A stretch of 32,000 bases of DNA from Pseudomonas aeruginosa (GTDB taxonomy: Bacteria; Pseudomonadota; Gammaproteobacteria; Pseudomonadales; Pseudomonadaceae): assembly GCF_001457615.1 (NCBI RefSeq), contig NZ_LN831024.1:5400001-5432000 (forward strand). The letters run 5' to 3'. Made by a program: the position numbers and the translations under genes. A model generated the notes under the pieces. It was not told where the DNA came from, ran no database searches, and worked only from the letters and a program-made list of their open reading frames with translations. Numbering within the stretch: position 1 is the first letter of the stretch; each line of letters begins with the position of its first letter. Positions 1 to 32,000 of this stretch are shown one piece after another.

Positions 1-1
1 C

Positions 2-424
2 GAGCTGTTCGACTGCGTCGACCAGCGCTTCGACGATATCCAGTGGATCGAGGAAAGCATGCTCGAGGCCGCCCGCCAGGCCAACGCCACCATCATCACC
101 TCGGCGTTCCACAAGTTCAGCCCGATCGGCATCTCCGGCGTGGTGGTGATCGCCGAATCGCACCTGGCGATCCATACCTGGCCGGAGTACGGCTATGCCG
201 CGGTCGACGTGTTCACCTGCGGCGACGTACTCGATGGCGCCCAGGCCGTGCGCGTGCTCAGCGAACGCCTGGGCAGCCGTCGGCACCTGATCTCGAGCAT
301 GGACCGCGGCCTCGGCGGCCATCGCCTGGGGCTGCTCAGCCGCAGCCTGGCCGGCAATGGCCCGGTCGACGAAGACAGCCCGACCCTGCGCTGGGCGCTG
401 GGCCAGGGCACGGGGGTGGCCTGA
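2..424 (+). CDS. speD: S-adenosylmethionine decarboxylase proenzyme (5' end cut by window edge)
   Basis: The frame is open from nt 2. It carries VVIAESHLAIHTWPE, the Glu-Ser self-processing site and TWPE motif of small bacterial AdoMetDC. The stop at 422-424 overlaps the next start (TGATG). Confidence 0.85.
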   Translation, partial: ELFDCVDQRFDDIQWIEESMLEAARQANATIITSAFHKFSPIGISGVVVIAESHLAIHTWPEYGYAAVDVFTCGDVLDGAQAVRVLSERLGSRRHLISSMDRGLGGHRLGLLSRSLAGNGPVDEDSPTLRWALGQGTGVA

Positions 425-1551
425 TGGATACGCCGATCGAACGCGCCCCGCTGGCTCCCGACCTGAGCCAGGCCCGTTACGCCGTCGACCTCACCGGCCT
501 GGTGCCGGCGGAGGTCGCCGCCGGGCTGCCGCCGCTGCCGCCGAACCACTTCTATTTCTATCCGCCGGACCCGCTGCTGGAAGGCGACGGCGCGATCACC
601 GCGATCGAGGACAGCGACCCCTTCGACCAGTACGTCTACCGCCTGCGCCGGGTGCTCTACCAGGGCCGCACGCGCTGGCAGAACGTGCTGATCGCCGACA
701 CCTACAACTACGACCGCGTGCTGATGCTCGACGGCGCGATCCAGAGCGCCGAGAGCGATGAGTCGCTGTACCACGAGCTGCTGGTGCAGCCGGCCATGCT
801 CGCCCACGACGAGCCGCGCGACGTACTGATCATCGGCGGCGGCGAAGGCGCCACCCTGCGCGAGGTGCTGTCCCATGCCAGCGTGCGGCGGGCGGTGATG
901 GTCGATCTCGACCGGGAGCTGGTGGAACTGTGTCGCGAACACCTGTTCCAGTGGCACCAGGGCGCCTTCGACGACCCACGCTGCGAACTGCTCGCCGAGG
1001 ACGGCCGGGCCTATCTCGAGCGCGACCCGTCGCTCTATGACGTGGTCATCATCGACGTCGTCGACATGCTCGACAACGGCCCGGCCCAGGCTCTCTATAC
1101 CCGCCAGTTCTACGAGCTGCTGCATTCGCGCCTGCGACCGGGCGGGGTGGTCGCGGTGCAGGGGCTGGAGTTCTCCCACAGCGACGACAAGCCCCACGCG
1201 GCCCTCGCCCGCACCCTGCGCAGTGTCTTCTCCCGGGTCCACAGCTACCGCGCCACGGTGCCCTCGTTCCTCTCCTCCTGGGGCTTCCTGCTGGCTTCCG
1301 ACTGGCTCGACACGAACCACTGGCAGGCCGAGGACATCGACCGACGCATCGAACGCAAGCTCGGCCCGCTGTGGCTCGACCACCTCGACGGCGACTACCT
1401 CAAGGCCTGCTTCGTGATGGACCGGGAAACCCGCTTCCTGCTCGCCCAACCGGGACCGGTACTGGAAGACGGCGTACCCTTCGTCGCACCGCCGGATATC
1501 GAGGAGATCGAGTTCGGCCCGGCACAATTGCCGGCCCTGGCGAGGACCTGA
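424..1551 (+). CDS. speE: Spermidine synthase-like aminopropyltransferase
   Basis: 375 aa from the ATG at 424. It has the class-I MTase-fold motif VLIIGGGEGATLREVL and an acidic VIIDVVD pocket. It is translationally coupled to speD and has good G/C third-position usage. Confidence 0.85.
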   Translation: MDTPIERAPLAPDLSQARYAVDLTGLVPAEVAAGLPPLPPNHFYFYPPDPLLEGDGAITAIEDSDPFDQYVYRLRRVLYQGRTRWQNVLIADTYNYDRVLMLDGAIQSAESDESLYHELLVQPAMLAHDEPRDVLIIGGGEGATLREVLSHASVRRAVMVDLDRELVELCREHLFQWHQGAFDDPRCELLAEDGRAYLERDPSLYDVVIIDVVDMLDNGPAQALYTRQFYELLHSRLRPGGVVAVQGLEFSHSDDKPHAALARTLRSVFSRVHSYRATVPSFLSSWGFLLASDWLDTNHWQAEDIDRRIERKLGPLWLDHLDGDYLKACFVMDRETRFLLAQPGPVLEDGVPFVAPPDIEEIEFGPAQLPALART

Positions 1552-1553
1552 AG

Positions 1554-2414
1554 ATGTCCGCCGCTCCCCTGGCCAGCGTACCGCTGGCCGTCAACGGCGC
1601 GCCCTGCCTGCTGCACCGGGTACGCTTCCGCTCCGCCGCGGACAGCGGCGGCCTGCCGCTGCTGGCCACCCTGCGCGATCCGCAGCCGGCGCTGGCCGTC
1701 CTGGCGCAACGCATCGAGCTGAGCGAAGACGCGGAACTGCCGGAGACCGCCGTCGACGACGAGCTGCTGGTGATCTTCGCCAACGCCGGGCTACAGACCG
1801 GGCACGCCTGGCGCCAGCGCCTGGAAGCCTGGATGGCCGCCGGCGAGGACGAGCGCCAGCCGACCCTGGAAGCGCCCTCGTTCGGCGAGCGGGTGCTGTG
1901 GCGCCCCGGCCGCGCGCTGGTCATCGGCAACCCCGAGCGCTGCCGGGAGCTGCTCGAAGGCCTGGCCGTCTTCGCCTGGCACGAAGGTCACCTGCGCCGC
2001 CTGGAAGGCGAGACCGCGGCGGCCTGGGAACCGGCCCAGGCCGATGTCGAACTGACCCAGCTACCGCGCCGTGCCGCCCTGCGGCGCCAGGAACATGTGA
2101 ACCGGCAGGTGCGACGCACTACACTCTGGCGCATGGCCTATGCCCGCCTGGAGTCGCACCTGGAGAAGCCGCCGCTGCAACTGAACGGCGCTGTGCGCCG
2201 GCTCTACAACGAACTGGCCATGCAGGCCGAAGTGCACGATCGCCTGGCGACCCTGGACGACCGCATCGAAGTGCTGCAGGACCTCTACGAACTGGCCGCC
2301 GACCGCCTCGGCGAATACCGCTACTTCCGGGGCGAACTGCGGGTCGAATGGCTGATCGTCGCCATCCTCCTGCTGGAGGCCGGCCTGAGCCTGTGGGAAT
2401 TGTGGAATCACTGA
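1554..2414 (+). CDS. Hypothetical protein with C-terminal TM helix, third gene of the polyamine-pmrAB operon
   Basis: The ATG at 1554 lies 2 nt after the speE stop. 286 aa with C-terminal hydrophobic WLIVAILLLEAGLSLWELW. No catalytic motif recognised. The position matches PA4775 as I recall it. Confidence 0.6.
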   Translation: MSAAPLASVPLAVNGAPCLLHRVRFRSAADSGGLPLLATLRDPQPALAVLAQRIELSEDAELPETAVDDELLVIFANAGLQTGHAWRQRLEAWMAAGEDERQPTLEAPSFGERVLWRPGRALVIGNPERCRELLEGLAVFAWHEGHLRRLEGETAAAWEPAQADVELTQLPRRAALRRQEHVNRQVRRTTLWRMAYARLESHLEKPPLQLNGAVRRLYNELAMQAEVHDRLATLDDRIEVLQDLYELAADRLGEYRYFRGELRVEWLIVAILLLEAGLSLWELWNH

Positions 2415-2426
2415 AACGAGGCTGCC

Positions 2427-3092
2427 ATGAGAATACTGCTGGCCGAGGACGACCTGCTGCTCGGCGACGGCATCCGCGCCGGGCTGCGCCTGGAAGGCGA
2501 TACCGTGGAATGGGTGACCGACGGCGTGGCCGCGGAGAACGCGCTGGTCACCGACGAGTTCGACCTGCTGGTGCTCGACATCGGACTGCCGCGCCGCAGC
2601 GGCCTGGACATCCTGCGTAACCTGCGCCACCAGGGCCGGCTCACCCCGGTGCTGCTGCTCACCGCGCGGGACAAGGTGGCCGACCGGGTCGCCGGGCTCG
2701 ACAGCGGTGCCGACGACTACCTGACCAAGCCCTTCGATCTCGACGAACTGCAGGCACGGGTGCGCGCCCTGACCCGCCGCACCACCGGTCGCGCCCTGCC
2801 GCAACTGGTGCACGGCGAGCTGCGCCTGGACCCGGCGACCCACCAAGTGACCCTGTCCGGCCAGGCGGTGGAACTGGCGCCGCGCGAATACGCGCTGCTG
2901 CGCCTGCTGCTGGAGAACAGCGGCAAGGTGCTCTCGCGCAACCAACTGGAGCAGAGCCTCTACGGCTGGAGCGGCGACGTCGAGAGCAACGCCATCGAGG
3001 TCCATGTCCATCACCTGCGGCGCAAGCTCGGCAACCAGTTGATCCGCACCGTCCGCGGCATCGGCTACGGCATCGACCAGCCGGCGCCCTGA
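2427..3092 (+). CDS. pmrA: OmpR-family response regulator PmrA
   Basis: 221 aa. The REC domain has DLLVLDIGLP (phospho-Asp) and LTARD...KP. The C-terminal winged helix reads IEVHVHHLRRKL...RTVRGIGY. It lies directly upstream of its kinase. Confidence 0.9.
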   Translation: MRILLAEDDLLLGDGIRAGLRLEGDTVEWVTDGVAAENALVTDEFDLLVLDIGLPRRSGLDILRNLRHQGRLTPVLLLTARDKVADRVAGLDSGADDYLTKPFDLDELQARVRALTRRTTGRALPQLVHGELRLDPATHQVTLSGQAVELAPREYALLRLLLENSGKVLSRNQLEQSLYGWSGDVESNAIEVHVHHLRRKLGNQLIRTVRGIGYGIDQPAP

Positions 3093-3115
3093 AAACCGCC
3101 TACCGGAGTCCCCCG

Positions 3116-4549
3116 ATGTCCCGTGCCGCCGTCCCCTCCGTCCGCCGGCGCCTGCTGGTCAACCTGCTGGTCGGCTTCGTGCTGTGCTGGCTGAGCGTGG
3201 CGGCGCTGACCTACCACCTCTCGCTGAAGCAGGTGAACCGCCTGTTCGACGACGACATGGTGGACTTCGGCGAAGCCGCCCTGCGCCTGCTCGACCTTGC
3301 CACCGAAGACCAGGCCGGCGAGGACGGCTCCATCACCGAGATCATCGAACGCAGCCGCGAAGCGATCCAGGGTCTGCCCCTGCTGCGCCGCGAAAGCGCC
3401 CTCGGCTACGCCCTGTGGCGCGACGGCCAGCCGCTGCTGTCGAGCCTCAACCTGCCGCCGGAGATCACGGCCCAGGGCCCCGGCTTCAGCACCGTGGAAG
3501 CCCAGGGCACCCACTGGCGGGTGCTCCAGCTGAATATCGACGGCTTCCAGATCTGGATCAGCGAAAACCTGATCTACCGCCAGCACACCATGAACCTGCT
3601 GCTGTTCTACTCGCTGTTCCCGCTGCTGCTGGCGCTGCCGTTGCTCGGCGGCCTGGTCTGGTTCGGCGTTGCCCGCGGCCTGGCGCCGCTACGCGAAGTG
3701 CAGGCCGAGGTCCAGCAGCGCTCCGCGCGACACCTGCAGCCGATCGCGGTGGAGGCGGTGCCGCTGGAGATCCGCGGCCTCATCGACGAACTCAACCTCC
3801 TGCTGGAGCGTCTGCGCACCGCCCTCGAGGCCGAACGCCGACTGACCAGCGACGCCGCCCATGAGATCCGCACGCCACTGGCCAGCCTGCGCACCCATGC
3901 CCAGGTCGCGCTGCGTTCGGAAGACCCCAAGGCCCACGCCCGCGGCCTGCTGCAAGTCAGTCGCAGCGTCGAGCGGATCAGCACCTTGATGGAGCAGATC
4001 CTGCTCCTCGCCCGCCTCGACGGCGACGCCCTGCTGGAGCAATTCCACCCGGTCAACCTCGCCACCCTGGCCGAAGACGTACTCTCCGAACTGGCGCGCC
4101 AGGCCATCGACAAGGACATCGAGCTGTCGTTGCACCAGGAGACCGTGCACGTGATGGGCATCGACCTGTGGCTGAAGGCGATGGTCGGCAACCTGGTGGG
4201 CAACGCCCTGCGCTACACACCGGCCGGGGGCCAGGTCGAGATCCGCGTCGAGAATCGCGCCCAGCACGCCGTGCTGCGGGTGCGCGACAACGGCCCCGGG
4301 GTCGCCCTGGAAGAGCAGCAGGCGATCTTCACCCGCTTCTACCGCAGCCCCGCCACCAGCAGCGGCGAGGGCAGCGGCCTGGGCCTGCCGATCGTCAAGC
4401 GCATCGTCGAACTGCACTTCGGCAGTATCGGCCTGGGCAAGGGACTGGAGGGCAAAGGTCTGGAAGTGCAGGTGTTCCTGCCGAAGACCCAGCCGGACGC
4501 GACGCGGCCGCCGGCCAGAGGTCCGGACAGCGGGCGGTCACATATCTGA
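3116..4549 (+). CDS. pmrB: Sensor histidine kinase PmrB
   Basis: 477 aa with two TM segments flanking a periplasmic loop. H-box SDAAHEIRTPL, N-box GNALRYT, G-boxes DNGPGV and GSGLGLPIV. Confidence 0.9.
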   Translation: MSRAAVPSVRRRLLVNLLVGFVLCWLSVAALTYHLSLKQVNRLFDDDMVDFGEAALRLLDLATEDQAGEDGSITEIIERSREAIQGLPLLRRESALGYALWRDGQPLLSSLNLPPEITAQGPGFSTVEAQGTHWRVLQLNIDGFQIWISENLIYRQHTMNLLLFYSLFPLLLALPLLGGLVWFGVARGLAPLREVQAEVQQRSARHLQPIAVEAVPLEIRGLIDELNLLLERLRTALEAERRLTSDAAHEIRTPLASLRTHAQVALRSEDPKAHARGLLQVSRSVERISTLMEQILLLARLDGDALLEQFHPVNLATLAEDVLSELARQAIDKDIELSLHQETVHVMGIDLWLKAMVGNLVGNALRYTPAGGQVEIRVENRAQHAVLRVRDNGPGVALEEQQAIFTRFYRSPATSSGEGSGLGLPIVKRIVELHFGSIGLGKGLEGKGLEVQVFLPKTQPDATRPPARGPDSGRSHI

Positions 4550-4612
4550 TAGCCTGCGCATTGGCCGGGAAAGGGATAGGCTAGCGGCTTCGCAACCTCC
4601 CAGGAGACCCGG

Positions 4613-5011
4613 ATGAACATCGGTGAAGCGGCGAAGAAAAGCGGACTGACGCCGAAGATGATCCGTTACTACGAGTCCATCGAGCTGCTCCGCCCAGCCG
4701 GACGCAGCGCCAGCGGCTACCGCCACTACAACGAGAACGACCTGCATACCCTGGCGTTCATCCGCCGTTCGCGGGACCTCGGTTTCTCCCTCGACGAAGT
4801 CGGCAAGCTGCTCACCCTCTGGCAGGATCGCCAGCGTGCCAGTGCCGACGTCAAGGCCCTGGCAGCGCAGCACGTGCGCGAGCTGAATCGCAAGATCGAG
4901 GAGCTCAGCACCCTGCGCGACACCCTGCAGGACCTGGTCGAGCACTGCCAGGGCGACCACCGCCCCGACTGCCCGATCCTCAAGGACCTGGCGTCTGGCT
5001 GCTGCCACTGA
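4613..5011 (+). CDS. cueR: MerR-family Cu(I)-responsive regulator CueR
   Basis: 132 aa. N-terminal MerR HTH (MNIGEAAKKSGLTPKMIRYYE). C-terminal metal loop C-x7-C (HCQGDHRPDCP) typical of CueR. Confidence 0.9.
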   Translation: MNIGEAAKKSGLTPKMIRYYESIELLRPAGRSASGYRHYNENDLHTLAFIRRSRDLGFSLDEVGKLLTLWQDRQRASADVKALAAQHVRELNRKIEELSTLRDTLQDLVEHCQGDHRPDCPILKDLASGCCH

Positions 5012-5546
5012 TATCCAGCAACGGCCAGCGCGCCGTCCAGTTCTTCTCCCGCAGGCGCCGCCGGTAGACCTCCGGCTTGCCGGCGAAATGCGCGGTGGGC
5101 CGCACCTTCAGCGCCAGCAGGTCGTCGACGCCCAGCGGTGCCAGTAGCTCCAGGCGTTCGCCGACGAGCCGCAGCGCCACCGCCGTGCACGTTTCCGCCC
5201 AGTGGCACAGCGCATCGGCGCAATCCCGGTAGGGCCGGTCGCCGTTGCGCAGGTGCATGCGCGCCTGGTTCTTCACCGACCAGGGTGCCTCGCAGCGACG
5301 GCGCAACGCGGCCTCGAAGTCGGCGTCGGCCTGCGGGTCGAGGGCCCGCGGGGCGAAATGAAGTACGTCGATGTCCGCCAGCGGCGTGGCTTCGCCGTAG
5401 CCATGCAGATGGTCCCATACCGCGTTGCGCACGAAGCCGGCGCCGATCCAGGCGCCCTCCGGGCCGACCTCGCGCAGCACGCGGAGCAGATGCAGGCGCG
5501 AGGAATCGGCGGCGATCAGCGCGAGGATGTCTTCCGCCGTTTTCAT
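4980..5546 (-). CDS. Nucleotidyltransferase-family protein (NTP_transf_6-like)
   Basis: 188 aa from the ATG at 5546, which forms an ATGA overlap with the upstream EamA stop. Motifs GAGFVRNAVWD...DIDV. The longer 379-aa ORF-track version is an off-frame-looking extension. Confidence 0.6.
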   Translation of the reverse strand: MKTAEDILALIAADSSRLHLLRVLREVGPEGAWIGAGFVRNAVWDHLHGYGEATPLADIDVLHFAPRALDPQADADFEAALRRRCEAPWSVKNQARMHLRNGDRPYRDCADALCHWAETCTAVALRLVGERLELLAPLGVDDLLALKVRPTAHFAGKPEVYRRRLREKNWTARWPLLDISGSSQTPGP

Positions 5547-6436
5547 CCCAACCGCCGCACCGGCCAGGCGAAGCGTCGCAGCAGGCTGGCCGGCAACAGG
5601 GTGATGGCCAGCCCGACGAACACCAGCGCGCAGGCCAGCAGGCTGTCCAGGTCGAGGCGTTCGCCGAGCAGCAGCCAGCCGGCGAGCATGCCCGACACCG
5701 GCACAGCCAGGGCGAACGGGGTCACCAGGCTGGCCGGGTAGTGGCGCAGGAGGAAACTCCAGATGGCGAAGCCCACCGTGGTCGCGCCGAAGGCGATGTA
5801 GAGCAGCGCGCCGAAGCCGCCCCAGCTCATGTTCAGCACGGCGCGCTCGATGGCTTGCGGACCTTCGAATAGATAGGAAAGCGCCAGCAGCGGCAACGGC
5901 GGGACCAGGCTGACCCAGCAGATCAGGCGCAGCATGTCGGTGGCCCCGGAACGCTTGGTGGCGATATTGGCGAAGGACCAGGCCAGCGCTGCGGCGACCA
6001 CCAGCAGGAATGCCAGCAGGCTGTCTCCCAGCGGCCGTTCCAGGCCGATCAGGACCAGCCCCGCCGCCGCCAGCAGGAGGCCGAACAACCCGCGCGGCGT
6101 CGGCCGCTCGCCCAGCCACAGGGCGGCGATGAGGATGGTGAAGAATACCTGGCTCTGCAGCACCAGCGACGACAGCCCGGCCGGCATGCCCTGGGCCATG
6201 CCGACGAACAGCAGGCCGAACTTGACCACCCCGAGGAGCACGCCGATCAGCAGGATGCGTCCGAACGGCGCCGGCATCGGCCCGCGCAGGACCAGCAGCG
6301 GCAGCGCCGCCAGGGCGAAGCGCAGGGCGCAGAACAGCAGCGGCGGGAAGTCGCCGAGGCCGACCTTGATCACGACGAAGTTCAGACCCCAGATCAGGGT
6401 CACCAGCAGGGCGAGCAGGATATGTGCAACAGGCAT
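5543..6436 (-). CDS. EamA/DMT-family transporter
   Basis: 297 aa, about 10 hydrophobic helices, duplicated EamA-like halves, good GC3. Confidence 0.8.
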   Translation of the reverse strand: MPVAHILLALLVTLIWGLNFVVIKVGLGDFPPLLFCALRFALAALPLLVLRGPMPAPFGRILLIGVLLGVVKFGLLFVGMAQGMPAGLSSLVLQSQVFFTILIAALWLGERPTPRGLFGLLLAAAGLVLIGLERPLGDSLLAFLLVVAAALAWSFANIATKRSGATDMLRLICWVSLVPPLPLLALSYLFEGPQAIERAVLNMSWGGFGALLYIAFGATTVGFAIWSFLLRHYPASLVTPFALAVPVSGMLAGWLLLGERLDLDSLLACALVFVGLAITLLPASLLRRFAWPVRRLG

Positions 6437-6525
6437 GGCGGCCTCCGGAAAACTTCAGGCCACGCTAGCAGTTGCGTGCGCAAGGGTCGCGATACAGTTG
6501 GCGGGAAAAAACATCCGCCAGCCGC

Positions 6526-7419
6526 TCACTGCAACCAGGGCGGCGGCGGTTCCTCGCGCTCGCCACGCGGCGCGTCGTCGGCCTGGCGCAGCGCCTGGCG
6601 ACGCGCCTCCTCGCGCTGCGCGGCCTCGATCTCGCGGAGCACCGCGCGCACGTCGGCGGCCTCTTCGGCTTCGACGAAGGTGCCGCTGAGCGGGGTTTCC
6701 GCTGTCAGCTCGCCGGCTTCGTAGAGCGCCCACATTTCCTTGGCATAGCGGGTCTGCCTGAGTTCCGGGGCGAAGCGGCCGAAGTAGGCGGCCATGTTGC
6801 CGACGTCGCGTTCGAGCATGCTGAACGCATGGTTGTTGCCGGCCGCGTCGACCGCCTGCGGCAAGTCGATGATCACCGGGCCGTCCGGACCGAGCAGGAC
6901 GTTGAACTCGGAGAGGTCGCCGTGCACCAGGCCGGCGCAGAGCATGGCGACGATCTGGCGGATCAGGAAAGCGTGGTGGCGCCGTGCCTCGTCGGGCTCC
7001 AGCGTCACGTCGTTGAGACGCGGCGCAGCATCGCCGTCGGCGTCCGCCACCAGTTCCATCAGCAACACGCCATCGAGGAAATCATAGGGCTTCGGCACCC
7101 GCACACCGGCCCCGGCGAGACGGAACAGGGCCGCCACTTCGGCATTCTGCCAGGCTTCCTCCTGTTCGCGGCGGCCATACTTCGAGCCCTTGGCCATGGC
7201 CCGCGCCTGGCGGCTGTTGCGGACCTTGCGGCCCTCCTGGTACTCGGCGGCCTGGCGGAAGCTGCGCTTGTTGGCTTCCTTGTAGACCTTGGCGCAACGC
7301 AGGCTGTCGCCGCAACGCACCACATAGACCGAGGCTTCCTTGCCGCTCATCAGCGGGCGCACGACCTCGTCGATCAGACCGTCTTCGATCAACGGTTCCA
7401 GGCGTCTGGGTGTCTTCAT
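6526..7419 (-). CDS. RIO-type atypical serine protein kinase
   Basis: Kinase-like motifs GKEASVY...AKVYK (ATP-binding Lys), LVHGDLSEFNVL (catalytic loop) and IIDLPQAV (metal-binding Asp). The ATG at 7419 is preferred over the TTG at 7458, so the start is uncertain. Confidence 0.7.
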   Translation of the reverse strand: MKTPRRLEPLIEDGLIDEVVRPLMSGKEASVYVVRCGDSLRCAKVYKEANKRSFRQAAEYQEGRKVRNSRQARAMAKGSKYGRREQEEAWQNAEVAALFRLAGAGVRVPKPYDFLDGVLLMELVADADGDAAPRLNDVTLEPDEARRHHAFLIRQIVAMLCAGLVHGDLSEFNVLLGPDGPVIIDLPQAVDAAGNNHAFSMLERDVGNMAAYFGRFAPELRQTRYAKEMWALYEAGELTAETPLSGTFVEAEEAADVRAVLREIEAAQREEARRQALRQADDAPRGEREEPPPPWLQ

Positions 7420-7542
7420 CGGTGCTACGCGGTTCCTCGGGGCCAATGTGTAAGGCAAAGGGTCTGACGTTATACGGCAAACGCCGTGCCGAGCACAGCC
7501 GGACGCGCCGGCTTTCCGCCGGACTGCGCACCGATCGGCGTA

Positions 7543-8724
7543 CTAGGCCGGTGGCGCGGTGAGTTCGATGCTTTCCGCCACCGCCTGTTCCAGCCGCTGC
7601 ATCTCCACGTCCAGCGCCTCGGCGCTGTCGGCGTAGCGCCGGGCAACCTCGGCGAAAGCGTCGGCCACGGCGACGAAGGCCTCCACCAGCCGTGGGTCGA
7701 ATTCACTGCCGGCGCCGGCCTGGATCAGCAGCACCGCCTCGGCATGCGCCAGCGGCGGCCGGTAGGCGTGCCGGCTGGTCAGTTCATCGTAGCGGTCGGC
7801 CAGGGCGACGATCCGCGCCGCCAGGGGAATCCGCTCGCCCGCAAGGCCTTCCGGAAAGCCCCGGCCATCCCAGCGTTCGTGATGACTGTAGGCGATCTGC
7901 CGGGCGAAGCGGAGGAATCCGGAAGGCTGGCCGAGCCGCCGCTCGGCGCTGGCCAGGGCGTCGCGCCCGGCGCGGGTATGGCCCTGTAGCAGGGCGGTGT
8001 CGGCGGCGTCCAGTTGCCCGGGGTTGAGCAGGACCCGGTCGGGCACCGCGACCTTGCCGATGTCATGCAACAGCGCCGACTTGCTCAGCAGGTCGACAGC
8101 CTCCGGAGTCAGCTCGTCGGCGAACGCCCGCTGCGCCGCCAGGTGCTCGGCGAGCAGCCTGACATAGCGCTCGATACGCGGAAGATGGCGGCTGCGCGGG
8201 TTGTCGCGAAGATCGCCAAGGGTCGCCAGGGCTTCGATGACGGCGTCCTGCAACTGTTGCAGCTGGCGCGTGCGACGGCGCACTTCGAGTTCCAGGTATT
8301 CGCTCTTGTCGCGCAGGAAATCGGCATTGGCCTTCAATTGCAGATGGGTACGCACCCGCGCCAGGACGATCGGCGGGCTCACCGGCTTGCCCAGGTAATC
8401 CACCGCGCCCAGGGCCAGGCCCTGTTGCTCGTCGTCGCGATCGGCGCGGGCAGTGAGGAACATCAACGGGATGTCGCGGGTCAGCGGATCGGCCTTGAGC
8501 CGTCGGCAGACCTCGTAGCCGTCCATGCCCGGCATGTTCACATCGAGCAGGATCAGGTCCGGGCGCGGCTCTTCGACGGCCGCCCGCAGCCCGGCCGGGC
8601 CGCTGCCGGCGGTGCGCACGCGGTACTGCTCCTCGAGCAGCTCGCGCATCAGCAGCAGGTTGTCCGGGGTGTCGTCCACCACCAGCACGAGTTCCTGCTC
8701 GGGCCTGTCCAGCATGCTCTCCAT
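7543..8724 (-). CDS. Response regulator with HD-GYP domain (c-di-GMP phosphodiesterase type)
   Basis: 393 aa. N-terminal REC (LVVDDTPDN...[13 protein letters not shown]). C-terminal HD-GYP (LLHDIGK ... [14 protein letters not shown]). A GGAGG sequence sits upstream of the ATG. Confidence 0.9.
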
Positions 8725-8831
8725 CGCCCCTCCGGCCTTCGCTACGGGGCCGCCTGGCGGCGACCGTCACTCCGTATTGAAGACGCTGGAGACGACTTCT
8801 GCACGTCCGGTCAGGCGCCCGGGGCGACCGT

Positions 8832-9029
8832 TCAGGGCGTCAGGCGGAAACGCAGTGGCGAATCCTCGGCCTCGGCGCCGTTCTCGCTCTCGCCGAAGGC
8901 CCGGCGCTCGATGGGGTCCTGGCCGAAATACTCCTTGATCGGCGACTCGATGGCCTTGCCGCCGGGGCTCACGTGACTGGCGCAACCGCCAAGGAACACC
9001 AGGACCACACCGATGACCAGCGCTTTCAT
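8832..9029 (-). CDS. Small lipoprotein
   Basis: From the ATG at 9029: MKALVIGVVLVFLGGC, a signal peptide plus lipobox (L-G-G-C). 65 aa. Confidence 0.55.
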   Translation of the reverse strand: MKALVIGVVLVFLGGCASHVSPGGKAIESPIKEYFGQDPIERRAFGESENGAEAEDSPLRFRLTP

Positions 9030-9110
9030 CTTCGTACCCCCGTCAGCCCGGCCCATCCGGGCGCTGCGCCGCAGCATGGCGCAGCCCGCCTTAGGGATCG
9101 CTTAAGGCAT

Positions 9111-10040
9111 TCAGGCGGCGGCGCGGCTGGCGCGCCACTGGGGCAGGCCGATGAGCACCACGGCGCTGATGATCACCAGCATCGCCAGCCCCTCGATACC
9201 GCCGATCCGCTCGCCGGCGAACAGGGTGCCGAGCAACACCGCCACCGCCGGATTGACGTAGGCATAGCTGGTGGCCGCCGCCGGCCGTACGTTGCGCAGC
9301 AGGTACTGGTAGGCGCTGAAGGCGATGATCGAGCCGAACAGGATCAGGTACACCAGCGCCAGCCAGCCGCTGGTGCTCGGCCAATGCTCCAGGCGCTCGC
9401 CGCTGGCCAGGCTGCCGACCAGCAGCACCGCGCCGCCGACCAGCATTTCCGCGGCGCTGGCCATCGGTCCGGCCGGCAGCGACAGGCGCCGGCTCCACAC
9501 CGAGCCGAAGGCCCAGGACGCGGCGGCGAACAGGATCAGGCCGGCGCCGGCAGGGCTGGCCTGGAGGTTCGAACCGAGGTTGAGCAGGACGATGCCGAAC
9601 AGCCCGAGCACGATGCCGCCCCATTCCAGGGTGGTGTTGCGCTGGCCGAACAACTGGCTGAACAGCAGGGTGAACAGCGGCACCGTAGCCACCGCGAGGG
9701 CCGCCACCCCGGAAGACACGCCCCAGTGCTCGGCCACCGTCACCCCGCCGTTGCCGCAACTGAGCAGGAGGATTCCGACGACCCCCGCGCCGCGCCACTC
9801 GCGCCAGGTCGGCAACGGCGCGCCGCGCCAGCGCAACCAGGCGAACATCAGGCCGCCGGCGATGACGAAGCGCACCCCGGCCATCAGCATCGGAGGCCAG
9901 GACTCGACGCCGAAGCGGATCGCCAGGTAAGTGGAGCCCCAGATGAAGTACAGGGCGAAGAACGCACCGAAAAGCAACAGCGGAAGGCGACGGGCAGGCA
10001 TGGAAAGCACTCGACAGGGCAGGCGGGAGAAAGACTTCAT
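9111..10040 (-). CDS. EamA/DMT-family transporter
   Basis: 309 aa, 10 predicted helices, divergent from an Lrp/AsnC regulator. The start is ambiguous between 10040 and 10001. Confidence 0.8.
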   Translation of the reverse strand: MKSFSRLPCRVLSMPARRLPLLLFGAFFALYFIWGSTYLAIRFGVESWPPMLMAGVRFVIAGGLMFAWLRWRGAPLPTWREWRGAGVVGILLLSCGNGGVTVAEHWGVSSGVAALAVATVPLFTLLFSQLFGQRNTTLEWGGIVLGLFGIVLLNLGSNLQASPAGAGLILFAAASWAFGSVWSRRLSLPAGPMASAAEMLVGGAVLLVGSLASGERLEHWPSTSGWLALVYLILFGSIIAFSAYQYLLRNVRPAAATSYAYVNPAVAVLLGTLFAGERIGGIEGLAMLVIISAVVLIGLPQWRASRAAA

Positions 10041-10155
10041 TTTATGAGGTCGCTACCCGCCGGTTAAGGCACAGCCGCTGGTTATCGGGACGTAACACTT
10101 TTCTTTCCATGGAAATCGGCCATGCTTTCCGTCGATTCGACAACCGGGATCCATC

Positions 10156-10623
10156 ATGGACAAATACGACCGTGCGCTCCTCGCCGCCCTGATCGACAAC
10201 GGCCGCCTGACCTTCGCCGAACTGGCCCGGCGCATCAACCTGTCGCCCCCGGCGGTGGCCGACCGGGTGGCCAAGCTGGAGGCCGAAGGGGTGATCACCG
10301 GCTACCACGCCTCGGTGAACCTGGCCAAGCTCGGCCTGCCCATCGAGTGCGTGATCGAACTGCGGATCACCGAGAAGGATTGCCAGTCGGTGCTCGACGA
10401 ACTGGCCCGGATCCCCCAACTGACCCTCTGCCACCGGATCACCGGCGACGCCTGCGTGCTGATGAAGGCCGCCGTGGCTTCGATGCCGGAGCTGCAGGAC
10501 CTGATCGACCGGCTGATGAAGTTCGGCATCAGCAAGACCTCGATGATCCTCTCCACCCCCTTCGCCGACCGCCAGCCGGCAAGCCTGCGGGGGCAGGACG
10601 GCAATGGCGGATGTGCGGCGTGA
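10156..10623 (+). CDS. Lrp/AsnC-family transcriptional regulator
   Basis: 155 aa. N-terminal HTH (LDKYDRALLAAL...TFAELARRINLSPPAVADRV) plus a C-terminal RAM/AsnC_trans_reg-like domain. Confidence 0.9.
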   Translation: MDKYDRALLAALIDNGRLTFAELARRINLSPPAVADRVAKLEAEGVITGYHASVNLAKLGLPIECVIELRITEKDCQSVLDELARIPQLTLCHRITGDACVLMKAAVASMPELQDLIDRLMKFGISKTSMILSTPFADRQPASLRGQDGNGGCAA

Positions 10624-10856
10624 GCCCTACGCCGGGGTTATCCGGCAGGCGTCGGGATCCGTACTTCATCGCCGCCACGAACCCGAACGGTAGGGCGCAT
10701 AACGCCAACGGCGTTATCCGCCGCAGCGGCACTCCCGGCCGATAGCGGAGCCGCCCTCACCCCAACTCTCTCCCTGAAGAGAGAGGGGATTCTCCGTACA
10801 AGCGTCGAATTCGCTGTCTCCAACGCCGCCGACGAACCCGAACCGTAGGGCGCCAG
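10621..10856. repeat. REP/BIME-like cluster of extragenic palindromes
   Basis: A perfect 8-bp palindrome ATAACGCC-aac-GGCGTTAT sits inside 10691-10722. A 28-nt direct repeat gccgccRacgaacccgaacSgtagggcgc occurs at 10671-10698 and 10825-10852. There is also a degenerate inverted copy at 10625-10660. Confidence 0.6.
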
Positions 10857-10857
10857 C

Positions 10858-10892
10858 AAAAAAAAAGGCGGTCCCGTTCGCACGGCACCGCC
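10858..10892 (-). terminator. Rho-independent terminator of the thiolase gene
   Basis: On the minus strand: GGCGGTGCCGT-gcga-ACGGGACCGCC followed by T9 (A-run 10858-10866 on the plus strand). It lies 55 nt downstream of the stop at 10947. Confidence 0.75.
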
Positions 10893-10946
10893 CAAGTCAC
10901 GGAGTTGCTTACATCGTCGAGCGACAAGGCCGCTCGCCCTATTGGA

Positions 10947-12224
10947 TTACCGCTCGATGATCGCGGTCACACCCTGCCCACCGGCGGCGCAGATGGAAAT
11001 CAGCCCGCGTCCCTGCTCCGCCAGCGAGAGCAGCTTGGCCAGGTTGGCGACGATCCGTCCTCCCGTGGCGGCGAACGGGTGGCCGGCGGCCAGTGAGCTG
11101 CCCTTGACGTTGAGCTTGCTGCGGTCGATGGAGCCCAGCGGCTGGTCGAGGCCGAGGCGGGTCTTGCAGTACTCGGGGTCTTCCCAGGCCTTCAGGGTGC
11201 AGAGCACCTGGGCGGCGAAGGCCTCGTGGATCTCGTAGTAGTCGAAGTCCTGCAGGCTCAGGCCGTTGCGTGCCAGCAGCCGCGGCACCGCGTAGACCGG
11301 CGCCATCAGCAGGCCCTCCTGGCGATCGACGAAGTTCACCGCCGCCGCCTCGCCGTCCTTGAAATAGGCCAGGATCGGCAGGCCGCGCGCCTTCGCCCAC
11401 TCCTCGCTGGCCAGCAGTACCACCGAGGCGCCGTCGGTCAGCGGCGTCGAGTTGGCCGCCGTGAGGGTGCCGCGCGAACCGCGCTCGAACACCGGCTTGA
11501 GGGTGCCGATCTTCTCCAGGTCGATATCCGGGCGCAGGTTCTGGTCGCGGGTCAGGCCGCGGAACGGCGTCATCAAGTCGTTCTGCCAGCCCTCCTCATA
11601 GGCCGCGGCCAGCTTGTGGTGGCTCTCGAAGGCCAGCCTGTCCTGCTCGTCGCGGGGGATCTGCCAGGTCTGCGCCATCAGTTCGCAGGACTCCCCCATC
11701 GACAGCCCGGTGCGCGGCTCGCCGTTGCGCGGGATGGCCGGGACCACGTGGCGCGGGCGGATCTTCAGCAGGCTCTTGAGCTTGTCCAGGTTGCTCTTGC
11801 CGCGGTTGGCCTCGAGGAGAATCTTGCGCAGGCCCTCGTTGACCCCGATCGGCGCGTCGGAAGTGGTGTCGACGCCGCCGGCGATGCCGCTGTCGATCTG
11901 CCCGAGGGCGATCTTGTTGGCCACCAGGATCGCCGCCTCCAGGCCGGTACCGCAGGCCTGCTGGATATCGTAGGCCGGGGTTTCCGGGGCCAGGCGCGAA
12001 CCGAGCACGCATTCGCGGGTCAGGTTGAAGTCGCGCGAATGCTTCAGCACGGCGCCGGCCACCACCTCGCCAAGGCGCTCTCCGTGCAGGTTGTAGCGCT
12101 CCACCAGGCCTTCCAGGGCGGAAGTGAGCATCTCCTGGTTGCTCGCCGTGGCGTACACGGTGTTCGAGCGGGCGAAGGGAATACGGTTGCCGCCGACAAT
12201 GGCGACCCGGCGCAGCTGGGTCAT
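10947..12224 (-). CDS. Acetyl-CoA C-acyltransferase (thiolase)
   Basis: 425 aa. Thiolase signatures: active-site Cys context QACGTGLEA, C-terminal GHPFAATGGR and ICAAGGQG. Confidence 0.9.
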   Translation of the reverse strand: MTQLRRVAIVGGNRIPFARSNTVYATASNQEMLTSALEGLVERYNLHGERLGEVVAGAVLKHSRDFNLTRECVLGSRLAPETPAYDIQQACGTGLEAAILVANKIALGQIDSGIAGGVDTTSDAPIGVNEGLRKILLEANRGKSNLDKLKSLLKIRPRHVVPAIPRNGEPRTGLSMGESCELMAQTWQIPRDEQDRLAFESHHKLAAAYEEGWQNDLMTPFRGLTRDQNLRPDIDLEKIGTLKPVFERGSRGTLTAANSTPLTDGASVVLLASEEWAKARGLPILAYFKDGEAAAVNFVDRQEGLLMAPVYAVPRLLARNGLSLQDFDYYEIHEAFAAQVLCTLKAWEDPEYCKTRLGLDQPLGSIDRSKLNVKGSSLAAGHPFAATGGRIVANLAKLLSLAEQGRGLISICAAGGQGVTAIIER

Positions 12225-12478
12225 GGAAGAACTCCTTGCTGGAATCGTTTACGCCGAGCCGAGGCTCGACCCGTTAACTGAGCGGTCAGTGGCGCACAGG
12301 CTAACCTTAGCCGGTCGCGTCGCATTGGCCGCCCTGCCGTTATCCCGGTCAGCGCGGTCAATTGCGGCGAACAGGTGGCTGCGTAGAGTTGTCCACACTG
12401 TTACCCGCGTTCCCTCGGCATCGTTGGCCGGCGGAATCCACCTTCAGCCTTGGAGCCTTTCCACCGGGAGCCCGTTCC

Positions 12479-14020
12479 ATGACCGATCGTTACATCGCCT
12501 TCGCCAACTCCCCCGTCGGCCGCCGCCTGGTTGGCGCCGTCGGCCTTCCCTCCCCGCTGCGCCTGGAGCGCTGGCAGGCCGGCCGGGTGCGGCCGGTGGA
12601 CGGCCCGCTGGTGATCGGCGGGAGCGGCGCGCTGGCCGAGGCCGTGCTGCCCTTCGCCGGCAAGCTGACCGACGCGGTGTTCGCCGCCGTCGACGGACAG
12701 TTCGAGCTACCGCGCTGGACCGCCGAGCACAGCCCGCGGGCCAAGGCGGTGCTGTTCGACGCCAGCGGCCTGACCCGCTTCGAGCAGTTGGTGGCGCTGC
12801 GCGACTTCTTCCAGCCGGTGCTCAAGGGCCTCGACAAGTGCCCGAAGGTGGTGGTCCTCGGACGCCCCCCCGAGTCTCTCAAGGACCCGGTCGCCGCCAG
12901 CGTGCAACGCAGCCTGGAAGGTTTCACCCGCTCCCTGGGCAAGGAAATCCGTCGCGGCGGCAACGTGCAGTTGCTGTACGTCGGCAAGGGCGCCGAGGAC
13001 CAACTGGAAGGCGCGCTGCGCTTCTTCCTCTCGCCGAAGAGCGCCTACGTCTCCGGCCAGGTGATCCGTCTTGCCGCCAACAGCGCCCAGGTCCACGACT
13101 GGAGCAAGCCGCTGGCCGGCCAGCGCGCACTGGTCACCGGCGCCGCCCGCGGCATTGGCGCGGCCATCGCGGAAACCCTGGCGCGCGACGGCGCGGAAGT
13201 GGTGCTGCTCGACGTGCCGCCGGCCAGGGAGGCCCTCGAAGGCCTCGCCGCGCGCCTCGGCGGTCGTGCCGTGGCCCTCGACATCTGCGCCGCGGACGCC
13301 GGGCAGCAACTGGTGGACGCGCTGCCGGAGGGCGTCGATATCGTCGTGCACAACGCCGGGATCACCCGCGACAAGACCCTGGCGAAGATGAGCAGCGACT
13401 TCTGGAACTCGGTGATCAACGTCAACCTCAATGCCCCGCAGGTGCTGACCCAGGCCCTGCTCGACGGCGGCAAGCTGCATGACAACGGCCGGGTGGTGTT
13501 GCTGGCGTCGATCAGCGGCATCGCCGGCAACCTCGGGCAGAGCAACTACGCGGTGAGCAAGGCCGGCCTGATCGGCCTGGCCCAGGCCTGGGCGCCGGCG
13601 CTGGGCAAGCGCGGCATCACCATCAACGCGGTGGCGCCGGGCTTCATCGAGACGCAGATGACCGCCGCCATTCCGCTGACCATCCGCGAGGCCGGCCGGC
13701 GGATGAACTCCATGAGCCAGGGCGGCCTGCCGCAGGACGTCGCCGAAACGGTGGCCTGGTTCGCCCAGCCGTCGTCCGGCGCGGTCAGCGGCCAGGTGCT
13801 GAGGGTGTGCGGGCAGAGCCTGCTGGGGCCTGAGGCGGCCCCTGACTCCCCGGCAACAGGACGCCGACCCGGTAGGGCGGATAACGCCAACGGCGTTATC
13901 TGGCCCTGCACCGGGAAACCACCGGTAGCCCCTTCGGACAGGCCCTACCCGCGCCCCTGCTGCCCGCGCCGGCGGAACTCCACCGGCGTCTCGCCGACCC
14001 AGCGCTTGAACGCGCGATAG
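12479..14020 (+). CDS. Two-domain short-chain dehydrogenase/reductase (3-oxoacyl reductase-like) with an apparent C-terminal read-through tail
   Basis: The ATG at 12479 follows GGGAG. SDR motifs TGAARGIGAA, NAG, and S...YAVSKAG (YxxxK). Conserved-looking sequence ends at ...VLRVCGQSLLG (about 13828). The remaining 64 codons cross a REP element and overlap the convergent AraC gene. Confidence 0.75.
   Translation: MTDRYIAFANSPVGRRLVGAVGLPSPLRLERWQAGRVRPVDGPLVIGGSGALAEAVLPFAGKLTDAVFAAVDGQFELPRWTAEHSPRAKAVLFDASGLTRFEQLVALRDFFQPVLKGLDKCPKVVVLGRPPESLKDPVAASVQRSLEGFTRSLGKEIRRGGNVQLLYVGKGAEDQLEGALRFFLSPKSAYVSGQVIRLAANSAQVHDWSKPLAGQRALVTGAARGIGAAIAETLARDGAEVVLLDVPPAREALEGLAARLGGRAVALDICAADAGQQLVDALPEGVDIVVHNAGITRDKTLAKMSSDFWNSVINVNLNAPQVLTQALLDGGKLHDNGRVVLLASISGIAGNLGQSNYAVSKAGLIGLAQAWAPALGKRGITINAVAPGFIETQMTAAIPLTIREAGRRMNSMSQGGLPQDVAETVAWFAQPSSGAVSGQVLRVCGQSLLGPEAAPDSPATGRRPGRADNANGVIWPCTGKPPVAPSDRPYPRPCCPRRRNSTGVSPTQRLNAR
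13872..13904. repeat. REP palindrome
   Basis: gtagggcggATAACGCCaacGGCGTTATctggc, the same family as 10691-10722 and 20849-20881. Confidence 0.6.
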
Positions 14021-14946
14021 AAGGTGCTCGGCTCGGAAAACCCGGTGCGTTCGACGATCACTTCGATGCGCTCGTCGGTCTTCAGCAGCAGTTCCTTGGC
14101 CAGTCGGCAGCGGTAGTCGGTGACCAGGTCGTTGAAGCGCACCCCGGCCATCGCCAGGCGTTCGCGCAGACGTCGGGCCGGCATGCCGAGGCGCGCGGCG
14201 ACCTGCTCCAGGGTGGCGCCTCCGTCCACCAGCAACTCGCCGATCAGTTCGCGGACCTGGCGCACCAGGTCCAGGCGCTCCACCTCGGCCAGTTGCCGGC
14301 GCGCCAGCGACTCGTGCATGCGCAGCAGTTCCGGGGCGGCGTGGCGCGAGGGTTTGTCCAGCACCGCGGCATCGAATACCAGCGCGTAGCGCGGCATGCC
14401 GAGGATCGTCGGGCAGCCGTAGACCGCACGGTAGCGCTCCATCGGCGCGCCGGTTTCGTTCATCAGTTGCACTTCCAGCGGCTTGAACTCGCCCTCGGTG
14501 AGCGCGCCGAACAGGCGGATCACCGCGCCGGCGAGCATTTCCGGGAAGTGGCGGTTGATCGCCGGCGATTCGCCCAGCGACAGCACCGCGCGCTCGCCCT
14601 CCACCTCCAGTTGCGCCTGCAGGGTGTCGGACAGCAGGCGTACGTAGCGCAGGGAATGGCGCAGGCCGGCGCCGAAGGTATCGCTGGAGAGGAACAGGTA
14701 TTCCAGGAGCAGGCCGTGGAACGCCGGCAGGTGCTCGGCCAGGTGCAGGCCGACATGCTCTTCGCCGCACTCGTCGGCGGCGGCCTTCCAGAACAGGTTC
14801 TGTGCGGAATGGGGGAAACGGCCGGCCGGCAGGCCACCCGGCGGCAGCCCGACACGGACCAGGACCCGGTCCGGATCGCAGCCGCTGGCGCGCAGGGCGT
14901 CGATCACCGGGCGCATCAGCGCTACATCGTCGGTCAGATCACGCAT
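13945..14946 (-). CDS. AraC-family transcriptional regulator
   Basis: 333 aa. The C-terminal double HTH includes IVERTGFSEPSTFYRAFKRW, and the N-terminal domain is ligand-binding-like. Confidence 0.85.
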   Translation of the reverse strand: MRDLTDDVALMRPVIDALRASGCDPDRVLVRVGLPPGGLPAGRFPHSAQNLFWKAAADECGEEHVGLHLAEHLPAFHGLLLEYLFLSSDTFGAGLRHSLRYVRLLSDTLQAQLEVEGERAVLSLGESPAINRHFPEMLAGAVIRLFGALTEGEFKPLEVQLMNETGAPMERYRAVYGCPTILGMPRYALVFDAAVLDKPSRHAAPELLRMHESLARRQLAEVERLDLVRQVRELIGELLVDGGATLEQVAARLGMPARRLRERLAMAGVRFNDLVTDYRCRLAKELLLKTDERIEVIVERTGFSEPSTFYRAFKRWVGETPVEFRRRGQQGRG

Positions 14947-15206
14947 GGTGTTTTTTCTAGTTATCCATGGGGCGGGCCCATCTTAGGCAGCTTTGCCATC
15001 CCCTCTCAAGGAGAGGCCATAGAAATAACCCATCCCGCATGACGGAAAAACCCTCAGATCGACTAGCCGCCGGCGTGGTCGAAAATCTCGATGCAGACGC
15101 ATCCCGGAGCCGATTGACCGCCCTGCCAGCGGCGTCGGCCAGGCGGCCAATGCCTGCTGCGGGTGCTCGACTAAGCTGACAGCCACCTATTTCGAGGAGA
15201 TGTCCA

Positions 15207-16064
15207 ATGCCCACCGCCTGGCTCGACCTGCCCGCCCCACCCGCCCTGCCCGGCCTGTTCCTGCGCGCCGCACTGCGCCGCGGCATCCGCGGCAAGGCCC
15301 TGCCCGAGCGCGGCCTGCGCAGCCAGGTCACGGTGGACCCGAAGCACCTCGAGCGCTACCGCCAGGTCTGCGGCTTCCGCGACGACGGCCTGCTGCCGCC
15401 GACCTACCCGCACATCCTCGCCTTCCCGCTGCAGATGGCGCTGCTCACCGACAAGCGCTTCCCCTTCCCGCTGCTCGGCCTGGTCCACCTGGAGAACCGC
15501 ATCGACGTGCTGCGCGCGCTCGGCGGCCTCGGCCCGTTCACCGTGAGCGTCGCGGTGGAAAACCTGCAACCGCACGACAAGGGCGCCACCTTCAGCATCG
15601 TCACCCGCCTGGAAGACCAGCTTGGCCTGCTCTGGGTCGGCGACAGCAAGGTGCTCTGCCGCGGCGTCAAGGTGCCCGGCGAAATTCCGCCGAAAGCCGA
15701 GCAGGAGCCGCTGCCGCTGGAGCCGGTCGACAACTGGAAGGCGCCCGCCGACATCGGCCGGCGCTATGCCCGTGCCGCCGGCGACTACAACCCGATCCAC
15801 CTGTCGGCGCCCAGCGCCAAGCTGTTCGGCTTTCCCCGCGCCATCGCCCACGGCCTGTGGAACAAGGCTCGCAGCCTGGCCGCCCTCGGCGAGCGACTGC
15901 CAGCCTCGGGCTATCGGGTCGAGGTGCGCTTCCAGAAGCCAGTGCTGCTGCCGGCCAGCCTCACCCTCCTCGCCAGCGCGGCGGCGGCGGACGGCCAGTT
16001 CAGCCTGCGCGGCAAGGACGACCTGCCGCACATGGCCGGGCATTGGAGCCGGCTACAGGGCTGA
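15207..16064 (+). CDS. MaoC-like (R-specific enoyl-CoA hydratase / hot-dog fold) protein
   Basis: 285 aa. GAGGAG lies 7 nt upstream of the ATG. Hydratase-2 motif GDYNPIHLS...AIAHG. Confidence 0.8.
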   Translation: MPTAWLDLPAPPALPGLFLRAALRRGIRGKALPERGLRSQVTVDPKHLERYRQVCGFRDDGLLPPTYPHILAFPLQMALLTDKRFPFPLLGLVHLENRIDVLRALGGLGPFTVSVAVENLQPHDKGATFSIVTRLEDQLGLLWVGDSKVLCRGVKVPGEIPPKAEQEPLPLEPVDNWKAPADIGRRYARAAGDYNPIHLSAPSAKLFGFPRAIAHGLWNKARSLAALGERLPASGYRVEVRFQKPVLLPASLTLLASAAAADGQFSLRGKDDLPHMAGHWSRLQG

Positions 16065-16145
16065 CGCCGGTCCGCCATGCCTTGAAGCTTCGGGCGCAAA
16101 GCCCGAAGCTATGCGGCTGCTTACCGCCACCGCGAAGAATCCCCC

Positions 16146-16451
16146 ATGGACCTGCACGAACTCACCGCGCGCCTGCACGCCATCCGCGACCGCAACGACT
16201 GGCGCCAATTCCACAGCCCGAAGAACCTGGCCATGGCCGCCAGCGTCGAGATGGCCGAACTGGTGGAGATCTTCCAGTGGCTGACGGAAGACCAGTCGCG
16301 CACGCTGTCGGCCGAGCAGCTCGAACACGCTGGCCAGGAAGTTGGCGACATCGTCCTTTATCTGCTGCTGTTCTGCGGGGAAACCGGCCTCGACCTGGAA
16401 CAGGTGGTGCGCGCCAAGCTGGCCGACTGCGAACGGCGCTTCCTGCCATGA
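16146..16451 (+). CDS. MazG-like nucleotide pyrophosphohydrolase
   Basis: 101 aa, with RDW.QFHSPKNL.MA...EMAEL..IFQW, typical of the small all-alpha MazG/YpjD type. Confidence 0.75.
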   Translation: MDLHELTARLHAIRDRNDWRQFHSPKNLAMAASVEMAELVEIFQWLTEDQSRTLSAEQLEHAGQEVGDIVLYLLLFCGETGLDLEQVVRAKLADCERRFLP

Positions 16452-17197
16452 GCGACCGCCATTTCGACGAACTGGCGACGCGCTTCGCCGAAAAGATCTA
16501 TGGCGGCGCCAAGGGTGCGATCCGCCTCGCGGTACTCCAGGCCGACCTCGCCGAGGCCCTCCCGGAGCGACCTCTGCGGGTCCTCGACATCGGCGCCGGG
16601 CTCGGCCACATGTCGCTCTGGCTGGCCGCTCGCGGCCACCGCGTAACCCTCGCCGAGCCAGCGCAACCCATGCTCGACGGCGCCCGCCAGCGCTTCGCCG
16701 AAGCCGGGCAGGCCGCCGAATTCATCCAGGCGCCCTGGCAGGAACTGCTCGGCCAGCTCACCGAGCCCTACGACCTGGTGCTCTGCCACGCCGTGCTCGA
16801 GTGGCTGGCCGAACCCCATGCGATCCTGCCGGTGCTGCACCAACTCTGCGCACCCGGCGGCTGGCTGTCGCTGGCCTTCTACAATCGCGACGCGCTGATC
16901 TACCGCAACCTGCTCAAGGGCCACTTCCGCAAGCTGCGCAAGCAACGCTTCGCTGGCGAGGGGCAGAGCCTGACCCCGCAGCGCCCGCTCGACCCGCGCG
17001 AGCTGGAACAGGCGCTGGCAGCGCGTTGGCGCATCGAGGCGCGCAGCGGCGTGCGGGTGTTCCACGACTACATGCCGAGCGAGTTCCAGGCCAAGGCCGA
17101 ACGGCTCGACCTGGTGGAAATGGAACTGGCCTACCGCCGCCACCCGGCCTTTGCCGGGCTTGGCCGCTACCTGCACTGGCTGTGCCGCCCGCAATGA
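16448..17197 (+). CDS. cmoM: SAM-dependent methyltransferase, CmoM/SmtA homologue
   Basis: 249 aa. The ATGA start overlaps the mazG-like stop. DRHFDELATRFAEKIYG, VLDIGAGLG, GVRVFHDY and LGRYLH align with E. coli CmoM as I recall it. Confidence 0.8.
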   Translation: MSDRHFDELATRFAEKIYGGAKGAIRLAVLQADLAEALPERPLRVLDIGAGLGHMSLWLAARGHRVTLAEPAQPMLDGARQRFAEAGQAAEFIQAPWQELLGQLTEPYDLVLCHAVLEWLAEPHAILPVLHQLCAPGGWLSLAFYNRDALIYRNLLKGHFRKLRKQRFAGEGQSLTPQRPLDPRELEQALAARWRIEARSGVRVFHDYMPSEFQAKAERLDLVEMELAYRRHPAFAGLGRYLHWLCRPQ

Positions 17198-17262
17198 AAG
17201 GCGCAGAATGCAGTCTGAGCCTGCAAGGGCCGCCGACGTAGCGCGGCCACGGAGCGTCGAGC

Positions 17263-17883
17263 ATGCAATCGCGACTGTTGATCCTGCCGTTACTCGCCAG
17301 CCTGGCCGCCCTCGGTGCCTGCCAGGGCGACAATCCCTACCGCGCCAGCTCTCTGCCCTACCCGCCGCAGCCGGCCGCCGCGGCCAATCCCGGCCTCGAT
17401 CCCGGGGCCTATCCGGCGGCGCCGCGCGACTACGCCCGCTACCGTAGCTGGAGCTGGGCCGCCGCCGGGGTCAGCGGCTTTCCCCAGGGCCTGGACGACA
17501 ACCAGTTGCGCGACGCCGTCAGCCAGCAGCTCGACCAGCGCGGCCTGCGCCCGGCGCGGCCGGGCAGCGCGGCCGACCTGCAGGTCAGCGCGTTCCTGCG
17601 CAACGAACTGCGCACCCGCCAGGTCACCGACTACTACGGCGGCTACTACGGCAACTACGGCGGCTGGCGCGATCCCTGGTACGGCTATGGCGCCAGCTAC
17701 CCGGTGACCCGCAGCTACACCGTGCAGGTCACCGTGGTCCGCGTCGAGCTGAACGACGCCCGCAGCGGCCAGCCGGTGTGGGGCAACAGCGCCGAGTTCG
17801 ACTCCGGCGACTCCGCCAGCGAACAGGCCAAGGCCCTGCGCGAAGCGGTGAAACGGGCGCTGTCGAGCTACCCGCCGGGCTGA
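17263..17883 (+). CDS. DUF4136-type lipoprotein with Gly/Tyr/Trp-rich insert
   Basis: 206 aa. Signal peptide plus lipobox LAALGAC. Paralogous to 18935-19498 through shared motifs YRSWSW, QQLDQRGLRPA and SxYPP. Confidence 0.7.
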   Translation: MQSRLLILPLLASLAALGACQGDNPYRASSLPYPPQPAAAANPGLDPGAYPAAPRDYARYRSWSWAAAGVSGFPQGLDDNQLRDAVSQQLDQRGLRPARPGSAADLQVSAFLRNELRTRQVTDYYGGYYGNYGGWRDPWYGYGASYPVTRSYTVQVTVVRVELNDARSGQPVWGNSAEFDSGDSASEQAKALREAVKRALSSYPPG

Positions 17884-18803
17884 TCGGCGAGCACCCGGCG
17901 GCGGATCGCCTCCATCTTCCTGGGCGAGTTGCTCATCACCGCGTCGGCGCCCAGGGCGCGCGCGGTGCGGTAGTCCTCGGCGGTCTCGATGCCGAACATC
18001 ACCACCTTCACCGGCTCGCGGCGCACGCAGTCCATCGCTTTGCGCGTCCACAACTGCGCCGCCGGCACCTTGTAGGAAGACTCGCCAAGGGTGAAGCGCT
18101 CGGTCACCGTCAGTTCGCGGCGCAGCTCGATGCCCATCCAGGTGCCGCCGGCCGGCGGTGCCTCGCAGCGCTCGCCGAAGGCCAGGCCGACCAGGCGGTT
18201 GCGCGTCGCATCGCGGCTTTCGAACTGTCGCGCGCGGTCCGCGTAGCGCTGCGTCAGGTAGTCGTTGGCGGCCTTCTCGGTGGAATAGAAACGCACCCGC
18301 GACCAGGCCTTCTGCCGCTCCAGCTCGCCGGCCACGGCATCGACCAGCGGCTCCACCGGCAGCGACTTCATGTCGAGGAACACCGGCACCTGCGGCGGGA
18401 TCGCCCGCAGCGCCTGGCGCAGCGTAGGAATCCGCAGCGGCTTCTGGCGGTAGGGATAGCTGCCGTCCTCGGCCTTGAACATATAGCCGGCGTTCAAGCG
18501 CGCCAGCTCGGCCAGGCTCGACTGGCCGACCGCGCCGGCGCCCTGGGTCAGGACCGCCAGGTCAGCGGGGCGATAGAGCACCGGATGGCCATCGGCGCTC
18601 AACTGCACCGACAACCATAGCGCGTCGGCGCCGTTGTCCAGCGCCTTGCGGATCGCCAGCAGGGTGTTCTCCGGGTAGTCCGCGGTGCCGGCGCGATGGG
18701 CCACCAGCAGCGGGCCCGGGCCATCCGCCGGTACCACCGAGCGTGCCTCGACGCAGCCGGTCAGCGACAGGCCCAGCAGCAGGATCGCAATACTTCGATT
18801 CAT
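17868..18803 (-). CDS. Glycerophosphodiester phosphodiesterase-family lipoprotein
   Basis: 311 aa. Lipobox LSLTGC and GDPD motif AHRAGTADYPENTLLA. The convergent 16-nt overlap is with the preceding gene. Confidence 0.8.
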   Translation of the reverse strand: MNRSIAILLLGLSLTGCVEARSVVPADGPGPLLVAHRAGTADYPENTLLAIRKALDNGADALWLSVQLSADGHPVLYRPADLAVLTQGAGAVGQSSLAELARLNAGYMFKAEDGSYPYRQKPLRIPTLRQALRAIPPQVPVFLDMKSLPVEPLVDAVAGELERQKAWSRVRFYSTEKAANDYLTQRYADRARQFESRDATRNRLVGLAFGERCEAPPAGGTWMGIELRRELTVTERFTLGESSYKVPAAQLWTRKAMDCVRREPVKVVMFGIETAEDYRTARALGADAVMSNSPRKMEAIRRRVLADQPGG

Positions 18804-18934
18804 TTCATTCTCCCGTCGCGCCCTATAGGGCGGGTGCTCGCCAACGTTACTTGTGGAGACGCTTCAAACCCGCGTTTCCTCTTGCCTTTCATCCGGCGCT
18901 GAGCTTGGATGTGAACTCTGACTGGAGAAAAACC

Positions 18935-19498
18935 ATGATCCGCCGAATCCTGCTGCTCGGCCTGCTCCTCAGCCTCGCAGCCTGCGAAACCACCCAGCTC
19001 GACCGCGACTTCGACAGCTCCCGCGACTTCGCCGCCTACCGTAGCTGGAGCTGGTCGCAACCCGCCTTCGAATACCGCCCCGACGACCCACGCATCAAGA
19101 GCGACCTCACCGAGCAACGCATCCGCGAAGCCGTCGCCCAGCAGCTCGACCAGCGCGGCCTGCGTCCGGCCCAGGGCAACGCCAGGGGCGACGTCACGGT
19201 GCGCGCCTACCTGATCGTCGACGATCGCCAGGACCAGATCACCACCAACTACGGCGGCGGTTACTGGGGCGGCTACTGGGGAGGATACTGGGGCGGCCCG
19301 GCGATGGCCGAGACGCGCACCGTGAATTACAAGGTTGCCACCCTCCAGGTCGACCTGTTCGACGGCAAGGACGGCAAGCTGGTCTGGCGCGGCAGCGGCG
19401 AGCAGATCATGCGCACCAGCCCGCCGAGCCCGGCCGAGCGCGAGCAGGCGATCCGCGAGACGGTGCAGAAAGTCATGTCGCAATACCCGCCGCGCTGA
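18935..19498 (+). CDS. DUF4136-type lipoprotein with (GGYW)n repeat
   Basis: 187 aa from the ATG at 18935, with GGAG upstream. Lipobox LSLAAC and an internal NYGGGYWGGYWGGYWGG. Confidence 0.7.
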   Translation: MIRRILLLGLLLSLAACETTQLDRDFDSSRDFAAYRSWSWSQPAFEYRPDDPRIKSDLTEQRIREAVAQQLDQRGLRPAQGNARGDVTVRAYLIVDDRQDQITTNYGGGYWGGYWGGYWGGPAMAETRTVNYKVATLQVDLFDGKDGKLVWRGSGEQIMRTSPPSPAEREQAIRETVQKVMSQYPPR

Positions 19499-19499
19499 C

Positions 19500-19982
19500 A
19501 TGCAGCTCAGCCACCGCCCGGCGGAGACCGGTGACCTGGAGACGGTCGCCGGCTTCCCCCAGGACCGCGACGAACTCTTCTATTGCTACCCCAAGGCGAT
19601 CTGGCCGTTCAGCGTCGCCCAGCTGGCCGCCGCCATCGCCGAACGCCGCGGCAGCACCGTGGCCGTGCACGACGGACAGGTGCTCGGCTTCGCCAACTTC
19701 TACCAGTGGCAGCACGGCGACTTCTGCGCCCTCGGCAACATGATGGTGGCGCCCGCCGCGCGCGGTCTGGGCGTGGCCCGCTACCTGATCGGGGTCATGG
19801 AAAACCTCGCCCGCGAACAGTACAAAGCGCGCCTGATGAAGATTTCCTGCTTCAACGCCAACGCCGCCGGGCTGCTGCTCTATACCCAGCTCGGCTACCA
19901 GCCGCGCGCCATCGCCGAACGCCACGATCCGGACGGCCGGCGCGTGGCGCTGATCCAGATGGACAAGCCCCTTGAACCCTGA
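19500..19982 (+). CDS. GNAT-family N-acetyltransferase
   Basis: 160 aa. Acetyl-CoA motif A-like MVAPAARGLGVARYL. It starts 2 nt after the preceding stop. Confidence 0.8.
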   Translation: MQLSHRPAETGDLETVAGFPQDRDELFYCYPKAIWPFSVAQLAAAIAERRGSTVAVHDGQVLGFANFYQWQHGDFCALGNMMVAPAARGLGVARYLIGVMENLAREQYKARLMKISCFNANAAGLLLYTQLGYQPRAIAERHDPDGRRVALIQMDKPLEP

Positions 19983-20349
19983 CACCCACGCCCAGCGCGT
20001 CCTCATCATCGTCTCCAGCGGCCCGAGCACCCCGGCCCGCTGCGCCGCGCCCTTCCACACCGCCACCCTGCTGGCCTGCATGGACGCCGAGGTGACCCTG
20101 TTCCTCAGCGGCGAAGGCGTGCAGTTGGCCCGCCGCGCCGTCGCCGACCAGTTGCGCGCGCTGGACGGCGGCGAGCCGCTGCGCCACTTCATCCGCCAGG
20201 CCCGCGAGGCCGGCGCGCGCCTGCTGATGTGCCGCCAACCCGGGGTGAACATCGACGAAAGCGAACTGATCGAGGAACTCGACGAAATCTCCAGCGGCGG
20301 CGAACTGGCACGGCTGATCCTCGAATCCGAGCGGGTGCTGACCCTATGA
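19972..20349 (+). CDS. DsrE/DsrF-like sulfur-relay family protein
   Basis: 125 aa, with RVLIIVSSGP...A..A...A.A....V.LFL.GEGV, the DsrE-fold pattern. It overlaps the GNAT stop by 11 nt. Confidence 0.6.
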   Translation: MNPDTHAQRVLIIVSSGPSTPARCAAPFHTATLLACMDAEVTLFLSGEGVQLARRAVADQLRALDGGEPLRHFIRQAREAGARLLMCRQPGVNIDESELIEELDEISSGGELARLILESERVLTL

Positions 20350-20813
20350 GCGCGAACCTGCACGGCCTGGAGTTCCCCGACGGGCTGTTCTACGCCCCGG
20401 ACTACAACCTGTGGTTGCGCGAGGAAGTCGACGGCAGCCTGACCCTGGGCCTGAGCGCCTACGGCTGCGCGCTGTATGGCGAAATCTTCGCCTTCACCCC
20501 CAAGCGCGACGGCTGGCACATCGAACGCGACCGCAGCTTCGGCGTGGTCGAGTTCGCCAAGGCTGCCTCCTCGGCCCGCAGCCCGTTGGCCGGGACCCTG
20601 CTGGCGAGCAACCCGGCGGTGGTCAAGCGCCCGGCGCTGATCAACCGGGATTGCTACGGCGAGGGCTGGATGGTACGGCTGCAACCGGACGACTGGGCCT
20701 CGGCGCGGAGCGCGTTTCTCCAGGGAGACGCGGCGCGGGAGGCATTCGCCGAGCGCATGCGCCTGGATGGGTTCGATCCGCAGCATCCAGGGGTGCAGGC
20801 ACTGGACTTCTGA
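20346..20813 (+). CDS. Glycine-cleavage H-like (lipoyl-carrier-like) protein
   Basis: 155 aa, with an ATGA overlap with the upstream gene. VVEFAKAASSARSPLAGTL aligns with the GcvH lipoyl-Lys region (VESVKAASD..P.SG.V), and GEGWM resembles the GcvH C-terminus. Confidence 0.7.
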   Translation: MSANLHGLEFPDGLFYAPDYNLWLREEVDGSLTLGLSAYGCALYGEIFAFTPKRDGWHIERDRSFGVVEFAKAASSARSPLAGTLLASNPAVVKRPALINRDCYGEGWMVRLQPDDWASARSAFLQGDAAREAFAERMRLDGFDPQHPGVQALDF

Positions 20814-20848
20814 GACTCCCGGGTTTTACCCGCACCCCGCTCGCGGAA

Positions 20849-20881
20849 GGCGGATAACGCCGCTGGCGTTATTCGCCCTAC
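20849..20881. repeat. REP palindrome (inverted orientation)
   Basis: ggcggATAACGCCgctGGCGTTATtcgccctac. Confidence 0.6.
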
Positions 20882-20929
20882 CCCAGCTCTCCATCGCCGC
20901 CAATCTCCCGCATATCCCCGGAGTCCGCC

Positions 20930-21658
20930 ATGTCCTCACCCCAACCGCCCCGCTTCGACGGCCAACGCTGGAGCTACGCCGACGACGACCGCATCGAGGT
21001 GCTGCCTGCCGACCCCGCCTGGCCACAACACTTCGCCGCCGAAGCCGAGGCCATCCGCACGGCGCTGGCGCTGCCCGGGCTGGGCATCGAGCATGTCGGC
21101 AGCACCGCGGTGCCCGGGCTCGACGCCAAGCCGATCATCGACATCCTCCTGCTGCCGCCGCCCGGCCACGATCCGCAGCGGCTGGTAGCCCCGCTGGAGG
21201 GCCTCGGCTACCAGTTCTGGCGCGAGAACCCGAACACCCAGCGGATGTTCTTCGTCAAAGGCATGCCGCCCTTCGGCCATGGCCGCACCCACCATGTCCA
21301 TGTCATGCCCCTGGCCCAGGCCGACCGCTACCTGCTGTTCCGCGACTGGCTGCGCAACCACCCCGACGACGCCCGCCTCTACGCCGAAACCAAGCACGCC
21401 CTGGCCCGCCGCTACCCCACCGACCGCGAGGCCTATACCCGTGGCAAGGACGAGGTCGTCGCAAGGATTCTCGGCCGGGCGCTGGCGGCGACGCGGCACC
21501 CAATGATACAGAGTGGCCTGGTAAGGGGAGAACGCGAAATGCACGCCAGGGAACTGCGTGAAACGCTGGTCGCCGGCGCGGAATCGACGCCAGGCGGCCC
21601 CGCCGATACAGCCTATTTCGAGTCGCTGCGCAGCCGGGTAAGCAAGCCCCAGGACTGA
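20930..21658 (+). CDS. GrpB-family (UPF0157) protein
   Basis: 242 aa with IEHVGSTAVPGLDAKPIIDIL, HVHV and the YA..K..LA pattern of GrpB. It carries about 55 extra C-terminal residues. Confidence 0.75.
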   Translation: MSSPQPPRFDGQRWSYADDDRIEVLPADPAWPQHFAAEAEAIRTALALPGLGIEHVGSTAVPGLDAKPIIDILLLPPPGHDPQRLVAPLEGLGYQFWRENPNTQRMFFVKGMPPFGHGRTHHVHVMPLAQADRYLLFRDWLRNHPDDARLYAETKHALARRYPTDREAYTRGKDEVVARILGRALAATRHPMIQSGLVRGEREMHARELRETLVAGAESTPGGPADTAYFESLRSRVSKPQD

Positions 21659-21680
21659 GGCGGATAGCGTGCTTCGCTCA

Positions 21681-22259
21681 CTACTGCGACTGTGCGAGCG
21701 CGGCTTCCACCAACCTCTCGATCACCTCCCCCACCCTCCCCGGCTCGCCAACCTCCACCCAGCGCAAATGCGCGAACCGCGGATCCTCGCGCAGGCCGGT
21801 GTATTTGCGGCGGTTGCCTGCGAAGGTGGTCCATGACCAGAGCAGGATCGAATCCCTGGAGCAGAACGCCATCCGCAGCGATTCACGGTTGCCGTGGGAC
21901 AGGCGGGTGCGCAGCAGGCCCCGGGCCAGGGTGCGGCGAAGGACCCGGGAGAACACCGTCCAGCGGCCGAAATTCAGCCATACCACGTGGGTGGCGCGGC
22001 CCCAGAGCAACTCGCGGACGGCGCTGTAGTTGCCGTCGGCGACCCAGCGCGGCGCCGTCGTCGCCCGCTCCACGGCGTGCTCGAAGCGTTCGTGGGGCAC
22101 GGCTTGCCAGCCGGGGCCCCAGTAGAGTCGGTCGAGTTCGACATGCGTACAACCCAGCCTGGCGGCCAGCGCGGCGGAGAAGGTCGTCTTCCCGGCCCCG
22201 CTGGTGCCGACCACCACCACACGCAGCGGCGCGCCTCGCTCGGCCTCGACGCAGGTCAT
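21681..22259 (-). CDS. P-loop NTPase/kinase (adenylate-kinase-like)
   Basis: 192 aa from the ATG at 22259, which forms an ATGA overlap with the upstream stop. Walker A: VVVGTSGAGKTT. Confidence 0.7.
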   Translation of the reverse strand: MTCVEAERGAPLRVVVVGTSGAGKTTFSAALAARLGCTHVELDRLYWGPGWQAVPHERFEHAVERATTAPRWVADGNYSAVRELLWGRATHVVWLNFGRWTVFSRVLRRTLARGLLRTRLSHGNRESLRMAFCSRDSILLWSWTTFAGNRRKYTGLREDPRFAHLRWVEVGEPGRVGEVIERLVEAALAQSQ

Positions 22260-23056
22260 GCCTTGACCGCGACCAGCGTGTAGCACATCGGGATCGCCAG
22301 CGGTCCGTCCTCGTAGAGGTCGTAGAGTTCCTCGCGGTTCGAGTGCGGGTACTCCTTGAAGTGACTCAGGCGCAGGCCGGCGCCGAGCAACCCGCCGAGG
22401 ATGTCGCCGAGCGGGTGGACGTACCAGTAGCTGGCGATGCCGGTATCGCTGCCGCTGCCTTCGTAGACGATGGCCTCCCGGGATACGTGGGGCGTGTCGG
22501 TGAAGTAGTCGTTGCGCAGTTCGAACGGTCGCTCCGACTCGGGTTCGAGCATCTCCAGGAACGGGTGGGTCTCATAGATCGCCAATTGCCCGCCCGGCTT
22601 CAGCAGACCGCTCACCGAGGCGAAGAAGCGCGCGATGTCGGGCATCCAGTTGAGCACACCGATGGTGATCAGCAGCAGGTCGAACTGACCGTTCAGCTCG
22701 ACCGGCAGCTCGTAGGCATTGGCTTCGACGAAACGCGGCTGATGCGGCGAGCGCTCGGCCAGTTGCCGCGCCTGGGCGAGGAAGGCGGCGGACTGGTCGA
22801 TCCCCACCGCCCGCGCGACGCCGAAGGCGTACAGCGAAAGCACTTCCCGGCCGTTGTTGCAGCCGACCTGGACCGCCGCCTTGCCGGCCAGGTCCAGATT
22901 GCGCAGCACGCCAGCCAGGGTCTCGTCCAGGCAACTGAAGCCGGTTTCCTGTACCGCCAGCGACAATTCCTGCCAGCCGCTGCCACGCAGGTGACTGTCG
23001 GCGGACGCGTCCCAGGCGCGTCGGTTGCTTTCCACCGCGTGTTCAAGATCCGTCAT
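22256..23056 (-). CDS. Class I SAM-dependent methyltransferase
   Basis: 266 aa. Motif I-like VQVGCNNGREVL and post-I/II FDLLLITIGVLNW. Confidence 0.75.
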   Translation of the reverse strand: MTDLEHAVESNRRAWDASADSHLRGSGWQELSLAVQETGFSCLDETLAGVLRNLDLAGKAAVQVGCNNGREVLSLYAFGVARAVGIDQSAAFLAQARQLAERSPHQPRFVEANAYELPVELNGQFDLLLITIGVLNWMPDIARFFASVSGLLKPGGQLAIYETHPFLEMLEPESERPFELRNDYFTDTPHVSREAIVYEGSGSDTGIASYWYVHPLGDILGGLLGAGLRLSHFKEYPHSNREELYDLYEDGPLAIPMCYTLVAVKA

Positions 23057-23351
23057 GCGAAAACCTCAGAAGTGTTCCCAGGAAGGCCAGCCGAGTCGCG
23101 AACCCGCAGCCCACTCAATCGCGGAATTGCAGCCCGATATGGGCTCGGCAGTCGCGTCGTTCCAGGCTGCCTTCCTGGAAAGCGCCGCAGGCGCGGTTTC
23201 TCAGAGGCAGCGTCTGTTCCACCACGGTCACCCGCACCTCGTTCGCCGGTTGGCGCTGCTCGGCGGGTCGCGGCGCCTGACGCCGGCCGTTCAGGTTGTC
23301 GGCCCCGCCTGGCGGGATGCGCCGGCGCGTCGCGGCGATCCGCCTGCATGC

Positions 23352-23792
23352 TCAATAGAGACCGGTGGCGCTGCCCCGCTCGAACAGCGGCACCTGGTTG
23401 GCCAGGATCATGTTGTAGCTGAGCATGAACGGCACCCCGCCGCCGCTTTCGGCGATCTGGCCTACCCAGCCGATGGGGTTGTTGAACAGCGATTCGTCGG
23501 GGCTGAGCACGCCGACGGCGGCGCTGTCCGGGTCGCCGTCCCAGGTCACGTCGCCCCAGTGCCAGCCGAGGCCACGCACGTACTGCGCGCCGATCAGCGC
23601 GCCGAGGGCGAAGACCGCCTCGTCGTCGAGGCTGCGCCCCTGCTCCCTCGCATCGCGCACGTAGTCGGTGACGGCGGCGACGATCTGCGCCGGCGTCTCG
23701 TCCGCGGCGACGCCAAGCAAGGCGAGCCCCTGTGCCTGCAGCTCCGCCAGTTGCTGTTGCAGGTCCGTTGAAAGCGGATTGATCTCGGCCAT
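23352..23792 (-). CDS. Hypothetical protein
   Basis: 146 aa with good GC3 and non-degenerate composition. No motif recognised. Confidence 0.5.
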   Translation of the reverse strand: MAEINPLSTDLQQQLAELQAQGLALLGVAADETPAQIVAAVTDYVRDAREQGRSLDDEAVFALGALIGAQYVRGLGWHWGDVTWDGDPDSAAVGVLSPDESLFNNPIGWVGQIAESGGGVPFMLSYNMILANQVPLFERGSATGLY

Positions 23793-23982
23793 CCCTGTTC
23801 TCCCGAGGCAAGCGTGCGCACCCGTCCGTCGGGCGCGCCATGAAGCGCGTTATCTTACGGCTTCGCGGCGACGAAAGCGCCCTCCCCAGCCAAACGTAGC
23901 GCAGCCGCTAATCGCCTCTTCCCGGAAATGCTGCCTTCGGCTCTACTGGCGAATTTGTGCCATCCATACCCGAGACAGCCCC

Positions 23983-24705
23983 ATGACGCTGATCGCCGCC
24001 GCCCAGAGCTGCGCCCACCCCGCCGACCTGCCACGCAACCTCGACGACCACCTGCGCCTGATGCGTATCGCCCAGGCACGGGGCGTGCGCCTGCTGGTGT
24101 TTCCCGAACTGTCGCTCACCGGCTACGAACCCAGCGCTGCCGCCGCCCTCGCCCAGCCGGCGGACACGCCCCTGCTGCAACCGCTGCGCCAGCTCGCCGA
24201 GCAGGCACGGATGACCACGGTGGTCGGCCTGCCGCTGCGCTCGCCGAAGCATGCCAAGCCGCTGATCGCCGCCCTGATCCTCGGCGCCGACGGCAGCCTC
24301 GGCGTCTATGCCAAGCAGCACCTGCACGCGGGCGAGGAACGCCACTTCTCAGCCGGCGACGGCGGCCCCCTGCTGGAGATCGACGGCCTGCCGATGGCGT
24401 TGGCGGTCTGCGCCGACTTCAGCCAACCCAGCCACCCGGCCCACGCCGCCCGTGCCGGCGCTCGCCTCTACATCGCCAGCGCGCTGATCGGAGAAAACGG
24501 CTACCCGGCCGACTCGGCCCTACTGGCCGGTTATGCCCGCGAGCACGGAATGGGCGTGCTGCTGGCCAACCATGGCGGGCCGACGGGTGGCTGGAAGGCG
24601 GCGGGCAGGAGTGCGTTTTGGAATGAGCGGGGAGCGCTGGTCAGGGAGACGACGGGGACGGGTGAGACGCTGCTTCTGCTGGAACGGACCGAGATAGACG
24701 CTTGA
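23983..24705 (+). CDS. Carbon-nitrogen hydrolase (nitrilase superfamily)
   Basis: 240 aa from the ATG at 23983. Candidate Glu-Lys-Cys triad: FPELSLTGY, YAKQHL, LAVCADF. Confidence 0.8.
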   Translation: MTLIAAAQSCAHPADLPRNLDDHLRLMRIAQARGVRLLVFPELSLTGYEPSAAAALAQPADTPLLQPLRQLAEQARMTTVVGLPLRSPKHAKPLIAALILGADGSLGVYAKQHLHAGEERHFSAGDGGPLLEIDGLPMALAVCADFSQPSHPAHAARAGARLYIASALIGENGYPADSALLAGYAREHGMGVLLANHGGPTGGWKAAGRSAFWNERGALVRETTGTGETLLLLERTEIDA

Positions 24706-24745
24706 TCCTGTGAGACACGATGGCCGCCGAAAGCGAGCGGAGAAT

Positions 24746-24772
24746 TGGCGGAAGGCAGTGGGAGTCGAACCC
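24746..24772 (-). other. attL: orphan 3'-terminal fragment of a tRNA-Sec-type gene
   Basis: The minus strand reads GGGTTCGACTCCCACTGCCTTCCGCCA, a T-loop followed by 17 nt (5+8+1+3), the 8/5 tRNA-Sec geometry. The last 9 nt, CTTCCGCCA, match E. coli selC as recalled. No D or anticodon arm follows, and GC drops sharply immediately to the right. Confidence 0.8.
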
Positions 24773-24934
24773 TATTTTTAGGGTGGCCTTATTTGGCCAA
24801 TGCTGGACAATTACTGATAAATCAATGGCTTGCGATCAGGAGAAGTCGCCTTCATTGGTTATTGTTGGTCAGTGGTTTCGACACTTTTTCGACAGTCCAT
24901 GCCGTGGCATTTGTCTTGAGAACCCCATCAAAAG

Positions 24935-25618
24935 CTATTTAATTATTTTCTCTGGAGATATAACATCTCGATAGACCTTGTGAAGAGTTCTAAGATACTC
25001 CTTTCCAATCCCCGTTAATTCATACTTTACTTTTATATGAAATGATCCCCCAACCCCATTTGGTGACTTATCTCTCTCCGCCGATATATTCCTTTTAAGA
25101 ACCCTATGATTTGTCAGTACGTCGCCAAGACTGTCAATAAAGAGATTTTCGTTCTCATAACCATGCATAAATGTATGAATATCAATCAGTGAAACATTAT
25201 TGGTTATTCGAGCTTGGTGCTCAAAAACCTCAACACTTACTTCTCCATTTATTACTCTGGCGAAAGCGCCACCTAGAATGCTAGCTTTCTGCTCTGAGTC
25301 TGCTCTTGATAGGTTTTCGATAGCCTCCTCTGTAAACCGCTCTTTTTCTTTAGGTTCTAGTTTTGCGTAAAACCTACCTACTAGTTCCGGCGTAACCTCT
25401 TTCCTAGCTTCTTCCAAAAAAGAGCTTACTTTTTTTGCAAAACGCTTTTCTCTTGCACTACTAATAGCCTTAACAACACCAAGAATTGTTGATACCGCAG
25501 GTATCGACTTTAAAGTTTCGTCACTAATGAAAGCATCCAGTATAATTTCTGAGTATTCACTAACAGGAAGCTCGCCAATTTTTTCTATCAGATTATTGTC
25601 TGCATCCTTCTTACTCAT
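24935..25618 (-). CDS. Orphan prophage cargo protein, 227 aa
   Basis: The ATG at 25618 follows GAGGAG by 6 nt. GC is about 36%. The protein is Lys/Glu-rich and apparently soluble. No recognisable motif. The ORF-track start at 25660 is rejected. Confidence 0.6.
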   Translation of the reverse strand: MSKKDADNNLIEKIGELPVSEYSEIILDAFISDETLKSIPAVSTILGVVKAISSAREKRFAKKVSSFLEEARKEVTPELVGRFYAKLEPKEKERFTEEAIENLSRADSEQKASILGGAFARVINGEVSVEVFEHQARITNNVSLIDIHTFMHGYENENLFIDSLGDVLTNHRVLKRNISAERDKSPNGVGGSFHIKVKYELTGIGKEYLRTLHKVYRDVISPEKIIK

Positions 25619-25649
25619 AACTATCTCCTCAAATTTTGTGCAAGCTAAA

Positions 25650-25952
25650 TTACTTACCACAAAAATCCTTTAGTCCCTTTGTACTTATCGAGTTCGGATT
25701 AACTCTATGCCTTTCAATCCAGAATTGGCACTCCTCGCTATATAGGCGCTCTTGTCGCCTCGTCACTTCCTGCCTGTCGTCCTTTTCACAGTCTCTTCTT
25801 ATAGAGTTCCCAACCCCGTTCTCTCCGCTGCTATTTCTGAATGCGTAGCATAGAGCGGAGTTTGAAAACTTGATTAGCCAGTCATCACTGGCTTCATTTG
25901 CAAAAGCTGAGAAAGAAAGTAGAGCTAGAAATAATAAAAAGCATCCTTTCAT
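25650..25952 (-). CDS. Orphan secreted small protein, 100 aa
   Basis: The ATG at 25952 follows AGGAAAAG. Signal peptide MKGCFLLFLALLSFSAFA|NE, with four Cys in the mature part. Low GC. Confidence 0.6.
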   Translation of the reverse strand: MKGCFLLFLALLSFSAFANEASDDWLIKFSNSALCYAFRNSSGENGVGNSIRRDCEKDDRQEVTRRQERLYSEECQFWIERHRVNPNSISTKGLKDFCGK

Positions 25953-26007
25953 TTATCTTTTCCTGTCTTTCGGGCATACCAACGCCTAGCCACTTCCTGT
26001 GTGATCG

Positions 26008-26292
26008 CTATCCCGCGCTTTGACTGGTCAAGTTTCGATTGGCTTCATCGTAGCTCGGACTTGTCTGTCCGCACTCGGGGGCAATCTGTCCGCTAGCGAT
26101 CCAAAGGGCGTACTGAGGGAAGGCCCGCACAAGTACGTCAATTTCGTCAGTGCTTACTCGTACAGCGCCTTTGCTGACATTCAGCCACCGGCTGTGATCC
26201 GTATTGCTCAGTTGACTGAGCTTTTTAGGGCCGATCTGCTTAATCAATAGCCTTGCTCTATCTGCTGAGCTTTCCATATAGAAATTATTCAC
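26008..26292 (-). CDS. Pf prophage repressor (Pf4r/C-repressor-like)
   Basis: 89-94 aa (ATG at 26277 or GTG at 26292). It is divergent from the excisionase gene, and LSQLSNTDHSRWLNVSKGAVRVS looks like an HTH. The position is identical to pf4r in Pf4. Confidence 0.7.
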   Translation of the reverse strand: MNNFYMESSADRARLLIKQIGPKKLSQLSNTDHSRWLNVSKGAVRVSTDEIDVLVRAFPQYALWIASGQIAPECGQTSPSYDEANRNLTSQSAG

Positions 26293-26410
26293 ACGAAGCA
26301 GCGAGGGTAACTATTGACTCGACCAAAGGCCAGGTCAATAATTGCCTTCAGGGTAATTATTGACTTAATGGGCATAGCCCAACAAAGACCAACATAGTGC
26401 AGCAAAGGCC
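26293..26410. promoter_or_regulatory. Repressor/excisionase switch region with repeated TTATTGAC half-sites
   Basis: GGGTAAcTATTGACT at 26305-26319 and GGGTAAtTATTGACT at 26351-26365 are direct repeats. The inverted copy GTCAATAATT at 26334-26343 is the exact reverse complement of 26355-26364. TTGACT-N17-AATAAT at 26314-26342 resembles a sigma70 promoter. Confidence 0.55.
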
Positions 26411-26626
26411 ATGGAAGTGGAAGAAATCAAGGCTCAAGACCTTCGCGCGGCGCCCCCGGTGTTGCCGTGGCGGGACTTCGCGAACTGGATTGGCATGGGG
26501 GAAGACCACGAAACCGTCCGTGGATGGATTCGTAAGGGCTATCTCCCCGCGCACAAGATCGGCAAGCACGTGATGGTCAATGTTGCGCTCTTCACCCATC
26601 AACTGATGGAAAAGGAGGAGTTCTGA
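26411..26626 (+). CDS. xisF: Excisionase / DNA-binding switch protein (XisF-like)
   Basis: 71 aa. MerR/excisionase-type HTH (RDFANWIGMGEDHETVRGWIRKGYLPAHKIGKHVMV). It is divergent from the repressor. Confidence 0.75.
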   Translation: MEVEEIKAQDLRAAPPVLPWRDFANWIGMGEDHETVRGWIRKGYLPAHKIGKHVMVNVALFTHQLMEKEEF

Positions 26627-26784
26627 TGGACACCTTCCAATTCTGCTTCGCGGGCATCGTCGGCAGTGTTTCCGGCAGGGTCGTGACCTGGGGCGGCCTG
26701 ACTGTCGATATCGACCAGATCGAGAATGCTTGGCTCCGTCAGGCGATTGAAGACTATCGCTGTGGTCGTAGGGGGCAGAAATGA
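26626..26784 (+). CDS. Small Pf early protein, 52 aa
   Basis: Below the ORF-track cutoff. The ATG overlaps the xisF stop (TGATG) and follows AAAGGAGGAG. GC3 is good. Confidence 0.5.
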   Translation: MDTFQFCFAGIVGSVSGRVVTWGGLTVDIDQIENAWLRQAIEDYRCGRRGQK

Positions 26785-26787
26785 GCC

Positions 26788-27078
26788 ATGGCCGCCAGTC
26801 CCTACTACCTACGCCAGACCCACGCCCCGGACTGCGCCTGCTCTGTGTGCTGGTCCGCAAGGCAGGCCATCCCATTGCACAGCCCGTCGCCGTGTCCGGA
26901 CTGCCGGCCCCCTGGGCTGCCTTATCTGGAAGATGGCCGCTGGCTCTGCCGTCCCCGTTCCTTCTGCGCGAAACACGATCCGTCCCGGCGTCCGCCGAAG
27001 TACTGGCACGTTGTGTACGACAGCGGGAAACCTACGCCCTTCGTGCCCGTGCGCGAAGCATTCCAACTGGAGGGCTGA
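26788..27078 (+). CDS. Cys-rich Pf early protein, 96 aa
   Basis: Starts 3 nt after the previous stop. It has a better GC3 than the competing frame (26781-27092). Cys at 16, 18, 21, 36, 39, 54 and 60 plus His63 suggest a zinc ribbon. Confidence 0.6.
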   Translation: MAASPYYLRQTHAPDCACSVCWSARQAIPLHSPSPCPDCRPPGLPYLEDGRWLCRPRSFCAKHDPSRRPPKYWHVVYDSGKPTPFVPVREAFQLEG

Positions 27079-27081
27079 CCC

Positions 27082-27414
27082 ATGCTCGCTGACACCCTGA
27101 AAGCGCTGCTCCTGCTCTGCCTGATCCAGGCCGCCCGCACCGTGGCCGATCCGGTCAAGGGCCGCGCTCCCGGCTCGTCGGAACAGCCTCACCGTTCCGG
27201 CGAACGGAAGCACGGGCGGAGCGCACCCTTGAACGTCTCCCCCCTGAAACAGCCTCCGCTGGGGAGTGTGGGGCAGCTTCTCCGCCCCGCGCTCCCGAGC
27301 CCTCGGCGGCAAGAGCGGGATGACAAGGGCAGAGCCCTTGGTGTTAACGGACTTGAAAGTTATTCATTTCGGCGAAAATCGAAATGCTCGTTACTGCACT
27401 TTGTTGCTCAATAA
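27082..27414 (+). CDS. Possible Pf early protein (PA0719-position ORF)
   Basis: Starts 3 nt after the previous stop. The first 30 or so codons are host-like ([18 protein letters not shown]...). The 3' third runs into AT-rich non-coding-looking DNA, so the end is doubtful. Confidence 0.4.
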
Positions 27415-27616
27415 GTTCAGTAGCTTGATATTTCCTCAGAAACGATTTTAGGCGCTTTATCTGTGTTGATATAGCTCCACTAGAACTCACTGAAACTCGG
27501 TAAAAAAGGCTCTTCTTTTCCTAAGCAATCACTTCCGCTGAATCACCGGCACATGAGCCGAATTGCAGCAGCGGGCTAACTCACGCCGAAAAAGGCGAAT
27601 TGAAGGAGAAACACCG
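27415..27616 (+). promoter_or_regulatory. AT-rich non-coding leader upstream of the structural operon
   Basis: About 200 nt with no ORF and roughly 42% GC. It ends in GAAGGAG, 8 nt before the ssDNA-binding gene ATG. Confidence 0.4.
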
Positions 27617-28051
27617 ATGAACATGTTTGCAACCCAAGGCGGCGTCGTCGAACTGTGGGTCACCAAGACCGACACCTATACCTCGACCAAGACCGGGGAA
27701 ATCTACGCCTCGGTCCAGTCCATCGCCCCGATCCCGGAAGGTGCCCGTGGCAACGCCAAGGGCTTCGAGATCAGCGAATACAACATCGAGCCGACCCTGC
27801 TGGACGCCATCGTCTTCGAAGGCCAGCCGGTGCTCTGCAAGTTCGCCAGCGTGGTCCGCCCGACCCAAGACCGTTTCGGCCGGATCACCAATACCCAGGT
27901 CCTCGTGGATCTGCTGGCCGTGGGCGGCAAGCCGATGGCGCCGACCGCCCAAGCCCCGGCCCGCCCGCAAGCACAGGCCCAAGCCCCGCGCCCGGCCCAG
28001 CAGCCGCAGGGCCAGGACAAACAAGACAAGTCCCCGGACGCCAAGGCGTAA
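27617..28051 (+). CDS. Pf ssDNA-binding protein (gene 5 protein type)
   Basis: 144 aa from the ATG at 27617. MNMFATQGGVVELWV...VLVDLLAVGG plus a Pro/Gln/Ala-rich tail matches the Pf1/Pf4 (PA0720) ssDNA-binding protein as I recall it. Confidence 0.9.
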   Translation: MNMFATQGGVVELWVTKTDTYTSTKTGEIYASVQSIAPIPEGARGNAKGFEISEYNIEPTLLDAIVFEGQPVLCKFASVVRPTQDRFGRITNTQVLVDLLAVGGKPMAPTAQAPARPQAQAQAPRPAQQPQGQDKQDKSPDAKA

Positions 28052-28067
28052 GCCGTAGGAGGCCGCG

Positions 28068-28160
28068 ATGCTCCGCTATCTCTCGCTGTTCGCGGTAGGT
28101 CTGGCCACCGGCTACGCCTGGGGCTGGATCGACGGCCTAGCGGCCTCCCTGGCTGTTTGA
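28068..28160 (+). CDS. pfsE: PfsE-like 30-aa inner-membrane superinfection-exclusion peptide
   Basis: Below the ORF-track cutoff. [30 protein letters not shown] contains the aromatic YAWGW motif. AGGAGG lies upstream. Confidence 0.8.
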
Positions 28161-28171
28161 GGACTGCACGA

Positions 28172-28423
28172 ATGGAAGGCTCTGTATCGGTTCAAGTGTG
28201 CAAGACCTGGGTCCAGAACGCGGACGGCACGGTCGGCTGTACGCACCTTGAGTGGATACAGACCTACCTGCTGCCGCCTGAGGCAGAGGGCTATTTGACT
28301 CTGCTGATGGGTGGTTTCGACCCGTCGGCCTTCCGCCTCGGCTTCGCCGGGACCATCGGGCTGTTCGCCGTTGGTTTGGGGGCTGGCTTGATCATTTCCG
28401 CCATGCGCAAAGCGCGCAATTAA
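28172..28423 (+). CDS. PA0722-position membrane protein with coat-like C-terminus
   Basis: 83 aa from the ATG at 28172. The C-terminal TM plus basic tail GLFAVGLGAGLIISAMRKARN resembles the CoaB C-terminus. Confidence 0.6.
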   Translation: MEGSVSVQVCKTWVQNADGTVGCTHLEWIQTYLLPPEAEGYLTLLMGGFDPSAFRLGFAGTIGLFAVGLGAGLIISAMRKARN

Positions 28424-28436
28424 TGAGGTTCCAATC

Positions 28437-28655
28437 ATGGAAAAAATGAAAACCCTGTTCCGCAACGCTTCCATCGCCACCGTCGGCCTGGCCGTGGCCA
28501 ACGTCTCCTTCGCCGACTCGCTGATCGACGAAACCACCAAGGAAGTGCTGACCCAAGCCGGCACCGACGGCTCGTCCGTGGCCAAGCTGGTGATCGCCGC
28601 CGTGGCGGTGCTGGTCGGCCTCGCCCTGGTCATCGGCGCGATGCGCAAGGCCTGA
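28437..28655 (+). CDS. coaB: Major coat protein CoaB (divergent variant)
   Basis: 72 aa. Signal peptide of 26 aa (..ANVSFA|D). The 46-aa mature peptide has an acidic N-terminus, a hydrophobic core and a basic MRKA end, the same length and architecture as the Pf1 coat. Confidence 0.85.
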   Translation: MEKMKTLFRNASIATVGLAVANVSFADSLIDETTKEVLTQAGTDGSSVAKLVIAAVAVLVGLALVIGAMRKA

Positions 28656-28656
28656 C

Positions 28657-28734
28657 GTGATCTGGTCCCTGATGCTGGGCGCATTCATGGCGTCCGCGCT
28701 GCTGACGGGATTGAAAATCGGCCAGTATCAGTGA
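28657..28734 (+). CDS. Possible 25-aa hydrophobic minor virion/assembly peptide
   Basis: The GTG at 28657 (or the ATG at 28672) gives (M)IWSLMLGAFMASALLTGLKIGQYQ. It lies between coaB and the terminator. No clear SD. Confidence 0.3.
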   Translation: MIWSLMLGAFMASALLTGLKIGQYQ

Positions 28735-28741
28735 CAGGAGG

Positions 28742-28764
28742 AGGGGCCGAAAGGCCCCTTTTTT
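28742..28764 (+). terminator. Rho-independent terminator/attenuator after the coat gene block
   Basis: AGGGGCC-gaaa-GGCCCCT followed by T6, ending directly before the coaA ATG. Confidence 0.8.
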
Positions 28765-29919
28765 ATGCCTCGGTTCATATTGTTGATTATCACGTTGTTA
28801 TTTGGTTCGGCAGCTCATGCCGAATATTATTACTGGTACATGGGTTATTTTAATAAGAAAGTTTCATCCCCTTCGGCTGGCTGTGATCTTTATTTCAGCA
28901 GTTTTTCCAAGGACCCTGGTCGGGTTTTTGTTATGGAACCTTCGTCAAATCCAAGTGAGGCGGGCAAGGTTTTCTATTGTGTGGTTCGTTCTGGTGATTG
29001 GATTCTTTTTAATACGGATGTTTATTTGAAAGGTGATAGGTGTCCTGAGGGAACTGAGCTTGATCTCAGTGCCGGCGAATGCCGGGAGAATAAGTGCAAG
29101 ATTCTGGCTGGCTCGCTCTATGAAAAAGGCGGCCACCAAGCACCGATTTCCCGCTTCATCAATTACCTCGGTTGTGAGATCGCCGTCAGTTCGATTGATG
29201 GTTGTATCGGCCCCGCTGAGGGCGAAGCGGGTGGAACCTTCTGCCGGGTCATCGGCTCGTTCACCGGTAACTGGTTCACCTCCAAGGGCTCCTGTGCTTT
29301 CGGCTGCGACGTGGGCCCGGGCGACGGTCCGCCTCCGGGTGGGGACGGCGGCACCGGGGGCGACGGTGGTAGCAACCCGCCCGGCGGCGACGGTGGAAGC
29401 GATGGCGGCACCAAGCCCGGTAACGGCGGTGGCGATGACGGCTCCAGTGGTGGCGGCGGCGGTGGGGGCGGTGGCGGTAACAACCCCTGTCAGGGCCATG
29501 TTGGCAGTGACTGCGGCACCACGCCCGGCGGTGACGGCAGTAGCGGCGGCGATGGCGACGGGTCCGGCTCCAGCGGCGGGACCGGTGGCGATGGCGGCGA
29601 CGGCTCCGGCGGGGGAGGCCTGAAAGAGCCGAAGCAAGGCTCCTTCGACAAGACCATCAAGGAATACGACGACGCCATCGCCAAGGCGCAAAAGGACTTC
29701 CAGGAACTGCAAGGCAAGTTCGAAAGCGTCCTCGCTTCCAAGTTCGATATTCACCTGGGCACCGGCGGCGGCTCCCTACCGTGTTGGGACTTTACCGCCC
29801 TCGGCCAGCGCTACGACGTCTGCCTCACCCAGTACGCCCAAGAACTCTCCGTCATCCGCTACGTGGTGCTGTTCATCGCCGCGATCCTGGCCGGATGGAT
29901 CGTTTTCTATCGCTCCTGA
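28765..29919 (+). CDS. coaA: Minor coat/adsorption protein CoaA (g3p analogue)
   Basis: 384 aa: signal peptide MPRFILLIITLLFGSAAHA, a Cys-containing N-terminal domain, a long Gly/Asp/Ser/Pro linker, and a C-terminal TM anchor VVLFIAAILAGWIVFY. Confidence 0.85.
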   Translation: MPRFILLIITLLFGSAAHAEYYYWYMGYFNKKVSSPSAGCDLYFSSFSKDPGRVFVMEPSSNPSEAGKVFYCVVRSGDWILFNTDVYLKGDRCPEGTELDLSAGECRENKCKILAGSLYEKGGHQAPISRFINYLGCEIAVSSIDGCIGPAEGEAGGTFCRVIGSFTGNWFTSKGSCAFGCDVGPGDGPPPGGDGGTGGDGGSNPPGGDGGSDGGTKPGNGGGDDGSSGGGGGGGGGGNNPCQGHVGSDCGTTPGGDGSSGGDGDGSGSSGGTGGDGGDGSGGGGLKEPKQGSFDKTIKEYDDAIAKAQKDFQELQGKFESVLASKFDIHLGTGGGSLPCWDFTALGQRYDVCLTQYAQELSVIRYVVLFIAAILAGWIVFYRS

Positions 29920-29928
29920 GGAAACGCC

Positions 29929-30279
29929 ATGGACATTCCCTTTCTCTCCGACATTCTCGCCTGGATGCAATCCCTCTGGGACTTCCTCTACAGCGGCGTC
30001 TATGACTTCGTCACCGACGCCTTTGTCCTGCTGACCAAGATGGCCATCAAGGGCTGGTTCGAGATGCAATTGTTCGTCGCGGAAATCGGCTACAAGGCGT
30101 TCCGCGAAGTCGTCGGCGGCATCGGTATCGGCTCGACCATCACGTCCTATTACTCGTCCCTGGACGGCGACCTGCGCTCGCTGCTGGCGTTCTTCGGCCT
30201 GCCGGACGCGGTGAACATGATCTTCGCCGCCATCGGCACGCGCTTCTCCATGTCCTTCATCCCTTTCATAGGTAAGTGA
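29929..30279 (+). CDS. g6p-like minor coat/membrane protein
   Basis: 116 aa and hydrophobic, lying between coaA and zot as in Pf4 (PA0725 position). Confidence 0.65.
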
Positions 30280-30280
30280 C

Positions 30281-31543
30281 ATGGCGATCAAGATTCATCA
30301 CGGCCCGAACGGCTCCTACAAGACCTCCGGCGCGATCCAAGATGACCTGATCCCCGCGATCAAGAAAGGCCGCGTCATCATCACCAACGTGCGCGGCCTG
30401 ACCCGCGAACGGATCTTCCAGGTGATGCCGGAGACGCCCTCCAGTTGCGACGTCATCAACCTCGACCTCGAGGACCTGGATGACATGGAAAAGATGCGCA
30501 CCTGGTTCATGTGGGCGCCGCGTGGCGCGTTCATCATCTTCGACGAAACCCAACTGATCTTTCTGAAGTCCTGGCGCGAAGCCGACCTCAAGCGCTTCGA
30601 CTTCCCGGACGGCCCGGAAGCGGCCAAGGCAGCCGGGCGGCCCATGGGCTGGCTGGATGCCTGGACCCGGCACCGGCATTTCAACTGGGACATCATCCTC
30701 ACCACGCCGAACATCGCCTATATCCGTGACGACATCCGCATGACGGCGGAAAAGGCCTATCTGCACTCCAACCTCGCCGTCATCGGCATTCGGGGCCGCT
30801 ACAAGGAAAGCCAGCACTCGGCACAGGACAACAAACCGCCGGCCCGCGACGTGATCGTCGAGATCAAGAAAATCCGCCAGGAGACCTTCGCCCTCTATGA
30901 ATCGACAGCCACCGGCTCCGTCACCGACACCATCGCCGGCAAGAGCCTTTTTAGACAACCTAAGATTCTTCTATTCATGGCAATTCCGGCCCTTGCTATT
31001 GGGTCTGTGGTTTATGACGGCGGACCTCGTCTGCTCATGGGCGACCCTGTATCGCCGCCTGCTGCTGGAACTGCTGCGCCTGCTCAAGCCGGTCCTGCTG
31101 TGGGTGCTGCGCGTGCTACTGGTGCGGCTGGTCCTGATGCTGCTGATGATGTACCTGGGCACCCAGGCGTTCCGGGCGCTGCTCCTGTAGGCCATCCCTT
31201 CGCCGGCCGCGACTTCATCGTCAAGGCAACCCTGCTGTCCGCCTCCGGGCGCCGCACCTATCTGTTCGCCGTCCGGGGCCAGGACGGCAGCGAATTCACT
31301 CTCACCGATCGCGACCTGACCGACACCGGCTATGCCGTGGTGCCGCGGGGCAACTGCGCCGCGGAACTGAGCTTCAAGGGCGGTTGGTCCGGCTATGCCG
31401 CCTGCGCCGGGCGTAGCGCCTTGGGCAATGCGCCGCCGGCTCAGGCCGCCGCGCCGAACGTGCCGCCCGCCGCCGCGAACAGCGCCGCCGTGCGGGTGAC
31501 GGTGGTTCCTGACACCAGCCGCTTGCCGCGCTCGATCAACTGA
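30281..31543 (+). CDS. zot: Zot-like assembly ATPase (g1p analogue)
   Basis: 420 aa. Walker [13 protein letters not shown], Walker [27 protein letters not shown], an Ala/Pro/Gly linker, and a C-terminal periplasmic domain. Confidence 0.9.
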
Positions 31544-31553
31544 GGGGGAGCCG

Positions 31554-31664
31554 ATGAACTGGACAAGCTATTTCGCCGCCCTGGGGCTGGCGTTCCTGGC
31601 CTATCTGGCGGGCTTTTTCTTCGCGGTGGCGGTGACGCCGACGGGGCCGGTATGGCCGCTGTAG
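31554..31664 (+). CDS. Possible 36-aa single-TM protein
   Basis: Below the ORF-track cutoff. MNWTSYFAALGLAFLAYLAGFFFAVAVTPTGPVWPL, with host-like GC3. A GAGGGGGAG sequence sits upstream. Confidence 0.45.
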   Translation: MNWTSYFAALGLAFLAYLAGFFFAVAVTPTGPVWPL

Positions 31665-31769
31665 CCGGCCTGGCCGGGGCGCGCGCGAACGGCTCGTCTC
31701 GGAGTGAGCAAGCGCCACGGCGGGGCCGGCCGACGCCCCTGTAACACGTCAGATAAACGCCCTGTGTTT

Positions 31770-31787
31770 TGGACATTAATGGACATT
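31770..31787 (+). promoter_or_regulatory. Tandem TGGACATT repeat upstream of the rep gene
   Basis: TGGACATTaaTGGACATT with 10-bp phasing, ending 13 nt before the ATG at 31801. Confidence 0.4.
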
Positions 31788-31800
31788 GTTGGGTAAGCCC

Positions 31801-32000
31801 ATGAAGAAAGTGAAACCGATTCATCAAAACCGCCTCCTGTTGCAACCCGACGGGCAGTTGCTGGATTCCCCCAAGGGACGGCTCTTCGTTGATTCCATAA
31901 CGGGGGCGTTCACCGACCTGTCAGGCGTGCGCATCCTGCGGTGCGGCGTGGACACGGTGCGACAGTTGTACAACGGCAAGTTGCGCCCGGAAGTGATGGC
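31801..32000 (+). CDS. Replication initiation protein, 5' part (PA0727 position)
   Basis: Open frame from the ATG at 31801 to the window end (MKKVKPIHQNRLLLQPDG...). Called by synteny after zot. No motif is visible in the 66 aa available. Confidence 0.55.
   Translation, partial: MKKVKPIHQNRLLLQPDGQLLDSPKGRLFVDSITGAFTDLSGVRILRCGVDTVRQLYNGKLRPEVM

Follow-up and report, generated by a model that had tools for sequence, protein, structure and literature searches.

A low-GC cargo cassette next to the repressor gene of a Pf-tRNA-Sec prophage of Pseudomonas aeruginosa carries a candidate defence gene and a gene for a small, predicted secreted protein

The analysed stretch of DNA (32,000 nt, hereafter the window) holds a Pf-tRNA-Sec filamentous prophage of P. 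aeruginosa. Two genes, referred to below as ORF100 and ORF227, lie between the attL core of this prophage and its repressor gene, in the orientation of the latter. The features of the region are as follows (window coordinates).

24746-24772, minus strand: attL core, the 27-bp Pf-tRNA-Sec attP/attB sequence (3' end of tRNA-Sec), read from the sequence
24773-24896, minus strand: conserved Pf backbone from att to the cargo, with the left cassette junction, by homology to other Pf phages
24897-25958, minus strand: exchangeable low-GC cargo cassette of ~1.06 kb with ORF100 and ORF227, delimited by GC content and homology breakpoints
24935-25618, minus strand: ORF227, encoding a cytoplasmic protein (227 aa) from a large unnamed family, a candidate defence gene (family search, AF2 model, dN/dS, genomic contexts)
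25625-25630, minus strand: GAGGAG ribosome-binding site of ORF227, 6 nt before its ATG
25650-25952, minus strand: ORF100, encoding the 100-aa precursor of a small secreted (predicted periplasmic) 4-Cys protein, signal peptide at residues 1-18 (25952-25899)
25953-26007, minus strand: 55-nt spacer with an AGGA Shine-Dalgarno motif and no predicted terminator, the conserved cargo-docking junction
26008-26292, minus strand: Pf repressor of the Pf4r/orf89 type (phrog_147, E = 4e-24)
26310-26338, minus strand: promoter-like -35/-10 pair upstream of the repressor (TTGACC-17-AATAGT, nine matches out of 12, consensus match only)
26411-26626, plus strand: XisF-type excisionase, divergent from the repressor (phrog_1864, E = 9e-39, plus HTH_17)

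The fall in GC content, the coordinates of both ORFs, the GAGGAG motif, the gaps of 55 and 31 nt, the signal peptide and the four Cys of the mature protein are all as the first-pass annotation had described them. The coordinates of the att core, the repressor and the cassette likewise bear out its view that both genes, oriented like the repressor, occupy the cargo slot of a Pf prophage on the attL side. The att fragment GGGTTCGACTCCCACTGCCTTCCGCCA (24772-24746, minus strand) is identical over all 27 bp to the published Pf-tRNA-Sec attP core, the sequence of which is given in Fiedoruk 2020 (PMC7549136). No complete tRNA is present in the window, and no Rfam match was obtained for either the window or the cassette. 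The repressor likely starts at the ATG at 26277, which yields 89 aa, the length at which its homologues are called. A PfsE-sized core ORF is apparently kept in this prophage, judging from two related loci (L002 and L005) in which genes of 30 aa are called.

The GC content changes from 0.72 (24350-24649) to 0.40 (24800-25099), reaches its minimum of 0.35 at 25400-25699, and regains values of at least 0.59 only beyond ~26450; the cassette thus stands at 0.35-0.45 against 0.65-0.72 for the host. When aligned with Pf phages that carry other cargo, the backbone loses homology at 25959-25970 and regains it at 24893-24896, and the segment between the att core and the cassette is 86-92% identical to PfAC13 and WX-TY, both of which have different cargo. 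In the same position and orientation, PfAC13 carries an AbiEii-like gene, WX-TY, a ParA-like ATPase gene and a gene for a 202-aa protein, PfAC08, a gene for a 230-aa protein and IetAS, and 99-2, a nuclease-related gene. Hence the cassette, flanked by the att core and the repressor gene, sits between flanks common to all four phages with unrelated gene content inside them, and the earlier suggestion of a cargo hotspot stands. Pf accessory regions carry Retron, Gabija, Kiwa, ShosTA, Avs, IetAS, and toxin–antitoxin (TA) modules (PMC11878078; PMC7549136), TA modules being the commonest cargo (PMC7549136). Defence genes and morons are documented to concentrate in the slot flanked by the attL core and the repressor gene. 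The cassette itself is rare in P. aeruginosa genomes, occurring as tens of sequence variants in roughly 150-200 contigs.

The spacer that separates the repressor stop (the gene ends at 26008) from the ATG of ORF100 is 100% identical across four cassette lineages, although the repressors of these lineages are only 42-70% identical, and where Pf phages carry other cargo its conservation is 72-91%; in PfAC08 the first cargo gene begins 54 nt past the repressor stop. In Pf phages, cargo docks at this conserved 55-nt junction behind the repressor gene. No terminator-like or promoter-like site was predicted on the minus strand from the repressor to either ORF, and the RNA folding of the spacer is no better than that of shuffled sequences (z = 0.2), in agreement with the initial description of the 55 nt as lacking a hairpin or T-run. 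The sequence is compatible with co-transcription of ORF100 and ORF227 with the repressor, from a putative start at the promoter-like element at 26310-26338, and an analogue is seen elsewhere: in loci L033-35 a gene of the ORF227 family begins 8 nt downstream of a CI-type HTH_3 repressor, itself divergent from the early genes. In P. aeruginosa, the silencers MvaT and MvaU typically bind AT-rich DNA of foreign origin, and expression of the cassette during lysogeny may therefore be weak or dependent on conditions. Binding of MvaT/MvaU to the equivalent region of Pf4 has been reported (PMC7379572).

The N-terminus of the ORF100 product, MKGCFLLFLALLSFSAFA, with cleavage predicted before NE, is organised like a Sec signal peptide, with n, h and c regions and an A-x-A motif; in a heuristic reading, the layout is MK / GCFLLFLALLSF / SAFA. 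The A-x-A site is kept in ORF100 variants (SASA), and the Kyte-Doolittle maximum for 19-residue segments is 1.63, at residues 3-21. The n/h/c regions and the A-x-A site, together with the lack of a lipobox, are those of a protein exported by Sec and cleaved by SPase I, again on heuristic grounds; a lipoprotein was considered and dropped, as Cys4 is outside a lipobox context. The mature part contains Cys35, Cys55, Cys75, and Cys98, all four conserved, and 14 acidic and 14 basic residues among its 82. ORF100 is a real gene under purifying selection (dN/dS 0.11-0.16 at dS up to 0.97), mostly left out of NCBI annotation. Its relatives were found only in P. aeruginosa Pf prophages: the scan of IMG/VR revealed none, and tblastn against 50,697 phage records gave no match. 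Nothing significant was found among PDB sequence profiles. The AF2 model is helical and of low confidence (pLDDT 63), too poor to inform function, and the Foldseek output obtained with it is meaningless. Downstream of P0005, an ORF100 homologue, lies a gene for an unrelated membrane protein (phrog_7381) that is present without ORF100 in PfAC08. A suggestive similarity links ORF100 to the Cys-containing C-terminus of phrog_7381 proteins (BLASTP E = 0.09; hhalign P = 0.005, probability 7%), but homology is not claimed.

The ORF227 product has neither a transmembrane segment nor Cys residues. ORF227 is also a real gene under purifying selection, with dN/dS 0.25 at dS 0.26 (the range for both ORFs together is 0.11-0.26). 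It belongs to a family conserved in many taxa, with 832 relatives at E<=1e-3, these being representatives of 50%-identity clusters. The term "orphan", applied in the first-pass annotation to both genes, hence fits ORF100 and has to be withdrawn for ORF227. Its other statement, that neither protein has a named family, holds for Pfam, PHROGs, PADLOC, and NCBIfam: ORF227 matched nothing there, the best match of ORF100 was weak (phrog_18252, E = 0.0013), and in PADLOC-DB v2.0.0 neither ORF matched any model at E<=1. The same four libraries searched with 72 relatives of ORF227 gave no recurrent family, any one PADLOC v2 model being matched, weakly, by at most two of the 72. For ORF227, PDB sequence profiles (whole protein and C-terminal part) gave nothing significant, and tblastn against the 50,697 phage records gave no match.

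The AF2 model of ORF227 (pLDDT 83, pTM 0.77) has a helical N-terminal part and a C-terminal part composed of helices 144-153 and 157-169, strands 174-183 and 192-201, and helix 203-215. Foldseek found no match to this model in the PDB and one uncharacterised viral protein in BFVD. The C-terminal helix-helix-beta-hairpin-helix appears to resemble a winged helix, as suggested by the order of secondary-structure elements and by a non-significant profile alignment with the HxlR-type regulator YybR (E = 0.3-1.3) that covers the recognition helix, the wing, and the "Y.LTE.G" motif. The most conserved residues of the family (E24, D28, P40, K63, F67, K111) are in the N-terminal half and not in the putative recognition helix.

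The genomic contexts of ORF227 relatives fall into several types. In Pseudomonas, all 16 relatives with 35-46% identity are single-gene low-GC islands of ~0.7-0.8 kb. Ten loci of the family occupy one slot of P2-like Pseudomonas prophages as AT-rich single-gene inserts, flanked by a gpV-like baseplate gene on one side and by tail completion and terminator genes on the other, the family gene being antisense to these. Type I restriction–modification (R-M) operons hold ORF227-family genes in two lineages: one lineage, with 67-100% identity (L079-L099), lies between HsdM/RhuM and HsdS/HsdR, and in L036 the gene order is HsdS, Abi_C, ORF227-family gene. Elsewhere, the gene overlaps an MmeI-type enzyme gene at the end of the latter (L092), adjoins a large DNA methyltransferase gene (L105), or adjoins a reverse transcriptase gene (L016). 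The R-M-embedded occurrences reduce to a few independent lineages, and the IMG/VR loci are prophage-biased by construction. By locus count, used as an operational measure, the family is embedded in defence-gene contexts: R-M, Abi_C, reverse transcriptase, the P2-like slot, and the repressor-adjacent position. As the family occurs both in prophage cargo slots and in R-M operons, ORF227 is a candidate anti-phage defence gene. Among the roles proposed from the initial reading of the locus, anti-phage defence thus gains contextual support for ORF227 from the prophage moron slots and R-M operons; for ORF100 the results do not discriminate among the possible roles.

The two genes had also been presented as a pairing, and within Pf prophages they do travel together. 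ORF100 and ORF227 are adjacent in nine out of nine Pf loci with ORF227 (the window and eight related loci). Two types of repressor and two of att occur among these loci, and neither gene is disrupted in the window or in seven of the eight related loci; the 31 nt between the ORF100 stop and the ORF227 ATG are conserved in sequence in L001 and L007. Three independent chromosomal sites for the cassette were initially considered and dropped for two att types, since L006 has the tRNA-Sec att sequence and differs only by the neighbouring island. Adjacency, common orientation and the conserved intergenic sequence would be expected from one obligate two-component system, e.g., a periplasmic sensor or decoy with a cytoplasmic effector, acquired and acting together. 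Yet the cassette loci share ~1.2 kb of near-identical DNA (91-98%), a common history that accounts for the linkage without functional coupling, and the predicted compartments of the proteins differ, with no membrane-spanning segment in either as a link. Outside Pf, moreover, relatives of ORF227 never have an ORF100-like neighbour: the gene is absent from all 16 Pseudomonas islands and from all metagenome contexts. ORF100, in turn, pairs with a different gene in its phrog_7381-linked homologue, and in L006 codon W78 of ORF100 is replaced by a stop while the neighbouring ORF227 is intact. These data speak against a conserved functional unit, and we regard an obligate two-component system as unlikely; the cassette is best read as two independently mobile genes rather than one two-part system.

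The same observations bear on an addiction or TA-like module stabilising the prophage, like parDE and PfiTA in other Pf prophages. Such modules are the commonest cargo of Pf accessory regions (PMC7549136), and the cassette has two small co-oriented genes; however, neither protein resembles a TA family in Pfam, PADLOC, or NCBIfam, the predicted export of the upstream product is atypical for a toxin/antitoxin pair, each gene is found without the other, and a nonsense allele of ORF100 is tolerated. With neither the family matches nor the obligate pairing of a type II system, this explanation is highly improbable. We assign as little weight to a decaying or silent AT-rich hitch-hiker devoid of current function: the low GC content makes the cassette a likely target of MvaT/MvaU silencing, as suggested by the Pf4 data (PMC7379572), the cassette is rare, and one ORF100 allele is broken, but both genes are under clear purifying selection, their frames are intact over lineages at dS 0.26-0.97, and the ORF227 family is conserved in many taxa. 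A less remote reading, though still an improbable one, is that ORF227 is an auxiliary winged-helix transcription regulator of prophage or host genes, serving lysogeny maintenance or host reprogramming and not defence. It agrees with the winged-helix-like C-terminal topology, the weak alignment to an HxlR-type regulator and the fact that the gene immediately follows a repressor gene in prophages of two unrelated types. Embedding in type I and MmeI R-M loci, an Abi_C neighbour and a moron slot among P2-like late genes would be unexpected for a phage-specific regulator, the winged-helix match is non-significant, and the top conserved residues are not those of the putative recognition helix.

The explanation we prefer, to which as a whole we give an even chance of being correct, is a horizontally acquired moron cassette of two independent lysogen-expressed genes, ORF227 being a single-gene defence candidate and ORF100 encoding a periplasmic factor. 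The cassette lies in the variable cargo slot between the attL core and the repressor, and its genes would be transcribed in the lysogen, most likely by read-through from the repressor promoter, with the transcript crossing the conserved spacer, which has a ribosome-binding site and no predicted terminator. ORF227, a soluble cytoplasmic protein, may act alone in defence or exclusion, its winged-helix-like C-terminal domain possibly sensing or binding nucleic acid and its helical N-terminal part possibly serving as an effector or oligomerisation module. ORF100 would be exported by Sec, form up to two disulfides and act in the periplasm, where its most plausible role would be envelope-level exclusion of incoming phage, at pilus- or Tol-dependent entry or at a cell-wall step.

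The virulence of P. aeruginosa, its formation of biofilms and the results of phage therapy are all shaped by Pf prophages, which are known to bring in defence systems through their accessory slots. The cassette adds two uncharacterised genes to the Pf accessory repertoire and draws attention to a small gene for a predicted secreted protein, usually overlooked in NCBI annotation. It also ties ORF227 to a large unnamed family found in habitats of defence genes (next to repressors, in a P2 moron slot, and inside R-M operons), making this family a concrete and cheap candidate for experimental defence screening. The 55-nt spacer may be used for systematic finding of cargo across Pf genomes.

The closest known counterparts of the cassette are the other Pf accessory regions (PA0715/PA0716 in Pf4, the AbiEii-like gene in PfAC13, IetAS in PfAC08, KKP, and TA modules), which are like it in position, orientation, flanks, and the 54-55-nt spacer; their content differs from phage to phage, often comprising defence systems, and ORF100 and ORF227 are homologous to no described cargo. 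Lysogen-expressed exclusion or abortive-infection genes with or beside a phage repressor are known as rexAB with cI in lambda, sieB in P22, and bstA in BTP1. The cassette is likewise directly downstream of a repressor and co-oriented with it, with no predicted terminator in between, and a similar layout is seen in an unrelated prophage, where 8 nt separate an ORF227 relative from the CI-type repressor before it; the arrangement here is known from sequence, and the cassette proteins are not known to resemble RexA/B, SieB, or BstA in sequence or fold. In filamentous phages, superinfection exclusion is mediated by PfsE (PA0721), a core 30-aa inner-membrane peptide, and by g3p. ORF100 would also be a small phage-encoded envelope protein that could, hypothetically, block pilus- or Tol-dependent entry, yet it differs in being accessory, in its predicted Sec export and in its 82-aa disulfide-type mature form, and is not similar to PfsE or g3p. 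P2 has defence hotspots with old, tin, and fun, and the S/V slot of P2-like prophages is the site of single-gene morons such as orf30 of P2; the ten P2-like loci described above likewise have single-gene inserts next to a gpV-like gene, whereas the copy in the window is in an inovirus, not a myovirus. Finally, Abi_C, RhuM, and PrrC-type genes in hsd operons and the PDC and HEC candidates of PADLOC are regarded as defence candidates due to their embedding in R-M loci. While no v2 model of PADLOC is recurrently matched by the ORF227 family, its members are found in the same kind of setting, between hsdM and hsdS/hsdR with RhuM, beside Abi_C, and fused to an MmeI-type gene at its end.

The GC content of the window falls from 0.72 at 24350-24649 to 0.40 at 24800-25099, reaches its minimum of 0.35 at 25400-25699, and becomes host-like again only past ~26450, which bears out the drop described in the first-pass annotation. 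The ORF coordinates that it assigned, the GAGGAG sequence, and the gaps of 55 nt (repressor–ORF100) and 31 nt (ORF100–ORF227) were all confirmed on the sequence, and what it called an att fragment coincides exactly with the 27-bp attP core that Fiedoruk et al. (2020, PMC7549136) gave for Pf-tRNA-Sec. The features are as follows.

24772-24746, minus strand, att core, exact 27-bp Pf-tRNA-Sec attP core of PMC7549136
25618-24935, minus strand, ORF227 (227 aa), GAGGAG 6 nt 5' of the ATG
25952-25650, minus strand, ORF100 (100 aa), ATG 55 nt after the repressor stop
26292-26008, minus strand, Pf repressor, 94-aa ORF (phrog_147, E = 4e-24)
26338-26310, minus strand, promoter-like TTGACC-17-AATAGT upstream of the repressor
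Divergent from the repressor, XisF, 71-aa ORF (phrog_1864, E = 9e-39)

The repressor–excisionase intergenic region (window 26310-26364) also holds an operator-like palindrome, GTCAATAATTACC-N5-GGCAATTATTGAC, with 13-nt arms that are 92% complementary, and a third half-site, GTCAATAGTTACC, found ~20 nt from it, overlaps the repressor's promoter-like site. Two more GC dips (~0.45) are seen in the Pf core, one upstream of the ssDNA-binding protein gene (window 27350-27650) and one where the g3p-like, Gly-rich minor coat gene (28765-29919) begins (window 28700-29150).

The edges of the cassette were set by comparing the window with Pf phages bearing other cargo. The repressor-side backbone homology stops at 25959-25970 (for PfAC08 it reaches 25946, the cargo ATG included) and the att-side homology picks up again at 24893-24896, and hence the exchangeable unit comprises approximately 24897-25958 (1.06 kb). 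Unrelated cargo occupies the same slot, in the same orientation, in four other phages.

PfAC13: 503-aa AbiEii-like protein
WX-TY: ParA-like ATPase and 202-aa protein
PfAC08: 230-aa membrane protein, 165-aa protein, and IetAS
Phage 99-2: 109-aa signal-peptide protein and nuclease-related gene

Calling this slot a cargo hotspot was right, and the hotspot was known already: according to published surveys, the Pf accessory region varies in content, some half of its ORFs lack a known function, and defence systems are frequent in it (PMC7549136, PMC11878078). The 109-aa protein, encoded by the first cargo ORF of phage 99-2 (L120:4146-4472), has a signal peptide (MKRMLLALALSPAFA|EE), is highly charged, carries two C-terminal Cys, and shares no sequence relationship with ORF100; the first cargo position may repeatedly hold small exported proteins. 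In one strain (L006:3171-6834), the Pf-tRNA-Sec prophage with the cassette adjoins a second island at the same att, encoding a DUF6538 integrase-like protein, a HEPN protein, and a GmrSD-type nuclease, so that the tRNA-Sec site is occupied in tandem by defence-bearing elements.

The 55-nt spacer between the repressor stop and the ORF100 start (25953-26007, minus strand) contains an AGGA ribosome-binding site. On the minus strand from the repressor to the ORFs, neither terminator-like nor promoter-like sites were predicted, and RNA folding of the spacer was no better than that of shuffled sequence, in agreement with the earlier statement that it has no hairpin. The spacer, together with the last ~30 nt of the repressor gene and the first ~130 nt of ORF100, is 100% identical in four cassette lineages, which otherwise differ strongly, and the conservation of the spacer among Pf phages bearing other cargo is 72-91% (L120:3501-3612, 4081-4162, phage 99-2; L121:5094-5147, PfAC08). 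In PfAC08, the first cargo gene begins at the same offset after the repressor as ORF100, and in phage 99-2 the second of two spacer copies lies directly 5' of the small signal-peptide ORF. We infer that the spacer is a conserved junction that couples the cargo to repressor transcription and anchors the recombination by which cargo is exchanged. A 17-nt imperfect direct repeat (88%), possibly due to chance, links the spacer (25983-25999, CAGGAAGTGGCTAGGCG, minus strand) with positions 25756-25772 inside ORF100. As a caveat on expression in lysogens, the silencers MvaT/MvaU bind the Pf4 region equivalent to the cassette (PMC7379572), and AT-rich DNA in P. aeruginosa is a target of such silencing, which makes the low-GC cassette a likely one.

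ORF100 is a real gene under strong purifying selection (dN/dS 0.15 at dS 0.14 and 0.11 at dS 0.97, relative to diverged alleles). The signal peptide, four mature Cys, and high charge attributed to it were confirmed: its first residues, MKGCFLLFLALLSFSAFA|NE, are laid out like a Sec signal peptide, and the mature protein of 82 residues contains 28 charged ones and four Cys. These four Cys are invariant, as is the motif YS-x-ECQFWIERHRVNP. Among 5.8 billion protein clusters, a search yielded just two relatives, a cluster at 97% identity and a variant of 112 aa at 80%, both from P. aeruginosa Pf prophages, and no relatives were found in 50,697 phage records, IMG/VR, or PDB sequences. AF2 predicts a helical structure, but the model is unreliable (pLDDT 63). 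Where P. aeruginosa genomes carry the gene, their NCBI annotations almost always lack it; the cluster members stem only from gene calls by JGI and Logan, and the eight related Pf loci with both genes (L001-L008) have gene tables that omit it.

Looking up the exact sequences assigned both proteins to Pseudomonas aeruginosa, with ORF227 annotated as a hypothetical protein. ORF227 is likewise a real gene (dN/dS 0.25-0.26 at dS 0.26, relative to diverged alleles). While a word-indexed search retrieved no relatives below 86% identity, HMMER, run exhaustively over 1.84 billion cluster representatives, gave 832 at E<=1e-3, 29 of them at E<=1e-10; almost all are ~200-260 aa long, and most align over the greater part of their length. 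Thus, the "orphan" label given to both genes holds for ORF100, with relatives only in Pf prophages, but not for ORF227. Positions E24, D28, P40, K63, F67, K111, and G205 are near-invariant in the family. The first-pass annotation saw no known motif in ORF227, and the PADLOC and Foldseek checks it proposed agree: no Pfam, NCBIfam, or PADLOC model recurs among 72 family members, and the AF2 model has no PDB match and a single match in BFVD, an uncharacterised viral protein. This model, built with the family alignment, is confident (pLDDT 83, pTM 0.77), with residues 1-28 disordered, a helical body at 55-169, and a C-terminal unit at 144-215 (helix, helix, beta-hairpin, helix). The family profile weakly matches the HxlR-type YybR (E = 0.3-1.3) over the recognition helix, wing, and "Y-x-LTE-x-G" motif, suggesting a winged-helix-like C-terminus, although this assignment is weak. 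ORF227 lacks Cys, and no segment of it is hydrophobic enough to span a membrane.

The two genes had been proposed to form a unit, and they do occur together in the window and in all eight fetched loci; in these nine Pf loci the repressors fall into two types (100 and 42% identity), as do the att sites. However, their DNA is 91-98% identical over the full cassette, and therefore the linkage within Pf may be plain co-inheritance. Beyond this lineage the genes separate. Each of the 16 Pseudomonas relatives of ORF227 (35-46% identity) forms a solitary island of ~0.7-0.8 kb, with GC 0.36-0.42 within DNA of 0.6-0.65 GC; in six other loci (L009-L014), what follows the ORF100 homologue is not ORF227 but an unrelated membrane protein of 235 aa (phrog_7381), and the phrog_7381 protein is present without ORF100 in PfAC08. 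In L006, the ORF100 allele (L006:1878-2180) has a premature stop, W78 to stop, with ORF227 intact and identical to the L001 copy. The predicted compartments differ as well, periplasm for ORF100 and cytoplasm for ORF227, with no membrane link. ORF100 and ORF227 are not a conserved pair.

The phrog_7381 proteins (L010:6336-7043; L121:5148-5840), repressor-proximal Pf cargo of 230-235 aa, carry a transmembrane helix at the N-terminus and four Cys in the C-terminal region. Their motif RECRK...(E/Q)CR(I/L)W..R resembles RDCEK...EECQFWIERH of ORF100 (hhalign P = 0.005, probability 7%), and a shared periplasmic Cys domain is possible.

The genomic contexts of the ORF227 family fit the pattern used to nominate defence genes through guilt by association, although few independent events are involved. 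At one type I R-M locus, the order is HsdS, Abi_C, ORF227 relative; a second R-M lineage (67-100% identity among its members, 30-38% to the Abi_C-adjacent relative) lies between HsdM/RhuM and HsdS/HsdR. Single relatives overlap the end of an MmeI-type R-M gene, come after a large DNA methyltransferase, or adjoin a reverse transcriptase. Among 145 neighbouring proteins at 58 metagenome loci, the commonest Pfam families are Methylase_S (10), N6_Mtase (8), and HsdM_N (6), followed by UvrD-like and AAA_19 helicases (5), RhuM (4), and DUF2971 (3).

Taken together, the first-pass observation is confirmed, and its interpretation is supported in part: as to the cargo slot and the ORF100 orphan, but not as to the ORF227 orphan and the conserved pair. 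The cassette would rather consist of two independent morons, read through from the repressor promoter in lysogens. ORF227 could be a cytoplasmic defence or exclusion protein acting alone, and ORF100 an exported, disulfide-bonded periplasmic factor that possibly excludes phage at the envelope, a role that is little more than a guess based on where the protein is predicted to reside. Most useful is the link from ORF227 to a large, unnamed, defence-associated family that is open to direct tests.

The type of element, an accessory cassette of Pf within an acknowledged hotspot for defence genes, is well known, and ORF100 and ORF227 are new, uncharacterised genes of such cassettes. Insertion antisense to surrounding late genes is the classic moron configuration, and in P2-like Pseudomonas prophages ten ORF227 relatives share one slot, with a gpV-like baseplate gene (phrog_9992) on one side and genes for tail completion and terminator (phrog_26, phrog_65) on the other, and run antisense to these flanking late genes. 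Another relative, 27% identical and located in a metagenomic prophage, begins 8 nt after an HTH_3 CI-type repressor gene that diverges from the early genes, following the same logic as the Pf cassette.
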